Source of the DNA: Rebecca billardiae RCC1528
Taxonomy: Eukaryota; Protista; Haptophyta
DNA length: 64,000 nt
NCBI GenBank assembly: GCA_965240325.2
Contig: OZ251254.1
Location: forward strand, 310,001-374,000
Direction of reading: 5' to 3'
Within the stretch, counting starts at the first letter, position 1. Each line of letters begins with the position of its first letter. Positions 1 through 64,000 of the stretch are shown here, one piece after another. The translations under genes and the position numbers were made by a program. Under the pieces are notes generated by a model. That model made no database searches, was not told the origin of the DNA, and worked only from the letters and a program-made list of their open reading frames with translations.

Positions 1-576
1 ATAGCCGAACGCTGCGCCGAAACTGATTAGGAGGCACACATAGAACTGGGTAGCTCGCTCGACTAGTCGCGGCTGCGAGGGCACGAGCGAGGCGAGGAGG
101 CCGAGCGAGGCGGGGCTGGCGAGACAGATGGGCAGGACGAGGAGCGACTCCAGCCCCAGCGCGAGCGCCGCGCCCACGAACGCCACCGCGAGCACGATGG
201 CTGCCACGCTGAGCGCCAGCATCGGCAGCTGCACCCGCCGCCGAAACCGGCGGCCCGCGCGGTGCGCGTCGTCAAGCGCGGCGCGCACGTGCGAGTCGGT
301 GCGCACGGGCGAGGGCTCTGGCGTGCGCACCGCCGGCGAGGGCTCGCTCGGCGACGCCCCTAGACCCGCCGACGACGAGCCGCGCGGCGGCGGCGAGCCG
401 CTCTCGCGCCGCACCGCGGCCGCGTCGGCGCGCGCGCGCCGCGCGCGCTCGAGGCGGCAGACGGCGAAGACGCGGCCCTCACACGCGGCGGGCTCGGGCG
501 GTGGCGCCGACTCGTCGGCGTCGCCGCCGCCGCCGCCGCCGTCACCATCGCCTGGCGTGACGACTGCGCCCGCCAT
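1..576 (-). CDS. Multi-pass membrane protein, 3'-partial (runs off the left edge)
   Basis: ATG at 576; the frame is open to position 1, so it is absent from the ORF track. MAGAVVTPGDG..., then hydrophobic segments LPMLALSVAAIVLAVAFVGAALALGLESLLVLPICL and ATQFYVCLLISFGAAFGY. Confidence 0.55.
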   Translation of the reverse strand, partial: MAGAVVTPGDGDGGGGGGDADESAPPPEPAACEGRVFAVCRLERARRARADAAAVRRESGSPPPRGSSSAGLGASPSEPSPAVRTPEPSPVRTDSHVRAALDDAHRAGRRFRRRVQLPMLALSVAAIVLAVAFVGAALALGLESLLVLPICLASPASLGLLASLVPSQPRLVERATQFYVCLLISFGAAFGY

Positions 577-1539
577 GCCACCGGGCGCCGGCCGCCTCCG
601 TTGCTTGCTGCTGCCCCAGTGTGCCCTGCTGGGCAGCTGTATAACCGCGCGCGTCGCGCTCCGCCTTATGGCGGTCCGGTGTTTACGTTGGGCGGCTGCC
701 TAGCTTGCCTGGGGCCGCCAGACGTCACGGGGGGCCGGGCGGCGAGACAGCGCCCGCCCCCACGCGGACGCTGACTCAAGCCGCACCCTGCCCCGGCGCG
801 GCGATCCAACGCCGAGGGAGGGCGGGCGGGAGGCGGAGGAGCGCAGCTGGTTGTCCGTGCGGCTGCTCGGCGCCAAGCGTGGCCCGTCGGCTGGGTTTGG
901 TAGTCGGGCGGCGGTCCGGTCGGCGGTCGGGCAGGGCGAGGTGCGCCGTGCGGTCGGGCGGGAAAGCGGACGGCTGCTGGGCGAAACTCGCTCCTGTTCG
1001 CCAAAGCCGGTCACTGCCCGTCAACTCCCGGCGCGCGCTCACTTTTCTGCGGTCCGCGCCAAAAGCGAGCTGCCACACGCTCGGAACGCTGTCCGGGGGC
1101 GCGCTGCGAGCTCCGAGCTCCGAGCCCGTCCGGGCGGGGGTGCGGTCGGAGGGGCGCTGGAGGAGGGTATCGGGCGGCGGCGAAGCGGCGCCGGCAGTCA
1201 TAACGCGATAACCGCCGCAGACTGCCAAACCCGCCACTCCCGTCGCGTCGGCCATCGCCCCATAACCGCGCGCGTCGCGCTCCGCCTTATGGCGGTCCGG
1301 TGTTTACGTTGGGCGGCTGCCTAGCTTGCCTGGGGCCGCCAGACGTCACGGGGGGCCGGGCGGCGAGACAGCGCCCGCCCACAGGGGCGCAGCGCCAGGC
1401 GCCACGCCGGCATGGGCGGCGTCGGCCGGCGCGGTCGAGGCCAGGCCCGGCCCCGACCCCCAGAGACGCTGCGCCCGGCCACGCCCCGACGCACGCCGTC
1501 AGCGCCAAGCGCGTGCCGTCGGGCGGGGCAGCTCCCGGG

Positions 1540-1730
1540 AAGTACGTGCGGGGCGCAGGCCCCGCCCACCGCCCCGCAGCGGTGATCTCGGCCGCGGGAA
1601 GCCCCAGGAACGGCCAGCGTCGCCACGGCCGAGCGTCGAACCGAGTTGGCGCCAACACACGTTGTGGGAGCCCCAGCGCCCGACACTCATCGTGCAGCCA
1701 CGCCAGATACGCCGCGCGAAAGCCTCGCAC
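1540..1730 (-). pseudogene. Degenerate tyrosine recombinase C-terminal fragment
   Basis: Across two compensating 1-nt frame changes it reads YLAWLHDECRALGLP..GANSVRRSAVATLAV-LGLPAAEITAAGRWAGPAPRTYF. This matches the YR pattern HSxR...G.....I...GRW......Y, with H replaced by N. Confidence 0.65.
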
Positions 1731-2011
1731 GCGCGCCAACCCGCCCGGTGTCGGCCGTCGACGGCGGGCAGCACCCCGAGCTCCGCGAAGCGACGTCCAG
1801 CCAGCGTGCGTAGCCCTGAATCGCCATGCGCCCCTTGGACCTTGGACGCGAAGGGCGAAGCGCCGAAGCCCGCTGCCCGGCTGTGGCAAACCGCCGGGCC
1901 GCCTGCGCTGTGGGAGCGATGGCGGCCGGTGGAAGCGGCGGGGAGTAGGCGACGCACGCCGCGCGAACGAGGACGGTCGCGCGGCACGCGAGCGACGGCG
2001 GACGCGCCGCG

Positions 2012-2076
2012 GATGATCGGCGCGCACGCATGACGATCGGCGCATGATGATCGGCGCGCGCGCATGATCGGCGCAT
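2012..2076. repeat. Short tandem array of GATCGGCGC..CAT units inside the YR element
   Basis: Four imperfect units: gatgatcggcgcgcacgcat / gacgatcggcgcat / gatgatcggcgcgcgcgcat / gatcggcgcat. Confidence 0.8.
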
Positions 2077-3026
2077 AGGAGCGCAGCTGGTTGTCCGTGC
2101 GGCTGCTCGGCGCCAAGCGTGGCCCGTCGGCTGGGTTTGGTAGTCGGGCGGCGGTCCGGTCGGCGGTCGGGCAGGGCGAGGTGCGCCGTGCGGTCGGGCG
2201 GGAAAGCGGACGGCTGCTGGGCGAAACTCGCTCCTGTTCGCCAAAGCCGGTCACTGCCCGTCAACTCCCGGCGCGCGCTCACTTTTCTGCGGTCCGCGCC
2301 AAAAGCGAGCTGCCACACGCTCGGAACGCTGTCCGGGGGCGCGCTGCGAGCTCCGAGCTCCGAGCCCGTCCGGGCGGGGGTGCGGTCGGAGGGGCGCTGG
2401 AGGAGGGTATCGGGCGGCGGCGAAGCGGCGCCGGCAGTCATAACGCGATAACCGCCGCAGACTGCCAAACCCGCCACTCCCGTCGCGTCGGCCATCGCCC
2501 CGAAATCAAGTATCAACGACGTCTGCGGCCCAGCAGGGTCCGGACCGGGAGGGGCGCGTTGGCACCGCACCTCATCGAGGTGGCCATTGCAGCAAGCGGC
2601 CGCCCCGCGCTCGGAGGCACGCGCTCCAGAGCGCGCTCTGACACCACACGGGGAGGGTGCTGCACCTGGATGGTGTATCCCAGCCACCTCGAGAGTGCAG
2701 CCGCGCCAAACACCTGCTTGCGCTGTGTCAGCGACGCCGCGCGGTCCGGACTGATCGAGCCGCCCACCGCGGGCCGAACGAAGCGGGAAGAACTGGAAGA
2801 TGAAATGATGGGTGGGCAGGTCCACATGCCCGGCGTAAACTGCGCGCTGCTCGCCCGCGAAGGCAAGCAGCGCACCCACAGTTCACTAAGAATATAACTG
2901 ATGAATAAGAGTAGGCTACGCACACAGCTCAGGCACAGGACCGGCGCCGAATTGTTCGCGGGCCGGTCATGCGCCATGCGGCATGCCCCGGGCGCCAACT
3001 GTCACCGCCGGCGCCCGGCATGGAGT

Positions 3027-4965
3027 TAGCCTGGTCCAAACGCACTGGAGCACTTTCGGGGATTTTATCGCCAAATGAATGCGGGGCCCTAGGCACGCGC
3101 TCACACCCGGAAACAGCGCATTAAATGGACCCAGCCCGGGCGGAGCAAAAGTTTCGGCCTAAAAATCGCATCCGCGGCCCGTCGTGAGCGCGCGCGCGCG
3201 CGCCGCGGACAACTACGGACACATAGAGAATCGTCAGTCTGAATGTGGGTAAGTACTTAGCCGAAATGAGCCCAAACGCACGAACTTACTTATTGGCGTA
3301 CGTCGAGGCGAGCATGAACCTTGGTACAGGCCATTAGGATGGGCTGTGGTCTGTGCGCAAGTGGCCGTACTCAACTACTGCAAGATCGACTATAGTACCC
3401 ATTTGTACCCGCATGGTATGGGCAATGTACCCGCATAAATATGAGGTCTGGACCTGTATAATTACAATGCCACTATGTCTTTACATATTCGCCATAGGTG
3501 GGTAGCTGTCCCAGGCTGCACGATTAGTGCGGCGCTCGGGGTGCAGTGGTCGGACGAGGCTCCGCCTGGCCTTCCGCGCACTCCTGCAGACAAGAAGAGG
3601 GCCGGACTCCCACCCGGCCAGGCGTGCGGCAGTCGGTCAGGTGCTGGACCTGGTCTGAAGACCATCTCCTGCGTGGCGACTGGCCGATCTGCGGCACAAC
3701 GCGCGCCGCCGTGAGCCACACGGCAGGTTCGCAACGGATCCGGATCGCGTGTCCATGGCGGCGTGCATCGAGTCATTCAAGCTGTCTAGTCGCGTGCCAC
3801 GCCCGCCCTTTCACTTGGGGCATCAGTACTGCCTACAACGACGACATGTGCGTCCTTAGATGAGGCATAATCGCGGTTCTAGCTGCTCGTCCAAGGGTCA
3901 GATCGCACGTCTTTGCTCGCCCGACAGCCTCAACGGCGGACTGATGTGATCCGCGGGTGACGATGCGGCCGCTTCGAGTGCGCCTCCGGCCACCACCGGG
4001 GTGGGGATCGTTCATGGGCACCCTCTGCGTGCCATGACATGCTCTGGCCATGCGTGGTGGCTTGGCCCACCGCGCGTAAACGGGAAAGACACCCGAGCAC
4101 GTGCTTCCGAGCCACCCGAATGGCACAATGTGCCACCCATGGACACCAAACACGTGCCAGAGCGCGAGCCTTGCGTGCTGGAGTAGCCGCACGACACCAA
4201 GGAAGACGTATGAGCGCTCTCAACCATCTTCAAGCGACGACTCCGTCGACTCTGCCTCACAGACCGCGGTACGATCCTCGACCTTGTGCTCGCAGCAAAG
4301 GCCATGACGGTAAAGCAGCACCCAGGCGATGGGAGTCAGCCGGCAGCCACTACACTGCGACTGTACACACCCAGCCCCGCAAGGCGAGCCATCCTGCTCG
4401 CCACCAGCCCGTCATACAGCTCCACGAGGAGCACAAATCGACAGCCGCCGCTCAGGACGACCCATGCGCAAACGTGACGGGACTGGCCGCATGAAGCGTT
4501 GGCGATGCGCAGCGCGCCCAAAGCTGGTGGTGGCATCGAGTACATGCTAGGGGTAGGCGGTGCCCCATGCGAGCCGTCGCGTGCCGCGCATATTCCCGGA
4601 GGTGCCCCTTCTCGAAGGCACGGCGTAACCCAGCAGGTGAGCGTTCGACGCGCGCCGTCGGGCGAGAAGTCGACCTGGCGACGGACCGCGGGCGGCGGAA
4701 GCAACGCAGACATGTCGCTCAAGGTGTGCACGCACACCACCGGGGCACCCGAACGATGTGTCCAGCACTACACCTGACATGAGGCGGCGCAGTCGTCCAG
4801 TCGAGGCTCTCGAGCCCCTTCCCGACCTTCGTCGCGGCGAGCCGTCGGACGGCCGGTGGCGATTTTTGACGAGCGCGACGAGCGACGAGAAAAATCGGGA
4901 GAAATGAGGCGCCCAAAATCCGAAAAAGGCTTTTTCACTGGCGAAAATCGGGATGGACCAGGCTA
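3027..4965. mobile_element. Non-autonomous DNA transposon (12-bp TIR, 7-bp TSD)
   Basis: TAGCCTGGTCCA at 3027-3038 and TGGACCAGGCTA at 4954-4965. Flanking direct repeat ATGGAGT at 3020-3026 and 4966-4972. Interior is lower in GC with no recognisable transposase. Confidence 0.75.
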
Positions 4966-5078
4966 ATGGAGTGATGAAGCCGCCTTAGTGGGGTCAGAGC
5001 TCCGACCGTTACACTCCCGAGTGACACAATCTCCCGAAATATCGTGAATATGAATATGAATAAATATCTCGTCCTCGT

Positions 5079-5141
<63 letters not shown>
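5079..5141. repeat. (TA)n microsatellite
   Basis: Direct read. Confidence 0.98.
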
Positions 5142-5145
<4 letters not shown>

Positions 5146-5384
5146 TTATGAGTCCATTTAACGGTTCGTAATCGGAATAGTTATTAGGCCTAATTCCAGG
5201 GTGTAGAATAACTCCTGCGCGTTTTGATCATCGTGAGACGTCGGGCGGTTCCCGACGACAGTACTAACGACGACGTGGTATGCAACGGGCGATGTGCGAC
5301 CTCAACCTCGACGCGATTATCTCGGCAATAACATATATATATAGTAATAACTATAGTAACTACGGTACTAGCTCTGATGAGTAC

Positions 5385-5387
<3 letters not shown>

Positions 5388-5463
<76 letters not shown>

Positions 5464-5514
5464 TATAATATATATATATATATATTATATATATATTATA
5501 TATATATTATATTA
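5388..5514. repeat. (TA)n microsatellite, left half of the Copia target site
   Basis: Direct read; ends in TSD TATTA at 5510-5514. Confidence 0.98.
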
Positions 5515-6236
5515 TATTGGGTAAACGCGAGCTCCGAGCGTCTCGAGCCCTGCTAAGAGCTCACCGGCACGTCCTCGGGCGCGTCGTCGGTGACGCCCAC
5601 GAAGGCAATCTCGACCCTCGCTCCTCTGACGAGCGAAGCTAATCCTCCTGCCGCAACCAACTTTCGGTTGCGCAGGGTGACACGGCGTTTTGCGGCCCGG
5701 CTCGGGAATCTTGTAACCTTCCTGAGCCCCGCTTCCGTGCGTCCGCCAATCGCAGGCGTTACCGACGCACCGCCGTAAGCTCATCTTTCCCCCAGGTACT
5801 CGGTAATGTCATCGGACCTGGGTAAGCTGCGCACGGACCCATGATCCCGGATTCTCGATTCTCAAAACTGAGAATCCGGGCGTCCATGAATGAAGTGATC
5901 GAGTCCGTTGTTCCTTGGACTCTTCCACGATGGCGCCCGCCTGTGCCGCCGGCGTGCCATCCGTGCCGCGCTGCGCCGGGCCGTACCGCCCGTGCACGCG
6001 CCGCGTCCGTGTCGCTCCGCGTCCGCGCTGCCGCGTCCGCGCTCCGCGTCCACGTCGCTCCGCGCCAGCGCTGCTGCGCTCGCGCTCCTGCCGCCGCGCG
6101 CGCCGCGCGCGCGCGCCGCCAGAGCCAGCCACTGCGTAGCTGATGCCGCCGGCCCGCCTGGTGCGGCGCCGGCCCTGACGTCCCAGCGGCGACGCCATCT
6201 GCTGAGATGCGCGCCCCAGGCTGCGTCAGCTCAACA
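5515..6236 (-). repeat. 3' LTR (TGTTG...CAATA on the minus strand)
   Basis: Matches 12193-12914; small ORFs inside both copies translate identically. Confidence 0.95.
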
Positions 6237-6245
6237 CCCCCCCTC
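6237..6245 (-). promoter_or_regulatory. Polypurine tract
   Basis: GAGGGGGGG immediately 5' of the 3' LTR on the minus strand. Confidence 0.85.
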
Positions 6246-6272
6246 GACAGCCATAGCCGCGAGCTGCGCCGC

Positions 6273-9200
6273 TTACCGCGCGCGCGTCGGGTGTCGGTCC
6301 ACCATGATGGCGTCGACGTGCCGCTTGAACGTCGCACCGTCCGTCGCCTTCGTCATGATGTCAGAGTGGTTGAGTGAGGTGTGTACCTTGACCACCTTTA
6401 CCTTGCCACCCTCCTGCGCGTCACGCACATAGTGATGCTTGATCTCGATGTGCTTCGAGCGCTTGTGGTGCACAGGATTCTCCACGAGGTCGATAGCCCC
6501 CTTGTTGTCCTCTCGCACCTCCGTCGCGTCCCGCGGCGGCTGCCGCATGGACTCGAGTATGCTCCGCAAGTAGCTCACCTCGCGGCAGCAATCGCTCAGC
6601 GCGACGTACTCCGCCTCCGTCGAGCTCAGCGAGACTGTACCTTGCAGCCCGCTGTGCCACGACACCGGCGCCCCATTGTAGAACACAATGTATCCACCCG
6701 TCGACCTGCCCTTGGTCTCCACCGGATTGCTTGCCCAATCGGAGTCAGCGAAAGCAAGTAGGTCGGGGTGCTCGGAATCTGTCGCAAACTTGAACAAGAT
6801 TCCCAATCGCGGGCATCCACGTAAGTAGCGCAGCACGCGCTTCGCACTTACCAGATCCACCGCCCGCGGACATGACATGCGTCGCGTCAGCATGTTCACC
6901 GCGTGCGCGATGTCCGGCCGCGCCGTGACCATCGCAAACATGAGACATCCCACCATCGCCTGGTAGTTCTCAATCTCTGCGCGCTGCAGCAACGCCTCGT
7001 CGTCGTCGCTCAGCTGCGCCCGCGCCGCCGGCTCCGGCGTGCGCGCCGGCGTGCTTGCGTTCAAACCGAACCGCTGAAGCACGCTCTCGACGTACGGCCC
7101 CAGATGCATCAGGATGCCGTCGTCATGAACTTCAAACACGGCGCCCAGGAACTTATCGAGCCGCTCACTCAGCTTGATCTCGTAATGCTCCTTCAGGTCA
7201 GCCGCCAGCTTCTCCACCGCGCGCGCGTCGCGCGTCAGGTTGAGAAACAGCAAGTCGTCGACAAAGCCGCCCGCGATGATGAACTCGCCCGGCGCCGACT
7301 CCTTGACGTAGATGCACGGCGCACTCGGACACTCCGAGAAGCCGCGCGCGAGCAGCTGGGTGCGGTGCGTGCGATGCCACGCGCGCCCAGACTGGCGTAG
7401 ACCCGGATACGCCTTGAGGCTCCGGCCCACGACTTTGTACCCCGGCGGCGCCTGCGTGCTCGGCACGTAGCCCGGCGGGAATGAGAAGAGAGGCCGCTCA
7501 TCCGGCTTCAACTCCGAGTTGAGGTACGCGTCCTTGACGTCGCCCTTCGACAGTATGCCCAGCGCCGCAACCGACGCTGCTCCCAAGTCGACCCTCGCGC
7601 CCGCCTGCTGAGCGGCGATCGCAACGAGTAGTCGCACTTGTTCCGGCCGGATCGTCGGAGCAAAGACCTCCTGAAAGTCGATCCCCGGCCGCTGTAGGTT
7701 CCCCAGTAGCACCGACCGCGCCTTGAAGCGCGTCACCTCGCCCTCCGGGTTCGACTTGACGTCAAAGACCCATTGGCTCGGCAACACCCGCGTGCCCTCC
7801 GGAACCACCACCTCTTCCGAGGTGCCGAGCAACTTGTGACCTTCCAAGTGCTCGAGCATGGCGCCCTGCCACTGGGGCGCCTCCGCCGACCGCATCGCCT
7901 CGCGATAGTTCGTCGGCACCTTCACGTTGATCTTCTGGAACACCGACGCGGCGCTGACGACGGCAGTAAGCAGCTGCGGCCGTCGGCGCGACGTCCGATC
8001 CCTGCGAAGCGGATCGTGTCCCATATCCAGACCGGGCGGCGGCGCGTCCTCGATCACGCCGTCGTCACCGTCTGCGCCGCGCGGCGGCCCGCCAGCATCT
8101 GCTGCGGCCCCGCGCCGTGATTCCGTCGGCGGTATCTGATCCTGCCGACCCGGCTGCGTCATCGACGCGCCTGCCCCGTCACGCCCGCCCTGCGGCGTCG
8201 GCGTCGACGGCTCTGCGCCAGCGCTGCTGCACCCGCGATGTCCCGCGTCCACGCTGCTGCGCCCGCGCCCCGACGTTGACGCATCTGCGTCGTCGTCGTA
8301 CCCGACGTCGAACTCTGTCGCGTCGTCATTCCCGGCGTCGGCTGGCGTCTCGCCGCCGTCGCCGTCCTCGTCCTCACAGTCGGCGTCACCACCGACCGGA
8401 CGAAGTCCGCCGCTTACCGCGGCGCCGTCACCATCACCCACGTACGCGCCACCGTCAGGTGCGCCCAGCGACGAGTGCCCCCCCTCGACCAGGTCGGTCT
8501 CGTCGATGCGTACGTCACGTGAGTGAACGAGACGTCCGTCGTCTAAACGACATACGTACCCGAGTACGTAGCGCCATGTACCGCGCCACTGCACGCCGTG
8601 CCCACCCCAGAGATAGACACGTCCGGGTAGTGCGCGCTGCCTCAGCTGCCCCAATGCATTGCGCCGTGCGCCCAGCATCAGCACGCGGCAGCGCGCTCCA
8701 AACGCCACGTGATGCTTCCACGTCGGGCGTTTGCCAAAGAACAGCTCATCCGGCGTGAGCCACTCAATGTCTCCATCGTCACGAATAATACCACGTGACG
8801 CCAGTCGATTGCGCGACGCGCATGCGTGCCACGCCGCGTAGTGCCAATCGACCCTCGAGACTCCACGCGCAACGACCGTGGCGCGCAGTCTCGACTTCAG
8901 CGTGCGGATAGCGCGTTCCGCCACGCCATTCGAGCTCGGCGAGTCGGGAGCCGACGTGACCGTCGACGAGAACCCAAGCTTCGCCAGCTCACCCTCGACG
9001 TACGTACTCAGCAACGTCGAGCCACCGTCGGTGTGAATATGGCGTCGCGCCATAGTACACCCCGACGCCAGGACCCAATGCGACATGTGCATGGCCCCTG
9101 TTCCAAGCAACTGCGCGTACCAGCGGAATGCCCGACCAACCTCGGCGTCATCCAAGCTGCGTAGCGCGTACACTTGCCATCGACGTGAATGCCCATCGAT

Positions 9201-9587
9201 GAATATGATCCCATGAGGATACCCTCCACGTGCGCCATCGGCCCCAACTGGTAAGTCGATCCGCGCCATAGAGAAGATGTCGACGTGCGTCACCTGCCCA
9301 GGGTAGTGCGCCGTCGGCATCGCGTCCGCGAACGACCGCCGCGTCATGCCCGCCGCCGACTGCTCGTCAAGCGGCTCACGCCGCGCGTTCGCCCCCTCCA
9401 TCCCCTCGGCCACGCGTCGCGTGCGCTCGAGTAGACGTTGGTCATTGGTGCCCGTTCGAACCGACCAAGTGCGTAACCACGCCGGATCAGCGCCTCGCGC
9501 CGCCTCCGTAGTAGTAGTGGTATCAGATACCGTAGTGGTTGTGTTTGTGGCTCGCACCTGCGCGGGTTCCGGGCTTAGGCGTTTGGG
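6273..9587 (-). CDS. pol: Pol part: integrase - reverse transcriptase - RNase H, probably entered by -1 frameshift (the open frame extends to 9983)
   Basis: IN: HVDIFS, IFIDGHSR, HTDGGS, SPSSNGVAERAIRTL. RT: WVFDVK, FKARSVLLGNLQRPGIDFQEVFAP, DVKDAYLN, FVDDLLF. RH: FADSDWA, STEAEY, EDNKGAI, KRSKHIEIKHH, DIMTK. Confidence 0.93.
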   Translation of the reverse strand, partial: PKRLSPEPAQVRATNTTTTVSDTTTTTEAARGADPAWLRTWSVRTGTNDQRLLERTRRVAEGMEGANARREPLDEQSAAGMTRRSFADAMPTAHYPGQVTHVDIFSMARIDLPVGADGARGGYPHGIIFIDGHSRRWQVYALRSLDDAEVGRAFRWYAQLLGTGAMHMSHWVLASGCTMARRHIHTDGGSTLLSTYVEGELAKLGFSSTVTSAPDSPSSNGVAERAIRTLKSRLRATVVARGVSRVDWHYAAWHACASRNRLASRGIIRDDGDIEWLTPDELFFGKRPTWKHHVAFGARCRVLMLGARRNALGQLRQRALPGRVYLWGGHGVQWRGTWRYVLGYVCRLDDGRLVHSRDVRIDETDLVEGGHSSLGAPDGGAYVGDGDGAAVSGGLRPVGGDADCEDEDGDGGETPADAGNDDATEFDVGYDDDADASTSGRGRSSVDAGHRGCSSAGAEPSTPTPQGGRDGAGASMTQPGRQDQIPPTESRRGAAADAGGPPRGADGDDGVIEDAPPPGLDMGHDPLRRDRTSRRRPQLLTAVVSAASVFQKINVKVPTNYREAMRSAEAPQWQGAMLEHLEGHKLLGTSEEVVVPEGTRVLPSQWVFDVKSNPEGEVTRFKARSVLLGNLQRPGIDFQEVFAPTIRPEQVRLLVAIAAQQAGARVDLGAASVAALGILSKGDVKDAYLNSELKPDERPLFSFPPGYVPSTQAPPGYKVVGRSLKAYPGLRQSGRAWHRTHRTQLLARGFSECPSAPCIYVKESAPGEFIIAGGFVDDLLFLNLTRDARAVEKLAADLKEHYEIKLSERLDKFLGAVFEVHDDGILMHLGPYVESVLQRFGLNASTPARTPEPAARAQLSDDDEALLQRAEIENYQAMVGCLMFAMVTARPDIAHAVNMLTRRMSCPRAVDLVSAKRVLRYLRGCPRLGILFKFATDSEHPDLLAFADSDWASNPVETKGRSTGGYIVFYNGAPVSWHSGLQGTVSLSSTEAEYVALSDCCREVSYLRSILESMRQPPRDATEVREDNKGAIDLVENPVHHKRSKHIEIKHHYVRDAQEGGKVKVVKVHTSLNHSDIMTKATDGATFKRHVDAIMVDRHPTRAR

Positions 9588-12192
9588 GGCAGCGCAGCGC
9601 CAACGCGCCCCCGCCCCGCACCCACGCGCCGCACCGGCGCCCTGCGCCGTGCGCGCGGCTCCGCCGGCGCATCGCCGACGTCCGGCCCCACCTGGCGCCG
9701 TACGATCTCGGCGCGCAGCGTGGAATCGCGCGGCAGCTGCACGACGCCGCCTCCCAGCGCCGTAAAGTCCGCAGTGTTGCCGCGCTGTGAGTAGTGGAAC
9801 TTGATGCCTGCGTCCGCGCAGTGTTCGACCGACAGCAGCGGCGCCGTGACGCGCCGCGACGCCCACGCCTCGATCTCGAGCGTGAGGACCTTGTCGCTGT
9901 CGTCGTCCGCCGCAAGCTTGACCACCAGGGTCCCGCGGTGAGTGACCCGCTCCCGCGCACCGTTCCCCCACTCGATCTGACATGCGCCGTCCACCGGGGT
10001 AAGATTCGTCAAATCCTCGGCCATGGCGATGTTCTTCCGTGCGCCAGTGTCAAACACCAACGCCCGCGTGTTGTCCTCCGGCGGCGCCACGCGTGCCTCG
10101 GCCGCCCGCGCCGCGACGATCTCGATGTCCTCGTCGCGCTGCGCCCTGCCGCCGATAGCCGCGCCAATAGGCGCCAAGCCGAGTCCGGCGCCGGCGCCGC
10201 CGCCGTCTCCGGCGTCAGCGTCACCGTCGCCACCAACGGCGCCGTCGGGCTCGTCACCCTGCTCGGGTGCGAACGCGACCTGCGTGCGGACCGTGCCGCC
10301 GCCGTTGCCATTCCCGACCACGGCGCGGGTGCTGCCCCCGCCACCGCCGCCGCCACCGCCACCGCCGCTCCGATGTGAGCCACGGCTGCGATCCGACCGC
10401 GTCGACGCCGCGTCATCGCCAGCGTTCGAGTCGCGATCAGCCTGCGTCACCTGCGGGCAGTAACGCTTGATATGCCCCACGGCGCCGCACTTGTAGCAGC
10501 GCGGCCCGTGCGCGTCGTCGGAGTCGTCCTGGCCTCCGCGGCCGGCGCCGCGGCCAGTGCCGCCGCCGCCACCGCCACGACCTCCGCCGCCGCCACCACG
10601 GCCAGCCGGCGACGTCGTGTCGCCGCAGCCGCCACCCGCCGACGCCGCCGCCGCCTGCGCCAGGCGGAGCCCGTCGATTGGGTGCGCACGGGTAGTCCCG
10701 CCGCCTCCTGGCATGCGGCCACCCGCCCCTGGGCGCCCAGGGCCGCCGCGGTCAACCCGCTTGCCCTTGGAGAAGTCCCAGTCCTCGAACTTGCCGTTGA
10801 GCTCGTGCACGAGCTCCTGCACGTCGAAGTTCGTCACGGTCCTGTAGTCCTTCGACTCGTACCGCGTCCGCATCTCGATGCCCGCGCCCACCGACGGAAT
10901 GAACTCGATGAGCCGCGCAAGCATCTCCGCCGCTGGCGCTGCGTCACTCAGCTCCTGCAGCAGCACGTGGTTGTGCTGTAGCACCTGGAAGAGCTCGAGG
11001 GCGCCGACGCCGTCCTTGCCGCAGTCCGGCAGGACCGTCCGATGCCAGCGTGCCCGCACCGACATGTACTTCCGCATGTCGTCGGGCTTGCGCATGCGCA
11101 GGATCGTCTTCCACAGGTACAGAAACTCGCGCCCCGGCGTAAGTGCGCCCCGGCGCGCGCGCTCCTCCTGCACCTCCGGCTGCGTCTCCATGAGGCGGTT
11201 GATGTGCTGCCACGCAGCCTCCGTCACCCACGACCGCAGCTCGGTGCGTAAGAAAGCCGTCCCTTTCTCGTACTGCGCCCCGGCGTACTTGGCGGGGTCC
11301 GCCTCGTCGCCGTCCGGCGCTGCCTCCAACACGCTCTGTCGGAGCTTTATGTCCAGCATGGCGTGCTCGCTCGCCTGCCGCTCATACATCTGTTCCTCGG
11401 TCTCGCGCTCGCGGCGGTAGAGCTCGCGCGCGCGCGGATCGAGCGTCACGGCAGCGCCGCCCGCGGGCGCCGCGCCACCGATCCCGCCGGCGCCGCCCGT
11501 AGGCGCCGCGCCGACGCCGGCACCGCCCATAGGCGTCGCGCCGTCAGTCCCAGCCGGCGCACCTGCAGCGCCGCCTGTGCCCACACCCGGACTGGGTGTG
11601 CCGGCCGCCGGACCCGGAGAAATTCCGGATCCGCCGCCCGCCGCCGGACCTGAACCCGGTCCGGTCGCCGTCGGGCCGCCCGGAGTGGCTAAACCACTCC
11701 CCGCGCCCGCCGAGGCAGCCTGCGCGTAGCTTGGCGCCTGCCTCGCCCCCGCCGCCGCCGCCGCGCGTTCCGCCGCGGCCCGGCGCTCGGCGTGCTCGCG
11801 GCGCTCGTGCTCGTGGCGATGATCGAGCAGCCGCTGCTGCAGCGCGTAGTTCTCACGCGCCAGGTCCATCCGCTCGGCACTGACCTTGATCATCTTCGCC
11901 GCGGATGGGTTGAATGTCTCCCACGTCAAGTTGTACTCCTCGAGCGTGTTGATGCGGTGCTCCGCGTTCGGGCCATGCGTCACGATGATGCCGTTCAGTG
12001 CGGACATCGTAGCACCTTGCCCCGCCGGAAGCGCCGCCAGCCTGCTCGCCGATTGCGCGAGCCAGCGCTGCTGATTGCCCTTGTCGTTGAGCATCCCCAC
12101 GTCGACCGAGCCGTGCATCCGGCCGCTCGTGCCCATCGGCGCGATCGATGAGAAAGCGCCGCGCGTACGATCCCTCCCGATCGCTGCATGCA

Positions 12193-12193
<1 letters not shown>
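9575..12193 (-). CDS. gag: Gag with CCHC zinc knuckle fused to aspartic protease
   Basis: 872-aa ORF with CYKCGAVGHIKRYC knuckle and protease LVFDTGARKNI...IEWGNG...PLLSV. Exact start uncertain. Confidence 0.9.
9581..9587 (-). promoter_or_regulatory. Candidate -1 ribosomal frameshift slippery heptamer C CCA AAC
   Basis: X XXY YYZ pattern in the ORF1 frame, one codon before the TAA stop. A -1 slip gives PKRLSPE of the pol frame. Confidence 0.55.
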
Positions 12194-13204
<1,011 letters not shown>

Positions 13205-15883
13205 GAGGCCGTCGATCTCCATGATGGTGGTCTCGCTATTTGCACGCCAGAATCGCACCGGCTAGATCACACTTTGGCAGTCTGAAAATGGCACAGGCGG
13301 CGCGGGCGGTTCCGCCCGACTTTACACGGCTGACGCGCCCTGCCTCTCCGCGCTCGACGACGAGCTCAAGGCTGCTCAAGCTGCTGCCGCCGCTGCGCAC
13401 GGGCATCGGCAAGCGCCGAGTGCATCATATTATTGGCAGCCCGCTGCCGCTGGGGACAGGTTGCACGGAGAAATGACCGCCCGCGACTGACAGATGTTAC
13501 ATACTTACATTCACAGTGGACGCGACCTGTCCACCCGTCTTTCGGTACATCGCGCCCGTCCCATGGCGGCCGGCGCGTGGCGCGAGTGCTTGGAAACCAC
13601 GGAGCACACGGCCGGTGGTTTCCGACCTTCGCCGCCACGGCCCGCCTCCCCTTCCGCCCGCAATCGGTACCACAGTCTGGTGCCCAGTTCCTCTCACTCC
13701 CGCGTCGTCAGTGGCGCGAAGCCGAAGCGCATGGCGAAGAAGCACAACTGGGACCTGGATACAGGTGGTAGATAGAGCCTTCAAGGAGGCTGCCGTCGCG
13801 AACGAGCAGGATGCGCCGGTTGTAGTATGCGCGTGCACCCTTGCACGAACGTGTGCTGGTCTCCTGCTGCACTGCCCATACCGTACGCACGAGCACGCAA
13901 CCGTGCGCACGCGCTCAGGTGGCTCGGACCACACACGCGAGTGCTTGTGAAGCTCGCCTCACGGGGCCTTCGTAGAAGAAGGCGGGCAACCGGAGCGCGC
14001 TAAGGAAGCAGAAGACGATGCTCGCCAAACGCGTCCAGCGCGCGAGGGCGAAGCTTGCTACGGCGCGCGCGGCCTCTGCTGTTGCAGCTCGGGCCGCTGC
14101 TCCGGCCGTGCAGGCGTCTGGCGCGGGGTCCTCGGACAAGCAGGCGAACTCTGGGCAGTCTGCCTTTGCCGCCGGCAAGAAGTATCGGAAGCGCACGCAT
14201 TTGGTCGAGCGCGTGGCGCGCTCGCGCGCCGTGACGCAGCAAGCAGGCGATCCTTGACAAGCGCCTCGCTGACGCTCAGCAGGCCGAGGCAACGAGCGCG
14301 GCGCTCGACCACGCTGACAGGCACGCCCTGAGTGAGGGGGAACACACCTTTCGAGACAGCACTCAGGCGCTCGACGTTGAGTATCTCATTGATCGCGCGC
14401 GTGTGTGATCACGTCAGCCAGACTAAGTCGCGCGAGGTGGAGCAGGTGGTAGCGCGCCTCTTCGCCGCATCATCTGCAGCTGACTGGCGTGCACCCGCCA
14501 GCTCGCTCACGTCGCGCGCGGCAGCGGTCGGCTTCCACCCTGTTCGCACAGCGCGGCGCCGGCTGCACCGCCCGTTCCGCTGGACGCCGGCTCGCTCGTC
14601 GTTGACGACTTCTTCTTCAACCCGGTCGCGCGGGCGCGGTGATGGTACACTCCGGCAGGCAGATGCGGCGCACTGTCTGATGCTCTATGAGTGCGTGTGC
14701 CTTTCCATCCACGATGTCGACTCAGGCTGCTACGCGTGGCATCCAGCTCGAGGCGGAGGTCGCCAGGGGTCGCCCAAGGTCGAGTCTGCCTTGCGTGTGC
14801 TAGGTCGCCGAGGTGCGGCCGCAGGGTGCTCGCTGGCTGACTCCTGACGATGACGAGGAGTTGCGCGCCGCATCGCAACCTCTCGCACGTATCGTGCCGA
14901 CCGCGAGTCGAGTGGATGACGCTCGTGGCGGCTGCTCTTCAAATGACGCGCGGCCGGGCCCTTGGCGAGCTTGGGAGGAGGGCTCGGTCTGCTACATGTG
15001 CGTCAGTAGTCACGGCCTAAACCGTGCGCAAGACACATTGAGTCGTACATGGCGCGGCAGCAACGGCCGCACCGCGAGGGCACCGTGGGCGGGCAGCCAT
15101 GCTCCAAAGGGCCGAAATGTAACACCAAGGTCAGTTTCTCGTGCAACCTGTCTGGGCGAGTTCGCGTCGTACGTCGCACGCCTCGGCGCAGCGAGCGCGC
15201 ACGCGGCGGCGCGCGGGTCGCGCTGACGATTTGGCCGAACGGCCGGGAGATGGTACTGAGTCCGGCTAGGGCAAACCGCCCGTCGGGATCGGGCCATATT
15301 TCGTCGCATTTTTCGCGCCACCGTCCTGTTCGCCGACGACGCGCGCGCGCGCGAGCTTTCGCGATTCGTGATTCGGCCAATCGGCGAATCGCACATTCTC
15401 TGCCCCGATGAACGATGTAGTTCCGAGGGAATTTGGGGGTTGAAGCGTTGTGAATCCTTGCCGTGACAAAAAATATAATTGGCTACTATGGGGGTGGTTC
15501 GCCGGAGCTCGGGATCCCGCCCCAAAATCCACCCGCCAAGAGAGAATCCGTCAATGACAGGGGGAATCTGCCGTGGTCTTGGGCTGAAATCATCTGATCG
15601 TGCAGCTTTTTGTCGGTCTGCGAAAGTTGTGAAGCGGTGGTTGTGGGGATCCCCTCACGACCGTAAAATGACCGAAATTAGACTCGGAGCGCACATCAGA
15701 GGATCAGGCCCGATCAGCGTCGAGTTTGATGGACCTTGGCTCAATAGTGATATATTAGTATTTTGATCGGTTCGTTACCCGTTTGCGTCGGTCGGTCGCC
15801 CACGTCAAAAAAATCCTTTGCCGATTGCCGCGCGCGCCCAACAGGCGTCACAGGCTCGTCCGTCCGATCCGACCGCGCCCTCG

Positions 15884-18800
15884 ATGACATTCGCCGCTTG
15901 CGCCCACGCCGTCGAGGACGAGACGCTGGCGAGTGACCGCTCGGCGCTGCAGCCGCGCACGCTCTCGCCGACCAACGCGCGCGCCGAGTTCAGAGACCCG
16001 ACCGTCGAGCGCCGCTACATGCACGCGAAGCCGCAGCTGCGGTTGCACACCTGCCTCACCGCGATCGTCGCACTCGTCCTCACCGCGCTCGTCGCGCGCA
16101 CGGCGTACGTGGCCTCGATCGGCGCGTCTGCCGACGCATGGCTCGCCCCGTTCACCGGCGCCGTGCTCACGCTGGCGTTCGCCTCCGTGCTCCTCGCGCT
16201 CGTCGCGACGCGATGCACCGGGCGCACCCTGCCGTGCGCCTTCTCCGAGGCGGCGTGCCCCGCCCTCGTGTGCGCGACGTTGGTCCTCGTCCCGCTGGCG
16301 CTCGCGCGTCGCGACATGCACGGCGGGCACGCAGACGACGCGCTCGACGCGTGCGCCCTCGCCAGCCAGCGCGCGACCATCAGCTCCGTCTACCTGAACC
16401 GCGTGCTGCTCGCGCTCGCGCTGCTGGCTGTCTGCTCGCCCGTGCGACCGCGCTGCTTTGAGGTTGTGATGCTGTGCGCGAGCTTCGGCGGCGTGTGGCT
16501 GCACTTCGTGGCGGGGCGGGCGCTGCCGGCGTGGATGCACGCGGTCGACCTCGCCGCCTTCTTCGCCGTCGAGCTGCTGCTCCTGCGCGCGTGCCACCTG
16601 CTCGCGCACAGCCGCCGCGCCGAGTCCCGCCTGAGCGGTGTCGCCGCGGCCGCCGAGGAGTGGCGGGTGCGCACGGAGCTGGAGACTGAGCAGCGGCAGC
16701 AGCAGGAGCAGGCGACACAGGAGGCGCGCTCGCGCCTGGTGCGCATGGTGATGCACGACCTGCGCTCGCCACTGCTCACCATCTCCAACTCGGTCGAGAT
16801 GCTCACGGATCAGATCCAGCTCACCCAGCAGCCCCGCGCCGCGCACGCGCGGCCGCCCGAAGGCGGCGGCGGCGCAAGCGGCGGTGGCGCCGCGAGCGCC
16901 GCCGGCGACAGGCAGGCGGAGACGGAGGCGCACGCCGAGCCGCTCGCGTGGGAGTGCCTGCGCTCCGTGCGCGTGTGCACGCAGCTGATGGAGGACATCA
17001 TGTCCGACATGCTCGACTTTGAGCGCATTTCCTCTGGGCGGCTGCTGCTCGTGTGGGCGCCATTTCAAGTCGAGCAACTTCTTGGCGCGGCGCAGTGCAC
17101 GTTCGCCGGGCTGTGCGAGGCGAAGGGGGTGCGGCTGGTGTGCGGCGCGGTGCCGCGGGCGCTCGAGGGCAGGTGGTTCCGCGCCGACCTGCGCCGGCTG
17201 CAGCAGTGTCTCAACAACGGCCTCTCCAACGCGGTGCGCGCCAGCCGCCCGCCCGCTGCCGCCGGCCGACCGCGCGGGCGAGCGCGCGCGCTCGTGTCGC
17301 GCGCGCGGCAGCGGCCGGCTCAGCCGCCGCCCGCCGCCCGCCGCCGCCGCCCGCGTGCCGCCGCTCACGCGCGTGCGCTCGCCCGCCCGCCCGCCCGCGC
17401 GCACGCGGATGCGCCACGTGGCGCGCGCCCCCGCCCACCCCGCCGCCCGCCCGCCCTGCGTGCGCTCAGATCAAGTTTACAGACGGCGGCGGCACCATTA
17501 GCCTCGACGCGCACGCGCCGGCGCGGCCGCGGCCGCGAGCCTCTGGTGAGGATGAGGATGGCGGGGGCACGGCGGCGGCCGGCTTTGGCGACGAGGCGGG
17601 CGTGTCTGTGGTCGTGGTGGTGCGGGACAGCGGGGTCGGGCTGAGCGCCGAGGAGCTGCGCACGCTGCGCGCCGGCTCGCTCTTCGAGCAGGTCGGCCGC
17701 GGCAAGCTGCAGGGGAACGGCGGCACCGGACTCGGGCTCTCAATCTCGCGCGAGATTCTCAATCTCCACCGCGGCTCGACGCTCGAGATTTCGTCAGAGG
17801 GGCATGGGCGCGGCACGAGCTACGAGATGGCGCTGCGGCTGGAGGAGGTGGCCGCGCCCGCGCCGCTCGATGTGCAGGCCGAGGCCCTGCTGGTGCCGTC
17901 GCTCTCGGCGAGGGGCGGGGCAGCGCCTCCGGCCGCCCGCGTGGGCGAGCCCGGCGGCGACGGCGGCGGCGTCGACAGTGCGGCGCGCGCGCAGTTCGGT
18001 GCGGCAGCGGCCGAGGGCCAGGGCGACACCGAGCCGTCCGCCGCGGCTGCGAGTGCGGCGGGCGCGGGCGCGCAGCCCGGCGCGCCGCCAGCCGCCGCGC
18101 CCAAGCCGCACTTTGACGACAGCTTCCTCTGCCTCCACGTCGAGGTGAGACTCGCTGCCGCCGCTCCGCGCGCCCGCCGCCGCGCACGCGAGCGCGAGGC
18201 GAGCGCGCCGCCGCCGCGGCGGGGCTGGGCCAACGAGCTCACCGCGCGACGCGTCGCCGCGGCACCCGGCGCCCACGCCCCGCCGCGCTGCCCCCGCGCC
18301 GCGCGCAGGACGACGCGCTGCTGCGCAAGTCCCTCGAGCTCCGAGTGTTCCGCAAGCTGGGCATCCGATTCCGGGTGGCTGAGAACGGCGAGGCGGCTGT
18401 CCGGATGGTCCTGGCGGAGGGGCTCTCGCCAACGGTGATCCTGATGGACAATCAGATGCCGGTGATGGACGGCGCGGCGGCGACGCGCGCGCTGCGGCAG
18501 GGGGGCTTCGAGGGAGTGATCATCGGCATGACAGGTGCGCCCAGCGCGCTGCGCCGCCGCTGCCCCCCGCCGGAGCACTCAGCGGACCGGATGCGCATGC
18601 CACGTGTCGCGTGCCCCCGCTGCCCCCGACGACTCGCGGCGCGCCGTGCGCTCACACCGCGCCACTCACGCTCGGTGCGCCCCGCCGCGCGCCGCCCGCG
18701 CGTCTGGCCGCAGGCGACCCGTCGGGCTGCGCCGAGCGCCGCGAGTTTGAGGCGTGCGGGCTGAACGGCTGCGTCGACAAGACGCGCGCCGGGACTAGCA

Positions 18801-19234
18801 CCGTGCAGCAGCGGCTGCTTGCGTTCGCGCGGCGCGCGGAGCGGCTCTCGCCGACCACGTCGCCGGAGGCGCGGGCGCGGCTCGCGGCGGCGTTGCCGGT
18901 CGTGCGGGCGCGGTGCAAGCCCTCGCCGCCGCTCAGATCACGGCACCCATCGGCTGCGCTCGCGCCGAAGGCGCCCCTTCCTCCTCTCGTCGATGGCGGC
19001 GACTCAATGCCGCCCTCACCGCCGGCATCGTCGCCGCCGTCGGCGCCGCGCGCGGCAGCACACGACGGCGACGGCTCCTCGAGCCACGGCTCGTCGTTCT
19101 GCTCGCGGTGGGATGCCGCCGCCGACCTGTCAGACGCCAGCACGAGCCGCAACGACTCTTGCTGGTCCTCGGCGACGACGCCGGAGCCCGCCGATCGTCG
19201 GCTACGACTCACGCGCCGCCTCGGCGCCGCCTGA
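15884..19234 (+). CDS. Membrane hybrid sensor histidine kinase / receiver (HK1), 4 exons
   Basis: Exons 15884-17233, 17470-18144, 18309-18534, 18714-19234 (all GT-AG). N-terminal TM helices; H-box MVMHDLRSPL; N-box NGLSNA|IKFT; VRDSGVG; GGTGLGLSI; receiver HVE|DD, ILMDNQMPVMDG, MT|GD, VDK. Confidence 0.92.
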
Positions 19235-19446
19235 CTCACGACTCGCCGACTGACTCGATCTGAGTGACGACGCCGCCTGACTGACTTCTGCGCGCGCGCC
19301 AGTCGTCGTCCGCCTACCGCCCGCCGGGAGTGTTATCGTCGGGTCCGCGCGCCGTTAATTAACCGACCGGCCGGACTGCTTAGTCGTAGCAGCAGTTGCG
19401 GGCTTGTCACAGTGGATGCCAGCAGCACAGTTATTTGCTGATGTAT

Positions 19447-19485
<39 letters not shown>

Positions 19486-20310
19486 ATGGCGCGGGTTGTC
19501 AATTTGCGGCGTCGCGTCGATGGCTGGGCTTGAGCCGCCTCAGGCTCAGTACACTGCTCACAGCTCACTGTCCGGGCGCGCGGTCAGCGCCGCTCGCGGC
19601 GGGGCCGTCGTTATAGCAGCTTCGTACGTAGTAGTAGCAGTCGTCAGCATCGTCAGCAGGCGGGCCGCCAGAGGCAGAGGGCGAGGCGGACCGGCGCGGG
19701 CGGAGGTGGCCGACCGGTACCGGCGCCGGTTGAACCGGCGCCAACCGGCGCGCGCACCACGGCGGAGCCGGAGCCCGCACCCGGCGGCGCTCGGCGCCGA
19801 GACAACGCGCGATCACGACGCCGCCGGAATGCCCGGATGATCGTCACCGGCGGCGCGGGTCACCGCGCCTCTGCAGGCCTCTGCTCAGATCGGCACAGTA
19901 GGCGCCGCGCGCGGACCGCGGCTGCCGCGTCCAGTCCGGTATTCCCGCGGGAGTGATCGTCCTGCGCGCGCGCTGATATGACGACGCCGCGCGCGAAGGC
20001 GGCGCGGCATCGGCGCGCCGCACTCGGATGCGTGGCATATATATATAGTACAGTGCACTGCTGCCGCACCGGGCTGACCGACTCGGTCCGACTCCGAGCC
20101 GTCGGGGCGCCTGCGCAGCCAGCAATGAATTCAGAGCGATCGAGCTATATCTATCGTATCGTCAGTCTGCGCTTGTCTCGCGTCGTCATCGCGCGCTAAT
20201 TGTCAGACTTTATAGCGCGCGCGCACCTCCGCCCCCGCCCATCCAGACTCCCGTCGTCCGCCGCCGAGTGCGCACGCCCGCGCCGCGCTCCGCCGCGCGT
20301 GCGCGCGCGC

Positions 20311-23300
20311 TCAGCCGGGCGGATGCGCCGGCGGGAACGCAAACTCGGGGTTGGGCACGAGCTCGTCGCCGAACCACGCGTACGTGATCGTGTGCGCGCG
20401 CACCCACGCCGCCACGTCGCGCCGGCGCGCGCCCGCGGCGGCGCACTTGTCGACAAAGTCGGCGTAGCGGTCGTTGCTCAAGATGCAGCCGGCGTGGAGC
20501 TTGGCGTACTGCAGCGCGTACGAGTCGTCGTAGTCGCCCCCGGGCGTGGGCACCAGCCGCCCCTCCGCCGCCAGCGCACGCAGCAGCGCGCAGTCATCAG
20601 GCAGCCGCACCGCCGGGATCGGCTCGCCCGCCGCCGCGCGCCGCCGGAGCGCAGCCGCCTGCGCTTCGTCAATATAGTACTCGGGCAGGACGGCGACGGC
20701 GCGGTGGCCGCGGCGCTCGTAGTGCGCCAGCGCGAGCTCGATGCCGCGGCAGCTGAAGCGCGCGTGCCGCCCGTGGCGCATCGCCACGTTGGCCGCGTCG
20801 ACGACGATGAGCGCACGCGAAGGGCCGCCGCTCGCGGCGGCGGCAGAGGCGGCGGCGCCGGGAGCAAGGCCCACGCCGCCGCGCGCGCCCGCCGCGCCCG
20901 CCCAGCCGGCGGTGGGCGCGCGCGCGGCGTGCCGCGCGCCCGTGCCGCACGCGCCGCCGCGCGGGCCCGGCTGCGGGGGCGCGCCCTGCGGCTGCCCCAC
21001 CGCCGCCGCCGCCGCGTGCACAGCCGCCGCCGCCGCCGCCGTCGGCGCCGGCGCCTCGGCGGTGGGCGGCGCCGGCGCCAGTTGCACAGCCGGCCGCGGC
21101 GCGCGCGTCGTGTACGCTGGCTCGGCGCCGCCGACGCTCGCGGCGAGCGCGCGCGCGAGAGAGAGCAACTGCCCCGCCGACGGGTCGTCGGCGTCGGCCT
21201 CGTCACCGTCGGCGTCGACGTCGACGTCGGCGTCGACGGGAGGCGAGGCCGCGGCGGCCGGGTCGCCGCCGTCCGCGGCCGCGCGGCCGTGGCGCGGCGG
21301 CGGCAGTAGCGGCCGAAGGGCGCCAACCCGCTCGCCCGCGCGCACGAGGCGGTGCAGCGCGGCGAGGCGCTCCACCTCGAACCAAGCGGCCAGCCGGCGC
21401 GCGGCGGCGGCGCGCGCGCCCGCCGAAGCTTCCGCGGGAGCTCCCACCGAAGCTTCCGCCGAAGCTTCCGCGGAAGCTTCCGCGGAAGGGTCTGACGCGC
21501 CCGCGCCTGTCGCCGCGCTCACCGCGGCGGCGGCGCACGCGGCGGCGGCGGCGGCGCGGGCTGGCGCGGGCACGGCATACGGCGAATCGGGCGGCGCCGC
21601 GCCGCCCTCCGCGGCAGTCGCCGCCGCGCTCAGCTCCGCGTCGCCGTACTCCGCCCACGCCAGCAGCGACGAGGGTGCCCGCAGCGAGCGCGCGCCGCCG
21701 CCGCCGCCGCCGCGAGCATCAGCCGCGCCGGAGCCGCCGAGCGCGCCCGCGGCGGCGCGTGGTACTGTGCTGAGTGTCGCGTCGGCGTCGGCGTGCGGCG
21801 CGGCGCAGTGGGCGCACGGCGCGCGCGGCGCGGCAGGGCTGCCGCCGCGCGGCGGCGCGCCCTCCTCCGCACGTTGCAGCAGCAGCAGAGCCCCGTCATC
21901 GCCCAGCAGCGCCGCGGGGCCGCAGCGGCAGCCGCCGCCCGGCGCGCGCGCGAGCGCAGCGGGCGCGCGCAGGCCGGGCCAGAAGCCGAGCACGCTGAGC
22001 AGCTCAGGGCGGGGCGGGGCGCTGCCGCCGCGCGCGCCATCCGCGCCTGCCTCGGCCGCCTCCGCACCCTCCGCTTCCGCCTCCGCCGCCTCGGCCGCGC
22101 TTTCAGCATGGCTGCTGACTCGAGCGATGGCGGCGGCGGCGCGGAGCACCGCCGCCATTGCTCGGGTCAGCCATGCTGAGAGCGCGGCCCAGAGCGGCGA
22201 GAGCGGGCCCTCGGAGGAGAGGAGCTCCGCCGCCGCCGCCGCCGCCGCCGCGCCGCCAACGCCACCGCCAACGCCAACGCCAACGCCGTCGCACCCGCCA
22301 CCGCCGTCCCCGCCGCGCGCGTCCGCGGCGGCGCGCGCCGACGCGCCGCGCGCGCCGCAGACCGTCCCGAGCGCAGCCGAGCCGCGCCGCGCGCGCGGGA
22401 GGCCTTTCGCGTCCGCCGCCGCCTCGACCACCGAGGCCAGCCACTCCGCGAGCAGGCCGAGCGGCGGCAGCGTGCGCACGCGCGCGCACGCCCACGTGCG
22501 CGCCGGCAGAAGAGCGCACAGCTGCTGCCCCGCGGCGGCGGCGCCGATTCCATCGCCGTCCGCGCCCGCGCCGCCGCCGCCGCCGCCGCCGCGCGCGCGC
22601 CGCGGCCTCGCGCCCGCTGACGCCACCGCGACGGGCGCCACGTTGGGCGCGCGGGGCAGCGCCCGCACCAGCGCGCATGCAAATTCGGCCGAAGCCTCGA
22701 GCGCCCAACAACCGGTGCTCAACTCGAGCGCCGGCGCGGCGGCGGGTGTGCCGGCGGCGGCGGCGGCGGCGGCGGGTTGTACACACCCCATGCCCTCCGC
22801 GCCACCGCAGCCGGCGGCGGCGCCAACGCCCGCGCCGGCGTCCTCCCCGGCCCCGTCGGCGCCGCCGCCGCGCGCACCGCCCGCCAGCGACCTCACGAGC
22901 GCGTGCGCGCGCGCACCATGGGCAAGCATGGCCGCCGCCCGCACCGCGCCGAGCGCCGCCGCCTCGTCGGCCGCCTCAGCCTCCGCCGGGGTGGAATCGG
23001 CGGTGGCGGCAGCGGCGCCGCCGCCGCGCGCGGCGGGCGGGCCCGCGCCGCGCGCGCAGCCGCCGCGCGTGCGCATCCCGCGCACGCCGTGCGCACCCGC
23101 CGCCGCGCGGCCGCCTGGTGCGGGCGCGGCGGGCGCGGCGAGCGCGGACAACTGAGCTACGATAGCGCCGACTGGCGGCGGCATCGGTGCCGCGCGCGCG
23201 CCGCCCGCGTCGGCACGCTCCGCGCAGCGAGCGCCGCCGTCCGCGCCGCCGCCGCCGTCAGCCGCCGCGCCCGCGCCCGCGCTCAGGCTGAGCGCTAGCG

Positions 23301-24624
23301 CAGTCGCCAGACTCTGCGGCGCGTGCGCGGCGGCGCGCTCGGCCGCGCCGCCGCCGCCGCCCGCCGCGCCCGCCGCTGCGCCGCCGGCCGTTGGCGCCGC
23401 CGGCAGCAGCGCGCGAACGCGCGCCGGAAGAGTCGCGTACGTCTCCGGCGGCGGCGCCGGCAGCGCCGCGCCGGACGTCGCGCACGCCGCGCCGCCGCCA
23501 TCGCCGCCCGCGAGCTGCGCGTGCCGCGCGGCGGCGTGCTCGGCGGCGAGCGCGCGCGCCGCGTGGAAGGCGCACCCGATGCCGTCGCCGCCTCGCGCCG
23601 CGAGCACGCTCAGAAGCGAGTGCGGCGCGGCGTCGCGCGGCGCGGCGAGCGCCGCGCGCGTCGCGAGCGCGTGCGCGCGCGCGGACAGCGCCGCCGCCGC
23701 CGCCGCGCGTTCGCCGCCGCCGTGCGCGCGCGCCGCCGCCGCCCCCACCGTGAACGCGCCGCCGCGCGGCAGCCAAGCTCCGGGCATGCGCTTTCGGTCC
23801 GCCGCCGAGGGCGCGCCGCCGGCGGCGGCGGCGTCGACGGCGGCGGCGGCGGCGAGGACCTCGCTCGCGCCGTGGCGCGACGCCACGCGCGTCACGACCG
23901 CCGCCGCGCCCGCGCCACCGCCGCCCTGCGCCGCGCCGCCGCCGTGCGCGCCGTGCGCGGCGGCGGCGACGCCACCTGCGGCTGCGCTGCCGCGCGCCGC
24001 GGCCGTCGTCGCGCGCAGCAGCTCAGCAAGCGCGAGCGCGAGCGTGGAGTGCAGCGCGCACTCCGCCTCCCACGCCGCGGCGTGCACGCGGCGCGCGCCA
24101 CCCGGCGTGCCGCCGCCTGCGCCGATGCCTGCGCCGTCTACCGCCGCTGCGCTTGCGTTGGCCGCAGCCGCGGCCGCGGCCGCCGCCGCACGCGCCGGCT
24201 GCGCCGGCGCCGGCGGTGGGGGCGCGGATGCGAAGGCCGCTCGCAGCAGCGCGGCGCGCAGGCCGTCGAAGTAGTGGGCGCTGTCGTCGAGCGCGTCGGC
24301 GAGCTGCGCGCGCTCCGCCACGCGCTCCGCCGCCGCCGCACCGCCACCGCCGTCGCCACCGCCGCCGCCGCCGCCGCCGCCCGCCGCCGCCGCCGCCGCC
24401 GCGCCGCCGCCGCCGCCGCGCCGCCGCCTGCCCATAGCGGCAAGCCACCGCCGATGGAGCGCCCACAAGCGCATGTCAACGCCGCCCTCGCGTGCGCGCG
24501 CGGGCGAGCGCAGGCACGCCGCGCCGAGCACCGCGCGCGCGTGCTCGAGCGCGTGCGTGGCCACGACGAGCGGCGGCGGCGCCGCGTCGTCGTCGTCGTC
24601 GCCGTCGCCACTGCCGCCGCCGAC

Positions 24625-24661
<37 letters not shown>

Positions 24662-25389
24662 CCAGCTGCCCCCGTCGGCGCGGCCGCCAGCGCGTCCAGC
24701 GCGTCCTCGGCGCGCGCGGCCGCCGCGAGCGCGACGCCGACGCCGCCATCCGCCAGCGGCCGCGCGGCGGCTGCGATCGCCGCCTCGACCGCGCGGTGCA
24801 CCGGCGCCGCGCCGCCCGGCGCCGCGCCCGCCGCCGCCGCAGTCGGTCGGGGGCTGCCGTCGGCCGCGAGGCCGGAGGGCGCGCCGCCGGCTGACGGCGG
24901 CGCGCCGAAGAGCCCGGACGTGGTCAGCGACGAGGTGGGCTCGGGAGCCGCGCCCGGCGCGAGCCGTTGCCCGCGCCCGGCGCCGTCGTCGTCGATCGCG
25001 GCGCGCGCAACCGCCACCGCCACGTCCACAGCGGCTGCGGCCGAGTCCACGCCGCCACAGCTGGAGGTGGCGCCAGCGCAGTGCGCGGCGGCGGCTCGGG
25101 AAGGAGCGCGTGCGCGAGCACTCGATGGTCTGCTGCGCGCGTGCGCCACGCCGCGCCCCGGGCCGCCGTCGCCGATGCCGGCGCAGCCGGCGCCAGCCGC
25201 GGCGGCGGTGGAAGCTGCGCCGCTCTGCCCGCCTGCGGCCGCACCCGCCTTGCGCCCGAGCTGCGCACGAAGGCGCGCGACCTCCGCGGCCATGGCGGCC
25301 TCGTGCTCACGCTGCGCGCGAAGCTCGCGCTCGAGCTGCTCGCGCCGCGCCGCCTCGGCCGCCTCGGGGTCCACGCCCCACGCGCGCAT
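20311..25389 (-). CDS. Large Ala/Gly-rich protein with C-terminal Zc3h12a/Regnase-like NYN (PIN) ribonuclease domain
   Basis: C-terminus IVVDAANVAMRHG...FSCRGIELALAHYERRGH...YDDSYALQYA...ILSNDRYADF...LVPNP. First ATG at 25389. In-frame introns are not excluded. Confidence 0.85.
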
Positions 25390-25803
25390 AGCGCCGCCCA
25401 CGCGCCCGGTCGGGGTGGCCAGTGCTGCCCGACGGAGCGCTGCCGCGATGGCCGATATATGATGCGGGGTTTTCTCCTTTCATTTCTTCGTCGCCTGTTG
25501 TTTTTTTCGTCGTTAGTTCGCCAATCTCCAGATTGAGATTGAAGCAGAAGATAGAGCGCTTGCTTCGTCGCGCCAATGATAAAGACATTATAAAGTTACG
25601 CAGCGGACGACTTCATCATTCTATGTAATTCCAAGCTGATATTCATCACGTCAACCGCTACTTGCACCGGCTCATATCCGCGCCTGAAGATGCGCACGCA
25701 CGGTGCGCACCCCTGCAGTGGGGAGCACGTTGACACGTCTTGATCAGCACCGACCAACCGGGACGCCGGCCGCTGATCCACACGTCGCACGCGGCGCGGC
25801 GCG

Positions 25804-27639
25804 ATGGAGGAGCCCTCGGCCGCGGCCGGCGCCAGCTCGCCGATGCTGCAGCCCTTCATCCGGGGCAGCCCGCGGCTGCCGCGCCACCCGGCGGCGCTCT
25901 CCAAGCAGGGCCGGCGCGCGAGCTTTGTCGAGCCGGCGACGCGCCGCTCAGGCCGCAAGCTGGGCATCCCGCTCGCGGCGCTCGCCATCTTCGGCATCTC
26001 GTGCGACGCGCTGCTGATCAAGCTGGCGGGCGACGCGGGCGCGTCGGCCGCGGTCGTGGTCATCGTCAAGTACGGCGCGATCACCTTCTTCATGGCGCTC
26101 ATCCTCGCCGCCATGCGCGTGATCGACGTCGTGCGGCCGCCCGCGAGCGGCCCGCTGCTCCAGAGGCCCACACCGCGCGGCGCGTGGTACATGTGCTACG
26201 CGTCGGTGCTGTGCACGCTCGAGAGCCTCAGCTACACCCTCGGCTTCGCGTACACGACCAGCGCCAACGTGCTCGCCTTCGCCGCGCTCGCGCCGATGTG
26301 GAGCGCGCTCTTCACCTGGTTCTATCTCTCGATCATCGTTCCTGCGCGCACGCGCGTCGCCGTCAGCGTCGGGCTGCTCGGCAGCGGGATCGTGGCGTAC
26401 GGCGTGCGCGACGAGTTCGGCGCGGGCGCCACGTTCGCCGCCACCTTCGGCATCGTCTGCGCCATCGGCGCCGGCGTCGTCGCCGCGGCCAACTTCACCG
26501 TGCACCAGGTGCGGCGCGCGGCGGGAGATCGCAATCTCCCTTGGCGGCGCAGCGGCGCTGTGCCGCGGCGGGAGATTGCAATCTCCCTTGGCGGCGCAGC
26601 GGCGCGCTGCGGCGTCGCACGCCCGCGGCGTATCTTCACGCCCGCCTGCGCGCCATTCCGTGCGCGCGCACGCCTACCCACGCGCTGACGCGCATGCCCT
26701 TCCTGCGCCCACCGCGCGCGCGCGTCGGCGCGCGCCGCGCCGCAGGCTGCGTCGATCACGGCGCCGACCGCGCCGATGATGATCTGCAAGCTGATTGGCG
26801 GGTTCCTCTCGTTCGCGTGCGGCTGGCTGCTGCTGCTCAGCCCCAGCCTGCACCCGCCGGGCGCGCCGCTCATGCCCGCCGAGCCGATCGCGCTGCTGTA
26901 CCTCGTCCTTAGCGGCACCTCCGCCTTCCTAGACGCACTGATCGTGATCGCTTGCCTGCTCGTCTCCGCGACCGAGATCGCGCTCATCATGCAGATTGAG
27001 GCGTTCATCAGCCCGATGCTCACCTTCCTCGTGCTCGCCGAGGTGCCGTCGCTGTTCACGCTCGCGGGCGGGCTGCTGATCATCAGCGTCGTCGCGGTCA
27101 ACGAGGTGGCGGCCGTGGCGTATCCGGACGAGCGCGTGGCGGAGCGCATGCAGACGCTCAGCATGGTCGGGTTGCGCGAGTTCCTCGATCCGTCGATCGA
27201 GCTCGAGCCGCTCTCGTCGATGGGCTCGCTGCCCAAGCTGCCGCACGTGTCGCTCTCGATGCGCTCGCTGCCGGCCCTGCCGCACGTGCGCGGCCGCAGC
27301 AGCCGCGTCTCCGACCTGTCGAGCGTGGGCGAGGCCGAGCAGCAGCCCGCCCTTGCTGGAGATCGCAATCTCCCGGCCGCCCTCGGCGCGGGCAGCACGC
27401 GCACCACTGCGGTGTACGTGCCGGGGATGTCGCCCGAGCGCATCCAGGTGAAGGCGGCGGCGGAGCGCGGCGCGGGGCGCGAGGGCGCCCAACCGGCATC
27501 GGCCCCGTCGGCCGCGCCCGACGCCGCGGACAGGGCCGCAGCAGCCGGACCCTCAGAAGCGGAGCTTGCTCGAGTTGCTCGGCGCGACGACGACAGCGGC
27601 GGTAGTCGTCAGCGGCTGCCATCGGACTTGGCTGCTTAG
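25804..27639 (+). CDS. EamA/DMT-family transporter, 2 exons
   Basis: Exons 25804-26508 and 26746-27639. About 10 TM segments; FAYTTSANVLAFAALAPMWSALFTW; VSATEIALIMQIEAFISPMLTFLVLAEVP...LAGGLLII. Confidence 0.88.
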
Positions 27640-27787
27640 GTCTCATCGGCAGTCATCATGTAGTATATAGTAGTGAAGTAGCGCATCAGCATATATATGT
27701 ATATGTATGTTGGTCGCGTCATCATAGCGCACAGCGCAGGTGAGCAGCAGTCACTCAGTCAGACTACGACTTGAATCCGCGGCCGTC

Positions 27788-29862
27788 TCAGAGCATCGGC
27801 GTAGTGACAGAGGCCGCCGCGCCGACTGCGCGCCGCTCCAGACGCTCGTCCACGACCCGCCACGGCGCCAGCATAGTCGCCGCCGGTGGACCGTGCTCAG
27901 CAGCAGCAGGCTGCATTCCACCCGTATTCCGCATGCACCCCCGACCGACGCGGCCCACCACGGCACCGACGGCCCGTGCACGGCGCGCTCGCGCCGCCCT
28001 CAGCAGCGCGCCGCTGCCCAGCAGGGCAGCTGCCGCCAGCGCCGCGAGCGCGCCTCCAGCCACGTGCCGCCATAGTGTGCCGGCACGACTCGACGGCGCA
28101 GTCCCCAGCGCCGCGGCGCCACGCTCAGCCAGCGCCGCCGCAGGCGTGCGCGCGGGCCCGCGCGCGTCCTCGCCGTTCTCCCAAGCTGACCAGCGCACCA
28201 CCGCGCTCGCAGGCCGCCACTGCGCGTGGGGTGCAGCCGGCGCGGCGGCACCCCACGTGCCTGCGCCGCCGGGGCCTGGGCCCGCCGCGGCCGGTGGCGG
28301 CGTGAGCGGCGGCGCGGGCGTCTCCCAGCCATCCCCGGGCGCATCAGCGCCCCCGGGCCCGCCGCCCCGGTCGCCAGAGCGACGAAACTCGTCAGGGGGA
28401 CTGCCGCCCCCGGACTCTCCACCGGACTCTCCACCGGACTCTCCACCGGACTTTCCGAGCAGAGCCTCGGTACTCAGCGCGTACTGGGGCGGCATCCGGT
28501 GGGCGGCGAAGAAGGCAAAGGACAGCCTCGTCGCGTCGAGGCCCGTGTAGCTCGGCCCGACTCTCCTCGTGTTGAACTTGAGCCCGGAGCCGGGCCAGAC
28601 GTGGCCCATGCCCTGCGTCACGTACAAGAACACATCGGCCCCCGCGGCGCAGCCGGTCGCGCGTATGAGGGTGGTGCGGCCGTCGAGCGCTATGGTGCGG
28701 TTGGCGCGGCAGCGGTTGTACGTCGCCCAGCCGTTGAACGCGTCGGGCACGCTCGTCTGCCAGTACGCCTCGCCGCCGCCATGGAACGGGTTGATCGGGT
28801 CGGCTGGTGATGTCCGCACGAATGTAATCGAAGGCGTCCCCAAACGTGCGGAATGAGGAAAATAATGACGGAGGAATTCATGAAGCCATCAGCAGAGGGC
28901 GAGAGCACACGCGCGCGCACGCACGCACGGTCAGCGGCGCAGTGGGCACCCCCCGGCCACGGGCGCGCGCACGCACGCGCGCGCAGCGGCACGGCCGAGC
29001 ACACACGCGCGCTCGCCCGCCCGCAAGGCCGCCGCCGCCGCGCCGCCGCCCACGCACCGGACCCGTGGAAGGCGACCACCGGAATCGGCCGCGTCGAGTT
29101 GTTGGGGCGCGGGTACCGCAGAGAGGCGATCGGCGCGATCGCGGCGACGAGGTCGGGGGCCTGCGAGGCGAGCCGCGCGCAGAAGCGGCCGCCGCGGGAG
29201 TACCCCGCGCAGAAGATCGAGCGCGGGTCGACGCACGCGCGCGACGCCACGTAACGCAGCACAGCCACGGCGTAACCGACATCGTCCGGCCGGCCCGCGG
29301 ACGCGCGGCAGTCGCGCGCGACGTTGAACGCGTCGTCGACGCCGCTGAGGACGACGCCGAGCACGCCGGCGTCGTCGGCGAAGCTCACCGCCCGCGGCAC
29401 GACCATCCCCATCGGGTCGCGCCCCGTGTCCGGCCCGATCACCACGAGTGGCAGCGGCTGGCGCGTGCCAGAGTGCCGGCGCGCCGCCGCGGCCGACGGG
29501 ACGAGGAGGAGGAAGCGGCGCTCGAGCGGCGGCGGCTTCGCACGGAGGCTGCCGTTGGAGGGCTGTTCGAAGAGCTGCTCGTACTTGGAGATCGGCTTGC
29601 AGTCGCCCGCGCCCATCCGCTTGGGCGTCCACGCGCGCGTCTCGTCGTTCACCCAGCCTCTGCATTCAAACAGACCGGGGTCGATGCCGTGCGCCGGGCA
29701 CGCGCTCGTGACGGGCGCGACGGCGGCGAGGAGCGATGGCGCGTGGCGGACGTGGTGGTGTCGGGCGAGCGCGCTTTGCGCGCACGCGAGCACGAGCGCG
29801 AGCGAGGCCGCGGCCGCGCGCATGGCCGCGCGGACGGCCGGCCGAGCCGCGGACCCCATCAT
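27788..29862 (-). CDS. Secreted/membrane-anchored alpha/beta hydrolase (PHB depolymerase / LpqC / feruloyl-esterase-like), 2 exons
   Basis: Intron 28804-29057 restores FHGS|ADPINP. Signal peptide; PDDVGY; VDPRSIFCAGYSRGG nucleophile; GMGHVWPG; C-terminal TM. Confidence 0.88.
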
Positions 29863-31446
29863 CGGTGCGTCCCGGTGCGGGCGAGCGGTGCATCGGTGAT
29901 CCCACTGGGCGCAGGAATTTCGGGTGGGGATTTTCTTTTCCGAATATGTTGGTGATGCCGTCAGAGCACCACCCCTGAGACCTCTGCCGCTGGCGGCTGC
30001 GCTGAAGCGCGCTGGGCGGCGCCGGAGGGCGATACGGGCGCCGACTGCGCGCACTCCTCCGGTAGCTGCGTGACAGCGAAGGCGGTGCGCGTGGTTGAGC
30101 GCGGCTGAAAAGCAGCCATTTGCGTCGTTCCGCCGCGCGCCGTTCGGAGTCACTGCATCCGCCGCGCCTCAGGCCATCGCGTGCGCCGCAACAACAAGGA
30201 AGTCGTGTGCATTCCTCAGCTGACTGCACGCGTGCCGCGAGCAGCGGCGTCGGCGTCCGGCACTTGGTTGCACTGGGCAATGCCCAGGTAGTTTGTGCAC
30301 GCGTCATCGCTCGTCACAGTACGCTGCCTGGCATGCGCATCTGCACGGGTCACACAGCTGTCAAAACTGGCACGATCGAGCATCACGCAGCTGTCGGCAT
30401 CGACCTACGGCAAGGGTCGTGTGAGCATGGAAAGCACTGACATGCGCCCTGCTGGATAGTGATGTAGTGAGCACATTTCCGCGTGAAAGGAGCGCGTGCC
30501 ATTCAGGCCCCGGAAGCGGCGTCGGGGCTGGATGCTCACGTCTTGGGCAGGCTGATGCTGCCTTCCGGCTGCATGGGTGCGTCCATCAAGGCTGACCGTG
30601 CGTGCGTGATGCGCACCGTGAAGTTCGACACGAACGTCCAGGCGTGAGCTACTGCTTGACGAGGCAGTGTACACACATTCATGCACGCGCCGTGTCATCC
30701 GAGGAGGCACATCCATGCAGGCCATGGGCCTCGTTCAGGTATGTTCTGCATCAGCGCGCATGCATGTACGTACTACCTCGGGCCAAGATTGACGTCGGAG
30801 CACAAGTCAGGGAGGTCAATGCCGGGGCAGAGCTGGACAGCAGGCACGTGTGCGGGCACTCCGCGCGAGCGCACATGCTGCGCGTCACCGCAGATCAGCA
30901 TGGCGTGCGCTGCAACGTCGTCGCCGGGCTAGAGCGCTTGTTCGACCAATCGAATCGTATGAAGGATGCAATCAGCACACCTGAACGCAGCTGTTCGCGG
31001 ACCCGCGCTCATGCGCGGCGGCGCAAGGCAGCGCCGTGCGTACAGTGTAGGCCTCGCCACGCGGAAGCGCACGCTCCGTGTTTGTCTCGCCTCGAATGGC
31101 GCACGCGGGGGAGGCTGGCCGTGTGGCGGTGTGCACAGACATGCCGTGGCCCGAGGCAAGTACAGCCGAATGCGATGCGCGGCGCGAAGCGGCGCATGGC
31201 ACTTCAGCACGACTGCCCAGCTTAGCTCGCCGGCTCTGCGCTCGCGGGATCGTCCACACGCTCGGGAGCGCGGCGCCGTCGCCCGCTCGCCCGAGACGCA
31301 CGCGGCCGCCGCGAAGCGCGCGGCTGAATAAATGAAAAGCGGAAATAAAAAGCGCGCCGATTTTCTCCGACCCTGGGTGCCGTGTCCCCAGTGGCTGCCA
31401 CTGCCGGGGAAATCACTCTCATCGCTGCTTGGCTGCCCAAGTGACA

Positions 31447-32004
31447 ATGATGACGCGGCGGAGGAATCTCCGCTTCGCGCTGCTCGCGCTCGCGCTCACC
31501 GCGGCGGCAGAGGCCAGCCGTTTGCACACGCCGAGTCGCTCGGCGCTGCACGCATCGGCCGTGCGCACCCCTCTGCGCCGCGCCGCCGTCGTCGCCGCCG
31601 ACGACGGCGGCGACGTGCCGGGTCGCGCGAGCTTTGCCTCGCTCGACGGGCGGCGCACGGCGGCCTACCTGGCCGCCGAGGTGAAGGAGTACCTCGACCG
31701 CGAGTGGATGGTGCAGGATTGCCACGCGGCGATCGCCGACGTGTGCGCGCAGACCTTCTCCGCCGCGCACGCCTCGGGCGAGGGCCTGGACGCCTCCTCC
31801 ATGCTCATGCGCATCGCGGACGCGCTTCTTACCCCCGAGGACCCCATGCTCTTCGACGAAGCCTTCGTCGGGCCGTTCGACGTGGCGAACCTGTGCTCCG
31901 ACCTGCTGATGCACCGCGTCGGCGCCGGCGCGGACTGCGCGTGCAACGTCGCGCCCACCGGCGTGGGGGACGTCGCCGCTGCGGCGATCGTCGACGACGA
32001 CTGA
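31447..32004 (+). CDS. Conserved hypothetical protein, probably plastid-targeted
   Basis: Signal peptide plus Ser/Arg-rich transit-like segment. Core YLDREWMVQDCHAAIA...FDEAFVGPFDVANLCSDLL resembles an uncharacterised cyanobacterial/plant family (from memory). Confidence 0.75.
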   Translation: MMTRRRNLRFALLALALTAAAEASRLHTPSRSALHASAVRTPLRRAAVVAADDGGDVPGRASFASLDGRRTAAYLAAEVKEYLDREWMVQDCHAAIADVCAQTFSAAHASGEGLDASSMLMRIADALLTPEDPMLFDEAFVGPFDVANLCSDLLMHRVGAGADCACNVAPTGVGDVAAAAIVDDD

Positions 32005-32577
32005 GTAGTGAGTTACCGCAGCTGTCTCAGATCGACATCAGTATCGTGCAAGTCAGAATGCAGTCGATCTCAGCAGAAGTGTCACTGCTGTCAGACGGGA
32101 CTCGGAGAGTCCGCGCGGCCGGGCGATGCTGTGAGCCCCAGTGCTTCGTAGTCTCAAATGACGGCTGCCAGTAGCAGTCGATCACGCGCACGACACTAAT
32201 AGCGGGCTCTGGCTCCGGTTGACCCCTGCCCCTGGGCGGCCCTGGCCCTGGGCCTGGCTCGTCCGCCCCCGACTGTCACGCCGCGCGGACCGGGACTGCC
32301 GGAGCACAACGTTGCCAACCGGGGGCGTATAACGTCGACGCCACGCCACGTAGTGCACGACGACGTCTCGCCCGGCCGCTGCTGGCACCGGGCCTGCCGA
32401 GGCCAGCCGCACAGCATGCTGGTTGCGGCTCACAAACTCTGAAACTCGCTGCCGAGTGCCGCTCCAGCGGCCCGCGCTGCGCGACCGGCCTGGCCCGCCG
32501 CGGCGGCGGTCGACGACGCCGATCAGCCGCACTGGCGGCGCGCGGCGCGGCGTGCATCTCTCTCGGATGCTCCGCCA

Positions 32578-34014
32578 TCAGATCGCCCCCGCGGCCTCTG
32601 CGCGCAGGATGCCCACGCGGAGCAGCGCGCGCGGGTCCTCGTCCTCAGCCGCAGCCCTACCCAGCAGGGCGGCGGCTGCGCGCGAGCGCTCGCGCCGCGC
32701 TCGCAGCGACCACGCGCCGGCCGCGCGCTTCGAGGCGGCGAGCGCGAGCGCGGCGAGCAGCATGCCCGCTGCGAACGCCACGCCCAGCGCGGCGCCCGAC
32801 CACGCCGCCGCCGCGCGCGCCGCGCCGCCCGGCCTTGCGGGCGCGGCGCGCGCGCGCGCCGCCAGCAGCAGCCAATCGTCGGAGCCCTCCGTGCCACCTG
32901 CCTCGTCCACGGTGCCGTTCGGTGGCACGTGCAGCAGGGTGAGCTTGGGGCGGTGCCCGCTCGGCCCGGTGGCCTTGAGCACGAGCGTGGACGGGCGGAT
33001 CAGCTCGGGCGCCTCGGCGCTCCACCGCCCCAGCCGCAGCGTGTACACGTGCCGAGGCCCCTCGGCGAGAACCTGCGCGTTGTAGATTTCGTCAATCGCG
33101 ACCTTGGCCGGCCGGAAGTCGAGCGAGAGCTCGGTGCCCTCGACCCACGGCGAGACCTCGACGGAGGCGGTGAAGCCCTGCGGGAAGGCGAAGCCCTCGT
33201 CGTACCGCAGCACCGTGTGCCCCGGCCCGCGCGGCTCGAGCGCGCCCGGCTGCAGCGCCGCGCAGCCGACGCTCATCTGCGGCGGCTGCGGTGTGCCATG
33301 GGCCATCCAAGTGAAGGAGTTGGGAGGCGTGCCCGCGGCGGAGTGCACGCTGCGGTTGTGCAGCACGACGATGTACGCCTGGCCCGACTTGCCCACGAGC
33401 ATGTCGAACGGCTTCACCTTGCTCCCGAACTCGTCGACCACGTCGCCGTTGAACAGGCGTTGGATCGCCACGTCGGTCCCGGTGTAGTTGAGCGCGACGA
33501 CCGCGCCGGGCGTCCAAGGCTCGACCTCGACCGAGCCCATGAAGCCGCCCATCGGCCCGGCGAACTTGGTCACCGTGACGTACGTGAGGTTCAGCGCCAC
33601 CACGCCCGTCGCGCTCGAGTTGTACGTGCCGAGCACGTGCTCCGAGAAGTTCTGCACCGGCGCGGCCGGCGGGACGAACGGCATGAATCCGGCGGGCGCG
33701 CCCGGCATGCCGCCGCCGGCGCCGCCGCCACCGCCGCCGGCGCCGCCGCCGGGCATCCACTTGGAGAAGGGGGAGTCCGCCGCGCCGCCCTTCTTCGCGC
33801 CGCCCTTCGCGCCCTCGCCGCCCTTCCCCTTGCCCTTGCCCTTGCCGCCGGGCATCCACTGAGCCCACGGCGACGCGGACGAATCGCCGCCGGTCGTGTC
33901 GCCGCCAGTTGCACCCGGCGGCCCGCCGCCGCCCTTGCCACCGGGCATGAAGTGGGCCCAGGGCGAGTCCGCGGCGAGCCCCGCGAGGATGAGCGCGCCG
34001 AGCGCCGCCACCAT
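32578..34014 (-). CDS. Type I cell-surface protein with Gly-rich repeats and a duplicated beta-rich domain
   Basis: 478-aa ORF with signal peptide; three SP(W/F)xx(F/W)MPGG repeats; two related units GFMGSVEVEPWTPGAVVALNY / GFTASVEVSPWVEGTELSLDF; C-terminal TM. Confidence 0.8.
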   Translation of the reverse strand: MVAALGALILAGLAADSPWAHFMPGGKGGGGPPGATGGDTTGGDSSASPWAQWMPGGKGKGKGKGGEGAKGGAKKGGAADSPFSKWMPGGGAGGGGGGAGGGMPGAPAGFMPFVPPAAPVQNFSEHVLGTYNSSATGVVALNLTYVTVTKFAGPMGGFMGSVEVEPWTPGAVVALNYTGTDVAIQRLFNGDVVDEFGSKVKPFDMLVGKSGQAYIVVLHNRSVHSAAGTPPNSFTWMAHGTPQPPQMSVGCAALQPGALEPRGPGHTVLRYDEGFAFPQGFTASVEVSPWVEGTELSLDFRPAKVAIDEIYNAQVLAEGPRHVYTLRLGRWSAEAPELIRPSTLVLKATGPSGHRPKLTLLHVPPNGTVDEAGGTEGSDDWLLLAARARAAPARPGGAARAAAAWSGAALGVAFAAGMLLAALALAASKRAAGAWSLRARRERSRAAAALLGRAAAEDEDPRALLRVGILRAEAAGAI

Positions 34015-34356
34015 CCGTGCGTGCGTGCGTGCGCGCTGAGGCAGGGATGTCGAGCGAAGACGTCTCCGGCCGACGCAAAAGCCGTTCGCTTCGGCGCGTG
34101 CAACAGCCGAAGGGAGTTGTTCGAAGGCGGAACAGCCGGTACTACTGTATGGGGGTAAAGTCGGTACAATTGACTACCGTACTTCAAGGTACAATACGCC
34201 TGTACACAAGCGTCGTCTGTTTCGCGTGAGCTTGGAAGCCGTTATCCCAAAGTATTGTCGTGGACGTGCCCTTTTGATTACGCAGGTCGCAGGCGTTCAG
34301 ACTTGACGCGCCCACGATGGCAGCGGCGCCCACGCGCTGAGCGCCCCACTCTCTCA

Positions 34357-37300
34357 ATGGCGCGCGCGAGCCAGGGCGCGTCCCTCTCGATCGGCGTGCC
34401 GCCCGCGACGCGCCGCCCTGTGATCGGCGTCGTCTGCGCCGAGTCCGACGACCCGTCCGCCGCGACCGACGCCGAGCGCGCCGCGCTGCGCGAGGTGGGC
34501 CAATGGGCGGCGGCCGTCGGCGCGCACATCGTCGCGGTCAGCGCGGGTCCGCTGGCACAGGAGGCGCTGCAGGCGTTCGTCCGCGTGATCGGCCGCCCGG
34601 GCCGCGCGCTCGGCGTGCTCACCCACGCCGAGACCATCGCGCGCCACGACGCGCGCCCGCGGCCGCACGACCTGACGATCGTGACTCACCTGGCGCAGGA
34701 CTCGGCCGACCAAGCGCGCGTGGCCGTGCTCACGGCGGACGCGGTGGTGGTGCTGCCCTCGGCGGTGGCGGCGCCGCCGCGCGCGCTCGAGCTCGCGTTC
34801 GAGTACGCGCGGCCCATCGCGCTCTACGCGCCGCACGGCTGCCCACAGCAGAATCAGGCGCCCCTTTCGCTCGCGGCTCGGGAGGAACTCGAAGCGGCGC
34901 GCGCGGCGGACGCGGCGGAGGCGGCGGCGGCGCTGGCGGAGCTGGACGAGCTCGCCGAGGGCGTCGAGGAGCCGCACGACGCCTCGCCGCGCGCCGCCGC
35001 CGCCGCCGACGACGAGCCGCCGGAGGCTGCCGCCGCGCTCGCCGCAGAACACATCGACAGCGCCGCGGCGCGCGCGGCCGAAGGCGCGGCGCGAGATCTC
35101 GATCTCGGCGCCGCGGTGGGCGCGGCGCGAGATCTCGATCTCGGTGCCGCGGTGGGCGCGACGGAGGTGTCGGAGTGGGCGGACGCGGAGGAGGGCGGCG
35201 AGGACGGCGAGGGGGCCGGCACGACCGTTACGACCGTTACGAGCGGTCTGGGCGGCGAGGGCGCCGAGGCGCCGCCGGGCGGCGGGATGCGGACACCGCC
35301 CAGCCGAAGCGACAGCAGCGCCGCCGCCTCTGACGCTTCCGGCGACGCGCGCGGAGGCTGCGCGAGCGCCGCCGCCGCCGCGGCGGCTGGCCGGTGGGGC
35401 GGCGGTGGGCGTGGCGTCGGCCTCGGCGCCACCGCCGACGCCGACGACGTCGCCGGCACATGGCCGGGCGGGCGCGGAGGCCTTGACGGCGGCGGCGCGG
35501 CCGCGCCGCCGCCGCCGCCGCGGCGCGGCTTGAGCGCGCTCGACGCGGACGCGCTGCACAGCGCGAGCTTCGTCAGCGCCACCGACGCGCTGCACAGCGC
35601 GAGCTTCGTCAGCGCCGCGTCCGGCTGCAGCGCGCTCAGCCAGCTCTCGTGCGCGCGCTCGCTGGCGTGGGGCGAGGGCGGCGGCGGCGGCCGTTACGAC
35701 CGTTACGACCGTTACGAGCGGTATGACCGTTACGGCCGGCCCGCCGGCGGCGGCTACGGCTCCGCGTCCTCTGCCGCGCCGGGCGCACGCCGGCCGCCGC
35801 CCCGACGCTCGCGCTCGCTCCCCGCCGCGCTCGGCGCCGCGTTCGCGCCCGGACCGCGCCGCGAGCCACCGGATTTGCTGGAGCTGCCGCGCGCGCGCAC
35901 CGCCGCGCGGCTGAGCGCGCTGCTGCTCGGCGACCGCGGCGGCGTGGACGTGGCGGAGAGCTGCGCGCGGCTGCGCGCGGAGGCGGTGCTCGCCGCCGAG
36001 CGCGACGACGGGGCGGGCCCGCAAACCGCGCAGTACGCCAACGAGACCGGTGCGTGCGCGAGCGTGCGCGTGTGTGCGTGTGTGCGTGTGTGCGCGTGCG
36101 CGCGTGCGCGCGCGTGTGTGCGTGCGTGCGTGTGCGCGTGTGTGTGCGTGCGTGGCGGCTGGCGGCTGGCGCGTGCAAGCGGGCGCGGCGCGCCGCCGAC
36201 CATGCCGTGCGTCCCACCCCCACCCTAACCCTAACCCTAACCAACCCTAAACCCACCCCAACCTTAACCCCCCAACCCTAACCCTAACCCTAACCCTAAC
36301 CAACCCTAAACCCTAAACCTAACCCCGCAGGCGCTGTGCGCATGCCAGCTGTCGGCGTCGGCGGCTCGTCGGAGCGCCGGCACGCGGAGCAGGCGGAGCC
36401 GCTCGGCGCGTGGCTCGCGCAGTGCGGCTGGCACCTGCTCACAGGCGGCGGGTCGGGCGTGATGGCGAGCGTGGCGATCGGGTACGCACGCGGCGGGCGC
36501 GGCATGTCCAACAGCCCCGGTACGCGCACCGCCGCCGCGCGCCGCGCGCCGCGCACCGCGCCGCCACCCGGCTCCGCGCACCCGGCTCCGCGCGCGGCGC
36601 GCCCAAGCCAGCTGCGCCGCCGCCGCGCGCGCGCGGGCCCGAGGCCTGACCCTGCCGCCGCGCGCCGCCACGCGCCGCCGCCGCACGCCTCGCATGCGCG
36701 CGGCCCCGCCCGCCGCCGCGCCGCGCCGCGCCGCGCGCGCACCCGCTCATCAGGTCTCTCTGTCGGCGTACTGCGCGCGCACTCCGCGGCGGAGCCCCAG
36801 CTCACTCGCCCGGGCTACCCCAACGAGTGGGTGGGCTTGCCCGTGCGCACGCCGCTGCCCGCGGCCGGCGGCTCGGCGGGGCGCGCGGACGGCTCGCGGC
36901 ATCACCTGACCGTGCTCTCGTCCGACGTGCTCGTGATTCTCCCCGGAGGGCCTTCTGCGCACGCGGAGCTCGCGCTGGCGAAACGGTACGGGCGGCCCGC
37001 ATGCGTATTCGCGCCGCATGGCTCGGCGCTCGTGGGCGCGCTGCGTGCGGACGGCTGCGGCGTGCCGCTGTGCACGACGCTGCCTGACGTGCGGAACTTT
37101 TGCCTCTCGGCGCTTCCGGCGTGGCTCAAGCCGAGGCCGCGCCCGCCGTCTCTCCGTGCGCTGATGGGCGCGGCGCTCGCAGCGCACCGCCTCGGCGCCG
37201 AGCCCGCCGCCGCGCTCGCGCGCGCGCGCACTGCGGGCGCGGGTGGCGGCGCGGGCGGTGGCGCCGCAGCCTGCGCCGGCGGAGGCGGCGCGGAGGGCGG

Positions 37301-38825
37301 CGCCGACACGGACGGCGGCGCGGCGCGGCCGCCGCACGCGACCACTCTCAGTCGAGGCTGTGCGTCGGCGCTCCCGAGCCTGGCCAGCCTAGCCCCCGCA
37401 GAGCTTTGGGCCAAGGCCGCCGCGGCAGTTGACTACGCACTCGGCCACGCGGCCGCGCCCGGCTATGGCGCCGCGGCGCCGCCGCCCGGCTATGGCGCCG
37501 CGGCGGCGGCGGCGAGTGCGGCGGGCGCGGCTGAGGCGGAGGCGGCGCAGCCGGGCGGCGCGCCTCCCGGCACGGCAGCGGCCGGATGGGCGCGGCCGCC
37601 GCGGCCGGCGGCGGCCAGTGCAGGGCGCCCCGTCACGTCCTCGGCCGCGGCAGCCGCCGGCGGCGGCGCGCGAGCGGGCGGCGGGCTGGTGCCGCGCTGC
37701 GCCGCTGACGACGCGCCGCCCACGGACGCCGCCGACTGCGCCGTGTGCTCCCCCGGCCGCACACTGCCAGCGCTACGCGCGGCTGATCGCGCTGGGGTGG
37801 GCCACCCGCCGCCGCCGCGCTCGAGCTCAACTTCCAGCCTGGCTGGTACGCACCCAGCCGCCTTGGCTCCCGGACTCCTGGCCTCCTCCGGCCGCCAAGG
37901 CGCCTTCAGTCAAGAGCAGCGCAGCGGCGGAGTCGGAAGCAGCGAGCTGGGCGGTGGCGAGCAAACGGGCGCGCGCCTCCAAGCGGCGCCCGCGCGCGCT
38001 GCGCCCGGCGAGCGGCCAGGCTCGGCCGCCGCCGCGCGCGCCGCAGCGGCAGCTGAGGTGCAGCTCGCCGCCGCGGTGGCGGCAACGGTGGCGGCGGCGA
38101 GCGCAGCGACTGATCTGCCGTCGCCGCCGCCCGGAGCCGCAGGCGCGCCACCGCGGCATGCGCGCGGCGCGGCCGACGCGGCCGAGGCGACGGGCAATGG
38201 CGCCGCATCGGCCGCGCCCTGCGGCGCGCCGTCGCCCATCCCACCACCGCCTCGGCCGCAGCCGCACGGCGCGCGGCTCGAGCCTCTCGGCGGCGCGGCC
38301 GCGGCCGGTGCGCAGCCCTCCGAAGCGCAGCTCGCCCGCCTGGCGCCGGCTGCGCCCCCCAGGGCCGCCGCCACTACGAGCGGCGCCGCGGCGCTCGCAC
38401 CCCTCCCGCGGCGCGGCGCCTCATGCGGCGTGCTGCTGCTCGGCGGCTCCAGGGGAGGTGCGACCTCCCTGGGGAGCTCGCGGTCGTACAGTGGGCACAG
38501 CCAGCAGGATGGAGGCGGCGGCAGCAGCAGCGGCCACTCAGCCGCCGCCGGCGGCGGCGGCGACCACCTCGTCGCGCCGCGCGGCCGGCACGCAGCGGCG
38601 GCCGCGGCGGCCGCGCGCGGCGGCCGCGGCGAGGGAACCTACATTCCCCGGCCCACCGTGCCACGCACGCCTGTGCCCATAGACAAGCGCGCGCCGATCC
38701 CGCCCGCGCGTGTCGGCAGCGTCGGCGGCGGCAGCGGGCCGCGTGCGCTGCGCAGGCGCGAGTCCGCGCCGCCAGCGCCGGTGGCGGTCAGGGCGCCGGA
38801 CGCCGGCATGGCGGCGTCGTCATGA
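34357..38825 (+). CDS. Protein with two SLOG / molybdenum-cofactor-carrier-like Rossmann domains and long disordered regions, 3 exons
   Basis: Introns 36050-36330 and 36520-36753. Domain 2: VGVGGS..LGAWLAQCGWHLLTGGGSGVMASV..GLSVGVL..GYPNEWV..SRHHLTVLSSDVLVILPGG..AELALAKRYGRP. Domain 1 is a degenerate copy (PVIGVVC..VGQWAA..ALGVL..IVTHL..LTADAVVVLP). Confidence 0.8.
36223..36322 (+). repeat. Interstitial telomere-type (CCCTAA)n array at an intron 3' end
   Basis: About 100 bp of perfect and degenerate CCCTAA units ending 8 nt before the end of the acceptor AG at 36330. Confidence 0.95.
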
Positions 38826-39938
38826 GCTCAGCAGCTTGAGCTGGGCACCCCAGCGCGGGCGGCCCAGCAGCCGAGGCTGAGCAGACCCCCCTAACGTCGG
38901 CCGTCGTCGGATGACGCTCATCACATCCGAGACTGCGCCGGACACGACCGAAGTGGCGATGGCCCGACGGTGCTGACTCTGCGCGCGGCGCGGCGCCGCC
39001 CCGTGGTCGGAGTATCCGCTGAGTGAGTATACAGTAGCGCGGCACAGTGATGAGTCGCCGCGCCGGGCCGGATCGACTCACTCGACTGACGACTGATGGC
39101 AATGCTGCGAGCGCAGTAGTGCCAGTAATCACGGCGGCGCGCCACTCCGCGCCGCGGCCCTCCGCGGGTCGGCGGGACCGCCCGCCGGGTGGCCGCGGCC
39201 GCTGCCGCCTACTCGGAGTACCTGAGGGCCTGAGGCTGAATGCTGATCGGTAGACGGTAGTACGCTAAGTGATGTATGCAGTGTAACAGTCCGTGATGCT
39301 CAGACTGCAACTGTCTACTATACTCATTGACCCGCAGCGCGGGAGTCCGAGCGAGAGTGGCCGCGGCGGGCGTCTGACTCTGTGGCCGCGGCCCGCCGGC
39401 CCGCGGCCGGCGCGGACCGCGACCGCGTCACCGACGCGGAGACGGAGTCCGGTAGTAGTGATGTAGCCGCCGCAGTCGCGGGACCGCGGGTCTATAGTCA
39501 TCATGTATATATATATATATATATAGTACGACATATAGCCATAGGCGGCGGTTACATCGCCCGGTCCGCCCGTCCGCTCGTAGTCACGTACTACTCCGCG
39601 CGTGTTAGTGGTCATCATGGCATTCACGTTCGATCAACTCGCCGAGTCACCAGTCACCGCCAATCGGAACTGCTAGTATGTAGCGCGCAGTAGTCGTAGC
39701 AGGCTATATATATATATATACTTCGTCAGCAGCAGTGCTGCTCACGCTGCGGCTGCGGCCTGTTCAGTCGGCGCCGCGCGCGTGTTGCAGACTGATCATG
39801 ATCAGTAACTACCCGGCGGCGGGACCGCGCAGCGCCGCCGCGCCTGCGCCCACCGTGCTGGGTTCGCCTTTCATCCATCGGGCCACGCCCTTGGCATGCG
39901 CGCCTGCAGGAGAGTCCGCGCACGTGACACGACGCGGC

Positions 39939-42900
39939 TCAGACTGCGTCTGCGGGGTCCGCGCGCGCAGCCGTCTCCGTGCGCTGAGGGACGGTCTCGG
40001 CGCCGTCCCTCAGCGGGACCGTCCCGCGCAGCGTCTGCGTCGGGGGCGAGGGGACGGTGGACGGAGCGTTGGAGTCCTCTGCGGCGAGGATCGGCGCCGC
40101 CGCCTGCACCGCGCGGACGTGCGCGCCCAGCGCGGCGATCCCCGTCGAATCCTTGCCCAGGCACTCGTCCAAGCCCGCTTCGAGGAACGCAGCCACCTCT
40201 GGCGCGCCGGGCGGGTCGCCGGTGAGCCCGACGACGAGGCCGGTGTAGCCTGTGCGCCGGAGCTCGCGCACGGCGGCGGTGCCCGTCATCTCGGGCATCT
40301 GGACGGGGGGCGGCCGTTGGGCGGGGGGCGGGGCGAGGCGTGAACGGCGACGCGCGCCACGCGCAGCGGGGCAGCCATGCGTGTCGCGCAGCGGGGCAGC
40401 ACGACGTGCTGCAAACCACACAGCAACAAGTCCGGTGGGCAGGCGCCGCGGGCTGCCAAAAGTCCGGGGGCAAAAGTCCGGGGGCAGTCGCACCTGATTG
40501 TCCAGCACGATCAGGTCGAAGGGCCCGCGCTCGCGCACCGCCTCGACCGCCTCGCGCCCGTTGACGACCTGCTCGAACTCGACGCCCGCCTTCTTGAAGA
40601 CGCGCAGAGCGATGGCTGCGCGGGCACACACGCGAGGAGGAGCGAGGCGCGAGGCAGGCGCGCGCGCGCGTGAGCAACGGCACGAGAGCGCGATGATCCG
40701 AAGGCGCGCCGCGCCGCGCTGTGCGCCTTCGGATCGTCGTCGCGTGAGGCGCGGTGCGCGCACTCTTCTGCAGCACGCGGTCGTCCTCGGCATGCAGCAC
40801 GCGCGCGCGCCCGCGGCTCAGCAGCTGCTTCTCCGAGTCGGGGTGCGCCGCGCCGCCCGTGCGCGCGCCGCCGCCGAGCGGGCTCGGCAGCCACGAGCCC
40901 GAGGTGCGCGCGGCGCGCGCCGGCGGCTGAGGGCTGTGCTTGCGCATGATCGTCGGTGATGCGCGGAGTGCGCACGCGGCGGCGGCGGCGGCGGCGGTGG
41001 CGAGCGCGAGCTTCGGCGACGCGGGGCACGCCGGGGGCGCCTGGTTGATCGACTCGAACGCCGCCGCGTGCGACGACGAGGCCGCGGGCGACGCGCGCGC
41101 ACTGGCGGCTGGCTCGGCCGCGCCGAGCGCGCGCGCGGCACCGCCGTCGGCAGGCGTGTGCGTCGGCGGCGAGGCGAGCGCGGGCGCGGCGGGCGCGGCG
41201 ACGGCGCCGCCGTCCACGCGCCACGCGAGGCAGTTCACGCGCATCTCGAACGTCGTCCCCTTCCCCTCGCCCTCCGAGCTGATTCGCAGCACAGACCCGT
41301 GGTGCAACTTGAGTAGCTGCCGGGTAATACTCAGACCAAGTCCGGTGCCGCCGTTCCCCTGCAGCTGTCCCTTGCCTACCTGCGCGAAGACGTCCCCGCG
41401 CTGGAGCACTTTCAGCTCGGCCGGCGTGAGCCCGTGGCCCGTGTCGTGCACGCTCACGCTCAGCCGCACCCACTCCGCCGCCGCGCCGCCGGCCGAGGCC
41501 GCCGCGGCCGCGGCCGCGGCCGCCACGTCACGCTCCGCCGCGGCGGCGGCGCCGTCGCTTGAAGTGGCCGTTGTGAGCTCGGGGGTGGCGTGGGGCGTGG
41601 CGGTGGAGACGCCGCTGGAGACGCCGGTGGAGCGGCGCCGGCCGAGGCCCGGGCCGAGCAGCGTCTTCGGCTGGCCCATCCGCCCGCCCTCGGCGCCGTC
41701 CGAGCCCGGCGCGGCGCGGGGCGTGGCCGCGGCCGCGGCGGCCGCCGCCGCGGGCATTGGCGGGGCGGATAGCTCAGGCTTGTGTGCGCACAGCCTGCAG
41801 CGCAGCGTCACGGAGCCGCCCGCGTCGGTGAACTTGGCCGCGTTCGACAGCCCGTTGTTCAGGCACTGCTGCAGCCGGCGCAGGTCGCCCACCAGCCGCA
41901 GCCCCGCCAGGTCCGCCGGGATCGGCTCAGCACTCAGCCGCACGCCCTTCCGCTGCGCCGCGGCGCTGAAAGTGGCGAGCCCGGCGTCCAGGAGGTCCCT
42001 CGGGGAGAAGGGCGCCGGGACGAGGACGAGCCGTCCCGAGTCGATCCGTTCGTCTGCGCCGCGCGCGGGGGCGCGGCGGGGAGGGAGCGGCGCGCGTGAG
42101 CGGCGGCGCGGCGGCGCAGAGCGGGCGCCGCCGCCGCGTCCGGTGCAGTGTGTGTGTGCGCGACCGCGCGCGTGCACACCGCCGAGCACGGCCGACACCA
42201 CCCCTCCCCTCCCGCCCCACGCGCGCGGCACGCGCGCGTTGAGGCGCTGCCCTCCCGCCACCCCCGCGATGCACCAACCCCTCCGAGCGCGGCGCGCGGC
42301 GCGCGCGCACAGTCGAGCACGCCAGAGGCGATGCCCTCCCGCCCTCCCCGCGATGCACCAACCCCTCCGAGCGCGGCGGCGCGGCGCGCGCGCGCGCGCG
42401 CACAGTCAAGCATGTCAGAGACGATGCCCTCCATTAGCTCCGAGCACAGCTCGAGGGTGGCGATGGAGGCGGTGACGCCCTCGTCGGAGAGCGGCGTGGC
42501 GCCGTCCATCTCGCGCATCAGCGCGGCCGTGTTCGCGATCGAGAGCAGCGGCGAGCGCAGGTCGTGCATCGCGATTCGAATCAGCTTCGAACGCGCTTCT
42601 TTCCCGGCCTGCTCCTTAGCGAGTGCGACGCGCGCCTGCGCGCGCTCGTGCGCCTGCTTGAAGCGGCCGCGGATGGAGGCCTGGACGCGCGCGTGGAAGA
42701 GGGAGTGCGCGCGGTCGATGGCGTACACGTGCCGCCGCGCCGCGCCGCCGAAGCACGCGGCGAGCAGCAGCAGCGCCTGCGCCGCCAGCACCGCCGGCAG
42801 CTGCTGCGCGCTCGCGCCGAGCAGCGCGTCAGTTACGAACACGGCCGCGGTGGCCCCGTGGCAGGCGAGCACGACGGCGTAGCGGCCCGGGCGGAGCGGG

Positions 42901-43493
42901 ACGAAGACGGCGGTGTAGAAGATCACCGTGATCCCGCGCAGCGCCGCCATCTCGCTCCGCGCGGCCGCCGCGCCGTCCACCACCAGAGCGCCACGTCCGG
43001 TCACGGCCGCGCGCATCGCGAGAGGCGTGCCGCGGTCGGTTGTGGGCGCGAGGATGCAGCCGATGGGCGCGAGCGCGAAGACGCCGAGCAGCAGCACCGA
43101 CGCGAACTCGATCGTGTCGAGCGACAGGTCCAGCCGCGACGCCGCGGCGGGCAGCGCCATCATCCCCAGCGCCGCGCCGAGCGAGCACAACAGGAGGGTG
43201 AGCTCAGGGCACGTTCGGTGGCTCGCGACGTGCGAAGCAGAGAGGACGAGCAGGACGAGCACGCAGACGCAGCCCAGCAGGCGGATCTGCCGCGTGAGCT
43301 GCGGCAGCAGGTGCTCGTCGCGCAGCGCGAGCTTGAGCGCCGCCTCCTCGTCGGCGCTCTCGTCCCACGCCACGCGCCGCGACGGCGTGATTCGGAGGCT
43401 CGTGCTCGGCGGGGAGCCTTGGTCGCTGTCGCGGGAGGAGGTGCTGGCCGAGCCGCTCGGCGCGTCCAGGAGCTCGGTGTCCGCCAGCCGCAT
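39939..43493 (-). CDS. Membrane hybrid sensor histidine kinase / receiver (HK2), 4 exons
   Basis: Exons 43493-42404, 42053-40764, 40615-40494, 40298-39939. IAMHDLRSPL; SDMLD|YERIDSGRL; NGLSNAAKFT; VHDTGHG; GGTGLGLSI; HAEDD; IVLDNQ|MPEMTG; GLTGD; LGK. Confidence 0.92.
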
Positions 43494-44995
43494 GCCGCGT
43501 GCCGTGCTGGGCGTCGAGTGCGGGCGGGCAAGGCGGAAGCACAGTCGGCCCGCGCCGGGGGGTGGCGAGGGTGATTTCACGATTGGGTTGCGGGGGGCCG
43601 GCGTGTGGGACGGGACGGTGGTTCGCTGCGCATCTTTTGGCCTCGAACTAACTGCCCATTACTTTTACCCACACTGCCAGGTTAGACGTTTTTAACCTTT
43701 CAAGAAGGCTCTCACAAGAGAGATTTTCGCCATTTCGTGGTTCTCAAAGGTGCACGCCCCGAGCTCATCAAGTGTTGTGGGTACGATAATGACTACTCAG
43801 GTTTTCAAGAAGCCAATTAATAGACCAGATGGTATTCGCCGCCAATTTCCGTTGATATCACCTCATTCATATTCGTTGTCGCCGATGAATAGACCCCGCT
43901 ACGACGTTGTATTCGTCGAACGGTAGGGGTCATTCAATGGAGATTTCACGCTGTTCACTGATTGGCGAGCCCAAGCCGAGCGCCGAGCCACCCGCGCACG
44001 CGGCCCCGGCCGTGGGCGCCGGCGCAGTAGTGTTTCGCCGATCCACCGTTGATTAATACCGTACGGGTTGGCGGCCAAACCGGTTCAAACCGGTTGTTAT
44101 TGGGTAATTAACCCTACTCCGATCGCCGATTCGCCGTTGGTTGGAAGGGCGTGCGCTTGTGCGCGGCGCGTGCGCGCGCGGCAGGCGCTCTGCGTGTGCC
44201 CACCAGGTTGTGGTCTATCACAGCCCGCACAGCGCGGCTCGAAGGCTCCGCATCGCGGGGTTGTGCGGACGCCTGACGGCGCGCATCGCATGCGGGCGTG
44301 CACTGGCTCGTGATTTCTGTGATGCTTTTGTGTTGGCGTTGCGCGGGCATGAGAAGAGGAGCGAGCTGCATTGGCCGCTCCTTGCAGGCTCTGGCCCAGT
44401 TTGGGTGCACCAGCCCGTGGCCATGCTGCGCCGCCGCCGCGGACGCCGCCCGCTACGGCCCGCCAGCCCGTAGCCCGAGGTCGTCGACGGCATCACCGGC
44501 ACGGCGGACGGTATACGGTCCTCCGTACGTAATCGCGGTTGAAATGCTGATGACCAATATACGTTTAGCATCAGGCCGGTGGTCACGCGCCGTCACTCAT
44601 CAGCTGACGGGCAGTCCGCCGAGTGGCCGATCCGCCGGGCCGTGGGGGCCCACGTGTGAGTCGGACGGCGCGGCCCGCGGCCAGTCCGGGACTCTCGACC
44701 GCGACTCGACGCGCGGGCCGGACCGTCGTTCCGCGGCCTGAGTTTCTCGGTGCTGCTGCAAATATTTGACTCAGTTCGACACAGACGAACTGACGAGTCG
44801 TGTCGTCATATTGTGACTACAGTCGTTCGTCCGGTCCGCGAATCAACTTTGCCCGCGCGGAGTTGCCGAGTTGATAGATTATAATAGTTGAAGTCAATGT
44901 CGGCTGGCCGGGCTGGCGGCCGCTCGGGCGCTCGTCGGCTCGATCGATCCGATCAATCAGGCTCACGGCAGTCCGCAGTCGCGCGGCGGCCGTGC

Positions 44996-45667
44996 TCACC
45001 CACGGCCGCTCGCGGCTGCAGGGCCGGCAGGCGAGGCGCGAGCCGGCGTCCTGCCCTTCCCCTTCCCCTTGGGCGACGGCGACGCCGCCGCGGTGAGCGG
45101 CGCGCCGCAGTGCTCGAGCGCGCGCGCCGCCGCGTCGCGCGCCGTGCCGTCCGCGGTCTTCGCCACAAGCTGCAGCGCGCTGACCGCGCCAGCCGCCGCC
45201 CGGACTGCTCGCTGGCTGGGCTCCGAGCCGAGAGTGAGGTTGGCAAGCGCCACCGCGGCCGCCTCGCGCGAGCGCTCGCCGCGCGCGCCGAGCAGCTCGG
45301 CGAGGGCCGGCACCGCGCCCGCGCCCACGATCTCCTCCGCCGAGATTGCGTCGTTCGCCGCGAGGTTGCTCAGCGCGCACGCGGCCGCGTGCGCCGCGCC
45401 GTGCGCGCGGCACCGCAGCAGCGCGACGAGCGGCGCCGCGGCGCCCGCGGCGCGCACCTGCGCGCGCACGCCCGGGTGCGCGGCGAGGTTCGCCAGCGCG
45501 TGCGCCGCGGCCTCGCGCGTCCCGTCCGCGCTCGCCTCGAGCATCGCCACGAGCGGCGGCAGCGCGCCCGCCGCCACCAGCGCGGCCGCGAGCTCCAAGG
45601 CGCTGTCGGCGGCGGCGGGCGCGTCGGCGGCGGCGGGCGCGGCGGCGGCTGCGGGCGCACCGGCGGC

Positions 45668-45702
<35 letters not shown>

Positions 45703-47038
45703 CGGCGGCGGGCGCGGCGGCGGGCGCGAGCGCCGGCGCCGCCGCGCCGTCCGGGCTCCCCGGCCGCGCCAGCTGCAGCGGCGGCGGCGGCGGCGGCGGC
45801 GTCTCCCACTGCAGCAAGTTGGCCATGGCGCGCGCGGCCGCCTCGCGAGGCGCCTCGGACACGGCGACGCGCGCGAGGGCACACAGCGCGCTCGGCGCGC
45901 CGAGCGCGATCATCGCCTCGCGGCAGCGGGCGTCGCTCGCCAGGTTGCACAGCGTCGCCGCCGCCGCGGACGCCGCCGCCGCGTCCGCCGCCACCGAGCC
46001 GCGGCGCGGCCGGTCCGCTGCGGCAACAATCGCGGCGACGCGGCCGCTGCCTTGGACCTCGGCCGCGCGCCGACGCATGCTGCCGGCGCCGCCGCCGTCC
46101 TCGCCGCCCTCGACGCGCGCGACGACGCGGACGAGCTCGGCGAGCGGCGTGGTGCCCCCCTTCCCCGCCGCGCCCGCGCCGCCGCGGAAGCTGCCCGAGC
46201 CCGAGCGGAAGCTCCCCGTCGGCTCCGCCGCCGGCGGCGGCGCCACCGCGGCCGCGCTGAGCGCCGCCCAACCGGAGGCGGAGGCTGTCATTGCCCAGAG
46301 TGCACGCGCGCCCGCCTCCGACGGCGAGGCGAGCTCGGCGAGGAGCTGCACGAGCGGGCCGATCGCGCCGCGCATCGCCTCGTCCACCGCCGCGCGCGCC
46401 GAGCCCGCCGGCGCGGGCTGCGCGGCCGCGCTCGCCGGCTGGCGCGCGGCGAGGGCGGCGAAGGCGTGCGCGGCCGCGGCGCGTGCGCTCACCGTTCGCG
46501 CGCGCAGCGGGTGCGCGACGAGGAGGCTGAGCACGCCGGCGTCGGCGAGCGCGCGCGCGCCGCTGTCCTCGAGCGCGAGCGGCCGCACGAGCCGCGCGCC
46601 CGCCTCCTGCTCCGTCTCCGACCGCGACTTGAGCATCGCGAGCAGCGGCGGCACCGCGCCGCCGTCGACGATCGAACGCGCGAGCTCGGCCGCGCAGTCG
46701 GCGAGCGAGTAGAGCGCGTCCGCCGCGGCCTCGCGCGTGGCGCGCGCGCGGGCGGAGAGGAGCGCGATCAGCTGCGGCGCCGCGCCCGCGCGGCCGATCA
46801 CGCGCTGGTTGTTCGTGTCGCTGCTCGCGAGCCGCGTGAGCGCGCGCGCCGCCGCCTCGCGCGTCGCGTCGTCGTGCGTCGGCGCGAGCAGGCCGACGAG
46901 CGCGCCGGCGCCCTTCACGCGGAGGATGGCGTTGAGGTCGTCGCCGTCGAGCCCGAGGATCCGGAGCACCAGCCCCGCCGCGCGCACGCCGGCCACCTCC
47001 TTCGCCGACGGCTCGGGGCCCTCGGGGATGAGCATCAT
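44996..47038 (-). CDS. Armadillo-repeat protein
   Basis: Many ARM units (GAVPPLLAML, REAAAHALANLA, AGAVPALAELL). Confidence 0.9.
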
Positions 47039-47262
47039 CGCGCCGCGGCCCTCGGCGCTCGTCAATCTAGCGGGCGGGCGGCGGCCGCCACGCGCCCGGA
47101 CTCCGACCAACCGGAAAGTCCGGTGCGGGACTGCCGGCGTTCTTGATGAGTGCTGCCTGCTCAAGGGAGGTAGGTCCCTTGGCCTGCTCACCATCTTCAA
47201 TCTTGACCCGTCCAAGAAGCATCCACCGGCCGAGTCAAGGTCTCAGGCACGCGGAGACGGCC

Positions 47263-47958
47263 ATGGACAACGCCGAGCAGGACGAGCTGCGCCTGGCCAT
47301 GCAGACGATGAGGGAGGAGATGGACGCTCTCAAGGCCAAGCTTAACCAAGCCAATGCTCTCACGGCCAAAGTGTGTGACGTCGACCTCGCGCAGGCCATG
47401 GGCGGGCGCGTGAAGCTCAACGTGGGCGGCGCGCGCTTCGAGACAACCCGCGACACACTCTGCCGCTACCGTGACTCCTACTTCGGCGCGATGTTCAGCG
47501 GGGTCATCGACTTGCCCACCGACGAGGACGGCCGCGTGTTCATCGACCGCTCGGGCGAGCACTTCCACCGCGTCCTCGACTTCCTCCGCACGGGCAGCAT
47601 GCGCATGCCCGACTCCAAAGGGGAGCGAGAGGCGGTGCGGGACGAGCTCCGCTTCTACAAGCTCGACGCGCATGTCCCGCAGGACGATTTGTTGGAGGCG
47701 CCCGCAACGAGACAGCGCGTCCAACCCGAACGCAACCACACTGGATCCGCGCGCCAACACAGGGAAGCACTCGATGCAGCAGCGCTGAAGACAGAGCTAG
47801 CAGCGCGCATTGCCTCGCACCTGGACATGCCAGCTCGGCACCCTTACCTACTCTGGGACTCCCGCCGGCCATTGCATGACGTTCCATTCGAGTCGTCGGT
47901 ATGGGATACCTCGCTCTTGCCCTTTGCCGATTGTGACAGGCACCAACCAAGGCCGTAA
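47263..47958 (+). CDS. KCTD-type BTB/POZ domain protein with N-terminal coiled coil
   Basis: VKLNVGGARFETTRDTL...SYFGAMFSG...FIDRSGEHFHRVLDFLRTG...DELRFYKL. 3' end uncertain. Confidence 0.9.
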   Translation: MDNAEQDELRLAMQTMREEMDALKAKLNQANALTAKVCDVDLAQAMGGRVKLNVGGARFETTRDTLCRYRDSYFGAMFSGVIDLPTDEDGRVFIDRSGEHFHRVLDFLRTGSMRMPDSKGEREAVRDELRFYKLDAHVPQDDLLEAPATRQRVQPERNHTGSARQHREALDAAALKTELAARIASHLDMPARHPYLLWDSRRPLHDVPFESSVWDTSLLPFADCDRHQPRP

Positions 47959-48319
47959 GGCGATGCTGCATTCACCCACCATCCGTCGGCATGTCTCTGA
48001 GTGACTCTTCTGATCTGGTGACCGGTGAGCAGCACATCGAGGCACGCGTTGGCGGGCGCAGCGATCTTGGATGGACGGCGAGGGAGTGAGCGCGCGCGCG
48101 ATATGACGCGCCATCTGCACCGCCACCTAGCGCCCGGCGCCCCGCCCCCTCATGACGAGGCGGCCGTTGTTCCATTGGATTGGTCGCGCGCCCCCATTTC
48201 CTACTCGCGAAATGAATAGTGAATCGTAGTGAATCTCCGAAAGATTCGATCGGAAAGTGAGTGAAAGTCATGCGCCTGGCATGCGCTGATGACGCCTCGC
48301 GCCCGCCGAATCGGCCGCG

Positions 48320-49864
48320 ATGCTGCGCCTCGTCGCGCTGGTCGTGCTCGCCGCGCTGCCAGCGCCTGGGCTGCGTGGCCCGCTGCGCTCCTCGCCGGCG
48401 CCGCTCAGGCGCGTGCGCCCGCGCGATGTGCGCGCCCTCGCCGCAGCGGACGACGCCTCGTCGCCGCCCCCCGCCGCCGCCTCGGGCGCGCGCGCGCGGC
48501 ATGCGCGCGGCGGCGGCGCACCGCCGGACGCGGCGCTGCGGCCGGTGTGCCTCGGCGTGTTCGCGCACATGCTCGGCGAGGGCGTGGCGATCTCGACGAT
48601 CCCGCTCCACCTCGCCGCGTACGGCGCGAGCCCGCTGCAGATCGGCGCCGCCACCTCTGCATTCGCGCTTGCGCAGATGAGTTTCTGCCCGCTGCTCGTG
48701 AGACTCTCCGGTCGGTACGGCCGCGCGCGCGTGCTGCGCGGCTGCACGGTGGGCGCGGCGGTGTCGGGGCTGGTGATCGCGCTCTCGTCCACCACCGCCG
48801 GCGTCATCGCCGGCCGCTTCTTCGCCGGCGTCTTCGCCGCCTCCGTGCCCGTCGCGCAGGCGGCCGCGGCCGACGGCGCGCCGCCGGGCAAGCGGACGGC
48901 TCGCGCGCTCTCACGCGTGTCGGCGGCGGCGCAGGCGGGCGTGGTGGTCGGCCCGGCGCTGTCGGCGTGCCTGCAGCCGGCCGCGGGCGCGCTCGGCCTC
49001 CCGCCCCACCTGCGCGTGCGCGCGGTCTTCGTCCTTACCTCTCTCGCCACCATCGCTCTCTCGCGCGGCCTCAGCGCCGCAGTCACTGCCGGCGGCCGTG
49101 CCGGCGGCGTGAGCGGCGGCGGGCGCGGCGCAGAGGGCGGCGTGGCGGGAGCCTCGGGCTCGAGCCGCGGCGCAGCGCTGGCGCCCGACGCCGCCGCCCA
49201 GCGCCCGAGCGGTCTCGCGGCCGCGCTCGCGGCCGCCTCGGCCGCGGCCGCGCGGCGCGCGCGCCGGGCACTGCCGCCGCTGCCGCAGCTGTGGCTGCGC
49301 ATCGTGGCTCTGGCGGTGGGGTGGGCGCTGACGCTGAGCGTGTCGACGTACTGCCTCTTCGGCGCGCGCGTGCTGCGGTACGGCCAGCCGCAGCTCAGCG
49401 CCACCTTCAGCGCGGGCGCCGCGCTCACCGTCGCCACGCAGCTGCTACTTTACCCACGTTTACTTAGTCGGTTCAGCGAGCACGCCCTGTGCGCGCTCGG
49501 CCTGGGCGTGACCGGCGCCGCGCTGGGCAGCATGGCGGCGCTGCTGCGGCAGCCGTGGCACACGGGGCTGTACATGCTTAACCGCGTGGGTGCCGGCGTC
49601 GCCGACACCTCCACCGCCGCCCTCGTCGCCGCCGCCTCCGCCACGCCCGAGGCGCGCGCGCGCCACCTCGCGATGATTCAGTCGACGCGCGCGGCCGCGC
49701 GCGTCGTCACGCCGATGGTGTCTGGCGCGCTGCTGGCGCGCTCGGCGGGCTGGGCGCGCGCGCCGGGGGCGCTGCCGTACCACGCGTGCGCGGCGCTGGC
49801 GCTCGCGCTCGTGCCCGTGCCGCTGCTGCTGCGCCGATGGACCGCCACGGCGGCGGACGAGTAG
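48320..49864 (+). CDS. MFS transporter (DHA1/TetA-like) with bipartite targeting-like N-terminus
   Basis: 514 aa; motif A RLSGRYGRARVL; IAGRFFAGVFAASVPVAQA; GVVVGPALS; about 12 TM segments. Confidence 0.9.
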   Translation: MLRLVALVVLAALPAPGLRGPLRSSPAPLRRVRPRDVRALAAADDASSPPPAAASGARARHARGGGAPPDAALRPVCLGVFAHMLGEGVAISTIPLHLAAYGASPLQIGAATSAFALAQMSFCPLLVRLSGRYGRARVLRGCTVGAAVSGLVIALSSTTAGVIAGRFFAGVFAASVPVAQAAAADGAPPGKRTARALSRVSAAAQAGVVVGPALSACLQPAAGALGLPPHLRVRAVFVLTSLATIALSRGLSAAVTAGGRAGGVSGGGRGAEGGVAGASGSSRGAALAPDAAAQRPSGLAAALAAASAAAARRARRALPPLPQLWLRIVALAVGWALTLSVSTYCLFGARVLRYGQPQLSATFSAGAALTVATQLLLYPRLLSRFSEHALCALGLGVTGAALGSMAALLRQPWHTGLYMLNRVGAGVADTSTAALVAAASATPEARARHLAMIQSTRAAARVVTPMVSGALLARSAGWARAPGALPYHACAALALALVPVPLLLRRWTATAADE

Positions 49865-50202
49865 CGATCGATCGATTATAATATTAAATTATATATTATA
49901 ATATCATATTCCTGAAGACGATATGACCGCGTTCCGCGGTCCTTTTCTGCATAGAATCAACGCAGTTGGGGGCCCGCGGTGGCCGTGCAATCGCGGCTCT
50001 CCGCCGTAGTGGCAGTTCGCCAGTTGAAGTCGGTTCTGAGATGACTGAAGCTATATTAGTCACTGACGACCGTCGCCCTGCCTGCGCGACCGCGAGACTC
50101 ATTCACACTTATTCACACAATCACAGCAGCGGACCTGAGACCGCACCCGGCACCGGTCGTCAAATCGGACGTCTGTCTGACAACTAGCTGCCAAATGTCC
50201 AA

Positions 50203-50333
50203 CTGGCTGATCAGCTCGGATCCGACCCGTCCGCGATCGTGCCATCGGCATCGGAATTACTACTAGTAGCTGCCAAACTGTTAGTCCCGACTCTGGCTGA
50301 TCAGCTCGGATCCGACCCGTCCGCGATCGTGCC
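50203..50333. repeat. 41-bp direct repeat, two copies 90 bp apart
   Basis: CTGGCTGATCAGCTCGGATCCGACCCGTCCGCGATCGTGCC at 50203-50243 and 50293-50333. Confidence 0.9.
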
Positions 50334-51381
50334 GAGTGAGTCGTGCCGCGGAGCTCGGAGTACTGAAGGAGTCGGGTGTGACAGCAGGGTGCTTTAGCGC
50401 TGCGGCCCGTGCCAGCCAACGACCAGACCTACTCTGGCCACTTGACCCGTTGCACGGGTGAGTGACCGTACGCCCTGCCTAGTGCCTACCGCGCGCGCCG
50501 CGCGACCGGCGACTCGGGGTGATGGAGAGCGGATGGCGACAGCAGCAGCAGTCCGCTCATGAAGACGATGAAACTGGCGGCACGGGTGCACGAGGTGGCA
50601 GGCGAAAGCGCGCCGACGAGACCGCATTTGACACACCTGAGCCGCACGCGCGTGCCGTCGCCGACCGCGGCGAGCGCTGCAAACGCGCAACCGTACCGCG
50701 CGCGCCACGACGGCGCGGCACTAGCTGATGCAGGCCGTACTGCCGGCACTGCTTCTGCGATCATGCGCCACGGTCGCAGCTGACTGCGTGAGCAGCAAGC
50801 GGGAGGCGGGTCCGGAGGCACGTGCAGGCGCCGTCCCGCATATCCGCCATCGCCCATCGTGCCGGGGCACGTCACCTCCGACGATCCGGATGTGGCCCAG
50901 TCCGGACGTCACGCGATCCGGGAATTGACGAGTACGATTCGCTCGTAACGAACCGTTACACTAATGTCACGTCCAGCTGACGTCCAGATCGCACTTTACT
51001 TAAGGGAATCAGCTGGGCGCGGTTTTTTTTGGCCTGATAGACCTCTCAATGCGATCTCAAAAACTCGAAACTCGGTCTCCGCCAGCCCTAAAAATCGCCC
51101 CCCGTCCCTTTTTTTCCGCCGCCCCCCGTCCCTTTTTTCTTGCGGATTAATAAAGATCTTTTTGAAACGTGGTTCGGGCCCGCTGGTGCGGGCTCCACGC
51201 TGCGCGCTCCGCCCTGCACCGCGGGCCATGACGATGCATGCGCTGACGACGACTGCTAATAATTTATTTAAACAATATATATATATATATATATCATCGC
51301 GCATATCAGCATCGCCGCGTCAGTGCCGATGCCGCCGTCCGTTCGTCTCGGAATCCGCCGGCCCGACGGAATCGGTGTCGT

Positions 51382-51832
51382 CTAGCTGCGGTGCGCAACC
51401 GACGGGCGTGGGACGCTGATGCTCAGCCCGCCCGCAGGGGGCAGGCTCGGGCGGCGCGGGGTCGCGCTGGAGGACGCCGCGCCGCCCGCGGCCGCGTACG
51501 AGCCCCCGCCGCCCGCCGCCGCCGCCATCGCCGCCGCCGCCGCGCCGCGGCCCCCGTAGTGGGTCGTGCCTGGGCGCGGCTGCGGGGCGGACTCGGCCGA
51601 GCGCGCGCCAGCGCCGAGCGCGCAGCTGACGGCGGTGTGCTGCGGCAGCGCGACGGGCGCGCGGCGCGAGGAGGGCGAGACTGGGCTCCGACCGCGCGCA
51701 GGCGAGAGCGAGTTGCGCCGCGCGCGCTCCGCCTTGCTCAGCGCCGCACCCGCGGGCGCCACCGGCGAGGTCGCGGCCGGGTTACTCGCCCGGCGCGCGG
51801 CGGGCGCGACACCGAACGCTCCGCCGTCCGCC

Positions 51833-51863
<31 letters not shown>

Positions 51864-52429
51864 GGTGGTGCGTCGCGTCGGCGGGCGGCGTGGCCGGGCT
51901 GCGCGGCGGGCGGCTTCGCATGCCCGCGCGCCCGATCGTCACCACGTCAAGCGGGCTGCCCACCTCGTCCGCGTCGAGTGGCAGATTCGACAGTGTCCGC
52001 GCGCGCCGCTTGCCCGCCGCCGCGGTGGCCGCGGCCGCGGCCACCGCCGCGCCGACCGCCGCGCCGCCGGCGGCCGGTGCCCTTGAGAGCTGCGGTGCTT
52101 CGGAGGGCGTGCTGACGGGTGGCGGGTCGACGCCGTGCTCCACGAGTAGGCCGCGCAGCATCGCGATCTCGCGCCGCGCCCTCGCCAGCTCCGCGCTCAG
52201 GTCCGTCGGCACGACGCCGCGCCGCGTCGGCCCGAGAGCCACCACTTTACACCGCTGCGCGAACGTAAGCGAGCTGTAAGTTTCGGCGGCGTTGGCGGCG
52301 TCGGCCGAGGCGGTGACGACGATGAGCACCTTTGAGCGGCCGCCGAGCGCGTCTGAGAGGAGGAAGGTGAGCTTCGAGTTGCGGTAAGGGATGTGCGGGC
52401 CCGGCGCGCCGGACGCCGACGCCGGCGGC

Positions 52430-52478
<49 letters not shown>

Positions 52479-52731
52479 TCGCCGCGCCAAGTGCCGAGAT
52501 CACATCTCCCAGAGCTGAGAGGCTTCGATTAATGTTCTGCGCCTCGCGCAGCGCGTCGCCGGTCGCGGCCGTCTTCGCGACGCGCTCCGAGCCGGCGAGG
52601 TCGACGAGGTGCAGCGTGCTGCGCAGCGCGGGCAGCGCCTCGAGCCCAGCCGCCACGCCGCCGCCGCCACCGCCGCCGGCGGCGGCGGCGGCGGGCTTGG
52701 CGGCGGCGCCGGAGCCTACCGCCGCCGTCTC

Positions 52732-52773
<42 letters not shown>

Positions 52774-54899
52774 AGCGTGCGGCTCGGTCGGCGTCGCGCG
52801 CAGCTCGAGGCTCACCACGAGGTGCGAGCGGCTCGAGTGCTCGTTCAGGTTGTGCGCGCCCACCGCGCGATTGCGCGAGCCAACCGCCTGCGTTCATTCC
52901 CACGGGCCGATCGCATAAAAAGAAGGTTTTTTTCATTCCCACGGTGCGAGCGCGGCGAGGCGCGGCGCGGCACGCCGCGCGTGTGAGTGGCGTGGGTGAA
53001 GGCGCGGGCGGCGGCGGCGTGGCGGCGGCGCGCGCGCGCGCGGGCGTGCGTGCGCGCGTGCGCGGTGCCTCGCGGCGCGCGCGCGCACCAGCAGCTCGAG
53101 CGTCTGCTGCAGCGAGTGCACCCGCACCGCCGTCCGTCCCTCTGGCCAAACCGTCCCGTCGGGAGTTTGGCGCAGCTGCAATTCTACGCGCCGACCGCCG
53201 CCCTCGCCGCGCGCGCCCGGCCCGGCCTCGGGCGCGAGCAGGTCGTAGACGGACTCGTTGTACACCTCGACCATCGAGAGGTGCAGCGCGTACGCGTACC
53301 CGCCGTCGTAGTAACCCTCGCTCCCGCCGCCGCCGTAACCGCCGCCGTAACCGCCGCCGCCGCCGTCAGTCGGCGAGCCGCCGCCGCCGCCGCCGCCGCC
53401 GCCGTCGGCGCCGCCGCCGTCCACCGGCGCGGGCGCGGGCGGCGGCATGCCGACGCGCGTGCGCTCGAAGACCTCCTGCACGCGCGCACGCGCGCGCGCG
53501 CGCGCGCGCACGCCTCGTGAGCGCCTCGGCGACGGGGAAGGCGGGCGGCGGTGGCGCGCCGGGGCGGCGGCGGTGGCGCGCCGGAGCGCACAGTCACATG
53601 CACACGCTGGCGCGCGCCGCCGCCGCCGCCGCGCGCCGCCGCGCGCCGACGCACCGCGAGCGCCAGCGTGTTGATGCCAGGCTGCTGCCTCGCGTCGGCG
53701 GCGCCGCCGCCGCCCAGCAAGCTGCCCGGCGCGAACCCGCCCATCATCGTGTGCGTCTTGCCGCTCCCTGTCTGCCCATACGCGAGCACCGCGGCGGAAT
53801 ATCCGTCGACGAAGGATTTAATTAAAAGCGACACGTCCTCGAGGTAGAGCTGCCGCGTCTGCGAGGCGGGGCCGTACACGCGGTCCACGCGGAAGGCGGA
53901 GGGCTGCGCCGCGCGAGCGGGCGCGGAGGGCCACGCCGGGGGCGGGGGCGGGTGAGCGCCGGGGCGGCGCGCGCAGCACACGCCGCGGCTGCGCGCTGTG
54001 CTGGGCGCGCGCCGCCGCGCCGCCGCGCCGCGCGCCGCAGCCCTCCGCACCTGCCCGCCTGCGCGCGCGTTGAGCACGCGCACGGTGCCCGAGTCGGCGG
54101 CCTCGGAGAGGTCGACGGCGTTGCCCACGCCGGACGCGGTGGGCGACGCCGCGCGCCGCGGCCGCACGCGGCAGATTACTCGGAGATTGCCCCGCGCATC
54201 CATCAGCTGCTCTCGGAGCACGCGCACCGCGCGCGCGTGCGCGGCGGTCTGCTGCACCGCGGCGGCGGCGGTGCGCCGCGCGGACTCGGCGACGAGCGAG
54301 AGGTGCTCCGCGTGCGCGCGCGCCGCCTGCGCCTCGGCGGTGCGCTTGAGCAGCTCGGCGCGAATCCGGGCGACGGTGCCGGGGTCGATGTGCCCGGAGC
54401 CGGCGGCGCCGTCCGCGCCGGCGGCAGCGGCGGCGGCGGCGGCGGCGGAGCGGCCGGCGCCCGTGGCAGCGCCGTCACCATGATCCGCCACCAACGCGGC
54501 CGACGCGGCGCGCGCGTCCGCGCGCGCCGCGTGCGCGTCGGCGCGCGCGCGCGCCAGCTCAGCCTCGAGAGCAAGCGCGCGCGCACGCTCAGAGGCCATG
54601 GCGTCTCGCGTGCTCTGCATCTCGAGGTGGACGGCGTCGAGCTCAGTCTGCGCGCGCGCGGAGCCCTCGCGCGCCTCCTTCGCCTCCTGCGTCGCGCGCA
54701 CCACCGTCGCGATCGTCTCCGCCGCGCGGCGCGCGTCGGCCTTGCCGCACGCGCCGAGGGCAAGCGCCACGCGCGAGTTGGCCTCGGCGCGGGTGACCCA
54801 GCCGCCGCACTCGTCCGGGTACTCGAGGTGCGCGATGAGCGCCTCGTACTCTGGGTCCGCGCCCGAGCGCGGCTCGTCCGCCGGTGCTGACTCCGCCAT
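51382..54899 (-). CDS. Kinesin-14-like motor protein, 4 exons
   Basis: Introns 53904-54050, 53476-53654, 52888-53088. Coiled coil then neck LMDARGNLRVICRVRP; P-loop AYGQTGSGKTHTM; EVYNE; NEHSSRSH; LVDLAGSER; HIPYRNSKLT. Confidence 0.95.
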
Positions 54900-55808
54900 C
54901 GCGAGTGCGTGTGCGCGCGCGCCGCTCTTCGACCGTGGTGCGCGGGGTGCCGCCACTTCGTGGCCGGCGCCGGCGCGCGCCCAGGCCCGCCCACGAGCAA
55001 GCACACACCTTTACCCCCATACAAGTGGACCCAGCTGACGAATCGGCAAAGGCTGCCCCTTTCGTTCCTTTGATGGAATTGTACAAAGGAATGTTCGGTC
55101 ACGGCGGGTGCGGCGTCCCGATTGGCTGCGCGGCCAACCACCCGTTGGCTTTCGCCAGTTTGCACCTTCCAAGCCCCTTGCTTCATTGCTTGGGCATCAT
55201 TGCTGGACCCAGCATGGCCGCCGGCGTCCTGAGCCGGGCGCAACACATCATCCACACCTGCATTGGTCGAGGCACACCTTAGCAGCTATCCGGAGGGGAC
55301 CGGAGACATGTCGCACAGCCTTCCTCACACAACGCACCCACAAAGTACCTCAGCAGAGCCGATGGAAGCGGCACGCGGATGCTGCGCGGCGGCACGCGGA
55401 CCGGAGTCCGGAGAGTGGCGGAGCCTTCGGATAGGCTGAGTTATTAGTGCCCGGCGCCGCGCACGATCGTCGCGTGCATTGTGCAGGCCGCAACCCAGTG
55501 GACAACGAGACGAGGGCCACGGTGAGGGTACAAGGCATACATCATGCGCAACATGCCTGGCAGCAAGACCGGCCACCGAGGCCGCGCACTCTCCCGCAGG
55601 CTTCATTCACACTCTCCGGACGAGCCCCGGCGCCGCCGGGCTCAGGCCGCTGGCCGCCTCGGGCGCGGCCGGGAGCGGCTCGAAGCGCCGCCGCATGCAC
55701 GTAGCCCCGGCCCCGGGGCTTCACCGCGAGCACCAAAGAGATATATTCTCAACTTCACTACTCTCCTTCGGGGACACAGCCGACGGGACATGCCGGCGTC
55801 GGAGACGG

Positions 55809-57063
55809 CTACGGCGTCGGACTCGGCGAGGGAAGCGGCGTCGGCGTCGGTGTGGGCTCCGGTGGTGTCGGCCCCGGCGCCGGCGTGGGCTCCGGCACGG
55901 GCTTGAACGGCTTAAAGTGGCCGAAGAGCAGCGAGCGGCGGGTGCCAGGCGACGACCCAACCACCCCGCCCCCATCGGCGACGCAGCCGGCCGGGCACAC
56001 GAGGACCAGCTCGTCAATCATGTCGGCGTAGACCGTGTCAAACGAGTCGTAGTAGATGACGTCACGATAGCCGTCCTGCGCGTGGATCACATCGGCGCCC
56101 TGGCCACCTGCCGGATGCCCGGAGCGCCGGGGCGCAGGCACCGGGCACACGCGCGGAGGGAGCTCAGCACGCACGGCGTGCCAGCAGCCACGCCGCGCCG
56201 CGTGAGCGCGCCGGCGCGTGCACGCGCGCGCACCGTCAATGCGATCGTAGCCGTCGCCGCCGTGGATCACGTCGTTGCCCGCACCACCTGCCTCGTGCGC
56301 GCGGCCACGATGTGCGCGTGAGCAAGTACTGTATGCACGGCTGCGGTGCAGCTGACAGCAGCTGTCCACGCAATCGCATCGCAACACGACACGCACACGC
56401 ACACGGGCTGGCGGGGCGCGAGTGGAGGCGGGCGGACGCGTCCGGGGCGCACACCGTAGATGTAATTGCGTCCCTCGCGGGCCAGCCGCCAGGGTACGAG
56501 CCATCATTCACACCGTCATTCCCGCCGTAGAGGAGGTCGTCGCCACCCTGCCCGAAAATGAAGTTGTAGGCGTCGCCGCCATACCCGAGCCGGTTGCCGT
56601 CGCCCCCGTCACCGCCCGTGATCGTGTCGCCCCCACCGTTGCCATGGAGATAGTTCCTCGCCGACCCGCCGCGCGCATTCCACTCGGAGCCGTCACCGCC
56701 GCTACCGCCGATGATCGTATCCGCCTCGGCCCCGCCGTAGATGGCATTGACCACGTCTTCAGTCCTATTGTCAAAACCAGCGTCCTCCGCGGACTCGGCA
56801 ATGTACGTAGCTAGTTGGCGGCGCTCGCTGCGGCGCCACACGTACCGTCGCGCGGCCATTCATGCCATCGGCCGGGGCATGTTTGCGCGGCGCAGGCACG
56901 AATCGGAGTTGCACGAGGGCCGTAGCGGCTGGACGGCGCGCAAAGCCGGGGCGGCGCACCCTTGGTCGTCGGCAGCGGTGGTCTTGGCATTGGCGGCAGC
57001 GGCACGAGGGGACCCTGCCAGCACGGCGAGCGCCGCGGCCGCAGCCAGCGAGCGCGCGAGCAT
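55809..57063 (-). CDS. Secreted RTX/hemolysin-type Ca-binding repeat protein, 4 exons, one apparent 1-nt frameshift
   Basis: Exons 57063-56960, 56827-56455, 56287-56234, 56107-55809. Signal peptide; GGxGxD-like repeats (GGAEADTII, GNGGGDTIT, GQGGDDLLY, GGAGNDVIH, GGQGADVIH); Pro/Thr tail. Confidence 0.8.
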
Positions 57064-57363
57064 CCGCGGGCAGCGCCTCGGTGGCCGCGTGAGAAGGCTG
57101 CGCGCTAAGCCGCACCCCCGTCACTGTATCTTTTTCTGAGTAAAAACTGTACAGCACTGTGAAGTAAGCTGTGTGCGTGCGTCTCTTATTATTCTGAGTA
57201 AACTTGTACTACTACACAATCATGCAGAATTCCGCGCCGATCCAGCGAGCGGGCCGCCGCGCCCGCCCGTCGTTGGCAGTGGCGTGTCGAACACGCTTCG
57301 GCGGTTCGGCCTTCGGTTTGCCCACCACCCGCGACCGAGGCGCCCGCACTCGCTCTCGCGCTC

Positions 57364-57804
57364 ATGGCGCTCGCGCTCGTCGCGCTCATGGCGCTCGCGC
57401 TCGACACGCCCGCGGATCGCGAGGCGCCGTCCCAGCCTCCCGCCGAGCCCGAGGGCGCGCGCGGCTGGCCCGCCTCGCGCCTGCCCTGCGTGGTCGGCGG
57501 TGCCGTCGTCGGCGGGTTGGCGGTCGCGGCGGCGCCGCTCGCGCTTGGCGGCGTGATCGGCGTCTCCGCCGCCGGGCCGCTCTCGGGCGGCTTGCTCGCC
57601 GGCGCGCAGGCGAGCGCGGCGGCGTCTGGCGGGCTTACCGCGGGCAGCTTTTGGGCGGCGATGCAGAGCGCCGTCATGAGCGGCGCCTCAGCTTGCGCGG
57701 TGGCCAAGGGTGCGGGCGCGGGCGCGCTTGCGGGCGAGCTCGTGCACTCCCGGTCGCGAGGCGCTCCGACGGCCGACTCCGCGCGCCCCCACTCTCGGCT
57801 CTGA
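57364..57804 (+). CDS. IFI6/IFI27 (Ifi-6-16)-like small membrane protein
   Basis: GGLAVAAAPLALGGVIGVSAAGPLSGGLLAGAQASAAASGGLTAGSFWAAMQS resembles the family pattern G..A.G..AGS.AA..........GG..AGS..A.LQS. Confidence 0.65.
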   Translation: MALALVALMALALDTPADREAPSQPPAEPEGARGWPASRLPCVVGGAVVGGLAVAAAPLALGGVIGVSAAGPLSGGLLAGAQASAAASGGLTAGSFWAAMQSAVMSGASACAVAKGAGAGALAGELVHSRSRGAPTADSARPHSRL

Positions 57805-58976
57805 TGCGACCGTCACTCCGCATTGACACCGTCTACCCGCAAGGGCGGGCGCCGGGCCTGCCTCGCTGTCGCCCGCGCCGCCGCCTGCATGCAACCTCGC
57901 TTACCGAGGCCTGCTCGATCAGCTGGCCACGAGGTTGCATGCTACCGCAGTCGCCCGCGCGCCGCCGCCACTTGGCCTGCCCGATCAATTCGCATTGGAA
58001 TGTTTACTTTCAGTTAAATGGGCCACGGCGACGCTAGGCGGTGGACGGTGATGAAGTCACGGCGACGACGGCGGTGGCCAAAGCCGGGTCAGACTGGACC
58101 GTGAGTGGACGACGCCGGCGGCGATGATAGCAGAGACGCGGGCGCATGGCGGGCAGCAGCAGCAGATCGACTGCAGAGCCTACTCGCACGCACACTCACT
58201 GGTCACTACGGCTCGATACACCCGATAACACTTGCCGTGCACGTGGGCTCCAGGCCGTGCACTCCGGCATAATCGGCTCACGGGCCCTGACGGGACGGCA
58301 CACCGTGAGACAGGCCGTCACAGCCGACGCAAGCGGCGTCCCCCGACAAGCTGTCAAGCAGATGTTTAATTGACAGAGGTGTAGTAATAAATAGGTAATA
58401 AATTAATCAAGTGGCGGGCACGGCCAGCACAACCCAGACAGGTCCGTGCGGTCAGAATAATAAGCGCGTCACATCTCCATCAGGCCTCCAGAGTGCGGTT
58501 ACCAGCAGTCCAGCACGGCCGCGTCACACCGGGGCCCACATGACTGGCGCCGGCGGCTGGCCCACGGCCACGGGGCTAACGATACGTAGTCCCGGTTTCT
58601 TAGTAGTGTGACTATTCATGCGTATAGCGAACCAGCCAATCGCTATATCTAGTCTGCTCACGGTTTCTAGGCCATCAGATGATCCGCAGACGATCATAGC
58701 AAGTATAAGTAGCCCCGCCATAAGTTTCTTATTAACGTGACAGCTCCTTATTGCCCGCGATTGCCTGCACATAATAATATATGCGCGCTATTCGTCCGCC
58801 AATAAATAATAATAATAATGTAATATATATATAATATGATGACGACGATGATGACAAATCAAATCGGCCATATCGCGGCGACGTCGGATGGATGACGCGC
58901 ATGCACGCAATTTTTATTATATATATCGTAGTCGTCATCAATTTATTCTATAGCGCCGGTGGCCGGCCATGTCGGA

Positions 58977-59480
58977 TCAAGCGCGGCCTGACGCCTCGAG
59001 CGCGCCCTCGTCCCAGCGCAGCATGCCGAGCACCTCGCCGAGCGGCAGCCGCGCCGCCTTGCCCACACAGTCGTTCGCGCCGTACGTGAGGACCACCTCC
59101 TGCCCAGCATTAGCATGGCCGCCGCCGTCCTGAGCATCAGCATGGCTGCCGTCAGCATGGCCGCCGACGGGGCTCAGCTCGAGCCCCGAGACAAACTGCA
59201 CGACCTCGCAGCTGCCCGCGCCGCCGTCCAGCCCAGCGCCCCCGCCACCCCAGCCCCGCGCCCGCGCGCGCTCCTCCGCCGCCCCCGCCGCACTCGCGGC
59301 CGCCGGCAGGCACCACTCGTCAGAGTGGGCCACCAGGGCGTGTGGCGGCCGCGCGTCCAGCAGGTAGAACACGTGCAGGTAGCGCAGGCTATAGTACCTG
59401 GAGAAGGGCTGGTGGTGCGCGTGCGCCACGCCGAGCAGCCACGCCCGCTCCCGCCCTTCGCGCCCGCGCCCCGCCCCGCG

Positions 59481-59513
<33 letters not shown>

Positions 59514-61091
59514 AGCCGCCTGCGCGTGCGGCGCCGCCGCGCGCACGCGCACGAGCGGCGAAGTCCCGGAGCGGCGGAGCGCCTCGCAGCGCGACGTGTC
59601 CACCGCGCGCTGGAAGGCGGCGAGGTCGAGCTCGCCCCGGCGCAGCGCGCGCAGCTGCGTGTCGTACTTGAACGTCAGGTGCTTTGTCTTGAGCTCTGTG
59701 CGCGGCGCGAGAGGGCGCGGCAGCTGCTGCCCGCGCGGCGCGGCGCGCTCGGCGCCGGCGCCGTCCGTGCCGCCGCCGCCGACGGCACCGACGCCCCCGC
59801 TGCTGCGCTGGAGCGCGTCGGCCGGCGTCGTGGGCGCGCGCGGCGGCGGCGCGCGGTGCGCGAGCGCACTGCGTGCCTCCGTCACCTCACCCACCGCCCG
59901 CGCCGCCGCGCCGCCGGCGCCGGCCGCCCACAAGGGCCCCCTGGCGCCGCCCCCGCGGCAGCTGGTGCTGTTGCGAGTGTGTCGCCAGCTGAGCGCGGCT
60001 GGGCGCAGGTGCGCGATCGTCACGGTGGGGTCGAGCCACGCCTGCACGCGCACGCGGCCCTCGGGGCCCGGGTCGAAGATCAGCGCCTGGTTCCGACCGG
60101 CCGCGCCCGCGGGCTCGCACAGCGGAGCGACACAGCCGACCCGAACCGCCCAGCCGCGCGCCGCCGGCGCGCCGCCGTCCGTTGCGGCGGCCGCGCCGCG
60201 CTCGGCGGCCGGCTCGGCGGCGGGCTCGGCGGCGTCGCGGATCTCGAGCCGGCCGACGTGCGTGCCCCAGCGGCACTCGAGGCTCCCGCAGCCGTACTTT
60301 GGCGGCTGCACCGGCAGGAAGGTCGCCCAGACCGCATCGGAAGCGGCGTTGACTTCCGAGTCGGCCGCCGCGGCGGCCGCATGCGACGCGCGCACGCCCG
60401 CGCTCGCGCCCGCGCGCGCCAGCCGCACGTCCACTACGCCGAGTCGCCTGTCCCGCAGCTGCCGCGCGCACGCGCCGCGCGCGCCGCCGTCGCTCCAGCC
60501 GCCGCAGCCGTCGAGGGCGCGAGGCTCCCCGAGTGGCCTCAAGGCATCGTCGGTGCGCACGAGCAGCGTGTGCTTCTCGCCGCGGCGCTCGCGGAACTGC
60601 GCCTGCAGCTCGTGCGGCGAGGGGACGTCGCGGCACTGGTGCGTCCAGTCCACGCGGTAGCTCACCAAGTACCCGCCTCCGTACCGCGCGAGCGACGGGT
60701 TGTACGCCCGCATGCCGCGAAGCCGCGGCAGTTGCAGCGCAAACGGCCGGACGGGAAGGACGGCGGGCGTGCCGAGGACGCAGCTGCCGTTGTGCACGTG
60801 GTCGTACAGGAACGGATCGGTCGTCGCGTTCGGCTGCCACACGAGCCGGGGGTGGTACGGCGAGGGCTCGTCGGCCGACGCCGTGAGCGGCGGAATGCCG
60901 ACCGCCGCGTCGCGCGCGTCGCACGTGACGAGCGGCGGGAGCTCCTGCGCGCGCAGGCGGAGTTTCGCGGTCTTGGCCGCGCGCAACCGCTCCGCCCGCG
61001 CGGGCGCGTGGCTGCCGGCCGCCGGACCCTGCGCCGGCAACACCGGCAGCACCGCCGCGACGACGACGACGATGCAAGCCGCCGCCGCCAT
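58977..61091 (-). CDS. Secretory-pathway five-bladed beta-propeller glycan enzyme (GT91 beta-mannosyltransferase / GH130-like)
   Basis: 704 aa; signal anchor; YNPSL...YLVSYR, DVRL, RSGTSPLV, LLGVAH, YLHVFYLL...SDEWCLP, VQFVSGL, VLTYGANDC. Confidence 0.65.
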
Positions 61092-61215
61092 CGCTGCTCC
61101 ACGCCTCGTGCACGCCTTGATGTAAATGATGCCGCATGCATGCAGATTTCAGATTTTTATCTCCTCCCTCGGTCCGAAGCGCTGGCTCGCCGCTCTCGCC
61201 TCCACTGCCGAAACG

Positions 61216-62169
61216 ATGGCGCCGACGTGCGCCTTCTTTATTGTGCACCTGGCGCTCCTGGCCCTCGCGCGCCAGGTTTCGCAGCCGCCGCGCGCGCTGC
61301 AGTGCTCGCCGCCCGCAGCGGAGCAGGCGGGCCTCCGCGCGTACGGCTTCGCCGGCGTCCACTACGTCCGCCAGCTCCGCGCGTGGTTCTACGAGGTGCC
61401 GAAGTCCGCGTCGACGACCATCACGCGGTTCTTCAAGCTCTCGCAGGGCCGCGGCCTGAGCAAGTGGCGGGAGCGGCGCAGCCCGCTGGACATCGGCTTC
61501 ACGCTGGTGCGCCACCCGGTCTGCCGCGCCATCTCCGCCTTCCACACCGCGCACGGCCGCGCCGCGTGGCGCACCAACAGGACAAACTCGCCGTGCCCAT
61601 TTTCGCGCTTCCCGTATTTGCGCGAAAACATTTCGGACTCGGAGGGCCTCGTGCTCGCCGTGCGCACGCTGCGCGCGCACGGCACGGGGCTGGCCGACTC
61701 GGCGTGCGGCTTCGCGTACCACCACCTCCTCAGCCAGGCGTGGTTTCTCTGGCGCCCGCGCGTGCGCCTTCTCCTCTCGAGGCGCGGCGCGAAGGCCCCC
61801 CCGGCAGAATCGGAGCTGCCGCCGCCGCCCACCGTGGTGCTGCGGCTGGAGAGCTTGGCGCAGGACCTGCTTGCGCTGTGCGCCGCGCGGAACGCGAGCG
61901 CGTACTGCTCGGCGCGCATGCGCGCGCTCGGCGGGCTGCAGCGCGCCAACCCCTCCCGCCGCGCAAGCGTCAACGCCGAGGCACTCGCCGCTATACAAGA
62001 CTATTACTCACCCGATTACGAGTGCCTGGGCTATGCCCCTGACACTGCGCCCGGCGGCGCCGCCGGCCGCGCCGCGCCCGGCGACAGCGCGCGGCGAGCA
62101 GGCGGCGCGCGAGGGGCGGCGACGGGCGTGCCCAGCGCCGGCGCGATGGCGCCGACGGCGTGCACGTGA
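61216..62169 (+). CDS. Carbohydrate sulfotransferase (Sulfotransfer_2-like)
   Basis: Signal anchor; 5'PSB FYEVPKSASTTI; 3'PB FTLVRHPVCRAISAF; VLRLESLAQDL; IQDYYSPDYECLGY. Confidence 0.88.
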   Translation: MAPTCAFFIVHLALLALARQVSQPPRALQCSPPAAEQAGLRAYGFAGVHYVRQLRAWFYEVPKSASTTITRFFKLSQGRGLSKWRERRSPLDIGFTLVRHPVCRAISAFHTAHGRAAWRTNRTNSPCPFSRFPYLRENISDSEGLVLAVRTLRAHGTGLADSACGFAYHHLLSQAWFLWRPRVRLLLSRRGAKAPPAESELPPPPTVVLRLESLAQDLLALCAARNASAYCSARMRALGGLQRANPSRRASVNAEALAAIQDYYSPDYECLGYAPDTAPGGAAGRAAPGDSARRAGGARGAATGVPSAGAMAPTACT

Positions 62170-62611
62170 CGCCGCTGCTGATTCCGCCATATTCGTACGT
62201 CGTCGATATATATATATATTATTCATGTAACGGGTGCGCGGTGACTCAGCGGGCCGTCTGACGACTGCCACTCACCGCGTCGTCCGCGTCTGCTGTGAAG
62301 CCCGGTGCGCTCTATCGTCGGTCACGGGCCCCCCGCCAGTGGCACCGACGACGCCACGCCCTGACGACGAGTCCGCGTGACCGGACCGTGTCCCGGGGAC
62401 TGCGTCCGTCATCTGTCGACTGCACCGTCTGCTGCACTGCTGCACAGCTGCGCAGCACGCAGTCATATCATCACTGCTGATCGTAGTTGCGTCGCTGAGT
62501 ATATTATGCTGGTCTGCTCGGATCGGCGACGAGTGCCAGGAGCCACGTAGCCATGCCGAGCGATCACCAGCGCGCCCTGTCGCCAGCCGCTCCGCAATAT
62601 CCCTCCTATTG

Positions 62612-64000
62612 TCAGCGGGCCGCATCGTCATGAGCGACGAGAAGAGGCGCGCTGTCGGCGGCGTCATCCGCGGACCCCGCCTCGCGCTCCCCGTGCGCGC
62701 CCGCCGCCGCCGCCTCGTCGGCGGCGGCAGCGCCGGCGCGCCCGCCGCGCACGGACGCCGCGCGGCGCCTGCTGCCAAGGCTGGGCGCGAGTTTGCGCGC
62801 GAGCGCGCACGCGCCCGCCGCGCCCGCCGCGCCGAGCGCCAGCCCCCACGCGAACGCCTCGTTCGCCGACGGCGTGCGCACGGCCGACGGCAGCCAAGGG
62901 CCGAGCACAAACGCCGCGCGCTCGCGCTCGCCCGGCATGCTCACGCCCGGCGGCAGCGCGCGGCGCGCGCGCGCGCGGTCGCGGTCGCAGAGCGCGTGGC
63001 GCGCGCCCGGCGCGCACGCGCACGGCGGCTCCGCGTCGCTCGCCACGCTGCGCTTGCACCGGCCGCGCCCGGCGCACACCTTCCCGCCCTTCCACGGGCG
63101 CCAGAGCTCTCGGTAAAGCCCGTGGCGTAGCCACGGCTTGTGTACGCCGGTCCAGTGCAGCAGCTGCGCGGTGCTGAGGACGCCCATCCCGAGGTTGCGG
63201 TTCCAGCCGAGGCCGTCGAGGTTCCAGTGGAACGAGAGCGGGTGCCACCTGCCGTACAGCATCAGGTGCAGCGGCGGCTGCGAGCCGAGCCGCCACAGCG
63301 GCGGGTCGGCGCGCGCGTGCTGCCTCAGCCACCACTCCGCGTCGGCGGTCAGATTGAATCTCGCCCAGCGCTCGAGGTCGATCACGAGCACGCCCGCGTT
63401 GAAGCCGTACTTGGAGGCGTTGAACGCGTAGCCGTACCGCGCCTCGAACAGCGCCGACGCGTTCTCGAACGCCGCGTACGTGTGCCGCACCTGCCGGTCC
63501 TTCGGGCGGCCAACCGCCGCCACGACTTCAGACGGCTTGAGCGCCGCGAGCGCGCGCCGCGCCAGCGCGTTCACGTTGCCGCGCACGACGACGTCGGCGT
63601 CGAGGTAGACGACGCTCCGGACGTACGGCGGAAGGAGCTCGGGCAGGTAGAACCGCGCGTAGTTCAGCGTGCTCGACAGGTTGCCCACGTGCTCGACCCC
63701 GGACTCGACTCGGATGAGGGGCGCGACGCGCGCGCCGTCAAAGCCGAGCACGGTGACGAGTGGCGCGACGGCCGGGACGCCGCGGCAGCGGAGGTACGCG
63801 CGCAGCTCGCCCTCCGCGCCGCTGGGCACGAGCAGATGAAAGCGCAGGTCGAAGGGCTGCGCCGAGTTGGCGCTCGTCGAGCGGATCACCGCGACGACGC
63901 CCGCAAAGTGCGCGCGGTCGGCGGCCACGGCCACGTGCACGGCGCCCGGCGCGTCGGCGGCGGCGCGCGCGCGCGCGGCGGCGGTGTACTTGGCCATGCC
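62612..64000 (-). CDS. Glycosyltransferase family 8 (GAUT/GATL-like), possibly 5'-partial, with C-terminal Cys-rich segment and TM
   Basis: HVAVAAD; LNYARFYLPELL; VVYLDADVVV; FNAGVLVIDL; LGSQPPL; LLHWTGVHKPW. Confidence 0.92.
   Translation of the reverse strand, partial: GMAKYTAAARARAAADAPGAVHVAVAADRAHFAGVVAVIRSTSANSAQPFDLRFHLLVPSGAEGELRAYLRCRGVPAVAPLVTVLGFDGARVAPLIRVESGVEHVGNLSSTLNYARFYLPELLPPYVRSVVYLDADVVVRGNVNALARRALAALKPSEVVAAVGRPKDRQVRHTYAAFENASALFEARYGYAFNASKYGFNAGVLVIDLERWARFNLTADAEWWLRQHARADPPLWRLGSQPPLHLMLYGRWHPLSFHWNLDGLGWNRNLGMGVLSTAQLLHWTGVHKPWLRHGLYRELWRPWKGGKVCAGRGRCKRSVASDAEPPCACAPGARHALCDRDRARARRALPPGVSMPGERERAAFVLGPWLPSAVRTPSANEAFAWGLALGAAGAAGACALARKLAPSLGSRRRAASVRGGRAGAAAADEAAAAGAHGEREAGSADDAADSAPLLVAHDDAAR

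Follow-up and report, generated by a model that had tools for sequence, protein, structure and literature searches.

The segment at positions 641-2501 (1,861 bp, minus strand) of the window, i.e., of the whole 64,000-nucleotide stretch of DNA analysed here (contig C38, 310001-374000), most probably (roughly 85 %) represents a single dead, non-coding deletion copy of a recently amplified, Ngaro-like family of tyrosine-recombinase (YR) retrotransposons, whose internal deletion likely arose during copying and whose integration likely depended on a recombinase acting in trans. Within this family (family 1) it is an ordinary deletion derivative, one of eight different one-off derivatives among the 15 copies present in the genome searched (72 Mb in 41 contigs, about 73 % GC, evidently eukaryotic).

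On the minus strand the element has the order A1-internal-B1-A2-spacer-B2, with identical repeat copies and with B1 adjoining A2 without a gap. Viewed on the plus strand, 641-762 corresponds to 1262-1383 (119 nt identical, divergent thereafter) and 837-1261 to 2077-2501 (identity 425/425), and 100 % identity of repeats of 425 and 119 nt far exceeds chance. This layout had been proposed from the letters of the window (sequence-only reading), together with the identity of the repeat copies and the outer ends of the element (5' GGGGCGATGG..., 3' ...GCGGTTAT), and on all three points the proposal holds (A identical at 425/425 positions, B at 119/119). A correction is required for A, which measures 437 nt in the parental element; the window A1 is devoid of the inner 12 nt, which were removed by the deletion. 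The individual parts are as follows, in the order of the minus strand and ending with the neighbouring gene:

2077-2501, minus strand: A1, the 5' terminal repeat on the sense strand (425 nt), corresponding to parent positions 6332-6756 and identical to A2 at 425 of 425 positions
2076-2077, minus strand: deletion junction, at which parent positions 1437-6331 (4,895 bp) are absent
2076-1384, minus strand: internal stretch between A1 and B1 (693 nt)
2003-2076, minus strand: tandem-array remnant detected by TRF, about 4 units with a period of 14-17 nt and of the CGCGCGCATGATCGG type
1876, no strand assigned: private substitution, the sole one in the window copy (C, where 12 sister copies have T)
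1710-1828, minus strand: N-terminal remnant of the tyrosine recombinase, starting with MAIQGYARWLD, frameshifted, 83 % DNA identity to the start of the intact L033 ORF
1350-1718, minus strand: C-terminal remnant of the tyrosine recombinase that includes GRW and the catalytic Tyr, together with an out-of-frame NSVRR box
1262-1383, minus strand: B1, the internal copy of the 3' terminal repeat, with 119 nt identical to B2 (B1 = 119-122 nt)
1200-1290, minus strand: region of the B1-A2 junction, where GCGGTTAT is directly followed by GGGGCGATGG at 1262/1261, mirroring the presumed circle junction
825-1261, minus strand: A2, the internal copy of the 5' terminal repeat, 437 nt by the parental definition, with 837-1261 matching the window A1
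763-824, minus strand: unique spacer from A2 to B2 (62 nt)
641-762, minus strand: B2, the 3' terminal repeat, complete in the window copy and ending with GCGGTTAT
1-576, minus strand: first exon of the neighbouring host gene, with the ATG at 576-574 and a 425-codon ORF that runs off the window start

The host ORF has the same orientation as the element, and B2 lies 64 bp from its ATG, as had been claimed. Its hydrophobic stretches are consistent with the designation as a membrane-protein gene. Elsewhere in the window, the GC content falls to 54-60 % near 4-6 kb and 12-14 kb (window 5388-13072).

A genome search with the 1,861-bp stretch revealed the 15 near-identical copies of family 1 (99.8-100 %). 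Only the window copy matches over the full length, and the 1,861-bp form is hence single-copy in 72 Mb. The 14 other loci, distributed over 10 other contigs and embedded in unrelated flanks, agree with positions 1-1436 (99.8-100 % identity) but beyond that point run on into a tandem array instead of crossing the 1436/1437 joint; in 12 of these 14, a separate match to A follows about 3.6-6.3 kb further on. The genomic dispersal of A and B, a test attached to the sequence-only reading, is thereby established, with the same ends at all 14 other loci. Although the plus strand also permits a reading as two tandem units (X...Y X...Y), the probability that the stretch is a local duplication in tandem, or an artefact of assembly, is practically nil: the 14 loci on other contigs, whose flanks are unrelated, share its ends and its internal junction, and the exact internal junction occurs 49 times genome-wide. 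Recurrence of the split-repeat architecture at 14 other loci means that the window copy is not a misassembly, and the reading as a local duplication is refuted.

The longest copy of the family (C24:647697-654452, in L031) measures 6,756 bp and provides the parental map. On the minus strand this parent comprises A1, a Gag-like ORF1, a TAG codon, an RT/RNase H ORF2, a tandem array of about 800 bp (parent positions about 1359-2173) that separates the RT ORF from the recombinase ORF, a broken YR ORF3, B1A2, the spacer and B2. The predicted Gag-like protein (801 codons) has a Cys/His knuckle at its end, and ORF2 (573 codons), located in the same frame as ORF1, contains a reverse-transcriptase domain (PF00078, E 2.8e-8). 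The two ORFs are split by a single TAG (L031:5094-5096 in the C24 copy, context GTC TAG GAG GCG), which is kept in five of five copies checked (L031, L007, L008, L012 and L032); the conservation of this in-frame codon suggests stop-codon readthrough in a Gag-stop-Pol arrangement. As to the longer RT/RH/YR parent anticipated by the sequence-only reading, a Gag/RT parent of 6,756 bp does exist, but its recombinase is broken, as in all 15 copies.

Along its 1,861 nt, a single base (window 1876) sets the window copy apart from 12 sister copies. Over the left 1,436 nt, no more than one private substitution is present in 10 of the 12 sister copies that were compared with the window. By this measure the window copy is very young, in agreement with the recent mobilisation claimed for it.

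Projected onto the parent, the window copy has kept positions 1-1436 and 6332-6756. Besides the inner 12 nt of A1, it has lost the Gag-like ORF1, the RT/RH ORF2 and most of the array; the absence of Gag and RT had been recognized correctly, both being located within the deleted segment. The deletion joint is blunt, without microhomology. Seven other copies are also internally deleted, each in a distinct manner (2424-3195; 2045-3714; 2219-3762; 2134-4507; 2227-4218; 2241-4648; 2160-3453 plus 4484-5571 in one copy), which amounts to nine large deletions in 8 of the 15 copies. In all eight deleted copies one breakpoint is situated in or near the array (inside in four, 45-70 nt beyond in three, about 250 nt beyond in one), and the overlaps at the joints are mostly 0-3 nt, with 16 and 20 nt at two joints. 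Because of this recurrent position of one breakpoint, deletion during reverse transcription is the most likely origin, and we infer that the deletion of the window copy probably arose during copying and not after insertion. In this reading the reverse transcriptase, or a repair step, would have skipped from the array to a far-upstream template site while the copy was made.

Alternatively, a full-length copy may have been inserted and later have lost 4.9 kb from the chromosome, e.g., by replication slippage or break repair at the array. Such a course of events is unlikely, even though tandem arrays are fragile, the blunt joint resembles end-joining and the resulting sequence would be identical, rendering the deletion undatable from sequence alone: nine large deletions in 8 of 15 very young copies would imply an implausibly high deletion rate, and error-prone reverse transcription represents a simpler source of many one-off deletions. 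The number of large deletions in such young copies therefore favours error-prone copying over slow chromosomal decay. Splicing was rejected as the cause of the deletion, since the deleted segment starts with CCGCCT and ends with ATC on the sense strand and does not conform to GT...AG. An unusually stable RNA structure of the array as cause of template switching was likewise rejected; shuffled versions of the array RNA fold more stably than the array itself (z = +2.83), and pausing at RNA structure is thus unsupported.

The sequence-only reading had gone further and regarded the stretch as a mobile miniature element. A true miniature non-autonomous lineage, like TOC1 or SIRE of VIPER, would imply an older deletion and mobilisation of the short RNA in trans. 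In line with it, the window copy still has every cis part (A1, the junction of B1 with A2, the spacer and an untruncated B2), and its insertion shows the precise ends usual for the family, with TTY on the 5' side. In addition, the genome harbours non-coding siblings of 4-5 kb that do propagate, and experiments have demonstrated that DIRS-1 proteins can act in trans (PMC7192593). However, the 1,861-bp form was found once in 72 Mb, no second copy with this internal deletion is present among the 15 family-1 copies, the seven other deleted copies each carry a different private deletion, and the window copy is only one base off the full-length copies. A miniature lineage is accordingly very unlikely, and the claim of a mobile miniature element cannot be upheld. 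The preferred reading, a one-off deletion copy, would entail that the window copy was not copied onward after its insertion. Similarly, the TOC1/kangaroo-like array near the 5' end turned out to be an artefact, because the deletion brought the array remnant to A1; in the parent, the array is located 3' of the RT ORF.

An unrelated split-repeat element was encountered on contig C33 (L039:4173-9799). It contains one 1,286-codon ORF with a PF00589-like domain at its end (E 3.9e-5) and is apparently autonomous. A tandem array with a 36-nt period occupies the interval from the ORF to B1, and arrays in such a position thus recur across families.

Just before B1, the recombinase motifs are split between two of the three minus-strand frames of 1384-2076, NSVRR occurring in one and GRW...TY in a second. 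Pfam searches with the remnant reading frames yielded nothing meaningful, and a six-frame genome search with PF00589 detected a different family only. The remnant was validated via an intact ORF rather than via Pfam. This ORF is encoded in a 2.6-kb sibling element on contig C1 (C1:41569-44141; L033:1501-4073; 76 % DNA identity), which has the A1...B1A2...B2 layout and possesses an open 490-codon frame that reads ...TNSVRRSAVAMLAFLGLPAGEINAAGRWAGPAPRTYFPG... uninterrupted, without Gag or RT. Window positions 1350-1718 match residues 225-347 of the L033 ORF with 60 % identity (E 4.6e-27), and the YR remnant claimed before B1 (NSVRR...GRW...Y) is consequently real, though distributed over two frames. 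As judged from the DNA alignment with the L033 ORF, family 1 has kept the first ~40 and the last ~120 codons, has lost a core of 600 bp and contains frameshifts on both sides of the NSVRR box. Only this recombinase remnant is found in 15 of 15 family-1 copies.

Assignment of the L033 ORF itself was decided by an exhaustive profile search, a word-based protein search having returned two relatives only. The profile was built from four related recombinase ORFs, all four of which show weak matches to phage-integrase SAM-like N-terminal domains, and it retrieved 2,815 proteins at E <= 0.001 from a library of 1.84 billion proteins. Among ten profile matches scanned, three contain PF00589 above the Pfam cut-off and a fourth scores 24.1 bits, just below it; a fifth (P0020) carries an RT upstream of the profile-matched region, as does P0059 according to blastp. 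In the alignment, Arg, Lys, xxArg, Trp and Tyr are in register across the recombinases. The sibling recombinase group has Asn or Thr at the first His of HxxR (Asn in L033), the position occupied by His in most tyrosine recombinases. On the evidence of these matches and aligned residues, the L033 ORF family is a tyrosine recombinase and the window remnant is genuine. No recombinase was retrieved from the PDB sequences, whether the sibling YR by itself or a profile of 4 sequences served as the query. An hhalign comparison with the family-2 YR aligned the right motifs at a non-significant E of 0.042, and the structure that AlphaFold predicted for the sibling YR from a 4-row alignment had a pLDDT of 44.8, too low for the model to be used.

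The motif GTTAT directly followed by GGGGCGATGG constitutes a junction common to about 50 elements. About 110 nt around the B-A junction are ~95-100 % identical between family 1, the C1 sibling and a non-coding split-repeat family of 4-5 kb (L042:516-6010 on contig C16, with about 10 loci like it; identity to family 1, 75 %), while outside the junction the three sibling families share about 75 % identity. Such conservation would be expected if one recombinase used the junction as a common cis site. The L042-type family, with its nearly identical junction, contains several tandem arrays including a CGCGCGCATGATGATCGG-type unit, which is also found in family 1. More distant intact recombinases in the genome share 47-48 % identity, and the B-A junction sequence was not found in their loci; the only intact close recombinase for the ~50 junction-sharing elements is that of the C1 sibling.

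Since no family-1 copy contains an intact recombinase, integration must rely on a recombinase in trans. For the window copy, Gag and RT would have been provided by full-length family-1 members, and the recombinase most plausibly by the intact gene of the 2.6-kb C1 sibling. The insertion sites carry a common signature: TTY directly precedes GGGGCG in the 5' flank of 9 of 14 family-1 copies (GATTTC in the window), as compared to ~1 % expected by chance at ~73 % GC (rough estimate), and a GTTTC flank recurs among sibling elements. The flank motif is similar to GTTAT at the 3' end of the element, a likeness to be anticipated if the two recombine via a short common core. The window copy was inserted at a T-rich site, with GATTTC directly before the element, 64 bp upstream of the membrane-protein gene. 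TA-microsatellite targeting is not seen in family 1, a (TA)n run being present in only one of 29 flanks (15 left, 14 right).

The two ends of the copies differ in precision. The outer end of A1, GGGGCGATGG, is exact and invariant across all copies, whereas the B2 end is complete in 6 of 15. The nine ragged copies start at B2/spacer positions 4, 9, 14, 70, 71, 79, 109, 171 and 173, and a ragged B2 pattern is also present in a sibling family. Target-site duplications are absent in 12 of the 13 copies with both flanks. The exception is a ragged-ended copy on contig C18 (L013/L021), which is bordered by a perfect direct target duplication of 165 bp (C18:217354-217518 and 224209-224373); the duplicated target is part of another repeat. 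Ragged 3' ends and a 165-bp duplication are not predicted by a simple circle-plus-recombinase model. One possibility is the combination of a precise, recombinase-made 5' joint with a repair-made 3' joint on linear cDNA; for comparison, the cDNA of DIRS-1 is mostly linear and single-stranded (PMC7192593).

Two further repeats were observed next to family-1 ends. A terminal inverted repeat family of ~190 nt bounds elements of 2.4-6.3 kb (L013:1310-1500 and partners, e.g., C8:2727945/2734280 and C15:1854414/1856853), and two independent family-1 copies (C18 and C11) adjoin one and the same position, GAATCGGCCCC, of this repeat. A hairpin-forming sequence of ~50 nt (L010:1451-1500; C3:76800-76849), present in at least 40 near-identical copies genome-wide, adjoins a truncated family-1 end.

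These features may be combined into a tentative scheme of divided labour, which we regard as conceivable but rather doubtful in its entirety. The ~50 elements that share GTTAT followed by GGGGCGATGG would be joined by the ~110-nt junction, with one family contributing Gag and RT only, a single 2.6-kb sibling the recombinase only and several families nothing. Integration would often be half-finished, the 5' joint being made by the recombinase at TTY and the 3' joint by host repair, which would account both for the raggedness of B2 in 9 of 15 copies and for the 165-bp target duplication.

Ngaro retrotransposons, reportedly described by Goodwin and Poulter in 2004, are the closest counterpart in terms of overall organization. 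Like the family-1 parents, they have three ORFs (Gag-like, RT/RNase H and YR), internal repeats downstream of the YR and no target-site duplication. Family 1 differs in its gutted recombinase gene, the ~800-bp array between RT and YR, the 62-nt spacer between A2 and B2, the ragged 3' ends of most copies and the Asn that replaces the HxxR His in the sibling recombinase. Ngaro elements are defined by the order A1, Gag, RT/RH, YR and B1A2B2 (PMC8547959, PMC4157794), and internal deletion variants are known for the Ngaros of Cafeteria (PMC8547959). Family 1 displays split repeats with adjacent B1 and A2 (window copy and parent L031), RT/RH (parent only) and usually no target duplication, but the tyrosine-recombinase gene downstream of the RT persists as a remnant only in all 15 copies. 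The family therefore descends from YR elements and is no longer autonomous.

A methyltransferase-like domain defines DIRS, PAT and TOC elements, TOC and PAT being filed under DIRS (PMC4157794). ORF2 of family 1 matches the RT/RH of the RT-YR polyproteins P0059 (E 2e-36) and P0020 (E 3.5e-18), in which only 20-45 residues separate the end of the RT/RH match from the YR match; ORF2 itself ends 30 residues past its RT/RH match. This gap would leave no room for a methyltransferase-like domain in those homologues, which is why the label Ngaro-like is preferred over PAT/TOC1. On sequence grounds family 1 is best labelled Ngaro-like, the methyltransferase point resting on spacing in homologues. From the assignment to the Ngaro/PAT/TOC1/kangaroo type made earlier, a split-direct-repeat YR retroelement is retained, with Ngaro as the apt name, whereas PAT, TOC1 and kangaroo are less apt in view of the three-ORF layout and the 20-45-residue gap.

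TOC1 of Chlamydomonas reinhardtii, reportedly described by Day et al. in 1988, also contains tandem repeats. By description it may be likened to the window copy in being non-autonomous, in having split terminal repeats and in drawing its enzymes from relatives; TOC1, however, forms a multi-copy propagating family, as opposed to the single-copy form in the window. It is classified as a non-autonomous DIRS retrotransposon (PMC9940879). DIRS-1 of Dictyostelium is likewise a YR retrotransposon, in which an internal region restores the ends and proteins act in trans, but it has inverted terminal repeats and an internal complementary region in place of the split direct repeats of family 1. An LTR retrotransposon (Copia/Gypsy) was rejected on account of the split repeats (A...BA...B), the lack of an integrase match and the lack of a 4-6-bp duplication.

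By itself, the locus in the window is of little weight, being a dead one-off copy upstream of a membrane-protein gene, the promoter region of which may have been displaced by the insertion. The burst of 15 near-identical copies provides a clean view of error-prone retrotransposition, with internal deletions in 8 and truncated 3' ends in 9 of 15. The integration step of tyrosine-recombinase retrotransposons is still poorly understood, and the RT and the recombinase, which apparently reside on separate siblings sharing one junction, constitute a potential natural trans-complementation system.

Follow-up and report, generated by a model that had tools for sequence, protein, structure and literature searches.

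In the window analyzed here, a 64,000-nt stretch of the Rebecca billardiae RCC1528 genome (contig OZ251254.1), we identified a Ty1/copia-type retrotransposon which most likely expresses its Pol proteins by programmed -1 ribosomal frameshifting after the protease. A frameshift of this kind between protease and integrase had been predicted from the letters of this copy, and it is now the best-supported reading, with the split of the frames, the slippery heptamer, the spacer and the stem all kept in 12 lineages. The -1 frameshift mechanism as such is known, and its use in a Copia setting would be a variant of it.

The element and its frame break

The element (Table 1) is young and was recently active. 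In this copy the two LTRs match at 723 of 723 positions, a 5-bp target-site duplication (TAATA) is present on either flank, and at least 39 copies exist in the genome, most of them with ORF2 open for at least 1248 aa. At the position expected for the primer-binding site the sequence reads TGCATGCA instead of the complement of a tRNA 3' end starting with TGG. The domain order Gag - PR - IN - RT - RNase H fits Ty1/copia (zf-CCHC, RVT_2, a protease fold and an integrase D,D,E located 5' of the RT), and the C-terminus of ORF2 shows the copia-type ...TKA... end of RNase H. The HHCC zinc finger is absent at the N-terminus of the integrase, where W-S-V-R-T-G-T and D-E-Q-S replace W-H-x-R-L-G-H and C-x-x-C; the distant family L064 from the same genome possesses the canonical motif. 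Despite this non-canonical N-terminus the element belongs to Copia as judged from the RT phylogeny.

Table 1. Features of the copia-type element, with coordinates counted from the first letter of the window
Feature	Position	Strand	Remarks
Copia-type LTR retrotransposon	5514..12914	-	LTR to LTR; host is a very GC-rich alga
5' LTR	12192..12914	-	723 nt, 100% identity with 3' LTR
8-nt palindrome TGCATGCA	12185..12192	-	adjoins 5' LTR, at the position expected for the tRNA primer-binding site
ORF1 (Gag + CCHC zinc knuckle + protease)	9575..12193	-	872 codons counting from first ATG
Gag CCHC zinc knuckle	10451..10501	-	PF00098, ORF1 residues 565-581
Protease domain	9680..10078	-	FDTGA motif, Asp codon 10051..10049; alignment, structure model and fold matches
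Candidate GT..AG intron	9558..9691	-	134 nt; would also fuse both frames; judged unlikely
Slippery heptamer C CCA AAC	9581..9587	-	X XXY YYZ phase in ORF1 frame
ORF1 stop TAA	9575..9577	-	within 6-nt spacer GCCUAA (9580..9575)
Predicted stimulatory hairpin	9450..9574	-	125 nt, lower stem ~28 bp
Integrase N-terminal motif codons A-W-L-R-T-W-S-V-R-T-G-T	9447..9482	-	double as hairpin 3' arm
ORF2 (IN-RT-RH)	6273..9587	-	read -1 from heptamer; frame itself open from 9983
Integrase catalytic core	8547..9344	-	D..D..E present; weak rve_3 match
Reverse transcriptase, Copia-type (RVT_2)	7035..7811	-	PF07727, E = 3e-33
Polypurine tract GAGGGGGGG	6237..6245	-	immediately 5' of 3' LTR
3' LTR	5514..6236	-	

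A Pfam search with the tail of ORF1 matched no protease family even at E = 10. Structure prediction gave a retropepsin-like model (pLDDT 89.7), and the best PDB folds found for it with Foldseek were the XMRV, FIV and M-PMV proteases together with DDI1, with a best E-value of only 2e-3. As the ORF1 tail has a retroviral-protease-like fold, the break lies between protease and integrase.

ORF1, whose length is counted from its first ATG while a later ATG may be the true start, ends with CTG CCC CCA AAC GCC TAA. The codons of ORF2 start one base upstream of those of ORF1 and thus lie in the -1 frame, which is open from 9983 to 6273 and overlaps the end of ORF1 (9575). C CCA AAC is the sole phased heptamer among the 887 ORF1 codons of this copy. 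The coordinates therefore confirm what had been read from the sequence at the outset, namely Gag and protease in ORF1, IN-RT-RH at -1 and a correctly phased heptamer one codon ahead of the stop. According to the mechanism we propose, the majority of ribosomes would end ORF1 at the TAA (9577..9575) and give Gag-PR, and a minority would pause on C CCA AAC (9587..9581), their P site occupied by CCA and their A site by AAC, held by the base of the long predicted hairpin (9574..9450), which begins after a spacer of 6 nt. A -1 slip at this point would lead to ...Pro-Pro-Asn-Arg-Leu-Ser-Pro... and to a Gag-PR-IN-RT-RH protein of ~1970 residues. From these features we infer the ribosomal slippage, the frequency of the slip and the role of the hairpin as its stimulator.

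It could also be that ORF2 is translated separately, by reinitiation, leaky scanning or internal entry past the ORF1 stop, and that no fusion protein is made. Gene callers start ORF2 shortly past the ORF1 stop in several contigs, and such routes were reportedly proposed by Gao et al. in 2003 for some plant Copia elements with non-overlapping ORFs. In this copy, however, the first in-frame ATG past the stop is reached only after the conserved motif of the integrase N-terminus, the conserved heptamer, phase and spacer would be left with no role, and Pol usually enters particles as a Gag fusion in retroelements generally. Separate translation of ORF2 is thus very improbable.

Conservation among genomic copies and across lineages

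The original prediction had cautioned that the heptamer overlaps a C5 run, so that a 1-nt deletion or an assembly error would give the same picture; copies with an extra base fusing the frames would have spoken against the frameshift. All 30 other copies that were aligned show the same break with an invariant heptamer and TAA, none carries a frame-fusing extra base, and no frame-changing indel occurs across 701 nt, which refutes this caveat. Across the 3.7-kb loci ORF1 is open in 29 and ORF2 in 28 of the 30 copies. As these copies share their ancestry within one family, their identity alone would also be compatible with a defective master copy, that is, with non-autonomous copies mobilised by the proteins of another element. 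Evidence against such an inherited defect, or a wrongly sequenced C run, comes from more distant relatives, in which the same arrangement is found in 12 lineages with different heptamers, assemblies and sequencing sources and with both ORFs long and open. In addition, the block-wise change of the heptamer described below is unlike a decayed site and the clade is without any fused relative found, making this explanation extremely improbable. An assembly error or a single deletion is ruled out by the 30 of 30 copies and the 12 lineages.

The 12 lineages come partly from this genome and partly from metagenomes and assemblies of public reads, with relatives recovered by a word-based protein search, and their ORF2 identity is 41-57%. 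In all 12, ORF2 is at -1 and the ORF1 stop is preceded, at a distance of 0-9 codons, by a heptamer X XXA AAZ in the correct phase: CCCAAAC once, GGGAAAC five times, GGGAAAG three times and AAAAAAC three times. Thus, the X triplet varies as a block (CCC, GGG or AAA) with the pattern being preserved. The 6566 ORF1 codons of the 12 lineages contain no more than 17 such heptamers in phase, and 12 of these are the ones located 0-9 codons before the stop, which is beyond chance. The overlap is narrowest to judge by L068 and L075, where only 27 and 21 nt of open -1 frame precede the heptamer and almost no alternative shift site is available. Against our reading counts the G GGA AAG of three lineages, since heptamers with G as the Z base reportedly slip poorly in vitro in animal systems (Brierley et al. 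1992).

A polymerase that adds or drops a base in a homopolymer would likewise produce some in-frame mRNAs, and the six-A run of A AAA AAC in three lineages as well as the C5 run of this copy would suit such transcriptional slippage. In most lineages, however, the heptamer is G GGA AAC or G GGA AAG, whose runs are only three bases long, far below those supporting transcriptional slippage in the potyvirus and bacterial IS cases. Moreover, conservation of the codon phase together with a spacer and a stem is characteristic of slipping ribosomes and not of a slipping polymerase. We therefore regard transcriptional slippage as hardly probable at all.

The phylogenetic analysis grouped 26 ORF2-only proteins into one clade with a support of 100. 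More distant Copia, some families from the same genome included, have a single fused ORF of 2000-2250 aa, and neither the word-based protein search nor the phylogeny revealed a fused-ORF relative inside the clade; a JGI metagenome scan with the integrase alignment found no relative. The putative frameshift signal, kept in 12 of 13 lineages, was most likely inherited by the whole clade. In the related contig L071, an exception that counts against our reading, the A AAA AAC tail is the same as in L079 and the integrase lies in the +1 frame; its linker is too diverged to place an indel.

The predicted hairpin downstream of the heptamer

The original prediction had also asked for a fold of the downstream region and left a pseudoknot unconfirmed. 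From this part a long hairpin could be predicted, while a pseudoknot was not demonstrated. The hairpin (9574..9450) starts with the pair G9574-C9450, 6 nt past the heptamer, and has a folding energy of -57.5 kcal/mol with z = -3.26; none of 200 shuffled sequences folded as well. Compared with other windows of the GC-rich element, the raw MFE of the 140 nt past the heptamer is unexceptional (z = +0.56 in this copy), and the same comparison across the 12 lineages gave a mean z of ~ -1.5. What speaks for a structure is therefore the z-score against shuffled sequences, the location of the stem and the co-variation of its arms. An Rfam search of 9300..9800 gave no family match.

Regarding its position, a GC-rich stem begins ~6-7 nt past the heptamer in the majority of lineages, with the five showing local hairpins judged by eye and the spacing in L075, L078, L079 and L080 read from the sequence with no fold result. 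In the seven 150-nt folds with a long hairpin there the first pair is found 3-7 nt past the heptamer, and the start of the stem is an invariant GCCCG in seven lineages. A point against our reading is that the putative stimulator varies within the clade, seven lineages having a long-range hairpin and the other five a local one.

The hairpin arms co-vary between lineages. Cognate duplexes of the 5' and 3' arms from 10 lineages reach -34.2 kcal/mol vs -28.2 kcal/mol for non-cognate ones (permutation p ~1e-5), and -21.2 vs -17.1 with the invariant base pairs removed (p ~1e-4). Among the genomic copies, changes in the lower stem of family A preserve pairing (A-U to G.U, G.U to A-U) or fall in a bulge, and subfamily B has lost the apical 30 nt of the hairpin and retained the stem.

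In a further explanation a 134-nt intron would be removed from part of the transcripts, with Pol translated from spliced and Gag-PR from unspliced mRNA. Ogre, a gypsy element of plants, has an intron that is comparable. A frame-fusing pair with a plausible consensus does exist here, the donor being CAG/GTGGGG (GT at 9691) and the acceptor GCGCAG/ ending at 9558, and its excision would remove heptamer and stop and join Gln834 of ORF1 exactly to a GTG of ORF2 (Val-Arg-Ala-Thr...). Moreover, other Copia elements set their Gag:Pol ratio by splicing (PMC5580714). Yet fusing pairs are expected from codon usage, as GT opens the GTG codons of ORF1 and AG closes the CAG codons of ORF2, and among the stop-spanning GT..YAG pairs of the 12 lineages the fusing length class is not enriched (286, 225 and 273 for the three classes). 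The fusing donor G/GTRRG is missing in 7/12 lineages, the acceptor falls within the conserved 5' arm of the hairpin and no genomic copy lacks exactly these 134 nt. Splicing also leaves the phased heptamer, the fixed short spacer to the stem and the stop within 9 codons unexplained. We consider it improbable and rejected the intron as the main mechanism, as it is not conserved, is expected by chance from the codon usage and has no intron-less counterpart among the genomic copies.

Relation to known systems and significance

Copia elements are textbook avoiders of -1 frameshifting, relying instead on one undivided ORF, on splicing, on a +1 shift or on readthrough, and the arrangement with a -1 slip after the protease is typical of some retroviruses. 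The pro/pol junction of beta- and deltaretroviruses (MMTV, M-PMV, HTLV, BLV) likewise combines a -1 shift at X XXA AAC after the protease with a short spacer and an RNA structure, and A AAA AAC and G GGA AAC are motifs also used there. As in these viruses, protease would be in excess of the downstream enzymes in the clade described here. In contrast, beta- and deltaretroviruses have an additional earlier gag/pro frameshift, whereas Gag and PR form one ORF here and the amount of PR would equal that of Gag. Past the shift the order is IN-RT-RH, the Copia order, and not RT-RH-IN, and the stimulator is a predicted 125-nt hairpin and not a compact pseudoknot.

Within the same superfamily, Ty1 and Ty2 of Saccharomyces achieve their excess of Gag over Pol via ribosomal frameshifting in an ORF overlap (PMC5580714). 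Unlike in our element, Ty1 shifts by +1 at CUU AGG C with a rare tRNA and no stem needed, and it does so upstream of PR, which thus belongs to Pol, whereas here the shift follows PR. Drosophila copia, BARE1 and Arabidopsis EVD are single-ORF Copia elements with splicing control and an excess of Gag (PMC5580714). They share superfamily and domain order with our element but have a continuous gag-pol ORF and a Gag-only spliced or sub-genomic RNA instead of split ORFs, a slippery site and a stem. In the marine-algal CoDi Copia of diatoms, gag and pol are separated, as their authors note, by a single stop codon or frameshift or by none (PMC2806351), with no slippery site, PR/IN position or structure described in that paper. 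We found no description of a -1 frameshift after the protease for copia elements.

In a wider reading, a whole and probably ancient algal Copia clade may have given up the one-ORF layout usual in the superfamily and adopted a pro/pol -1 frameshift as in retroviruses. Its stimulatory hairpin would be closed by the codons of the integrase N-terminal motif, which has lost its zinc ligands, so that integrase sequence and frameshift efficiency would be forced to co-evolve and Gag-PR, not Gag alone, would be abundant. This wider reading is tentative, and we hold it to be slightly less probable than its opposite. For annotation it follows that such split-ORF elements are not to be scored as broken. 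The young copies, the natural heptamer variants and the 30-nt apical deletion represent a ready mutant series for the study of frameshifting with long hairpins. Protease would be made in the same amount as Gag, unlike in every well-studied Copia, and a clade with a classic -1 signal after the protease would show that the Copia superfamily, too, has evolved or retained the pro/pol solution of retroviruses.

Frame structure of the element and its genomic copies

The putative frameshift site is enclosed by a minus-strand LTR retrotransposon that is complete and belongs to a Copia family which we call family A, and a TAATA duplication flanks the element on both sides. Its features are listed in the table. 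The insertion point is a long (AT)n microsatellite, itself flanked by a (GT)n array (window 5044-5513 and 12915-13230), with an additional (AT)n block at 5044-5165. The place expected for a tRNA primer-binding site directly after the 5' LTR (12185-12192, minus) is occupied by the 8-nt palindrome TGCATGCA, and a TGG... tRNA complement is absent.

Features of the family A element and of the integrase N-terminal domain (window positions unless a contig is named)
Feature	Position	Strand	Remarks
5' LTR	12914..12192	minus	723 nt; identical to 3' LTR at all positions
3' LTR	6236..5514	minus	723 nt
Polypurine tract GAGGGGGGG	directly before 3' LTR	minus	
ORF1	12193..9575	minus	CCHC zinc knuckle; FDTGA motif near end
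ORF2	open 9983..6273	minus	integrase D,D,E core; Copia-type reverse transcriptase (RVT_2, E = 3e-33)
Heptamer C CCA AAC	9587..9581	minus	phased X XXY YYZ, one codon before stop
ORF1 stop TAA	9577..9575	minus	
Predicted hairpin	9574..9450	minus	lower stem about 28 bp; from folding
Integrase N-terminal domain without HHCC	9380-9482	minus	
Integrase N-terminal domain without HHCC	L061 5120-5230		

ORF1 ends with CTG CCC CCA AAC GCC TAA and the codons of ORF2 start one base upstream of those of ORF1, placing ORF2 in the -1 frame, so that the frame break and the phased heptamer of the original prediction are both correct. It had also cautioned that a 1-nt deletion in the overlapping C5 run, or an assembly error, would give the same picture, and had proposed a comparison with other copies. 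The genome (72 Mb, 41 contigs; about 73% GC in the window) contains at least 39 copies of family A, and a 701-nt alignment of 30 copies showed no frame-changing indel, with the frame break, the heptamer and the TAA common to all 30. In length, the copies vary only through an in-frame loss of 30 nt further downstream, found in a subfamily (B) that is about 92% identical. As ORF1 is also open in 29 and ORF2 in 28 of the 30 copies across the 3.7-kb loci, a deletion or assembly error is refuted.

A Pfam search of ORF1 did not recognise the protease, even at E = 10. An alignment of the ORF1 tails was made for nine lineages, and structure prediction for the window segment 10078..9680 gave a confident model (pLDDT 89.7, pTM 0.82) whose best matches among solved structures are the XMRV, FIV and M-PMV proteases and the DDI1 retropepsin domain (probabilities 0.9-1.0, TM-scores about 0.45-0.54, best E-value only 2e-3). 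Because of this retropepsin-like model and the D-T-G-A motif the protease is assigned to ORF1, and the conserved N-terminal motif of the integrase begins about 100 nt past the ORF1 stop within ORF2; according to the model, the break is located between protease and integrase.

The glycine of the protease active site D-T/S-G is substituted in L061, L073, L075 and L080 (D-S-A, D-T-A, D-T-R and D-S-Q), which is odd for a working retropepsin, and in L067 (1-651), with heptamer, stop and stem as in its relatives, the last 216 ORF1 residues cannot be aligned to the protease of other lineages and have a low-complexity or coiled appearance. The integrase N-terminal domain lacks all four HHCC zinc ligands across the whole frameshift clade, with W-S-V-R-T-G-T and D-E-Q-S replacing the expected W-H-x-R-L-G-H and C-x-x-C. 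Most of these ligands are likewise lost in the sister single-ORF family L065, and the distant family L064 of the same genome carries the canonical motif. Family A has recently been active despite the missing ligands.

Conservation of the signal in diverged lineages

A second family of the same genome, B' (7 copies, 45% integrase identity to family A), ends its ORF1 with CCG GGA AAC GAG TAG and also has ORF2 at -1, and the more distant Copia families of this genome (30-35% identity) possess one ORF of 2000-2250 aa. Using word-based protein searches of public data and the ORF2 of both families as queries we identified 24 proteins with 37-57% identity, all of 580-1170 aa and thus representing ORF2 alone, while all matches of up to 34% identity that were long enough to judge are fused polyproteins (gag, protease, rve, RVT_2). 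One protein from Diacronema lutheri (P0040) was among the matches. The DNA was examined for 12 of the 24 proteins, with P0003 left out and P0005 and P0034 forming a single lineage.

The pattern is kept in 12 of the 13 lineages examined, families A and B' included: ORF2 is in the -1 frame, and a phased heptamer precedes the ORF1 stop at a distance of 0-9 codons. This heptamer is C CCA AAC in family A, G GGA AAC in five lineages, and G GGA AAG and A AAA AAC in three each. The 6566 ORF1 codons of the 12 lineages contain only 17 phased heptamers, 12 of them being the pre-stop ones, and since the -1 frame opens just 21-27 nt ahead of the heptamer in two lineages, there is hardly space for another shift site in these. 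The three X bases vary between lineages as a block with the pattern preserved, as selection on slipperiness would predict, unlike decay. In a tree of 44 proteins all 26 ORF2-only proteins form one clade (support 100) with the single-ORF family L065, also present in this genome, as its sister, and the inspected lineages are distributed over all of its major branches. The feature is real and clade-wide.

The only exception, L071 (1380-2000), shares the A AAA AAC tail with its close relative L079 (2400-3020), but its integrase lies at +1 relative to ORF1. This is most simply explained by an indel in the diverged linker of a short-read contig, and a comparison with L079 did not locate one. In three metagenome or read-assembly contigs (L074, L078, L081) a second ORF1 follows about 300-500 nt after ORF2, which points to tandem elements with a shared LTR or to an assembler circling a repeat.

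The predicted downstream hairpin and a candidate intron as alternative

In seven lineages a GCCCG begins 6 nt past the heptamer (7 in B') and is kept although the residue before the encoded proline varies. For seven lineages and subfamily B we folded the 150 nt after the heptamer with RNAfold, which put the base of a long hairpin at this position in all but L070, where GCCCGGG pairs in a local hairpin instead. The long hairpin is closed by CGGGC (UGGGC in B') within the integrase codons for R-x-G-T. By eye, L075, L078, L079 and L080 have GC-rich local hairpins with a spacer of 6-9 nt, and 140-nt folds place their first paired base nearer to the heptamer than this spacer. Rfam contained no family matching the hairpin region.

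The predicted window hairpin has -57.5 kcal/mol, with the MFE structure accounting for 36% of the ensemble, and none of 200 dinucleotide shuffles was as stable (z = -3.26). Compared with other windows of the element, the raw folding energy of the 140 nt after the heptamer is not exceptional (z = +0.56; about -1.5 averaged over 12 lineages). Strong folding is common to all windows of this GC-rich element, and the region does not stand out by raw energy; we therefore tested the co-evolution of the two arms by calculating the duplex energy of each 5' arm with each codon-aligned 3' arm from 10 lineages. Cognate full arms reached -34.2 kcal/mol against -28.2 for non-cognate ones (permutation p about 1e-5), and without the invariant GCCCG/CGGGC the values were -21.2 and -17.1 (p about 1e-4). 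The window's own pair ranked first in its row and column, with a row tie with L076 once the invariant pairs were left out. Lower-stem variants within family A keep pairing (A-U to G.U, G.U to A-U) or are located in a bulge, and the 30-nt deletion of subfamily B takes out only the apex. The apex (9497-9530, minus) carries the palindrome GGTATCTGATACC, which, read on the plus strand as TGGTATCAGATACC, is similar to the primer-site word for tRNA-iMet in many Copia elements; being inside the deleted 30 nt, it is probably dispensable.

As splicing is used by Copia elements (PMC5580714), we also tested an intron as a minor alternative. Removal of a 134-nt interval from CAG/GTGGGG (GT at 9691) to GCGCAG/ (ending 9558) would fuse ORF1 and ORF2 exactly in frame, but so would 27 of the 34 GT..YAG pairs spanning the stop in the window copy, as expected when GT mostly starts ORF1 GTG codons and AG mostly ends ORF2 CAG codons. 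Among the 12 lineages, such pairs are equally common in all three length classes (286, 225, 273), and in seven of these lineages a frame-fusing donor of the form G/GTRRG is absent. Moreover, no genomic copy without the interval was found, the acceptor falls within the conserved 5' arm of the hairpin, and an intron leaves the heptamer, its phase and the spacer unexplained. Judged from sequence, a programmed -1 frameshift located behind the protease is the most likely explanation of the window feature.

Proposed mechanism and relation to known systems

In the proposed frameshift, most ribosomes would terminate at the TAA and release Gag-PR, while a minority would pause on C CCA AAC in front of the hairpin, whose base lies 6 nt downstream and would cause the halt. 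In these ribosomes the tRNAs of the P and A sites would re-pair one base back, giving ...Pro-Pro-Asn-Arg-Leu-Ser-Pro-Glu... and continuing into IN-RT-RH. The resulting fusion of about 1970 residues would be similar in length to the single polyproteins (2000-2250 aa) encoded by other Copia families of the same genome. In the window copy the ORF1 stop is part of the spacer, in five lineages it immediately follows the heptamer, and a stop this close may add to the ribosome pause.

Two of the heptamers, A AAA AAC and G GGA AAC, belong to the classic frameshift motifs, and flaviviruses of the Japanese encephalitis group have CCC as the X bases of theirs. The signal would act in the manner of the pro/pol frameshift known from beta- and deltaretroviruses. 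In contrast to these, the window element has no gag/pro shift and its protease would therefore equal Gag in abundance, the genes behind the shift follow the Copia order, and as stimulator we predict a long hairpin that in part codes for a conserved protein motif, its 3' arm consisting of integrase codons. Strategies described for Copia elements are the combination of one ORF with splicing, the +1 shift of Ty1 and the stop codon of Tca2 (PMC5580714), and diatom CoDi elements are reported, without detail, to carry at most one stop or frameshift between gag and pol (PMC2806351). In our literature search, with the survey of Gao et al. 2003 outside it, no Copia element was described as having a -1 signal between protease and integrase, which is a weak absence. 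The signal would represent a variant of a known mechanism that, as far as this search showed, is new in Copia elements.
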